Source: Staphylococcus phage Machias
Length of the DNA stretch: 64,000 nucleotides
Sequence record: MW349128.1
Reading direction: 5' to 3' (one strand)
Part shown: positions 1 to 64,000 of the stretch, in pieces
Layout of the letters: each line of letters starts with the position of its first letter
Position numbering within the stretch: the first letter of the stretch is position 1
Made by a program: the position numbers and the translations under genes
Notes under the pieces: model-generated
Database searches by the model: none
What the model was told of the DNA's origin: nothing
What the model saw: the letters and a program-made list of their open reading frames with translations, nothing else

Positions 1-367
1 TATAATATAACAAATTATTTGGAGTGGATTTAAATGTTTCATTGCATAGTGTATGTCTAAAATTTATTTTTATTTTACTCCCTTTATATCTTTCTAAAGG
101 TATAAACAAATCATAGATATTCTCATTTTTTAAACTATAAATAAAATCTTCATGATTTTTATTTATACCGCCTACACATTTGACACATTTATTTTTTCCT
201 TCAAACATTTGTTTAGGTTTTCGTTTAAATTTAAAACCACAATTATGTTTTAAATTTATTTCAGTATCATAGTCTACGTATTCTTCATAAAAAATTTCGT
301 ATTCTTTAAATTTCTCATAATTATCATTTACTTTCTTTTTAAAACTTTCTTTATCAATTTTTCTCAC
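1..367 (-). CDS. Partial CDS (3' end beyond window start) encoding a Zn-ribbon module protein. Probable GTG start at 367 with GGGGTGA RBS
   Basis: Minus-strand reading frame has no stop from 367 to window edge. Product contains an HNCGFKF...CVKCVGG module resembling the CEKHGEFK...CPKC repeats of ORF 6674-8878. Not in ORF track (non-ATG start). Confidence 0.4.
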   Translation of the reverse strand, partial: MRKIDKESFKKKVNDNYEKFKEYEIFYEEYVDYDTEINLKHNCGFKFKRKPKQMFEGKNKCVKCVGGINKNHEDFIYSLKNENIYDLFIPLERYKGSKIKINFRHTLCNETFKSTPNNLLYY

Positions 368-529
368 ATTATCACCCCAGATTATAATAAAATTATGTTA
401 AAGGGGAATGTGATAAAAATAATATTTTAAACAGCTGCTGATTGTCCAATCTTAATGATTTTTAAGCATATCACGCTTACTGTTGCCAGTTACGTTGTAG
501 CTCATTAAGCTCTAAGGATCTCCCAGCAA

Positions 530-3517
530 TTAAGAACTTTTCGACATTACATCACTGTAATGAAGGGCAGTATTATTTACCTTGTTTGAGTCAGGCGTGC
601 TTATTCCTAATACACCTTGCATACTTTCACTGTATGAACGAATATCAGGTTCATATGATTGTTCATTATTACGTCCAGCAGGACCTTTAAATGTAACAGA
701 AGTCATCTTATCAATCTCTAAAGATGGATTAAGATCAGATACTTCATCTACAGTAGGTTGTTCCATTATAGTTTTGATTAATTGGTCTTGCTTAACAGAA
801 ATATTCTTAGGATTCTTATTATTGTAAGAGTCTGAATATTCTTTATATGCGTTTGCAATCATTTTATATATTAAAGCATTAACTTGTTCTGGACCACGTA
901 CACGATATATTCCCATGTCATTGTGTTCTCTAGCAGTTACATCTTCTAGCATAGTATTAGCTAAGAGTAATAATTCCACCATAGTTTCCGGTAATTTTAA
1001 ATCTCTTAATACATCTTCTGTAATTGGATCCATTGCTAAATCTAATGCATTTTTAATTCCTTTACCAACATTACGACTATAGAATTTATCATTAAAGTAT
1101 TCTAAGTAAGGTGTCTCACTATTAAATTCTTCAAAGTCATATTGTGAAGTAGGAATAGTATTTAATCCTGATAATAATAAATCATATCTTAATTTATCTG
1201 TTGAATAAATAAGATAACCATCTTGGAATTTAATTTTATTCTTCTTATCTTTAATAGTTATTCTTTCATTTTCTTTAACAAACTTATAATCAACTTCATA
1301 GAGATCAAGAATACTAGTTAAACCTTTATAGAAACCTAATAACACTATTGTAGGGATTAATTTATTAGTAATTTTAACACGAGAGAATGCCATTGTTTTA
1401 CTAGCTTGAATATTTTTACTGAATTTTTTATCTATTAGACTAAAATCAATATTATCTTCAAGTTGTTCAATAATATAATCTGTGATATTAATATTCATAG
1501 ATTCTATATTACTTTTAGTAGCTTTAAAAATAATAGATTCTGTAGTATTTGATAATATTAATTTAGATTTGTTTGAATTATAACCGATAGGATAGTATTT
1601 ATCTTTATCGTAATCAATCTCACTTAAAGTTTTACTTTCTGAAATAACTTTTTTAAGATTTCTTTGATTAAAATCAATTATCAAATCATCTTTAGAGAAT
1701 CTTAATATATTTTTAGATAAATTATTATACAACACAGAAGTTAAATATTCTTTATTAATTAAAGATGAATTACCTTTTTGAATACTAATATCATTTTTAT
1801 CTTTAATGTATTCTAGTACTTGTTTATCTTCAATAACTTTTTTAAGCCATTCAGTTTCAGAATTTTCTTTGCTACCAAATTTTTCAATGATGAATTTATT
1901 ATAGTTAGTTGTAATCCAAACTGTATCCGGTCTATATTTAACAATAGGATACATCATTAATTGTTTAGTTAGTACCTTTTTACCACCATTTAATTTTAAA
2001 TATTTACCATCAATAATTTTAGGTACATCAAATTTTACATTATGATTAATCCCATCAGGACTCTTAAATTGAACTTTTACAGTATTCTTTAATGATTGAG
2101 AATCTGAATTATCTTCTACATTCATTTTGCTAATGAATACAGGTATTTCTTCATTATCATTAAAACTCTTCATAATATTTACAAAGTCTTTATTAAATGT
2201 CTTTTTCATATAAGATAAGTCAAAATCATTCGAAGATACATTGTTAATTGCTTCATCATTAATACTATTAACATTTTCATTAATTTCTCTATCAATAACA
2301 TTATCTTCAGAAAAACTAAAATCTTCTAATTTTTCAAGATATTCATCTTGATTTTTAGCTAATGATAATATCTTTTTAGAATTCTTTAATGCAGTGTCTC
2401 CAATATATGATTTATTTTTAATATCTCTTTTAATTGATTTAAATGAATCATTCTTATCAAGTACATCATTATATAATGTATCTTCATCAATATCAATAAG
2501 ATCATTATTATCATTTAATTCTTTTTCAATTATCATTGCAATATTGTATTCATCATTAATATCCATATCAATATTATCATTAGATTTAATATATCTTAAT
2601 GTATCATCTATTTTCTTAGATATTTTTTCCATCTTAGAATCTTCAATGTCTTGATTAATTTCATCTTTATCATTATCTTGTAATTCAACTGGATCAATAT
2701 CTTTAACATTATTAAATGATTTCTTTTTAATAGTTGAATCTATAGCTTCTGTATTATCATCATCTTCAACATTAGAAATTTCATCTGTATCCATTTGTTG
2801 AGTATTTAAATCAATAGCTCTTCTTAATCTTTGTCTTAATCTATTATTCAATTTATTATAATCTTTAAAATCAAATTTAAACATTATACCGTTCTCAATA
2901 GAAACAAATAAAGCTACTACATTTTGATTTTCTTTGTGAGGTAATTCTTCCTGATTCTTAATCATCATAAATAAACTTGACATAAAATCTTTTGTATTTG
3001 GTCTAATAGCTTCTTGAGAAGATTTATTGTATCCATCTACATTAATTACATATAATAAATTTTCATATTCTTCTGGATTATTTAAATTATTATAAGTATT
3101 TTTAATTGAATCTAATACAGTTTTAAAATTCTTAGTCATTAACGATTTATTTTCAAGATTGATAAATTTACTTGAATCAACTATATAATTTCTACCTTTA
3201 AATAATTTCTCATTTCTTTCTACTCTATAAGATTTAATTGATTTACTTTTAATTTCTTGTTGATAATCTGAAATATTAGTAATTAATCTTGATTTTCTAT
3301 TTGTTGTTCTATATATTCTAGGAGTATAAATATTCTTGAAATTTTGATAATATAATATACCACTATTTAAGAATTCTATAAATGAATTTTCTTTAAAACC
3401 TTTATAAATTATTAATTGGTTTTTCTTTTGATCCTTAATATTTTCATCTATAGCTTTAATCTTATATCCTGAAATTGAATAGAATTTTAAATTCTTTAAT
3501 CTATTAAGATACTTCAC
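530..3517 (-). CDS. Hypothetical large protein (995 aa), acidic and Asn/Lys-rich central region
   Basis: Long uninterrupted ORF. No motif I can assign. Confidence 0.5.
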   Translation of the reverse strand: MKYLNRLKNLKFYSISGYKIKAIDENIKDQKKNQLIIYKGFKENSFIEFLNSGILYYQNFKNIYTPRIYRTTNRKSRLITNISDYQQEIKSKSIKSYRVERNEKLFKGRNYIVDSSKFINLENKSLMTKNFKTVLDSIKNTYNNLNNPEEYENLLYVINVDGYNKSSQEAIRPNTKDFMSSLFMMIKNQEELPHKENQNVVALFVSIENGIMFKFDFKDYNKLNNRLRQRLRRAIDLNTQQMDTDEISNVEDDDNTEAIDSTIKKKSFNNVKDIDPVELQDNDKDEINQDIEDSKMEKISKKIDDTLRYIKSNDNIDMDINDEYNIAMIIEKELNDNNDLIDIDEDTLYNDVLDKNDSFKSIKRDIKNKSYIGDTALKNSKKILSLAKNQDEYLEKLEDFSFSEDNVIDREINENVNSINDEAINNVSSNDFDLSYMKKTFNKDFVNIMKSFNDNEEIPVFISKMNVEDNSDSQSLKNTVKVQFKSPDGINHNVKFDVPKIIDGKYLKLNGGKKVLTKQLMMYPIVKYRPDTVWITTNYNKFIIEKFGSKENSETEWLKKVIEDKQVLEYIKDKNDISIQKGNSSLINKEYLTSVLYNNLSKNILRFSKDDLIIDFNQRNLKKVISESKTLSEIDYDKDKYYPIGYNSNKSKLILSNTTESIIFKATKSNIESMNINITDYIIEQLEDNIDFSLIDKKFSKNIQASKTMAFSRVKITNKLIPTIVLLGFYKGLTSILDLYEVDYKFVKENERITIKDKKNKIKFQDGYLIYSTDKLRYDLLLSGLNTIPTSQYDFEEFNSETPYLEYFNDKFYSRNVGKGIKNALDLAMDPITEDVLRDLKLPETMVELLLLANTMLEDVTAREHNDMGIYRVRGPEQVNALIYKMIANAYKEYSDSYNNKNPKNISVKQDQLIKTIMEQPTVDEVSDLNPSLEIDKMTSVTFKGPAGRNNEQSYEPDIRSYSESMQGVLGISTPDSNKVNNTALHYSDVMSKSS

Positions 3518-3605
3518 TTATTATTCAATTCCTTTCATTTAATAAATTTTATATATGTACTTGTTTTCTTTATCTTTTTTATGTAATTTAAGGAGAAATA
3601 ATTTA

Positions 3606-3632
3606 TTAGATTTTGATATAATCAAAATCTAA
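3606..3632. promoter_or_regulatory. Perfect 12-bp inverted repeat TTAGATTTTGAT-ATA-ATCAAAATCTAA in a divergent intergenic region; candidate operator
   Basis: Read directly from the sequence. Lies between divergently oriented genes 530-3517(-) and 3834(+). Confidence 0.4.
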
Positions 3633-3680
3633 ATATACCCCCTCTAATATTATATTTTTTATATATTAAAATATTTTATA

Positions 3681-3701
3681 TTTTAATATATTATAATAAT
3701 T
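3681..3701 (+). promoter_or_regulatory. Phage promoter-like motif variant (TTTTAATATATTATAATAATT) upstream of RNAP fragment gene
   Basis: Matches the window-wide motif TTTTAAATATATATTATAAA containing TATATTAT. Confidence 0.35.
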
Positions 3702-3833
3702 ATATTATTATATAAATATAATATTCCGGAGGTTTTCAAATTTTTTACGAGATATTTTTATAAATTACAAAAATATAAAATTGATGATAACATTCAAATA
3801 TTACAAATAATATATGAAAGAAGTGAAACTAAA

Positions 3834-4631
3834 TTGGTTAATATGATTTATGATAAAAAAGATTTATCTGAGAAAGAAGTATCAACTTTATTAAGTATAA
3901 AAAAAGAAGATATTACTCTTGATAAACTTAAAGAATTATTTGCATTTAGACAAAATACACAACCAATGTTTAACCCTAGCGATAGATTTAAACTTAAAAA
4001 AGATTTAGTTTATAATAGTAAAGATGAGAGAACAACAGTTGGAAGATATATATTTAATAAATTTATATTAGACAATAAAATAGGACCTATTATAGGATAT
4101 ATGAATAAAGATATGGGAGGATCAGGTGTAGGAAATCTACAATCTGAACTATCTAGTTTATTACTTAATGATGTTATTACAACTAAAGATATGAATATGT
4201 ATATTGATAAACTTCAATGGCTCGGTTTCTCCATAGCAGGATTTATTAATTCTAGCTTAACAACTACAATGATGGTTGCTCCCGATAAAGTTAAACAAAA
4301 GAAAGAAGAATTACTAGAGAAATATGGTAAAGCATTAAATACTCCTGGTGAAGAATTGAATGCTATTAGTGCTATTGAAAAAGAATTAATTAAGTTAAGT
4401 AAGGAAGAATTAGAAGGTTTAGCAGATCTTGATATTTATGATAGTGGATCAAGAGGTAGTTTTGGAAATAACTTCAAGTTAACAGCTCTTATTCGTGGAG
4501 CAAATAAAAACTTTGCTGATCCTAGTAAAATACGTATTGCTAAGAGTTCTTTAGCTGATGGAATTGATCCAGAAGAATTATATATGTTTGGTGATATTAT
4601 GACAGCTGGTTCAGCTGGACGTGCTTTAGGT
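3834..4631 (+). CDS. RNA polymerase beta-prime-like subunit fragment, exon 1 (region around TTVGR through bridge helix). Unspliced ORF runs to TGA at 4637
   Basis: TTVGRYIF matches bacterial beta-prime TTVGRAI. The C-terminus IAKSSLADG...TAGSAGRALG aligns to bridge helix ARKGLADTALKTA-SGYLTRRL. TTG at 3834 or ATG at 3843 as start. The N-terminal catalytic part must be encoded elsewhere (split subunit). Confidence 0.6.
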
Positions 4632-4674
4632 ATATGAATGCCCTTTATTATAGTAATATAATAATAGAAAAATT

Positions 4675-4797
4675 ATTAATTGCTGAGAAGATATAAACTT
4701 AATCAGCATCAATCAGAATGATTGTTCAACGACTAAATATAATTAAACTCATAAAGAGTTTTTGATATAGTCTGATCTATATTAAATTAATATAGAT
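4675..4797 (+). ncRNA. Group I ribozyme core copy A (P3/P4-P5-P6-P7-P8-P9)
   Basis: P4 UGCUGA/UCAGCA, P6 CAAUC/GAUUG, P8 AACUC/GAGUU, P7 strands GACUA/UAGUC, P9 AUCUAUAU/AUAUAGAU. Confidence 0.55.
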
Positions 4798-4849
4798 TAA
4801 CATAAATGACTCAAGAAGGTGGGTAAATTAGATGCTCACAATAAATTCT

Positions 4850-4965
4850 ATTAATTGCTAGAATGTTAAAACTAACTAGCATCAACTTTATTAAGTTGTT
4901 CAACGACTAAATATAGAAATGATTAAATTCATAAGATATAGTCTAATCTATAATAAAATATAGAT
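4850..4965 (+). ncRNA. Group I ribozyme core copy B (tandem to copy A)
   Basis: Same element order with compensatory changes: P4 GCUAG/CUAGC, P6 CAACUU/AAGUUG, P9 AUCUAUA/UAUAGAU. R element identical to copy A. Confidence 0.55.
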
Positions 4966-4994
4966 AATAAAATGATCAAGCTAAAAAACTTATG

Positions 4995-5387
4995 TCCGCT
5001 TTCCAAACAACTGTATTAGATAAACAAGGTTCTGATTGTAGAACAAAACATACATTAAAATTAACATTAACTAAAGATAATGCGAGTCTTTTATTATATA
5101 GATATTTTGAAGATACTTCAGGAAGAAAAGGTCAATTAATACTATTAACGCCTGAAAATGTGGATGAACACATGGGTAAAGTATTGAACTTCAGAAGTCC
5201 TATGTATTGTGCAAGTGAAGATATTTGTAGTAAATGTGCAGGAGAACTCCCTTACAAACTAGGTATAGAAAATATTGGACTATTGGTTAACCAAGTGGCT
5301 CAAGCAATTGTAACAAGCTCCATGAAGTCTTTCCATGATATGACAATTAAACAAAATGAAATAGATATCGAAGATTATATTTATTAA
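4995..5387 (+). CDS. RNA polymerase beta-prime-like fragment, exon 2. ORF track gives 4992-5387, but ATG 4992-4994 is predicted to be the intron 3' end
   Basis: SAFQTTVLDKQGSDCRT aligns to VAQDLVVTEDDCGT. RSPMYCASEDICSKCAG...IGLLVNQVAQAI...SFH aligns to RSVVTCDTDFGVCAHCYG...[22 protein letters not shown]. Ends shortly after, so the rest of the subunit is encoded elsewhere. Confidence 0.6.
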   Translation, partial: SAFQTTVLDKQGSDCRTKHTLKLTLTKDNASLLLYRYFEDTSGRKGQLILLTPENVDEHMGKVLNFRSPMYCASEDICSKCAGELPYKLGIENIGLLVNQVAQAIVTSSMKSFHDMTIKQNEIDIEDYIY

Positions 5388-5407
5388 AAGCGTAATATAT
5401 TGAAATA

Positions 5408-5428
5408 TAAACATATATTATAATAATG
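5408..5428 (+). promoter_or_regulatory. Promoter-like motif (AAACATATATTATAATAATG) directly upstream of tRNA-like gene
   Basis: Contains ATATATTATAA core of the recurring motif, ~7 nt before the tRNA-like 5' end. Confidence 0.35.
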
Positions 5429-5434
5429 AAGAAA

Positions 5435-5504
5435 GTTTATCTAGCTCAGTTGGTAGAGCAATGATTTTCATCATGTGTCCGGGGTTCGATCCCTCGGATA
5501 AGCT
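5435..5504 (+). tRNA. tRNA-like gene with canonical acceptor, D and T arms but a non-canonical anticodon arm (possible pseudo-tRNA)
   Basis: Acceptor GUUUAUC/GAUAAGC, D arm GCUC-AGUUGGUA-GAGC, T arm CGGGG-UUCGAUC-CCUCG. Between D and T arms only 20 nt, forming AUGAU-UUUC-AUCAU (4-nt loop). Followed by T-run. Confidence 0.4.
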
Positions 5505-5810
5505 TTTTTTGGTCTAAAATTCTTATTTATTAAAAAATTTTATTTAAAAATATTAATTAACTATATAGTATAAATCTATAATGATCCTCGTCAAATTATT
5601 ATAGATTTTTTTTTTAGTTTTTGATTTAACTAAAAAATATAATAGATTAAATTCTATTATAACTTACTTTGTCGTTTGTTGTTGCTTTAAAAATGTTCCT
5701 TTGATTTCTTGTTTCTATTTTTAATATGTCATGGTTTTAAATAGAAATCCATACGCCTCCTTACGTATAATTAAAAATGAATAGATATTATTATATATTT
5801 ATTTACTTAA

Positions 5811-5851
5811 AAGAGTGCATAGATGATAAATGTACTCTTTTATTTTTTTTT
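5811..5851 (+). terminator. Rho-independent terminator
   Basis: 10-bp stem AAGAGUGCAU/AUGUACUCUU (one G-U), 9-nt loop, then T11. Confidence 0.5.
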
Positions 5852-5857
5852 TATTAA

Positions 5858-5929
5858 TGCTCTATAATTCAATGGTAGAATGCTTGACTGTTAATCAAGA
5901 GGTTGTTTGTTCGAATCAAACTAGAGCAG
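5858..5929 (+). tRNA. tRNA-Asn (anticodon GTT)
   Basis: Acceptor UGCUCUA/UAGAGCA, D arm AUUC-AAUGGUA-GAAU, anticodon arm CUUGA-CUGUUAA-UCAAG, variable AGGUU, T arm GUUUG-UUCGAAU-CAAAC. No encoded CCA. Confidence 0.75.
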
Positions 5930-5936
5930 TTTCTAT

Positions 5937-6039
5937 GTTCCTATAGCTCAATGGTCAGAGCGTACGGATTTCATGAATTATACCTGGATAGGATAATTTA
6001 TGGATCTGTAGGTTATGAGTTCGAATCTCATTAGGAACA
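5937..6039 (+). tRNA. tRNA-like gene with ~30-nt insertion in the anticodon/variable region (intron-containing, type-II-like or pseudo-tRNA)
   Basis: Acceptor GUUCCUA/UAGGAAC, D arm GCUC-AAUGGUCA-GAGC, T arm AUGAG-UUCGAAU-CUCAU are canonical. 52 nt lie between D and T arms instead of ~22. Confidence 0.4.
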
Positions 6040-6555
6040 ACCCTATAGGATTAATCATCCTTATAGCTTGGCTGCAGACTTGCTATAAATAAAATATAAA
6101 TTGAGTGATATGCCAAACTTAATTTATTAGATTCAACTAAAGTTAAGGCATATCTTTAGTTGTAAAAAAAATAGCACATATATTTAATCTGTCAAATTAA
6201 ATATATGTATCACAACAATCATTACAGTTTTAGGTCTAATTTACGTTTAGTTATTAGATCGGAGTATTAAAGAGGACTTATTTTACATTAATTTGTGATA
6301 AGTATCTGACTTTAATACATTTTAGGTTTTCTAGTTTCTTAGTCCCTAATATAAGAAAAACTAGACTATTAAATCGCTACAAGATTCCTAATATGTTCCA
6401 TGCATATATTGGTTTCTTTAATCCTTCTTATGCTTTATGGGATATAAAAAATTATTAAAGCAACTTTATACTTTTTTCGTAAAAGTAACTATAACCCTAA
6501 CCTACAGATTGATTCCAAATTAGTCGAAGAGGTTAGGGTTATTTTATACATATTT

Positions 6556-6590
6556 CCCAATATCTAATTTAATAGATATTGGGATTATTT
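6556..6590 (+). terminator. Terminator hairpin of the CCCAATA-CCT family (variant CCCAAUAUCU/AGAUAUUGGG), preceded by an 11-bp hairpin at 6493-6540
   Basis: Stem-loop with AAUUUAAU loop followed by T-rich run. Closes the tRNA island. Confidence 0.45.
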
Positions 6591-6600
6591 TTATTTTACG

Positions 6601-6620
6601 TTTTAAATATATATTATAAA
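6601..6620 (+). promoter_or_regulatory. Phage promoter motif TTTTAAATATATATTATAAA
   Basis: Exact consensus copy ~50 nt upstream of ORF 6674. Confidence 0.5.
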
Positions 6621-6673
6621 TTTGAGATTATTAAAATATAATCTTAATATTATAATATGGAGATGAATGCGAT

Positions 6674-8878
6674 ATGCTAGGTAAAAAATTAAGAGAAAGT
6701 TTTAAAGAAAAATTAGGTAATGACTATACATTTAATATAGATAATGATAAAGATTATCAAATAAATGAAGACAAAGTAAAAGTAACTTATAAAGGAAAAA
6801 TATCTGAAGAATTTAAGATAAGAATGATTAAATATACTAAAAGCAAAGAATGGCTTGATAATTATTTTGAAAGCTGTTTAAGAATAATTGACTCAGGAGA
6901 AAATGAAAATAAAGTTAACGCTGAGAAATTTTTAAAAAATAAAGAAAGAACTAAGAGACTTGAATCTCCTATGGTAGAAAACGCTAATGAATCTTTAGAA
7001 CCTTATACATTTTTCTTAAATAGCTCTACTAAAATGAAAGATAAAGTTAGATATTTAAAGAATAAAAGTAAAGAAGAAAAATATTTATTCTTCTATAATG
7101 CTACAATAGCTAAATATGGACTATATTCTCCTTATGATGTATCTAATTTTAAACCGAATAGTATAAATACTAAACAAAATATAGTATGTGAAAAACATGG
7201 TAGCTTTAAAAGTTCAGTTAAAAATTTTCTTATGAATGATCTTGATGGTTGTCCAGGTTGTAAGAAAGATGGAGAAGTGGCAACTACTGAAGATATCTTT
7301 AATAATTTAAAAGATATAGATCCTGATTTATTTTTAGAATTGACTAAAGATTACACAGAAGATGAAAAAGATCATATTTATGATTTAGCTCTAAATAAAG
7401 CTAATAATACAAACTATGATTTTTCTAAATTTAGACCCATTAACGAAAAAGATATTCAACCAATTATATGTGAAAAACATGGTGAATTTAAAACATCTAT
7501 ACATGAAATGTTATTTGATAAAAAATTAGCTTGTCCTAAATGTGAAGAAGAAAAACTTAGTATAGATAAAGACTGGGAAAAGATTGTAGAAAATAATAAA
7601 AAGAAACGTGAAGAAGAAACTGAGAAATTACTTAAGGGTATAAAGAAAACACCAAAAGCTAAAAAGAATATGAAGAAAGAAAGTATAGAAAGAGAAATTT
7701 CTAATAATTTTAATATTGATCAAGTTAATAATGTTATTAAAAGTTCAAATAAAGAACAAAAAGAAATAATTCCAGAACCAATACCAAAAATAAAGAATAA
7801 GAGAAAATATTCAGTTCAAGAATTAAAAGAGTATAAACGTATAAAGTCACTTAATACTAAGATTAAAAATCTTAATAACTTTGATTATACTGAAGAAGAA
7901 AAGACTGAAGTATATCAAACACTTGCAAATATTAAACATGGTAAAGATAAATATAATATGAGTAAATTTAGACCTAGCGATAAATATGAAAAATCAATAG
8001 TAATATGTAAAGACCATGGTGAATTTAAAATAAATGCAAATGAATTAATAGAAAAAGGTATTAATTGTCCGTCATGTAGTAATGGAAAATCATCTATTGC
8101 TGAATCAAAAGTATCTGATGAAATGAAATATTTAGGTTTTGAAATAGAAAGACAGAATAGAGATTTGTTAGATGGTAAAGAAATTGATATACTCTCTGAA
8201 GAACATAAATTGGCTATTGAAGTTAATGGAGTTAAATATCATTCTAATGAAACTAAATCTGATATAAATGCTAAGTATCATCAACTTAAGAAATACAATG
8301 AACTTAAAGAAAAGGGATACCATCTTCTTAATTTATTTGATGATGATATTCGTAATGAAACTAAAAGAATTGATGGTAAGAATTATGCTAAATTCTTACA
8401 TCAATTGTTACTATTTAAAGATGATTATTCCGTATTAGACTATGGTGGTATAAAAATTAAATCTATGGGATTCTTTACATTTAAAGATTTCTTTGAAAAT
8501 CATTCAACAGAAGACTTTTATGGAAAAGATTCTGACTTCTTCGCTCTTTATTATAAAGGTTATATTATTTGTGCATTTTCTTTTAATAATAAGACTAATG
8601 TATCACATAATTTTATTTCACTTTTAAATACAGACGCAGATTTAATTAAAATTAAGAAGGTATTTCCAGGTTTAACTTTTAACGTAAAATCTGATTCATA
8701 TACATGTTATAAATTTGAAAAATTTGGAATGTATAAAGTAGGTAATGAATTACCTATTGAAAAGACTTTCTTAAAAGGTACAAGTAATGATAGCTATATA
8801 AGAAATAAGATTGATAAAAATAAAACTTATATAAATAAAGTATATGATACAGGTTCGACTAATTTTATATTTGAATGA
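6674..8878 (+). CDS. Putative endonuclease: three tandem Zn-ribbon modules (NYDFSKFRP...CEKHGEFK...CPxC) plus C-terminal Vsr/DUF559-like PD-(D/E)xK-type domain. Possible free-standing homing endonuclease
   Basis: Internal triplicated motif visible in translation. C-terminal GKEIDILSEEHKLAIEVNGVKYHS resembles the D...(I/V)E(V/I)DG..H core of Vsr-like nucleases. Sits next to the tRNA island. Confidence 0.4.
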   Translation: MLGKKLRESFKEKLGNDYTFNIDNDKDYQINEDKVKVTYKGKISEEFKIRMIKYTKSKEWLDNYFESCLRIIDSGENENKVNAEKFLKNKERTKRLESPMVENANESLEPYTFFLNSSTKMKDKVRYLKNKSKEEKYLFFYNATIAKYGLYSPYDVSNFKPNSINTKQNIVCEKHGSFKSSVKNFLMNDLDGCPGCKKDGEVATTEDIFNNLKDIDPDLFLELTKDYTEDEKDHIYDLALNKANNTNYDFSKFRPINEKDIQPIICEKHGEFKTSIHEMLFDKKLACPKCEEEKLSIDKDWEKIVENNKKKREEETEKLLKGIKKTPKAKKNMKKESIEREISNNFNIDQVNNVIKSSNKEQKEIIPEPIPKIKNKRKYSVQELKEYKRIKSLNTKIKNLNNFDYTEEEKTEVYQTLANIKHGKDKYNMSKFRPSDKYEKSIVICKDHGEFKINANELIEKGINCPSCSNGKSSIAESKVSDEMKYLGFEIERQNRDLLDGKEIDILSEEHKLAIEVNGVKYHSNETKSDINAKYHQLKKYNELKEKGYHLLNLFDDDIRNETKRIDGKNYAKFLHQLLLFKDDYSVLDYGGIKIKSMGFFTFKDFFENHSTEDFYGKDSDFFALYYKGYIICAFSFNNKTNVSHNFISLLNTDADLIKIKKVFPGLTFNVKSDSYTCYKFEKFGMYKVGNELPIEKTFLKGTSNDSYIRNKIDKNKTYINKVYDTGSTNFIFE

Positions 8879-8890
8879 TTAAAAATATAT

Positions 8891-8930
8891 CCCCTAACCT
8901 AAATTAATAGGTTAGGGGAATTTTATTATT
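8891..8930. terminator. Bidirectional terminator hairpin CCCCUAACCU-AAAUUAAU-AGGUUAGGGG between convergent genes
   Basis: 10-bp stem, A-run upstream, T-run downstream. Confidence 0.6.
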
Positions 8931-8935
8931 TTTTT

Positions 8936-9628
8936 TTATTGTATTATCTTATTTGGTTTAACTTCATTCTTCATCTTGATTTCAGTTTTAACTTTATCAA
9001 GAACTTCTGATTCATATAAAGAAGGATCTTCTTCATATTTCTTAGTCATTTTCTTAACTGCTTCTATTTTATTTTCTAAAGGAGCTTCTAACTCAATTTG
9101 ATTAAAAAGACCTTCAAAATTACCAAAAACAAATTCTTCATTTAATGGAATAAATAGATCACCATTATGAGCTAGTTCATGTGCAGTATATGATAATGGT
9201 ACAATACCTATATTACCTTCAAAATGCATTTTAATAACATCTTCAGCTACAGTAAAACTTTCATATGATTTTTTATATTCATAATTAGTTTTTAATTTTT
9301 CACGATAGCTAGAAACGATATCATACAATGATAGTGGATAGTGGTGCATCTCAATAGTAAGTTTTTTATCATCATTAATATCAACTTCTGGTATAAACTT
9401 ACATTTAGTTAGATCCATTTCAGTTTTCAAAGCTTTAATAAATGATTTGTATTCATATGAGCTTCTAATTATTTTTTCTACATATTTATTAAAAGTCTCT
9501 TCAGACTTGATTTCGTCTTCAGTATTGTACATATCAAATTTTTTAGTTTCATCTACATTTAACTCTATTGTTTCTATTAATTTTGGCAGGTCTTTTTTAT
9601 CTACTTTTGGCATTTGCATAGATTTCAT
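8936..9628 (-). CDS. Hypothetical protein (230 aa)
   Basis: ORF only. Confidence 0.45.
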   Translation of the reverse strand: MKSMQMPKVDKKDLPKLIETIELNVDETKKFDMYNTEDEIKSEETFNKYVEKIIRSSYEYKSFIKALKTEMDLTKCKFIPEVDINDDKKLTIEMHHYPLSLYDIVSSYREKLKTNYEYKKSYESFTVAEDVIKMHFEGNIGIVPLSYTAHELAHNGDLFIPLNEEFVFGNFEGLFNQIELEAPLENKIEAVKKMTKKYEEDPSLYESEVLDKVKTEIKMKNEVKPNKIIQ

Positions 9629-9725
9629 GACCTTCTTTCCGAATAATTTTGTTTACATTATTATAATAATATGTTACCATAATATTTTAAACTATATGAA
9701 TTTCATATTACCGTTTTATATCAAT

Positions 9726-9746
9726 TTTTAAATATATATTATAAAA
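9726..9746 (+). promoter_or_regulatory. Phage promoter motif TTTTAAATATATATTATAAAA
   Basis: Exact motif ~60 nt upstream of ORF 9807. Confidence 0.5.
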
Positions 9747-9806
9747 GTGAAGTACTAATTGGCTAATAGTATTTCATAAAAATTATACTAGGAGAGTGAA
9801 TCGGAT

Positions 9807-11879
9807 ATGAGTAGAATAATACTAAAGAAAAACAATTTGTCAGAAGGTAATATCAGTTTAAAGGAAGTTAAACGTTGGTTTAAGAAAGAAATAGATGTTA
9901 ATCAACCATCTAAAATGGTAAATGATAAAGATTATGTAAATAATGTAAATAATCTTTTTGATGGTGTTATTAACATTATGAAAGATAATAAAATAACAGA
10001 TACAATGTTTAGATTTATTTCTAATGATAATAATGAAGAATCTAGAAATATTTTTATCGTTTATTCAATTGATAGTATTCCTTTTGTTACTAGGGTATAC
10101 GGTCCAAAAATGAATATTAAAGATAAACACAGCGATGTAAATGTAGATGCATTATTAAAATTTGTCAAATCAAGTATAATTGACAATTTAATGATTTATA
10201 AATTTTATAAAACTGGAAATTTTAGTTTCCATAAAAAACTAAGCAGTTTTGGTAATTATGAAAGAAATACATTATACGATTTAATTGCTGAAATTAATAA
10301 AGATTCTATTATGACAGCGTATAAAGAATTAAGTGTAGACAATTTAGGTAGTTATTTAATCTCACTAAACAGTGAGGAACTATTAAATAAATCTTATGAC
10401 GCAATTAATTATTTTGATTTACTAATGGATGCTAACCTAAATGTTAGAAGTAAAGAAGGTAAATTAATTGAAAAGATTGAAAGAAATGATATATTTTCAC
10501 AGAGAACATATTCTGAAGTGTTTACATTTAGTCAACGCTCAGATTATTATTTCGCTAGCAATCCATTATTCAATATTCCAAAAGTAAGCGATGTAAGAGA
10601 TGATACTAGAGTAGATTTATTTATATGCACAAATGGAAAAGAACAAAAGATAAGAGATACAAGTATCTTAACTAGAGAAAATTTGTATTTCAATCCATTT
10701 AGACAACGTTTCTTATCAGTTAGTTATGACCATCCTATTAGAGAGACATTGATATATGATTTATTCTTAAGTTTCTTAGGTATAGAAAATATTGAAAATA
10801 CTTTAAAGAGATTTACTTTTGAACTTCTTCAAGGGGTTTATTCAGGAATATATTCTAAAGGTAATGTTAATGAATTCACATCAAAATCATATTTATTGAA
10901 TTCAGAAAATAAACGTGGTTATATTAAGAAGAAGAAAAATGAGTATCCATTAAAAATGAATATATTAGAAACATCAAGTACTAGCACTCATATAGTAGGT
11001 TATACTTTATTCAATAACTTCTTATTTGAATATATACAGTCAAGTAATCAAACTATAAAACTTGATGATTTCAATGTTATAAAATTAATGAAATTCATTA
11101 CTTTTGAAAATAATAACACTGATTTTAATGAAGATATTAAAGATGTCTTCACTTCAAGAAAAGATATATTTGATAGTAGTAAACGTATTAAAACATCTTC
11201 AACTAGATATACAAATCTAAAACTAAGTTTAGAATCTTCATTAAAGGCAATATTCAATGAAGATAAAAATTACGTTGATGCATTTACCAATCAATATCGA
11301 AATATAATTGAAGAAAAATATGCAATTTCTAAACCTGAAAAAGAAAGTATTATTGAAATTAATAATGAAGATGAATTAAAACAAGTACAGGAAGAAATTA
11401 AATCAAAAGAAACTACTTTAGAATATGTAAAAGAAACTAAAAATGATAACAAAGAGGAGAAATTAAATATGACATACCAAATTATTAAAGAAAATAAATT
11501 CACTAAGGATGTATCATTTAAATATGCAGGAGCTACACATAGAATTGATAAAATTCGTAAAGGTGATATTGAATTAGAAATTGCTAAACGTAAATTATTT
11601 ATCAACAAGTTAATTAATGATAATACTAAATTTGCTTTTGTAGATAGTGTAGAGTTCTCTGATAGTCACACTATTAAAGTTACTAATATTGATGGTGAAG
11701 TTCAATTTGTTAGTGATTATATTGATGTTCTTGAAGGAACAGATACTTTAGAAGATATCAGAATTAAAGTTACTAATAAAGATTTAGATAGTGATGAAGA
11801 TTTAGTAAATTTAATTGCTGGTGAGAAAACTGATATCAATTCTTTAGATGAAGAAGTTTTAGATTCATTTATGGTTTAA
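9807..11879 (+). CDS. Hypothetical protein (690 aa)
   Basis: ORF only. Confidence 0.5.
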   Translation: MSRIILKKNNLSEGNISLKEVKRWFKKEIDVNQPSKMVNDKDYVNNVNNLFDGVINIMKDNKITDTMFRFISNDNNEESRNIFIVYSIDSIPFVTRVYGPKMNIKDKHSDVNVDALLKFVKSSIIDNLMIYKFYKTGNFSFHKKLSSFGNYERNTLYDLIAEINKDSIMTAYKELSVDNLGSYLISLNSEELLNKSYDAINYFDLLMDANLNVRSKEGKLIEKIERNDIFSQRTYSEVFTFSQRSDYYFASNPLFNIPKVSDVRDDTRVDLFICTNGKEQKIRDTSILTRENLYFNPFRQRFLSVSYDHPIRETLIYDLFLSFLGIENIENTLKRFTFELLQGVYSGIYSKGNVNEFTSKSYLLNSENKRGYIKKKKNEYPLKMNILETSSTSTHIVGYTLFNNFLFEYIQSSNQTIKLDDFNVIKLMKFITFENNNTDFNEDIKDVFTSRKDIFDSSKRIKTSSTRYTNLKLSLESSLKAIFNEDKNYVDAFTNQYRNIIEEKYAISKPEKESIIEINNEDELKQVQEEIKSKETTLEYVKETKNDNKEEKLNMTYQIIKENKFTKDVSFKYAGATHRIDKIRKGDIELEIAKRKLFINKLINDNTKFAFVDSVEFSDSHTIKVTNIDGEVQFVSDYIDVLEGTDTLEDIRIKVTNKDLDSDEDLVNLIAGEKTDINSLDEEVLDSFMV

Positions 11880-11922
11880 TAAAATTAATAAATGATGAAA
11901 ACTTTTTAATTATATAAAGGAT

Positions 11923-11960
11923 GAAGAGAGATCTAATCTCTCTTCATTTATTTTTTTTTT
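11923..11960 (+). terminator. Rho-independent terminator GAAGAGAGAU-CUA-AUCUCUCUUC + T-run
   Basis: 10-bp perfect stem followed by T10. Confidence 0.6.
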
Positions 11961-11979
11961 ATAAATTCTAGGACGGTGT

Positions 11980-12591
11980 ATGAATTTGATAGACTTTAAG
12001 AAATATTTAAATGAAAATAGTGATAAAGTAACAATATATTGTGATGGTGCAATAAAAGGTGTTAAATCTAAAGGAACTAAATATGGTGGACTAGGTATAT
12101 ATTTACCTGAAGAAAATAGACCTTTTGAGTCTATGGGAATACCGGTAATGGATGAAAAATTAACTAATAACAATTTAGAAATACTATCATTTATATTTTC
12201 TGCTCTATTTGCTATAGAAACTTATAAGGGTGATAGAAAATTGAATATAAATATTAAAACTGATTCTAGATATGTTGTTGATGGTTTTAATGAATATCTC
12301 TTAAAATGGTCAGAAAATGGTTGGTTAACAAATACAGGAACTCCTATAAAAAATAAAGAATTATGGTTATTAGTGGATGATATAAAACATAATTTAGGAA
12401 TGAAGTTTAATATAAATTTATCATGGACAAAAGGACATAATAAATCAATTGATCAAGATTCAAAATATAATGAAATAGCTGATGAATATGCAAATAAAGG
12501 AAAATTACTTGCTTATGAAAATAATGATGAAGCTTATTCATATGATTATATTATAGAGAAAATAACTGAATTTGTTAATAATTTAAAATAA
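11980..12591 (+). CDS. Ribonuclease H (RNase HI family)
   Basis: IYCDGAIKG...GGLGIY, TNNNLEILSFIFSAL, TDSRYVVDGFNEYLLKWSENGWLT, WTKGH, NEIADEYA follow the RNase HI motif order (DGA..G, TNN.ELxA, DS.Y, W..KGH). Confidence 0.7.
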   Translation: MNLIDFKKYLNENSDKVTIYCDGAIKGVKSKGTKYGGLGIYLPEENRPFESMGIPVMDEKLTNNNLEILSFIFSALFAIETYKGDRKLNINIKTDSRYVVDGFNEYLLKWSENGWLTNTGTPIKNKELWLLVDDIKHNLGMKFNINLSWTKGHNKSIDQDSKYNEIADEYANKGKLLAYENNDEAYSYDYIIEKITEFVNNLK

Positions 12592-12600
12592 AAGGAGAAT

Positions 12601-13155
12601 ATGGATTTAATTATGACTACAAAAATAGATTTTAATGATAATGAATTTAATAATTTTTATGAAATTAGTAAATGGAACATATTATGTATGAAATACTGTA
12701 AAGAAGCTTCTGAGTTAAGTAAATGTGCAGCTAAAAAAGTTAGTGCAATTATTGCAGATAATTCTTCAATATATTCTATAGGAGTAAATGGATCATTTCC
12801 TGGTAAAGTTAATTGTAATGAAATATTTAAGAAAAAAGATAATATTTGGTATGAAATTAATGGAGATGAGTTAATAGAATGCAAAGATCAAGAATTACAT
12901 CATAAATGGTCATTACTTAATGAAGTTCATGCAGAAATAAATGCATTGACTAAGATGAGTAAAAAAGGAATATCTACAGAAGGACTTGATTTATATTGCA
13001 CACATTCACCATGTTACAATTGTGCTAAGAATATCATAGCTTCAGGAATAAAAACAGTTTACTTTAATGAACTCTATGATGATTATGAACCTGTTATGGA
13101 TTTATTAATAGAGAATAATGTTAATTTCATTAGAATTAAGGATGATGAACTGTAA
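12601..13155 (+). CDS. dCMP deaminase (cytidine/deoxycytidylate deaminase family)
   Basis: HAEINAL and SPCYNCAKNIIASGIKTVYF match the zinc-binding HAE...PCxxC signature. Fits a uracil-DNA phage making dUMP from dCMP. Confidence 0.75.
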   Translation: MDLIMTTKIDFNDNEFNNFYEISKWNILCMKYCKEASELSKCAAKKVSAIIADNSSIYSIGVNGSFPGKVNCNEIFKKKDNIWYEINGDELIECKDQELHHKWSLLNEVHAEINALTKMSKKGISTEGLDLYCTHSPCYNCAKNIIASGIKTVYFNELYDDYEPVMDLLIENNVNFIRIKDDEL

Positions 13156-13310
13156 TGATTTATATTGTAACGGTTTTCATAATAAGTTTATTATTATTTA
13201 TATTACCAACTCTTTTATATGATATTCCTAAAAAAGAATATAATGAAAAAATTAAAATTAGGAATAAAAGAAAAAGATTTAATAATTTAAGAAGAATAAA
13301 AAGGAAGTGA
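13155..13310 (+). CDS. Small hydrophobic protein (51 aa), start overlapping upstream stop (TAATG)
   Basis: ATG overlaps TAA of the deaminase gene. Product MIYIVTVFIISLLLFILPTLLYDIP... is one TM helix plus basic tail. Not in ORF track (below size cut-off). Confidence 0.3.
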   Translation: MIYIVTVFIISLLLFILPTLLYDIPKKEYNEKIKIRNKRKRFNNLRRIKRK

Positions 13311-13319
13311 AATGAATAA

Positions 13320-13790
13320 ATGTGGTTTTTAGTTACAGCTTTAATATTTATATGTGTACTTCTAGGTATATTCATAGGACATTATTATTATAAATATAAG
13401 CAAAGCTTAAAGAATATTAATCAACTTCAATATAAAGTAAAAGATATGGAAGACAAATTTGATGGTAAAAGTATCATTGATGATTTAGATTATTCTATTG
13501 ATAACTTCTTAAAACCTACTTATGATATAACAATAGAAGAAATATATCTAGATGTATATTTAGAAAATCCATCTATGAAATTTTCTAATGTAAGTATTAC
13601 GGAACAAAGAAAGAATACAATATTAGAAGATGTTTATAATAGATACATGAATTATATATCTGAAGATTTTAAGAAAAAACTCTATAAAGTTTATGACAAT
13701 GAAGAATTACCAAATATCATATTAGATATAATGTACTACAAATTAACACTATATGTAAAAGAAAGAAATGACTATCAAAAATCTATTTAA
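13320..13790 (+). CDS. Membrane protein (156 aa) with N-terminal TM helix
   Basis: MWFLVTALIFICVLLGIFIGHYYY hydrophobic segment. RBS AAGGAAGTGA upstream. Confidence 0.5.
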   Translation: MWFLVTALIFICVLLGIFIGHYYYKYKQSLKNINQLQYKVKDMEDKFDGKSIIDDLDYSIDNFLKPTYDITIEEIYLDVYLENPSMKFSNVSITEQRKNTILEDVYNRYMNYISEDFKKKLYKVYDNEELPNIILDIMYYKLTLYVKERNDYQKSI

Positions 13791-13799
13791 AAATATAAT

Positions 13800-13840
13800 C
13801 CCCAATACCTAAATTAATAGGTATTGGGGAAATTTTATTA
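13800..13840. terminator. Bidirectional terminator CCCCAAUACCU-AAAUUAAU-AGGUAUUGGGG
   Basis: 11-bp stem flanked by A-run and T-run, between convergent genes. Confidence 0.65.
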
Positions 13841-13849
13841 TTTTTTTTT

Positions 13850-14830
13850 TTATTCTTCGTTTAATTGAACTTTTCCTGATTTTGGTTTATTTTCATTATC
13901 TCTAACTCTAGGTTTTACACCATCACCAGATGGTTTAGTAGAACCATTCTCAGGATTTACTTTAGAAGATTGAGATGTATTAACTTTCAATGATCCATTT
14001 TTAATAGATTTTTGAACTTCTGACATATCAAATGTGCTTAATTTAGCTGTATGAACTAATTCCATAATAGTATAGTCTAAAACAGCTTCAGTTAACGCAT
14101 TCATATTAACTTCTTCAGCAGAAATTTCTTCTTTAAGATATTCTTCATTATTTACAATATCATTAATTGCCATTTCATGTAATGTACGGAAAAATGTTTT
14201 ACTTTGTTTTTTATGAGTATCAGCAATACCTTCATTTAATTTTTCACGTACTTCAACTAGTTCTGATTCTCTGATTACTGCAGATTCAATTTTCTTAGCA
14301 ACTACATTTACTAAGTAGTCAAATTCAGTACTACCTTTTTTATAAACTACTTTAGCTCCTTTAATTGAGTCTTTAGGATCAATAACTCCATGAGCATCTT
14401 TAGCATAAGCTGCAGCATTGAATTTTGCATTTTTAAATACTTCACTACCTTGATAATCAGCTAATTCAGCATCAATTGCTTCATTAAAGAAAACACGACT
14501 CTTACTTACAATATGGTCACGTAATTTACTTTTATCAGCAATTTTGTTAGGGAAAGTATTAAATACTAATGCTGAGAATAAAGTAGTCATGATAGTTTGA
14601 GTGTTTAATGATAATAAATCTCTATCATTTTTATTTTTAGCGTTATCTATAGCTCTTTTATTTGTAGCCTTGATTTGGTTATTTCTTCCTGAAATTAAAT
14701 CTTTTTCTTTCGAAACTTGTAATTCTTCATTAACCATATCGTTGTATTTCTTTTGTTCTAAAGCTTTATTAGCTTTTTTATTTAAGTCAGCTTGACTTTG
14801 ACGATATTTTGAGATGAATGGTTTAGACAT
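13850..14830 (-). CDS. Hypothetical protein (326 aa), possible virion/scaffold protein
   Basis: ORF only; charged, coiled-coil-like composition. Confidence 0.5.
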   Translation of the reverse strand: MSKPFISKYRQSQADLNKKANKALEQKKYNDMVNEELQVSKEKDLISGRNNQIKATNKRAIDNAKNKNDRDLLSLNTQTIMTTLFSALVFNTFPNKIADKSKLRDHIVSKSRVFFNEAIDAELADYQGSEVFKNAKFNAAAYAKDAHGVIDPKDSIKGAKVVYKKGSTEFDYLVNVVAKKIESAVIRESELVEVREKLNEGIADTHKKQSKTFFRTLHEMAINDIVNNEEYLKEEISAEEVNMNALTEAVLDYTIMELVHTAKLSTFDMSEVQKSIKNGSLKVNTSQSSKVNPENGSTKPSGDGVKPRVRDNENKPKSGKVQLNEE

Positions 14831-14858
14831 AAGTTTAAATTCTCCTTTTTATTTTATA

Positions 14859-17849
14859 TTAAGAAACTGAATAAGTAACATTTACAACATCATCATAAGT
14901 TAATCCTAAATCTATAACTGTAGTTCCTGTTGAATTATCTTCATTTTCAATTTCTACTTTATTTTCTCTAAGATTCTTTTTAATATTTATATATTCTGGA
15001 ACATATTCGATAATTTCTTGTTTATTTAGATCATTATAACCTAAATTAGTGTTAAGAAGTTTTTGATAGTGATTATCAACTTTCTCTGCATATTTACCTG
15101 AAATTCCATTAAATACAATATATTTAATAATATCAAAATTTTGTTCTAATAATCTTATTAAATTAGATATAGGTATAATACCATTTTCATTACATGCTTC
15201 AATAAAATCTGATATATATCTTTTAATTTCTTTATCTAAGAAATCATTAATTGGAGCATATAATGTTATATTTAGATCTAGTAATATATCAGTTCTAGAG
15301 ATATATTTATTTTCTACATTATCATCATTTAATTTAGTATCTAAATAATAATTATTAGAAGGACCTTTTGTATTATACAGTTTCATATCTATACTAGTAT
15401 TATTTTGTAATCTAGGAATAGCATCTTCTAGTATACCTTTATAACCATCTAATACTTTATATACTTCTTCATAATTATTCATAAAGTAACCTAATGAAAA
15501 CATTGGTATTAATTCTACTCTACATTTAGAATCATCCATGGATATTGTACTATTCATTACATTTGACATATCTTTATAGATAGATACACCTTCAAAAGTT
15601 TCCATAGAACAAGCTAATGTATAATCATTAATTTCATTATCTTCATGATTAGGAAAAGCATCTTTAAAGAAATTCATTTCATCAGAATAATCTAATTCAT
15701 TAAAATATCTCATATCTTCATCTTTATACATAATTCCAATTTTGACTACAAATTTCTCATCTATAAATACATTATCTTGTACAATACCTTTTGAATCATA
15801 TAATGAATCTGTGATTGCTAGTTTTCCTTCATGGAAAGATCTATTTGTAGATATCATACCTGTATATAGTGAAGATTTATCAACACTACTATCACTGTCA
15901 TCAATAATATTATTTTCAGATTCAATATTTTCTTCTGGTTTTAATTCAAAGTAACCATACTTCTCTCCAGTTTCTTGAGATAATAGAACTGCTCTAACAC
16001 TTAATAAATCTTTCATTTCTTGTAATGATGTATCCATACCAATTTCTACACTAAATTTAAATGTATCTGACTCTAATGTATTTTTGAAATCATTTAATTT
16101 TTCTACATATAAATCAGTTGTAGTTATATTACTAGGTATTAAATCATTAATGTATTTATATTCAGTTGAGAATAAATCATTTACATGAAGTTTATAATAG
16201 TTGGAAGATAAGAAAGGATACTTATTAATCTTGATTAAGAAAGGATTTACATAATATAAAGAATCCTTATCTTTTTCAAATTTTTCTTTTTCATCTTTAT
16301 CATCTAAACCATCAGGTATATGGATATATTCTTTTTCTTCATGATCGTATTTAAATAGACTATTTTCTGGAATAACATAACCGTCTTCTTCATTTCCTAG
16401 AGATGTATTTCCAATAAAATAGTCTTTAGGGAAATCTAAATAAGGTGCAGTGTTTGTAGGCATAACCTTATTATCACTATCTCTTAATAATAAGAATGCA
16501 TTGTACATACGTGTATATAGATCATTACGTTTCTTAACGAAATTAATAAATGAATTATTAATATTATTACTATCATTAACTTCATTAAAATAATTTTTAA
16601 TATCAAAATCTGTAATAATATTATCTCTAGTTATAGCTTTATTAATAATACGTCTTTTCTCTGAGTTTACTGTAGGTTTATTTCTACCGTTAACAGAATT
16701 TCCTTTAGGTAATACTGTAACAGGTATTTTTTCAAATGTACTAACTCCAGATTCTAATGATACATTTAATGTATCATTATAATTAAAGTTACCTTGTTCA
16801 CCTCTAGTAGTTAAAGTTTCAATTATAACTCTACTATTTGCTTTAGGTCTAAATGAATTAGCAATATTAGAGAAAGATATTTCTAGTTTATTTTCCTCTT
16901 TAAAATTATAATAACAGAAAGGATTATCTGTATCTGGAGTAAATGTATTATTGAAATAAGTTTCCATAGGGATTCTTTCACCCATATATTCATAAAATAC
17001 ATTAAACCCGGCTAATTGACCTTCATAACTACTATCTAGATAAATATTTTCTGCAATATCATTACTTGTAATATTAAATTCTTTTTCAACTCTATCAATT
17101 TGATATAGATCTAGACTAAAGAATAAATAATCTATTCCATTAGAAATATTTTTAGTTACTTTAACATTATTGTCTAGTATAGATGAGAATTTAAATAAGT
17201 TGTTATCTATATTATAATTAGCTGATATTTTATAATCAATTAATTCTTTACCATCTTTAGTAACTGGATATTGTTTTAATATAATAGAAACATCATAAGG
17301 TAAGCTATATTTAAAGTTACCTATAGTGAAATCTTGTTTTTTAGATATAGTTGCTTCATATGTTTTTAAAGATTTTTCTTTATCAATAGTTTTAGTGGAT
17401 ATAATCTCTTTAGTTGGAAGTTTTAATATATCCTCTTTTCTAACTACTAAATCTACTTTAAAATTAGCAGGAGTAGCCATTTGAATAGGTACGTTATATA
17501 ATTTAGCAAAGTTATAAATTGACATCGGTATTGATGCTGTATTTAAGAATAATTCATCATACAAAACATTTCTGTGATAAATAGCATTTTTAACTTCATG
17601 AGAATTAATTTCATTAATATAACCAAATAAGCCTGCTTTAAGCAAACTAATAAGTTCTTCATTTTCATTATCATCAATAGGAGTATTTTCAGTATCAATT
17701 TCAAAGAATTTACTAGCCATATTAAACCATTTTTCTTTAACATCATATGAAGTACTTCCTATTTTAATAACACTATCCGTATCTATCTTAGCATTATTTA
17801 AAAAATCTAATTTCTCTTGTTCGTTAGAGAAATACTGTGTTATAGCCAT
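14859..17849 (-). CDS. Hypothetical large protein (996 aa), likely structural
   Basis: Long ORF in block of minus-strand genes. Confidence 0.55.
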   Translation of the reverse strand: MAITQYFSNEQEKLDFLNNAKIDTDSVIKIGSTSYDVKEKWFNMASKFFEIDTENTPIDDNENEELISLLKAGLFGYINEINSHEVKNAIYHRNVLYDELFLNTASIPMSIYNFAKLYNVPIQMATPANFKVDLVVRKEDILKLPTKEIISTKTIDKEKSLKTYEATISKKQDFTIGNFKYSLPYDVSIILKQYPVTKDGKELIDYKISANYNIDNNLFKFSSILDNNVKVTKNISNGIDYLFFSLDLYQIDRVEKEFNITSNDIAENIYLDSSYEGQLAGFNVFYEYMGERIPMETYFNNTFTPDTDNPFCYYNFKEENKLEISFSNIANSFRPKANSRVIIETLTTRGEQGNFNYNDTLNVSLESGVSTFEKIPVTVLPKGNSVNGRNKPTVNSEKRRIINKAITRDNIITDFDIKNYFNEVNDSNNINNSFINFVKKRNDLYTRMYNAFLLLRDSDNKVMPTNTAPYLDFPKDYFIGNTSLGNEEDGYVIPENSLFKYDHEEKEYIHIPDGLDDKDEKEKFEKDKDSLYYVNPFLIKINKYPFLSSNYYKLHVNDLFSTEYKYINDLIPSNITTTDLYVEKLNDFKNTLESDTFKFSVEIGMDTSLQEMKDLLSVRAVLLSQETGEKYGYFELKPEENIESENNIIDDSDSSVDKSSLYTGMISTNRSFHEGKLAITDSLYDSKGIVQDNVFIDEKFVVKIGIMYKDEDMRYFNELDYSDEMNFFKDAFPNHEDNEINDYTLACSMETFEGVSIYKDMSNVMNSTISMDDSKCRVELIPMFSLGYFMNNYEEVYKVLDGYKGILEDAIPRLQNNTSIDMKLYNTKGPSNNYYLDTKLNDDNVENKYISRTDILLDLNITLYAPINDFLDKEIKRYISDFIEACNENGIIPISNLIRLLEQNFDIIKYIVFNGISGKYAEKVDNHYQKLLNTNLGYNDLNKQEIIEYVPEYINIKKNLRENKVEIENEDNSTGTTVIDLGLTYDDVVNVTYSVS

Positions 17850-17872
17850 TTTATTAATTTCAACTCACTTTC

Positions 17873-18862
17873 TTATAAAAATCTTAATCTATATTTATTT
17901 TGTGATCCGTCTTCACTTCTTGATCCCATCGCAATATAAGGATTACCTGTATTAATAGGATACATTTCATCGTATTTAAGTTTAACACCCATTGTTACTG
18001 CATTTATATTAGCTCTTATAGGAGAAGCACCTGAAGCATTTGTAACTGAACTTCCCATTGTTGATACTGTATTAAAATCAACTAAAGTATCTGGATTCAT
18101 ATCTTCTTTATACGAATAAGCAAAGTTAACTGATACATGTGGAACGTCTACATCTTCACCAACATTTTGAGAAAAAATATCATATGGTACATTAATAGGG
18201 AAACATCCTGTGTATTTAGAATAATGTAAAACAGTTTCTCCATCAAAATCTAGTAAGAAATAATAAATAGAACTAGTATAATCTATATATCTTTTACTTT
18301 TCGCATCGTCTGAAGGATACATGTAACCTCTAGTAACACCTTCAATATATTCGCTCCAAGCTTTTATTAAATGTATAATATCTATATTTTTATTTTCTTC
18401 AAAGTCAACAGCAATTTCCCCACCAGCAATTGAATTAACTGTTCCTACCGGTAAGTGTTGTTTATATCCGTAGAATGTTTCATGGAATTCTTTCATTGTA
18501 GTTTGTGTATCAGGTATAGATATACCCATAAATCTATTTGAAAGGATTGGAATAAAAGGTTTACCTGAACTTATAGCATTTAAATTACTAAAATTTAAAG
18601 TTTCTAATAATTTTGGTTTAACACTTTTAAGATATGAAAAGAAACTATCTCTATTTATATTACCATCTACTAAATTTAAACGAGGAGCAGTAAAGAAAAT
18701 ATAAGGTAATCCTTTATTAAATATTTCTGAATTTTTATCCTTCATTCTATAAGGGTTAAAGGATTCTATTTCTTTTACATTACCTTCTTTTTTAAGTTCT
18801 TCCTTAAAAGAAGTTTCTAAGCTTTTATCATCTTCAGCCAATCTTTCTTCACCACCATTCAT
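17873..18862 (-). CDS. Hypothetical protein (329 aa), likely structural
   Basis: ORF only. Confidence 0.5.
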   Translation of the reverse strand: MNGGEERLAEDDKSLETSFKEELKKEGNVKEIESFNPYRMKDKNSEIFNKGLPYIFFTAPRLNLVDGNINRDSFFSYLKSVKPKLLETLNFSNLNAISSGKPFIPILSNRFMGISIPDTQTTMKEFHETFYGYKQHLPVGTVNSIAGGEIAVDFEENKNIDIIHLIKAWSEYIEGVTRGYMYPSDDAKSKRYIDYTSSIYYFLLDFDGETVLHYSKYTGCFPINVPYDIFSQNVGEDVDVPHVSVNFAYSYKEDMNPDTLVDFNTVSTMGSSVTNASGASPIRANINAVTMGVKLKYDEMYPINTGNPYIAMGSRSEDGSQNKYRLRFL

Positions 18863-18916
18863 TTTCTTAAAATTTTAATAAGTACATGTTAAAGCACATT
18901 TATTATTTTAATTTAA

Positions 18917-18942
18917 TTTTTAAATTTATATTATAATAATGG
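18917..18942 (+). promoter_or_regulatory. Phage promoter motif variant TTTTAAATTTATATTATAATAATGG
   Basis: Motif copy facing an ORF-poor 650-nt stretch. Confidence 0.4.
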
Positions 18943-19604
18943 AAGAGAGAATGTCATCTTTCTTCGCTCTTATAACTAGTCTATAAATATGCCTGACTCT
19001 TTAATTCACCCTTATAATTAAAGAGCAGAAGGTCTGGGACCTCCCAGTTATCGAATAGGAAATAAATGCTAATTGTAGACAAAATGAGTTAAATAAAAAA
19101 GATTATTAATTAAAATCAAAAAGTCGTACTGTTATATTTGGGTGTATTGATCTTATTATAAGATTAATATAGTCTACACATATTTATAAGATAGCGTAAG
19201 AGATATGCTGCTCGTATAGGGGAATAAAAATAAATGACATTAGAAGAAATAATAAAGAAGGAAGAAAATTATAAAAAAGAAAATATATATCAAGATAATG
19301 GCAAAAGAAATAAAGAAAAGTGTATGAATTTAAATGATTTCATTTTAAATGAAGTGTTGTATACACCAAAAATATAGAAACTCAGTAATTAATAAAAATA
19401 GAAATAAATTTAATGAACGGAACTGTATCGGAAAACAGGAAAGTAGTCATATACGTATTTTATCGCTTCTAGTATATGGCAGGCGAAAGCCTAAAGCGAT
19501 AACCTTCTTAAATATAACAGTACTTAAAAAACAACTCATTTCATATTATGATAATCATTGTCGATCTCTTTAATTAGAGATCGATGATGGTTATTTTTTT
19601 TTTA
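18943..19604 (+). ncRNA. Candidate non-coding transcript (~650 nt) bounded by promoter motif and strong terminator. Contains only short ORFs (47 and 74 aa)
   Basis: Local GC-richer segments with stems (CUGGG-ACCU-CCCAG; AUCGCUU...AGGC-GAAA-GCCU...AAGCGAU). No long ORF. Confidence 0.3.
19554..19604 (+). terminator. Strong rho-independent terminator (AUCAUUGUCGAUCUCU-UUAAUU-AGAGAUCGAUGAUGG + T11)
   Basis: ~15-bp stem followed by T-run. Confidence 0.65.
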
Positions 19605-19671
19605 CTTTTTTTACTAAAAATCATCATCAAACATAATTTTATAAAAATCTTAATAAAAATAAGGAAAGGCA

Positions 19672-21219
19672 GTGAAAGTTTTGGTTAAAAAATTAAATAT
19701 ACTTTCAGATGTTATTGATTTACTTAAGGATTCCACTACAGGTAATGTAAAAAATAACTATAAAAATAACAGTAGACGTAAAAGACCATTCGATAGAACA
19801 CTAAGAGGAAAAGCTGGAGATTTTATTTTACAATTTCCATTAGTGACTTCTGATGCTTTAGATAATGATACTGTAGAATTAATGAGAAATCAATTAGAAT
19901 TAGAAAGAGCATATGAATTTGAATATATTTTAACAAATACTCCAATTCAAGAATATAATCCAAAAGATCCAAATTCATTTATGGGAGACTTACATCAAAA
20001 TATTAATTTTAATGAAAGTACTAAGCAAGATATTAAACGTGTTAATGATTATTTAACTGAGTCACCAGACGAAAAATTTAATAAAACTTCAATTAATGAT
20101 ATGTCAATTACTAAAGAAGAAATGGATTTATTAAATGAAGAAACAATTGATTTTGAGGATTCAAGAAAGATTAAAGGTTATATTGAATTTGACGTTAAAG
20201 AATTCTTAAAGGCTAATAATCCTGATACTAAGGATACTTATACTGCAACAGTATATATAATTAAACCGAATTCTAACGGTGAACAACTGGAATTTTTATT
20301 TAATAATTTGAAAGAGGTTAAATATAGAGGTGGAGAAGATAATTCAAGATCGTTATATGATATCTTGAAAACATCAAGTAATGAAGGAACTTTATCTGAT
20401 AATGGTATGAAATTCTTATATGGTTCTATGGAAATTGCTGAAGCATTTAGTTCATATATTAAAAATATTATAGGAGTAAAACCTGATATACAAACGAATC
20501 AATATGATAATTATGGAACTACTACTACAATTCAAAAAGATAAATTAAATTCATCTATACCAACTATGGTTAATACGAATGTTACTTTCTTAATTACAGA
20601 TTCTAAAGGTGAACCAGTTTCAGGAATTAATCATCCTAGTAAACCAGTTAAATTTGGTGTAAAAACTGTAGTACATCCTGTTAAAACAGAAGATGTAGTA
20701 TTCTATTTATCTGATAAATCTAGAAAATCTAATCTTGTAACTAAATTAGTTAAATTTACTACAGGTGAATTAAGATTATTTAGAGATTTATTATTAGATA
20801 CAGAAAGAACTAAGAAAATTGCTAGAGATTCTAAAAAAGGACGTACAGGTGCTATTTGGAATAAATTAAATTCTATTTATACTGTAGATAGAGCTGGTAG
20901 TATTACTAGATCTAAATCCGGAAATTATATTCCTACAACAGCTTTAATGATTAGCATTGATGAAACTCAAGAAGTTAAACGTAAAACTGGCGTTGATTTA
21001 TTAAATGATAGACGTGCTGTAGATAAAGTTTATAAAGAATTCTTCTTATTAGAATTTATTGTAATTGATGAAGCTAGAGAATTGGTTTACAAATATCTTC
21101 CAGAACATCGCAAATTTGAAATTATAAAACAAAATAAATTAGGTGCTTTGAAAGTAAGCAGTGATAGTAAAAAAGGTGACATTGATTCTAAAGATTTAGC
21201 TAAATTATTAAAACGATAA
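19672..21219 (+). CDS. Hypothetical protein (515 aa), GTG start
   Basis: ORF with RBS AAGGAAAGG. Confidence 0.5.
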   Translation: MKVLVKKLNILSDVIDLLKDSTTGNVKNNYKNNSRRKRPFDRTLRGKAGDFILQFPLVTSDALDNDTVELMRNQLELERAYEFEYILTNTPIQEYNPKDPNSFMGDLHQNINFNESTKQDIKRVNDYLTESPDEKFNKTSINDMSITKEEMDLLNEETIDFEDSRKIKGYIEFDVKEFLKANNPDTKDTYTATVYIIKPNSNGEQLEFLFNNLKEVKYRGGEDNSRSLYDILKTSSNEGTLSDNGMKFLYGSMEIAEAFSSYIKNIIGVKPDIQTNQYDNYGTTTTIQKDKLNSSIPTMVNTNVTFLITDSKGEPVSGINHPSKPVKFGVKTVVHPVKTEDVVFYLSDKSRKSNLVTKLVKFTTGELRLFRDLLLDTERTKKIARDSKKGRTGAIWNKLNSIYTVDRAGSITRSKSGNYIPTTALMISIDETQEVKRKTGVDLLNDRRAVDKVYKEFFLLEFIVIDEARELVYKYLPEHRKFEIIKQNKLGALKVSSDSKKGDIDSKDLAKLLKR

Positions 21220-21360
21220 TTTAGAAACTTTTAGTTATAATGTATATATAAAATCTTAAGATGAAGAAAATTAAGGTTTATTTAATTTAAACATTTATTT
21301 ATAAAATATAAAATTAGAAAAATTATATTAGCGTGTAGTGATTCTATATTTTTATTTTAT

Positions 21361-22449
21361 TTGTATATTAACTCTAGAAAGGAAGTGGAATTCTCTGTGG
21401 AACTTGAACGTAAACATCTTTTAAATGAAGATGCAATGTCTCAAAAAGTTTTACAGGAATTCTCTTTACCCTTCAGACCTTTTAAACGTTTATCACCTGA
21501 AGAGCAAGTGGAAGCTCTTGGTTTAAGCGTAGCTAAAATGTCTGATAAACTGTTGAAAAAATCTGGAAATAAAAACTTAAAATCAATTCTTTCTAGTAAG
21601 GGTGATTTTAAGAAAATCAAAGCGTATAAAGATTTTGAGAAAACTTTTAATTACATAAAAGCTCAAAAATCTAAAGGCTTTGACAAAACACTTATTTTCG
21701 CTTTTGACACTATTGAGAATTCTGTAAAATTGCTTGAAAAAGAAAAACAAAATTTTAAAAAATGTTTTACAAATGATAATGAAGTAGGTCAATTGACTTA
21801 TACAACTATAGCTGCTTCTGTTATGTCAGCTACAGTACAACTTTTCTTCTTAGGATTTGAAAAAGATCTTAATGGAAATTTAAAATTCACTGATAAAAAA
21901 TTAAGTAAAAAAGATTCAATAGAGCTTAAAACTTTAGATAATCTTTTAAAAACATATAAAGCTGGAAAACTAAAAGAAATTTTTAAAATTGATGGCTCAT
22001 TTGTTTCTACAAATGAAGAATTTGATTTTAAAAAACTTGCAGACGATGCTAGTGAAGCATATAAAGATGGTGCTTTAGGAACTATCATGAATAAATTAAA
22101 ATCATTAAATAAAGGAACTAAAGTGGCTGCAGGTGGAATACTTGTTATTGCCTTAGCTCCAATGGTATTATTAATGATTAAACAAGCTTATATTTATTTT
22201 ATTAAAAAACGTTCAGATTTTGCTGAATATTTACGTGATGCTGTTAGTATTATTGAAGGTGAAAAAGATAATGATATTAGTGATTCAGCACGTAAGAAAC
22301 AGGAAAAAATGGCTGAAAGATTAAATAAATTAGCTGATAAAATAGATATTGAAGATGGTGTAGCTGAAGTTCAGTCTAGATCAGAATCAGAATCTATTGA
22401 CGTTGAAATTGGAAAAGAATTAGAAAATGATTTTAATATTAGATTCTAA
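21361..22449 (+). CDS. Hypothetical membrane-associated protein (362 aa; start possibly GTG at 21385)
   Basis: Internal hydrophobic segment VAAGGILVIALAPMVLLMI. RBS AGAAAGGAAG before GTG 21385. Confidence 0.45.
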   Translation: MYINSRKEVEFSVELERKHLLNEDAMSQKVLQEFSLPFRPFKRLSPEEQVEALGLSVAKMSDKLLKKSGNKNLKSILSSKGDFKKIKAYKDFEKTFNYIKAQKSKGFDKTLIFAFDTIENSVKLLEKEKQNFKKCFTNDNEVGQLTYTTIAASVMSATVQLFFLGFEKDLNGNLKFTDKKLSKKDSIELKTLDNLLKTYKAGKLKEIFKIDGSFVSTNEEFDFKKLADDASEAYKDGALGTIMNKLKSLNKGTKVAAGGILVIALAPMVLLMIKQAYIYFIKKRSDFAEYLRDAVSIIEGEKDNDISDSARKKQEKMAERLNKLADKIDIEDGVAEVQSRSESESIDVEIGKELENDFNIRF

Positions 22450-22488
22450 ATATTAAAATAAATTAAAAATAAATGGAGGAAAAATATA

Positions 22489-23280
22489 ATGTTGCAAAAT
22501 CAATCATTTGAAATGTCTTTCTTACAAGAAGAACTTTCTGCATCTCAAACAGAACTTTTTGTTTTAGAAAGTGTTAATGCTTTAAACGAAGCTGATGAAG
22601 AAGAAAAAGGAGCTTCAAAAGCAGGAGAACTTGCTAAGAAAGCTAAAGATTTCTTTATTAAAATTGCTAAAGCTGTTGCAGAAGCATTTAAAAAATTCAC
22701 TACTTTCTTTGTAGAAATGTATAAAAAATTAGAATCTCGTGTAGTTAACGTTCAAAAATATATTAGTGGAGTTAAATCTAGTGCTAAATTAAGTGAAGCT
22801 AGAGAATATTCTTTATTAGCTCCAAGTGCTTTGAAAAACTTACAAGAATTAGCTAAAGCTGATAGTCCTAATTTTGATCGTGGATTTGAACGTGCTAAGT
22901 CTGGTCTTAATGATGAGAAAAATATTGTAAAAGGTTCAATTAAAACAATCTCTGAAGCTGATAAGGCTGCTAAATCTGCTGCCGGTTCAGTTAAACAAGT
23001 TAAGGCTGCAGCTAGCGTAGTTTCTCAAACTAATAAATCTGCTCAACAAGCTGCTAAAGATGGTGTATCTGCTTCTGCTAAAGGAGATAAAGAAGCTATT
23101 AATGAGAAAAAACGTGTAGCATCTAATGCTAGTAAAGCTAACTCATTATCTCGTACAGCTGTATCTAAATCAATTAAACTTTCTAACCAAACTTTAGCTA
23201 CTGCATTTTCTGCTGCTAAAGCTATCAATGCTGCTGGGAAAAAAAGTGATAAAAAAGCACCTAAACCAGCAAATGCATAA
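22489..23280 (+). CDS. Ala/Lys-rich coiled-coil protein, paralog family member 1
   Basis: AKDFFIKIAKAVAEAFKKFTTFFV is shared with ORF 24114 (LKEFFVKIVRAIQEAMKKFSTFFV) and ORF 23486. Confidence 0.5.
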   Translation: MLQNQSFEMSFLQEELSASQTELFVLESVNALNEADEEEKGASKAGELAKKAKDFFIKIAKAVAEAFKKFTTFFVEMYKKLESRVVNVQKYISGVKSSAKLSEAREYSLLAPSALKNLQELAKADSPNFDRGFERAKSGLNDEKNIVKGSIKTISEADKAAKSAAGSVKQVKAAASVVSQTNKSAQQAAKDGVSASAKGDKEAINEKKRVASNASKANSLSRTAVSKSIKLSNQTLATAFSAAKAINAAGKKSDKKAPKPANA

Positions 23281-23293
23281 TAAATAATTTTTA

Positions 23294-23335
23294 TTGACCT
23301 AATACCTTTAAATTGGGTATTAGGTCAATATATTT
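23294..23335 (+). terminator. Terminator hairpin UUGACCUAAUACC-loop-GGUAUUAGGUCAA (family variant)
   Basis: 13-bp stem then T-rich run. Confidence 0.5.
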
Positions 23336-23485
23336 TTATAAGAAAGGGGTATTAAAATTTTATTATCTAATAAAAATTATAAGGAAGATATTCTTAAAGA
23401 AGAAATTAATATAGTTAATGAATCAATATTATTTAATGAAAATATAAATTCTTTAAACGAATCCCCTGTTGGTAATTTCTTTGAA

Positions 23486-24094
23486 ATGGTTAAAGAATTC
23501 TTTCTAAATATACTATCACTTATTAAGAATGCACTAGTTAAATTTATGAAATTCTTTAATACGCATTTTAATAGAACTACACTAAAAACAAAAAGTATAC
23601 TTAAGAAAATAGAAAAGAATAAAGAAAATATAAATGTTGCAATGAGTAATTTATCTGGTTCAGCATCTATATTTTATATATGGAAAGCTAAAGATCTTAA
23701 GAAATACGAAGATGTATTAAAACATGCAGGTAAGACTAGTTTTGATTTAAAATACAAAGAATTTGAAATGGATCTAAATGAGAATAATCATTATTTAGAA
23801 ATACCTTTAACAATGTCATTAGATTTAAAATATGTAGTTGAAAAATCATTTGAACAGTTTAATGCTTCAAAGAATTTCGCTAAATCTTTTAAAATATCTT
23901 CAGACACTATGAAAGGTGCTTCCGAAACTTCAATTAAATTTGCTACTAAAGAAATTGAAGCTGAGAAGATAAAAGAAAATCAAAGACTTGTTAATGACTT
24001 GAACAAATTAAATATACTATATAGAAAAGTCATTAATAATTCATTAAAAAGTCATAATGAATTATTAAATAAAGTTGAAGAATATATAAAATAA
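23486..24094 (+). CDS. Paralog family member 2 (202 aa as called); in-frame upstream extension to 23342 resembles paralog N-termini
   Basis: VKEFFLNILSLIKNALVKFMKFF motif. Upstream in-frame NESILFNENINSLNE resembles ENISIEESFLNEELE of ORF 24114, but there is no canonical start codon upstream. Confidence 0.45.
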   Translation: MVKEFFLNILSLIKNALVKFMKFFNTHFNRTTLKTKSILKKIEKNKENINVAMSNLSGSASIFYIWKAKDLKKYEDVLKHAGKTSFDLKYKEFEMDLNENNHYLEIPLTMSLDLKYVVEKSFEQFNASKNFAKSFKISSDTMKGASETSIKFATKEIEAEKIKENQRLVNDLNKLNILYRKVINNSLKSHNELLNKVEEYIK

Positions 24095-24113
24095 AAAAGG
24101 GTGGAAATATAAA

Positions 24114-24935
24114 ATGATTGAAAATATCAGTATTGAAGAAAGTTTTTTAAATGAAGAATTAGAAATCGTTACAGAAGCAATTTCTATGAATGAAGCAGTT
24201 CAAGAAGTTGTTAAAGATAAGAAAGATTCTAATATTAAGAAAACAGTTAAAAAATTAAAAGAATTCTTTGTTAAGATTGTTAGAGCAATCCAAGAAGCTA
24301 TGAAAAAATTCTCTACTTTCTTTGTAGCAAATTTTGGTAAAGTGACTAAATTACATGATTTAGCTGCAACAGTTCTAGCTAAACTTAAAAAAGATAAAAA
24401 ATTAATTGCAGATTTTGTCGCATCTAGAGCAGAAATGAAGATACCTGTTGGTAAATTAGCTAAATCAGAAAATTATAAAAAATTAGCTGATTTAAGAAAT
24501 AAGATCTATTCAGATGATTTTGACAAAGAATACGGTGAATTAAGAAGTAACAGTGCGAGTGAAGCAGATGATCGCATCGCTTTAGGTAATTTAGCAAATG
24601 TTGAAACATTATTGAAACAAAGTGAACAACTTGTAAAATTCTCTAAAGAATCTGCTAGATCATGTAAACAATTAAAAGATGATATCCAAAAAGATAGTAA
24701 AACTGCTATTAGTGAAATCAAAGAATTAGAAAAAGGAAAAACTGACAGAAAAGAAAAAATAAACGAACAAAAAACTTACGTTACTAGAGCAAATAAACTA
24801 TTCAGTATGAATCGTCAAGCTTCAACACAATTCTTAAAACAAGACTACATTCTAAGTAACATTATTGTTAACTTTGGCGTAAGTGTAAAATTAGTAGAAA
24901 CTGAAAATGCTCAAAGAAATAAAGCGTTTCAATAA
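24114..24935 (+). CDS. Paralog family member 3 (273 aa)
   Basis: Shared N-terminal motif with 22489 and 23486. Confidence 0.5.
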   Translation: MIENISIEESFLNEELEIVTEAISMNEAVQEVVKDKKDSNIKKTVKKLKEFFVKIVRAIQEAMKKFSTFFVANFGKVTKLHDLAATVLAKLKKDKKLIADFVASRAEMKIPVGKLAKSENYKKLADLRNKIYSDDFDKEYGELRSNSASEADDRIALGNLANVETLLKQSEQLVKFSKESARSCKQLKDDIQKDSKTAISEIKELEKGKTDRKEKINEQKTYVTRANKLFSMNRQASTQFLKQDYILSNIIVNFGVSVKLVETENAQRNKAFQ

Positions 24936-24941
24936 TTTAAA

Positions 24942-24982
24942 TCCCAATACCTTTAATTAAAATTAGGTATTGGGATTATTTT
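24942..24982. terminator. Bidirectional terminator UCCCAAUACCU-loop-AGGUAUUGGGA
   Basis: 11-bp stem + T-run, between convergent genes. Confidence 0.6.
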
Positions 24983-26255
24983 TTGTAAAAGAATGATCTG
25001 ATACTTTTCTTAAAGTTATAAAGCTACTTAAGACTAATGCTTTACTAGCATTTTTAAACTCTTGATTAATTCCAAGAAGTTCATATATTCCATTATAGTG
25101 TTTATAGTAATCATTGAAGAATTCTATGTCAAATTGTTTAAATGTATCGTCTAATGTTATGTCTACATCATTTAATTGCATTCTTAATATTATATCTTTA
25201 CTATTATTAAATTCTTTCTTTAAACTGTAATCGTTATCAAATATATCATCATATACTTTAACTTTATTAATTTCTCCATTACGATCTTCTATTTTTCTTC
25301 TGTATGTAGATAACTTTGTTCCTTCATTTTCATTATCTATTCCAAACAGATTTATTTCAGATCCAACTAGTTCATTAAATAATCTTGTATTATCTACTAA
25401 ACTAACATTATTAATTTTAGTTATTATATTTTTATTTCTTATAGTATCATCTAATTGATTTATCTGTTCGTAACTACCCTCTATTATTTCTTCATCAGTT
25501 TGATTTGATGGAAACCTAACTTGTATATTAACTTTACCAATTGTATTAGGATCAAATCCTGACATGGGTAATATATTTAAACCTGTATGGTGATTAAATA
25601 ATTTTATTTCTCTGTCATATATTCCATAAACATCATCTATGAATTTAAGATTATCATATATATTTGCAGGTAATAACATTATCTGTTCATATATTTTATT
25701 ATTATCAACTTCATGAAAATATATATCTCTATTATTAAATTGAGATAACAAATCAGTAACTACTTCACTTACAGTACAATTATTGTATATACCAGATACT
25801 ATAGGTTTATTTGTTTTTAATATCTCTTCTGATATTGCAACCATTTCATATCTATCAAATAGATTTTTACGATTATCATCATCTTTAGTAATTCTATCAT
25901 CATAATCAATAATATTATTTAAATCCATTAAGGGTTTTAAAATTATTTCTTCATGAAAAGGAACATCTAATTTAACGTCTTCTGTATCATTAGTTGTCAT
26001 ATTAGAACTAAATGAAAATACAACTTTTTCTCTATCCGTATTTATTTTTATAATAGTCTCTTTAGGAGGTCTTAATATAAATCTATAATAAGGCATAATA
26101 TATTCTTGGAAGTTCATTTCAATTCTAGAACGTTTAACATATTGAGAAATATCTTCAGTTGTTCCATCAGAATATAATGCTATAAGTTTTATATTAAACA
26201 ATTTCTTACTTACTAAACTTTCTATCAACTCTTTTTCACCGACTTTCTTCTTCAT
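24963..26255 (-). CDS. Hypothetical protein (430 aa)
   Basis: ORF only. Confidence 0.5.
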   Translation of the reverse strand: MKKKVGEKELIESLVSKKLFNIKLIALYSDGTTEDISQYVKRSRIEMNFQEYIMPYYRFILRPPKETIIKINTDREKVVFSFSSNMTTNDTEDVKLDVPFHEEIILKPLMDLNNIIDYDDRITKDDDNRKNLFDRYEMVAISEEILKTNKPIVSGIYNNCTVSEVVTDLLSQFNNRDIYFHEVDNNKIYEQIMLLPANIYDNLKFIDDVYGIYDREIKLFNHHTGLNILPMSGFDPNTIGKVNIQVRFPSNQTDEEIIEGSYEQINQLDDTIRNKNIITKINNVSLVDNTRLFNELVGSEINLFGIDNENEGTKLSTYRRKIEDRNGEINKVKVYDDIFDNDYSLKKEFNNSKDIILRMQLNDVDITLDDTFKQFDIEFFNDYYKHYNGIYELLGINQEFKNASKALVLSSFITLRKVSDHSFTKNNPNT

Positions 26256-26313
26256 ATCATTAATAAAATGATGTTATTGCTATACATGGATTTTTATAAA
26301 TTTACAAATGAAT

Positions 26314-26336
26314 AATTAATTATATATTATAATACT
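26314..26336 (+). promoter_or_regulatory. Promoter-like motif ATTAATTATATATTATAATACTG
   Basis: Contains TATATTAT core, 20 nt upstream of ORF 26356. Confidence 0.4.
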
Positions 26337-26355
26337 GAAAGGATGTAGATAATCA

Positions 26356-27498
26356 ATGGATGTAGAAATAATTGAAAGAATAATAAATTCTAAAAAATTA
26401 AATTACAATAAAATGACGGAATTGGTTAGACCTTATATAGAGGGAGGAAGATTTAGAGGAAATACTAATAATAATAATGTAACCATTTATATAGACATTA
26501 ATAACGTTATTAAGCAATTATATTCACCTCAAGTTTCAGAGAATTTTACTCATTTAAAAACTAAAAATAGATTGAATTTAGTTGTTGAATTAGTAAATAT
26601 TATAGGACATTATAGACATTTCTTTGCAAGTAGATTAAATATGCATTCTAGATTCTTTTTATTCTATTCAGATAAAGAATCAATATATCACACTTCAGTT
26701 GATCCTGATTATAAAAAAGAATATTACAAGAAAATGAATGAAGATAATATAACTTATAGAGATATAAATAAGACTATATCAATAACATTAGAATTAGTTA
26801 AAACAATCGTAAAGTATATACCTAATGCATATTATATTGATACTTATAAAATAGAACCTACTATATTACCTTATTATATTATGGAAAAAACAACTATAGA
26901 TAATGAAAATGATTATTCTTTAATTGTAAGTAATGATAAAATATATAGACAATTATTAGATTATAAAGATAGACTACTACTTTTAGAATTAAGAGGATCT
27001 GAGAAGAGTAAAGTTATTTCCAAAGAAAATATAAAAGGAGAAATATTTAGTTCTAGCACAAAGAAAGATATTAATGATTTTATGAATATTGATTCTGGGA
27101 TCATAGATATTTTTAACTTATTTTCAGATCATAAGGATCAAGAATACAAATCTATATCTGGATATGGACCAGTAACTACAATTAAACTATTAGATAGAAT
27201 GATAGAAGATACAAAATTATCTCCTTTAAAAGAATATAATAATGAAACACTGTTAAGAGATACTTTTAAAGATTATTTAAAAGAAGAAAAATTAGAAGAG
27301 TTAATCAAACGCTTTAAGTTATTTGATCAAAAACACATTGTTGATGAAATTGATGGAAGTAAGATACAAAATATTTTATCTTCTCAAATAATAGATTTTA
27401 ATGACCCTTTAGAAATAAAAAGACTTAATGATGAATTATTTATAAATTCATTTATAAATATAGATTATTTATTTGAAGGAGAAATTAATAGAAACTAA
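26356..27498 (+). CDS. Hypothetical protein (380 aa)
   Basis: ORF with RBS AAAGGATG. Confidence 0.5.
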   Translation: MDVEIIERIINSKKLNYNKMTELVRPYIEGGRFRGNTNNNNVTIYIDINNVIKQLYSPQVSENFTHLKTKNRLNLVVELVNIIGHYRHFFASRLNMHSRFFLFYSDKESIYHTSVDPDYKKEYYKKMNEDNITYRDINKTISITLELVKTIVKYIPNAYYIDTYKIEPTILPYYIMEKTTIDNENDYSLIVSNDKIYRQLLDYKDRLLLLELRGSEKSKVISKENIKGEIFSSSTKKDINDFMNIDSGIIDIFNLFSDHKDQEYKSISGYGPVTTIKLLDRMIEDTKLSPLKEYNNETLLRDTFKDYLKEEKLEELIKRFKLFDQKHIVDEIDGSKIQNILSSQIIDFNDPLEIKRLNDELFINSFINIDYLFEGEINRN

Positions 27499-27515
27499 AA
27501 AAAAAAACAAAAATA

Positions 27516-27565
27516 TCCCATACACTCAATTATAGAGTGTATGGGATTTAAAATTATTTTTTTTT
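27516..27565. terminator. Bidirectional terminator UCCCAUACACUC-AAUUAUA-GAGUGUAUGGGA flanked by A10/T13
   Basis: 12-bp stem between convergent genes. Confidence 0.65.
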
Positions 27566-27567
27566 TT

Positions 27568-29313
27568 TTAATAATTTGATATAAATTGTGATACTTCAGA
27601 AATGAAATATTTTTTATCAATATCAGCAATTACTTCTTCTTCAGAATTTAAATCTTCAGGAGTATAACTAAACTTGTAACCATTAACTAATGCAATTCTT
27701 AATATGAAATTATCTTTTTCAGTAATATCATTAATAAATTTATATTTATCCCAAGCAGATACATAGTATTTGTCCGCAATAACATCTAATGATAATTTAC
27801 CCACATTCTTAGCTTTAGTTCCAGAAACTACTTTTGAAGCAACTATCTTACCTAAAGTATCCATATTATTTTCAATTAATTCTTTAGACATGATTGCTAA
27901 TAAAGATACAATACTCTTTCTATCATTTGTATTAACATCAAAATGCTCAGCAAAATAAACTTTAATTAAATGAGATTGTAAATCATTTATATAATCAAAT
28001 TTGTCATATAAATGCTTAATATATTCTTCACTGATATTTAATTCTTTTAATTTTTCAGTGATATAACGATCAATAGTTATTTTATTAGCAATATCTAATC
28101 TTTCATTTTGCTTAAAGAAATTATTCATTTGGAATTTATCAAAACCATCTTCATCATCGTCATCATCTGTAGTTAATTTAATTGATCTGAACTTAATAGG
28201 ATATTTGAATTGGAATTCATAATCTATTGAGAATTTGATAACAGAAGTGAAATAAGATACTGCAGAAGTATCAACTAATAATTTACATACAATTTGTCTA
28301 ATGATTTTATCCATTATTTTATTGATTACAGTGTCTGGATCTATAGAACGTAAATCTAAAAACTTCCACATAACTCTATCATTATATTTTGTTTTAATTA
28401 CTTTAGGTTCTACTATCTTATAAAGTTTATTATTATTAGCTACATTATAATCTAAAGATGTAATACACATACAGTAATTAAATGCTTTAAAATATCCATT
28501 CTTAGTTCTCTCTTTATCTTCATCTGTATTTTTACAATGATATTTATTAGTAAGAACATAGTACTGATTAATAAAAGGTATAATAAATCTTTGCAATAAT
28601 GCAGTTGCTAAAAATGATTTGTTAACTTGGTCCGTAACTTGTAAATCTTTTTTAATGATTTTTTTGCTTTGTAACATTGCTTCTGCATTTGTCTTATCTA
28701 AATCAATGGTATAATTATCATTAACGATAGTACAAACAACATTTCTTAAATCTTCATCTTCAATTAAATCTTGAATATCTTGAAAGAATTCTTCTTCACT
28801 ATATTCATCTTTTTTACTAAATATTTTTTGACAAATATTAGCACATTTTAATATGATATGTGGTATTTCATTAAATATAAAATTCATGTCATTAACAATA
28901 TACTCTAATATACTCTTATAAGAACGTTGTTTGATTTGGATTGTAAATATGTCATTAATATAATCAGTATTCAAATTAGGTTTGTTTAATATCTTATGTA
29001 CATTAATGAATAATGTGTCATTAGTATTATCAGCAAATTTTATTAATTCTTCAATATCATCTCGCTGAATGATTTTAGTTTCAATCTTCTTATTACCATT
29101 TTTCTGAGTAACTTCTTTCTCATAAGTTTCTAAGTCTATTGAATTGATATACTTATTTGTAAACTCAAAATTACCTTTAACCGGTTTTAATTTAAAAACA
29201 TTACTAGATAATAAAGGTGTTTCTTTCTTTTCTTCTACCTTTTCTTCTATTTCATTCAAATTTAAATCTTCTTCGCTTAAATCTTTTCTCTCTATGACTT
29301 TATTGTTTTCCAA
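27568..29313 (-). CDS. Hypothetical protein (581 aa) with poly-Asp stretch
   Basis: ORF only. Confidence 0.5.
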   Translation of the reverse strand: MENNKVIERKDLSEEDLNLNEIEEKVEEKKETPLLSSNVFKLKPVKGNFEFTNKYINSIDLETYEKEVTQKNGNKKIETKIIQRDDIEELIKFADNTNDTLFINVHKILNKPNLNTDYINDIFTIQIKQRSYKSILEYIVNDMNFIFNEIPHIILKCANICQKIFSKKDEYSEEEFFQDIQDLIEDEDLRNVVCTIVNDNYTIDLDKTNAEAMLQSKKIIKKDLQVTDQVNKSFLATALLQRFIIPFINQYYVLTNKYHCKNTDEDKERTKNGYFKAFNYCMCITSLDYNVANNNKLYKIVEPKVIKTKYNDRVMWKFLDLRSIDPDTVINKIMDKIIRQIVCKLLVDTSAVSYFTSVIKFSIDYEFQFKYPIKFRSIKLTTDDDDDEDGFDKFQMNNFFKQNERLDIANKITIDRYITEKLKELNISEEYIKHLYDKFDYINDLQSHLIKVYFAEHFDVNTNDRKSIVSLLAIMSKELIENNMDTLGKIVASKVVSGTKAKNVGKLSLDVIADKYYVSAWDKYKFINDITEKDNFILRIALVNGYKFSYTPEDLNSEEEVIADIDKKYFISEVSQFISNY

Positions 29314-29380
29314 TTAAGACACACTCTCCTTAGATAATTAATAAAATGATAAGTATATTTAAAATTATTATATTAAATAC

Positions 29381-29402
29381 ATTTTTATAATATATATTTA
29401 AC
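29381..29402 (-). promoter_or_regulatory. Phage promoter motif on minus strand (reverse complement reads AAAGTTAAATATATATTATAAAAA)
   Basis: Located ~70 nt upstream of minus-strand ORF 27568-29313. Confidence 0.45.
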
Positions 29403-29403
29403 T

Positions 29404-30171
29404 TTATTTTCTCTTTTTGGTAGTCTTTACCTTTTTAACTTTTCCAATAGGTTTGGATTTACGATTGATTGGTTTTGTTTTCCTCTGCTGTTCTTGTCGT
29501 CTTTTATCTAATTGATTACTTATTTGCTTAGTTACAATATTTCTATTCTTTTCTTTTTGAGTATTTTGTTTTTTAATTCTATTGTATTCTTTTAACTTTA
29601 AATCTGAAGGCATAAAAGTTTTCTTAATTCTTTGTCTATTCGGTAATGTTAAATGTAAAGGATTTTTTAATGCTTTAGGATTTGTTTCTAAATACAATAG
29701 TGCAAAATAAACTGATTTTTCAAAACCGTATTCATGTCTAGGGTTTCTAACAACTGGAGCTTGAGTTAAAGCTTTTTTACCTAATTTATAACTCAACCAG
29801 CTAATAAGTAAATCATCTTTATTATATAAGTAACCGTATGTAAACATAAAGTTTGGAGAGTTACTTATAAATCTTATTAAATAATTATTAAGATCTTTAG
29901 TTTTAGCTGCTTTTTCATTAGGTGGTCTAAATTCTATGATTACGTCATAATGTAATCCATCTTTAAAGTAATCTTCTGAAGGTATTTGAAAATAGAAATA
30001 ATAGTTTTCTTGATGAAGAAATATCTTTAATTTAAAACTTCTTTTATTTTTCTTATATAAATAAGAAAATCTTGTTCTCATATCTAAAATAATACGATCA
30101 CGTCTAGCTACAGTGGCTGATCCCTTTCCTGTAGGGTTTTTAAGGAATTGAGAAGCTGTCATATTAACCAA
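29404..30171 (-). CDS. Hypothetical protein with strongly basic C-terminal tail. Start trimmed to TTG 30171 (ATG 30162 alternative); ORF track extends to 30234
   Basis: AGGAGG RBS lies 8 nt upstream of TTG 30171. C-terminus KRRQEQQRKTKPINRKSKPIGKVKKVKTTKKRK suggests nucleic-acid binding. Confidence 0.45.
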   Translation of the reverse strand: MVNMTASQFLKNPTGKGSATVARRDRIILDMRTRFSYLYKKNKRSFKLKIFLHQENYYFYFQIPSEDYFKDGLHYDVIIEFRPPNEKAAKTKDLNNYLIRFISNSPNFMFTYGYLYNKDDLLISWLSYKLGKKALTQAPVVRNPRHEYGFEKSVYFALLYLETNPKALKNPLHLTLPNRQRIKKTFMPSDLKLKEYNRIKKQNTQKEKNRNIVTKQISNQLDKRRQEQQRKTKPINRKSKPIGKVKKVKTTKKRK

Positions 30172-30347
30172 TAAAAATTCCTCCTTATTTTCTACTACAT
30201 TTTTAATTATAACAAAACTTTTATAAAAAAGCAAGTAAAAGTTTAATAAAAATCAAAATTTTAAAAATGTATATAATTTTAATTGATTTGCAAAAATAAA
30301 CCGAAACCATTAATTAAATTCATAATGGTTTCGGTAGAGTTTAAATT

Positions 30348-32105
30348 TTAATCTTGTGGAATAATTAAAGAATTAGTTAAGAATTGGTTACTTAATGAAA
30401 TTAATCCAATAATACTAATTGTAGTTTCTAGTATTTTAATATCTGTTTCTACAGAGTTTATAATATCAGTTTCTGTATCATCTTCATATTCAGCAGTTTT
30501 AATATTATAAATTGCATCTTTACTAATACAAGTCTGAGTCATAGATTCTATTTCAGGTTTTTTAAATCTATTGAAGTTTTCTAATACTTTATGATATACT
30601 TCACGAGAAGAAATATCAATTAAGTCTAAGACTAATCTATCTAAATCAGATAATTTTTCTGTATCAATATTTTTGATAACTTTATTTACTGATAAATTTC
30701 CTCCAGATACATAACCAAATTTCAATGCTGATTTAGAAGCATGTACTGAATCCTCTACTAAATATTTACGAGAGATTTTTTCTGCTTGAGAAGATCCACC
30801 AACATATAACTTAGCAATTGCACTATTTAAAGAATTAGCTCTACGTTGTAATGTAGTAATTTCTCCAATAGCTTGTTCTGAATTCATATCTGCAAAATAA
30901 CTAATTTCATTATTTATTTCTGCAATACGATCTTTCAATCTTCTAGCACCAGTTTCAGTTTTATTACCATGACCTTCAATGATTTGAGTTTTAAAAGAAT
31001 CAATTAGAAATCTTTCAGTACGACCTACGTATTGTTGTTGGAATTCCATCCAATTTAATGGATTACTTCTAGAATCTTCTAATTTATCAACAATATTCTT
31101 TTTAAAATCTTCTGGATCAATTGTCATATCAATAACATTTGAACCTACATATATTGCAAGATCTTCTAATTCTTCAGGGTCTTTACTATAAGATGCTACA
31201 GATAATTCAAATTCAGCTTCAGCTGCCTTTAAACCTCCATTATTACGGTTAGCATTTAATAATACTTTTACCCAACTAATAAATTCTTTAGAAAAGCTAG
31301 GTGCAACAAATACTAAACCTTTACTAGAGAAAGGTTGTAAAGAAGTAACAATCTCACTACACCATTTAATGTCTTCTTCTTTTAGTTTATCATTAACTAC
31401 TACTACATGAGGTTTATTAAAATCAACTGAATGATTTTCTTTATCATTAATTAATTTATTATCTAATAACGCATTATTTTTCTCAATACCTTTAGTTAAT
31501 GAGTAGTAATCTTCTTCATTGTCTGAAATTTCAGGTGTAATAAAACCATTTTTACCTATTTGAGAAAAGATTTCGTAAACCATCTCACCTAATTTTTCAT
31601 CATTGTTGTTTGATACTGTAGCAATATTTTTTAATTTATAGAAATTGTCTTCATTAATTTCTATAGATTTATCTTTTAAACCTTCTGTAATTAAATCTTT
31701 CATGTTATTTAATGAATCGGAAATTTCTTTACGAGAGAAACCACCTAAATCATCTTTTTCTTTTAATCTAGCATTAATTTCTTTAAACATAGCTTGAGAA
31801 TTAATTACTGAAGAAGTAGATCCATCGCCTACAGTTTTAACTAGTGATAATGAAACTTCTTTAATGAAGTTTAATATCGCTGCAGCAATAGTATCTTGAA
31901 ATCTAATATTTTTTAAAATATTATATCCGTCTTTAGTCACAAATCTACTAATACCATCATCAAATATTGTAGTAGAACCATAATAACCTAAAGATTTCAT
32001 TAATGTACTAGAAATAGTGTCAATTGTTAATTCAGCTATTTCTTTGTATGAATCTTCATCTACTATATTTGATACTAACTTTTTATTTTTCTTATGTTCA
32101 CTCAT
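30348..32105 (-). CDS. GroEL-like (Cpn60/HSP60 family) phage chaperonin
   Basis: ISSTLMKSLGYYGSTTIF...VTKDGYNIL...VKTVGDGSTSSVINSQAM aligns with GroEL VTLGPKGRNVVL...ITKDGVSVA...AGDGTTTATVLAQAI. Jumbo phages (EL, OBP, AR9) are known to encode such chaperonins. Confidence 0.65.
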   Translation of the reverse strand: MSEHKKNKKLVSNIVDEDSYKEIAELTIDTISSTLMKSLGYYGSTTIFDDGISRFVTKDGYNILKNIRFQDTIAAAILNFIKEVSLSLVKTVGDGSTSSVINSQAMFKEINARLKEKDDLGGFSRKEISDSLNNMKDLITEGLKDKSIEINEDNFYKLKNIATVSNNNDEKLGEMVYEIFSQIGKNGFITPEISDNEEDYYSLTKGIEKNNALLDNKLINDKENHSVDFNKPHVVVVNDKLKEEDIKWCSEIVTSLQPFSSKGLVFVAPSFSKEFISWVKVLLNANRNNGGLKAAEAEFELSVASYSKDPEELEDLAIYVGSNVIDMTIDPEDFKKNIVDKLEDSRSNPLNWMEFQQQYVGRTERFLIDSFKTQIIEGHGNKTETGARRLKDRIAEINNEISYFADMNSEQAIGEITTLQRRANSLNSAIAKLYVGGSSQAEKISRKYLVEDSVHASKSALKFGYVSGGNLSVNKVIKNIDTEKLSDLDRLVLDLIDISSREVYHKVLENFNRFKKPEIESMTQTCISKDAIYNIKTAEYEDDTETDIINSVETDIKILETTISIIGLISLSNQFLTNSLIIPQD

Positions 32106-32122
32106 TTAAGCAATTCTCTCCT

Positions 32123-32416
32123 TTATACCACTGAAATTCTTATAGAATCCTTGTTGTCTTCGATTTTTAAATTTTTTTTATAAAGAGCTTTTTCTTTTAA
32201 TTTTTCTTTTTCTTCAGTTTCTAATATAATGTAATTAAATTCATTATTATCTTTAGAAAATCCTTCTTTAATTTTATAATCTATGTCATATAAAAGGTCT
32301 ACAAAAAGTAAACCTTTATTTGAATGACATAAAGATGATAAAAGATTTTCATCATTATCAACTAGTGAATCATAAATATGAAGGATTTTCTGACTCTCTT
32401 TTGTACTAAGAACCAT
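32123..32416 (-). CDS. Small hypothetical protein (97 aa)
   Basis: ORF only. Confidence 0.35.
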   Translation of the reverse strand: MVLSTKESQKILHIYDSLVDNDENLLSSLCHSNKGLLFVDLLYDIDYKIKEGFSKDNNEFNYIILETEEKEKLKEKALYKKNLKIEDNKDSIRISVV

Positions 32417-32439
32417 TAGGAAAATCCATCCTTTCTTTA

Positions 32440-32637
32440 TTAACTATTAAGATGTCTAGGTAGATCCAACTTAGGCATACCATTATCAAAATCTTTTCTA
32501 GTAGCAGATTCAACTTTTTTCTGCTGTAATCGTTTATTTTTCATTTCTTTTTCTTTAGCTTTTGTCATTGAATTAAGTATATTCAAATCCATAGTAAGTA
32601 TTTCATTAAAACTTAAACGCCCTTCAAAGAGGTCCAA
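32440..32637 (-). CDS. Small hypothetical protein (65 aa)
   Basis: ORF only. Confidence 0.3.
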   Translation of the reverse strand: MDLFEGRLSFNEILTMDLNILNSMTKAKEKEMKNKRLQQKKVESATRKDFDNGMPKLDLPRHLNS

Positions 32638-32705
32638 TAGATAAGCAAGATAAGCGGCATCTTCATATACTTTTTTCTTATATTGCTTACTATCGACAGT
32701 ATTGA

Positions 32706-34157
32706 TTAAACCAAATGAAGAGCTTCCTTGAAAAGTACTTCTGTCATATCGATATCAATTTTTCCAAGATCATTTCCACAATTAGGACATTTAGCTCCAT
32801 TAATTGCATATTCTATAGCATTTTTACCTACAGAATCATAGATCTTATCAGTTAATTGATGCCCATCACGTACAGATAAGTTCTCAATAATTGTCATAAT
32901 TTCTTGAAGTGATTCTTCAGGAATTTTTTGGAATTTAGGTTTTCCATCTTCTTTAAGAGATTTTAAATCTGGTACGTATACATTTTTAACATGCATTAAA
33001 GCAGTTGAGTTATTTTTAAATCTATCCGCTTCTTCTGGACTTAATCCATCTGTATGAATACTTGCTAATACAGTTAAATGTTTATCAATAGTAGGTGTGA
33101 TAATATCAAAGATAATTTTAGAGTCATTTAACATAATTCTTTCAGTTTTAGAAATTAATGAATGCTTTTCATTTTCTTCTTTAGTTGTAATATTATGAAC
33201 ATTTTTAGTTACATGTTCATAAGCTTTTTCATCTTTAAATGACATTAATTGATCGTTAGAGATTTTAACGTCTTTAAGTTCTTCTTTACAACTACCACAT
33301 TTAATATCAAATTTAGTCTCACCAGGGAATGAAATATTGTATAATCCGTATTCTAAAGTACTAACATCATATACAGAAGTTAACTTAGCAAAATCTGAGA
33401 AGTTTTTAATTCCTAATGAATTTGTATTAACTTTATGGAAGTATAACTGATATCTTTTTAAAACTGAATTATAATCATCATCAATAGATTCTGCAATAGA
33501 AAGAATTTCTTGGTTACGTAAACTTTCCATATGAGCAATATAAGCTGATTGTGATAATACTACTTGATGTGTAGCTTTACTATTTAATACAAAATTAGTA
33601 TTTTCTTTATTAACATCATAGTCAATATCTGAAATAATTTCAATATTATTTAAATCTACATTAATATTACTTAAAATATTATTTCTTTCATTAGAATCAA
33701 TTTTAGAAAGTTCTTCAATTTCTTTTTGAACTTTTTGTTGATGTCTATTAAGATCTTGTTGATGACTTTCAAATTGATCTAAAGTCATAGATTCAGTATC
33801 TTCTGCTGGAGAAGATAAGGTAGGTTCTTCGTTTTTTTGAGTTAAATGATCATAGTCTTTATAATTTTGAGCCGGTTCTGGTTGAGACAAATCAATATGA
33901 TCAGTTTTAGCTTCTTCATTTTGTTTTTGGTCATTCTTATTTCTTTGAGTCGGAATAGCCGATTTATTTTGGTTATTATTTTTCTTACGTTTATTTTTAT
34001 TACCATTTCTATTATTATTTTTATTTCGGTTATTTTGTGATTTATTTTGATTATTATTTGTTTCTTCTTGCTTTTTATCAACGTCTACGCCTAATTCTTT
34101 TAATTCATCTTCTGACATGAAGTTATCAAGTTCATTATTGTCTGCTTTTCTTACCAT
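32706..34157 (-). CDS. Hypothetical protein with Asn/Lys/Gln low-complexity N-terminal region and two CxxC pairs (CGSC...CPNC) suggesting a zinc ribbon
   Basis: Read from the translation. Confidence 0.5.
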   Translation of the reverse strand: MVRKADNNELDNFMSEDELKELGVDVDKKQEETNNNQNKSQNNRNKNNNRNGNKNKRKKNNNQNKSAIPTQRNKNDQKQNEEAKTDHIDLSQPEPAQNYKDYDHLTQKNEEPTLSSPAEDTESMTLDQFESHQQDLNRHQQKVQKEIEELSKIDSNERNNILSNINVDLNNIEIISDIDYDVNKENTNFVLNSKATHQVVLSQSAYIAHMESLRNQEILSIAESIDDDYNSVLKRYQLYFHKVNTNSLGIKNFSDFAKLTSVYDVSTLEYGLYNISFPGETKFDIKCGSCKEELKDVKISNDQLMSFKDEKAYEHVTKNVHNITTKEENEKHSLISKTERIMLNDSKIIFDIITPTIDKHLTVLASIHTDGLSPEEADRFKNNSTALMHVKNVYVPDLKSLKEDGKPKFQKIPEESLQEIMTIIENLSVRDGHQLTDKIYDSVGKNAIEYAINGAKCPNCGNDLGKIDIDMTEVLFKEALHLV

Positions 34158-34194
34158 TTATAATATTCTCCATTCTTTTCTTTTAATTTTATAT

Positions 34195-34647
34195 TTAAGC
34201 AAGTACTAATTTAGTTACCATTTTCTTAGTTAAATTATTTGAAGCAAATACGAATGAAAATATCTGTTGGTTATTTATATCTAATATATCAGATAAATTA
34301 ACATCTATTTTTAAACTATTTATATTCGCATTACTATTTTCTAATTTACTTATTTTTACTTCAACATTTACTGACTGAGAGACTATATATCTTGTTATTT
34401 GATTATTTATATTGGCACTTATATCCATAATTGTATCATTATCTAAAATTTCAAATAAATAATCTTCAATACCAACTCCTAAACCAGGAGTATTTGGATA
34501 TGTACCAGGTTTCATAATGATTAAATTCTGTATCGTCTGTCCCATGGCTTCCATGTCATCTAACATCATTTGACGGTTATATACATTTTGAGCCATAAAT
34601 ATTTCTTTTCTAAAATGTTTTGTATCTTTAGCGATATAATTCACCAA
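34195..34647 (-). CDS. Hypothetical protein (150 aa)
   Basis: ORF only. Confidence 0.45.
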   Translation of the reverse strand: MVNYIAKDTKHFRKEIFMAQNVYNRQMMLDDMEAMGQTIQNLIIMKPGTYPNTPGLGVGIEDYLFEILDNDTIMDISANINNQITRYIVSQSVNVEVKISKLENSNANINSLKIDVNLSDILDINNQQIFSFVFASNNLTKKMVTKLVLA

Positions 34648-34741
34648 CTTTCAATATTTATACTATATAATATTATATTATATAAAATAATATATCCTTA
34701 ATTTTTTATGTATAAATGATAGAAACAACATCTTATAAATA

Positions 34742-35503
34742 ATGAGAGAAAGAACGGTGAATTTAATAATGGCAACAAAATATCATAAATGTCCTTTCTG
34801 TGATAAAAAATATATTAACAAAAGTGGTTTATATAACCATATGGGAAAAACACATCCTTTAGAATTGGGTGATTTATCTCCAGCAAATGTATATTTTAAT
34901 TTCAGAAATAAGAAAACTCATGGTACATGCATTATATGTGGTAAACCAACTAAATTTAATGAACAAACTGAAAAGTATGAACGTGTACATGATAAAGTAT
35001 GTAAAGATAAATATAGACAGCAGTTTAAAGATAGAATGAATAAAAAGTACGGTAAAACAACTTTACTAAATGATCCAGACATGCAAAATAAAATGTTAGA
35101 AAATAGAAGAATTTCAGGTAAATATCATTGGAGTTCTGGTAAAGGATTACCTACACAATATGTAGGATCGTATGAAAAAGATTTCTTAGAATTCTTAGAT
35201 AAACAGATGGATCTTAAGTCAAATAATGTATTATCACCATCAAATATAGCATTACCTTATAAATTTGCTAATAAAGAACATTTTTACATGCCCGATTTTT
35301 ACATGCCTGATTTTAATTTATTAATAGAAATTAAAGGTAGAAATAATCATTATCAAAAACGTGATGAAATTAAAGAAAAGAAAAAAGATGAAGTTGCTAA
35401 AAATTCAGGATACAATTATATAAAAGTAGTAGACAAAAATTATAATGAATTTATTAATCTCATAGGAAAATTACGTGAAAATGATGGTATTAAAGCAAAA
35501 TAA
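34742..35503 (+). CDS. C2H2 zinc-finger protein with C-terminal PD-(D/E)xK-like nuclease motif (possible homing/restriction-like endonuclease)
   Basis: N-terminal CPFCDKKY...HMGKTH plus second CIICG pair. C-terminal ...MPDFYMPDF(N)LLIEIKG fits a PD-x(n)-ExK core. Confidence 0.4.
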   Translation: MRERTVNLIMATKYHKCPFCDKKYINKSGLYNHMGKTHPLELGDLSPANVYFNFRNKKTHGTCIICGKPTKFNEQTEKYERVHDKVCKDKYRQQFKDRMNKKYGKTTLLNDPDMQNKMLENRRISGKYHWSSGKGLPTQYVGSYEKDFLEFLDKQMDLKSNNVLSPSNIALPYKFANKEHFYMPDFYMPDFNLLIEIKGRNNHYQKRDEIKEKKKDEVAKNSGYNYIKVVDKNYNEFINLIGKLRENDGIKAK

Positions 35504-35567
35504 GGTATTATTTTTTTATATTTTCTGAAGAATAAAATATTATAATAATTGAATTCTGAGGAGAGAT

Positions 35568-64000: not shown

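Follow-up and report, generated by a model that had tools for sequence, protein, structure and literature searches.

Two probable tandem ORF-less group I introns flanking a 16-nt exon in the bridge-helix codons of a Staphylococcus jumbo phage RNA polymerase gene

The intron in the tRNA-Ile gene of Azoarcus (205 nt) is often named as the smallest group I intron able to splice itself. In Staphylococcus phage Twort, the single gene orf142 reportedly contains three group I introns and is subject to exon skipping, an observation said to have been made by Landthaler and Shub in 1999. The huge gut 'Jug' phages carry an average of 18.5 short ORF-less group I introns per genome, with a length of about 206 nt, which interrupt essential genes and about half of which have metatranscriptome support (Sci Adv 2026, PMC12880540). 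According to Korn et al. (bioRxiv 10.1101/2020.12.14.422802), the polymerase, gyrase and DNA polymerase genes of MarsHill-like phages are disrupted by introns, as in AR9, the numbers of exons being inferred from protein alignments. A further described type of element is the IStron. Group A IStrons (CdISt1-like) insert after TTGAT, ATTAT or TTTAT and have the 3' end TCAG; IStrons without an ORF have been described as well (Tourasse et al. 2014, PMC4227781).

The locus described here belongs to Staphylococcus phage Machias (MW349128.1), of which a stretch of 64 kb was analyzed (hereinafter, the window). This is an AR9-like Staphylococcus jumbo phage with about 96% identity to PB50 and AH12; in the region of interest, it shows about 82% identity to S6, PALS_2, MarsHill, Madawaska, DC4 and SA1, all of which are AR9/PBS1-like phages. 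The introns reported in AR9/MarsHill-like phages and those in the window share the phage group and the class of target genes (virion and non-virion polymerase subunits, gyrase and DNA polymerase), with intron content varying among relatives; in the accessible text of those reports, no description was found of the ribozyme family, its copy number or a 16-nt bridge-helix exon.

The interrupted polymerase gene and its natural alleles

The gene at 3843-5387 encodes a fragment of the virion RNA polymerase beta-prime subunit, and its bridge-helix codons are broken by group I intron sequence. A tblastn search identifies matches to beta-prime-like genes in Staphylococcus and Bacillus jumbo phages. A preliminary description of the locus had pointed to two ORFs, 3834-4637 and 4992-5387, and proposed that one intron lies between them. 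These ORFs indeed share a frame and are separated by in-frame stops, and several other elements of that proposal hold, namely the ORF-less group I type, the beta-prime-like gene, the bridge-helix location, the need for splicing and the 5' splice site after T4631. The count of introns has to be revised: in place of one intron there appear to be two independent introns and a 16-nt exon, with PB50 carrying only the second intron and PALS_2 carrying neither. Judging from sequence comparison, the gene very probably contains two separate ORF-less group I introns, arranged in tandem, which flank a 16-nt exon within the bridge-helix codons and are both spliced out. The proposed gene model is as follows.

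3843..4631, plus strand: exon 1, from ATG 3843 to the end ...GCT TTA GGT, collinear with PALS2_249 up to GGT
4632..4808, plus strand: intron 1, 177 nt, ORF-less group I, absent in PALS_2 and PB50, present in AH12 and LY01
4809..4824, plus strand: mini-exon, 16 nt, ACTCAAGAAGGTGGGT, coding for T-Q-E-G-G and the first base of a Tyr codon
4825..4974, plus strand: intron 2, 150 nt, ORF-less group I, absent in PALS_2, present in PB50, AH12 and LY01
4975..5387, plus strand: exon 3, AT CAA GCT AAA AAA CTT ATG TCC ... TAA, collinear with PALS_2 from ATCAGGCT

The boundaries are fixed by natural alleles. In DNA alignments, the PALS_2 gene is uninterrupted, with ...GGT followed by ACTCAAGAAGGAGGGT and then by ATCAGGCT..., both introns are found in AH12, LY01 and the window, and PB50, in which exon 1 is fused directly to the 16-nt mini-exon, has intron 2 only. 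Altogether, intron 2 of this core polymerase gene is found in four phages of independent isolation, namely PB50, AH12, LY01 and the window phage, and intron 1 in all of these but PB50. By alignment alone, each boundary could be shifted by 1 nt, A being the first base of both the intron and the exon that follows it; this ambiguity is resolved by the U(-1)/terminal-G rule and P1 taken together. Both splice sites have U at position -1 and G at the intron end (G4808 and G4974), these positions coinciding with the boundaries of the intron-less alleles. The LY01 exons show 92% identity to the intron-less PALS_2 gene and 80% identity to the window, and LY01 has both introns, whereas the PB50 exons are 96.6% identical to the window, yet this phage is devoid of intron 1. 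Thus, the presence of the introns is decoupled from the gene backbone, which implies mobility or repeated precise loss.

When joined, the three exons amount to 1218 nt, the same as the PALS2_249 CDS, and encode 405 aa without a stop; the conceptual three-exon protein gives an uninterrupted 1212-nt match in six relatives, PALS_2 among them. The joined sequence contains a continuous bridge helix (...RALG-TQEGGY-QAKKLMSAFQ...), of which exon 3 supplies the remainder; exon 3 also encodes the DC.T motif, the cluster of Cys residues and the first helix of the trigger loop. Alignment of the spliced product with solved bacterial beta-prime subunits is free of gaps through the bridge helix (the aligned product segment is AGRALGTQEGGYQAKKLMSAFQ, including TQEGGYQAKKL), and the mini-exon residues align to T-A-D-S-G-Y of the bacterial helix.

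Several tRNA or tRNA-like genes are located next to this gene. The tRNA gene at 5434-5505 (plus strand) has an abnormal anticodon loop and is reported by ARAGORN as 'tRNA-???', and tRNA-Asn at 5858-5929 is the only ordinary-looking one among these neighbors. The tRNA-like gene at 5937-6039 (plus strand) has an Rfam score of 54.7 bits, and ARAGORN makes no call for it. Its anticodon-loop region is enlarged by an insertion of about 34 nt: between the two strands of the stem, UUCAUGA precedes about 27 additional nt.

Ribozyme cores, predicted splicing and alternative readings

The conserved blocks of the intervening sequence are duplicated with a spacing of 171-175 nt, e.g., the P3/P4 block TATTAATTGCT, which is found at 4674 and 4849. 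The R and S elements noted in the preliminary description are present and close to the consensus; each of them occurs twice, not once. The elements assigned to the two introns are listed below.

4722..4741, plus strand: R element of intron 1, TTGTTCAACGACTAAATATA, J6/7 and the 5' strand of P7, an exact 20-nt repeat of 4896-4915
4896..4915, plus strand: R element of intron 2, TTGTTCAACGACTAAATATA, aligned to the Rfam group I consensus
4764..4773, plus strand: S element of intron 1, GATATAGTCT, J8/7 and the 3' strand of P7
4935..4944, plus strand: S element of intron 2, GATATAGTCT
4629-4633 (GGU/AU) with 4638-4642 (AUGCC), plus strand: P1 of intron 1, with a U.G wobble, from the unconstrained MFE fold
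4645-4652 with 4657-4664, plus strand: P2 of intron 1, with a GUAA loop, from the MFE fold
4666-4808, plus strand: P3-P9 core of intron 1, with terminal G 4808, from the family covariance model
4834-4839 (guide GCUCAC) with exon GUGGGU, plus strand: P1 of intron 2, with a U.G wobble, from the unconstrained MFE fold
4831-4833 (GAU) with 4975-4977 (AUC), plus strand: P10 of intron 2, 3 bp

Both introns align to the RF00028 consensus at the P, Q, R and S elements (AAUUGC, GCA, GUUCAACGACUAAA and AAGAUAUAGUC, respectively). No helix is found between P3' and P8, and among the Rfam models only the general RF00028 is matched. Minimum free energy folding with a few exon bases included recovers P1, P2 and P4-P9 of intron 1 (z-score of -4.2) and P1 and P4-P9 of intron 2 (z-score of -3.2). 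The weak points of intron 1 are P1, which consists of 5 bp, just 3 of them with exon bases, and a weak P10. Intron 2, the P1 of which includes the last 6 nt of the mini-exon, is reduced, with P2 absent, P5 of 2-3 bp, P8 of 4 bp and the terminal G at 4974. The two cores are 72% identical, and their peripheral helices diverge via compensatory changes; from this pattern, we infer that the peripheral divergence helps the two cores, which are only 16 nt apart, to fold separately.

An Rfam scan at the gathering threshold returns only tRNAs and no intron match. With an E-value threshold, RF00028 matches separately twice over its full length, once at 4602-4795 (23.8 bits, E = 6.6e-4) and once at 4802-4964 (24.9 bits, E = 3.2e-4); given that the gathering score of this model is 50, both introns score about half of it, so that routine Rfam annotation would report no introns. 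The covariance scan that was suggested along with the single-intron proposal thus detects group I introns, two of them, with scores under the gathering threshold; we attribute the low scores to the poor fit of the general model to very small, AT-rich introns. A family covariance model (R1) of P3-P9 was built from 14 copies at 8 insertion sites: those in the beta-prime gene in four phages, in gyrB of PB50, in MarsHill's DNA polymerase gene and in nrdE of LY01, together with the MarsHill virion beta-prime gene (two sites), the Madawaska virion beta gene and the third copy in the window. With this model, intron 1 scores 133 bits (E = 1.6e-22) and intron 2 scores 103.7 bits (E = 5.6e-17). In the 14 copies, P3-P9, including the P7 pseudoknot, is paired in 95.8% of the cells, with compensatory changes in 25 of the 41 pairs, compared to 28-44% pairing in a control in which the 3' partners were slid by 1-3 columns; in the 31 copies from AH12 (see below), 90.3% of the cells are paired and 28 of the 36 pairs show compensatory changes. 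The alignments were fitted to the model structure, so these paired percentages are somewhat inflated, the margin over the controls being large. P7 and most of P4 are uninformative on covariation because they are invariant.

Under the model with two tandem introns, each intron folds alone: its internal guide pairs with the end of the upstream exon (P1, with U.G at the cut), and the P3-P9 core, including the P7 guanosine pocket, forms. Splicing would follow the two steps usual for group I introns: attack of an external guanosine on the 5' splice site, then attack of the released exon end on the bond behind the terminal G. Exon 1, the mini-exon and exon 3 would thereby be ligated, with the predicted RNA junctions GGU-ACUCAAGAAGGUGGGU-AUCAAG, yielding a 1218-nt frame and a 405-aa protein with an intact bridge helix and the predicted junction-spanning peptide ALGTQEGGYQAK. 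Conceptual removal of a single intron results in a premature stop, and skipping of the mini-exon results in a frameshift and a stop because 16 is not divisible by three.

The single 363-nt group I intron originally proposed (4632-4994, with splicing after GGU and between AUG and UCC) has U at -1, G at 4994 and an in-frame product. However, the 3' splice site between 4994 and 4995 is misplaced: the segment 4975-4994 is exon in the intron-less relatives and, like 4809-4824, is coding in PALS_2 and five others, such that 327 nt (177 + 150) would be removed rather than exactly 363, the other 36 nt belonging to exons. PB50 is devoid of the first half of the supposed intron and has the 16 nt fused to exon 1, and the stretch contains two full cores, both of which have a P1 and a terminal G of their own. 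Furthermore, the corresponding product, TAGSAGRALG-SAFQ..., would miss 12 bridge-helix residues, TQEGGYQAKKLM, which are kept in every uninterrupted homolog and can be aligned position by position to the bacterial bridge helix; the equality in length with the E. coli segment, which had been put forward in favor of this product, is a mis-alignment. A single intron is therefore extremely improbable. A truly split gene, in which there is no splicing and the polypeptides encoded by 3834-4637 and 4992-5387 assemble in the polymerase, would be in line with the frequent division of jumbo-phage polymerase subunits among separate genes, and the GenBank records of PB50, AH12 and LY01 annotate the gene as two separate CDS. 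Nevertheless, ATG 4992 is preceded by TAAAAAACTTATG, with no Shine-Dalgarno-like sequence, which makes independent translation of the second ORF unlikely; furthermore, 12 conserved residues would be lost, with the bridge helix cut in two, and the intervening DNA consists of two covarying ribozyme cores that are precisely absent in relatives, so that we consider this arrangement highly improbable. A twintron was considered as well and rejected because the 16-nt spacer is exon in PALS_2 and PB50.

The low Rfam score would also be compatible with decayed relics of introns in a gene that is a pseudogene in the window phage. This is almost certainly not the case, considering that compensatory changes between the window and LY01 copies preserve every helix, that the exons are intact and in frame, and that the same arrangement is found in three independent isolates (window, AH12 and LY01), with intron 2 alone in PB50; in AR9-like phages, the virion polymerase is needed for early transcription. 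Finally, the introns could be spliced in vivo without being autonomous, if the reduced cores, especially that of intron 2, need a phage or host protein or a chaperone. Many group I introns rely on protein cofactors, P2 is missing from intron 2, in which P5 and P8 are vestigial, and intron 2 of LY01 and a MarsHill relative have almost no P8; against such dependence, the catalytic junctions, like P7, do not vary and stay close to the consensus. For the two introns taken together, we view a requirement for a helper as possible rather than probable; intron 2, being so reduced, may need a protein helper.

The intron family and the IStron in the window

The two tandem introns in the beta-prime gene belong to one multi-copy ORF-less family that has probably spread in some Staphylococcus jumbo phages, often in tandem and often in catalytic motifs. 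A BLAST search finds the introns in five of the nine Staphylococcus jumbo phages covered by the collection. The family model identifies 31 copies (45-131 bits) in the complete AH12 genome (OR455461), in 13 clusters located in or beside nrdE, gyrB/parE, RNA polymerase genes annotated as rpoB and rpoBC, and others. The PALS_2 genome has essentially no copies, with one weak match to the family model (36 bits), and the 64-kb window has three. Comparison of the AH12 clusters with PALS_2 shows sites that are cleanly empty and gives intron lengths of 144-206 nt; the boundaries of clusters 0, 3, 8, 9, 11 and 12 are not defined exactly, since PALS_2 carries insertions of its own, of a different kind, in or close to these positions. 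One tandem pair in AH12 (approximately 71014-71363) flanks a 12-nt exon, and another (118655-118987, minus strand) flanks a 6-nt exon, GCCGAT, within the catalytic motif G-A-D-Y-D-G-D of another beta-prime-like gene. The guide classes match their own targets, GCUCA with ..GGGU, GUCG with CGAU and GCC with GGU, a pattern compatible with spread to short sites of similar sequence; selection for splicing might by itself generate such matches, too.

The gyrB gene of PALS_2 (locus L018, 34385-37933) contains an insertion of about 1.27 kb with the ORF PALS2_026 and no match to the family model, and at the same gyrB position AH12 (165582-167461) has a 176-nt mini-intron. In these related phages, one and the same site seems to hold elements that are unrelated to each other.

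Intron 2 of LY01 (L004:2483-2636) and a MarsHill copy (L007:1701-1849) have almost no P8, and the MarsHill copy also has no clear P9. Both reside in virion RNA polymerase genes of isolated and propagated phages and may represent either extremely minimal group I cores or introns dependent on a helper.

Outside the isolated phages, the 17-nt R motif is found in 95 IMG/VR stretches, mostly on contigs of 200-400 kb, and the family model applied to the IMG/VR stretches retrieved by this motif (loci L024-L103) yields 254 matches, frequently in tandem. For example, in L081 (11850-12360, minus strand), two introns flank a 14-nt exon, TGACACTTTCCCAT, of a beta-prime gene, between the NRQPSLH-like and NADF motifs. 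A further insert in L081 seemingly lies right after ...AATGCAGATTTT (N-A-D-F). A bacterial origin is unsupported: none of the 19 bacterial genome loci with the 17-nt R motif matches the family model (E <= 1e-4). In the window, the matches to the R and S motifs at 26576 and 26771 on the minus strand were dismissed as chance, given that they are inside a plus-strand ORF and in the wrong order.

The window also contains an IStron.

45526-47178, plus strand: IStron, a 1653-nt insert exactly between ...TTTAGAT and ATGAATAGAAC... of a large structural gene
45785-46987, plus strand: TnpB ORF within the IStron, with the Pfam domains HTH_OrfB_IS605, OrfB_IS605 and Cas12f1-like TNB

The position of the insert implies that the ORFs 42085-45600 and 47179-48702 represent a single gene in two exons, which is contiguous in PALS_2, S6 and DC4. 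The group I core in the 5' part of the IStron belongs to the same family as the mini-introns (108 bits), and its P1 is formed by AGAU/UGUU and AACAGUCU; the 3' part (46990-47178) is more GC-rich and ends with ...AACAAGACAG. In LY01 (locus L017), a copy of the IStron with 88% identity is present at a different site. Introns 1 and 2 themselves are not IStrons, being too short (177 and 150 nt) for a tnpA or tnpB gene. Upkeep of the mini-introns by the TnpB of a resident IStron is rejected for AH12, which has 31 copies yet no tnpB or IStron 3' region.

Significance and comparison with known systems

Intron-rich jumbo phages have already been published, and this kind of organization is known. What is new here is a well-resolved case in an S. 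aureus phage amenable to cultivation, where the putative ribozyme is unusually small and the predicted internal exons are very short; a search of the literature on PB50, on a 'mini-exon' in phage group I introns and on the 'smallest group I intron' found nothing relevant. The gene model is corrected for a core polymerase subunit that three GenBank records list as two separate proteins, and a standard Rfam scan misses the entire family of mini-introns. The Staphylococcus aureus phage provides a cultivable system to address the minimum size of a working group I ribozyme, the ability of near-identical ribozymes 16 or 6 nt apart to fold and splice without interference or exon skipping, and the way in which ORF-less introns reach about 30 copies in one phage and none in close relatives. 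Tentatively, and with considerable doubt, intron 2 and its relatives (about 150 nt) might be the smallest natural self-splicing group I ribozymes, members of a family that spreads by RNA-guided recognition of very short motifs, via reverse splicing or via an IS200/605-like route related to the resident IStron. If true, such RNA-guided spread would account for the location of arrays at catalytic motifs and for exons as short as 6-16 nt.

Among the known systems, Twort orf142 resembles the window gene in that several ORF-less group I introns are located close together in one phage gene and in that an exon could be skipped. The Twort introns are reportedly larger, with the extra helices of the IA2 type and with longer exons, and in the window gene exon skipping would shift the frame. 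The 'Jug' phages differ from the window phage in host and lineage, and the copies of the family found in the window phage and its relatives are shorter (144-206 nt, with intron 2 at 150 nt); the IMG/VR contigs with many, often tandem, copies of this family may be those of 'Jug' phages. Similarity to the Azoarcus intron consists in a compact core without large peripheral domains and, in intron 1, a P2 with a GNRA loop. Unlike the Azoarcus intron, intron 2 is 150 nt long, has no P2 and retains only vestigial P5 and P8, and its autonomy is putative. The window IStron, inserted after ...GAT and ending with ...CAG, is close to the rule for group A (PMC4227781). Introns 1 and 2 share the ribozyme core family with this IStron and differ from IStrons in the lack of the IS part; the ribozyme core common to these introns and to a TnpB IStron of the same genome is a lead on the origin of the family.
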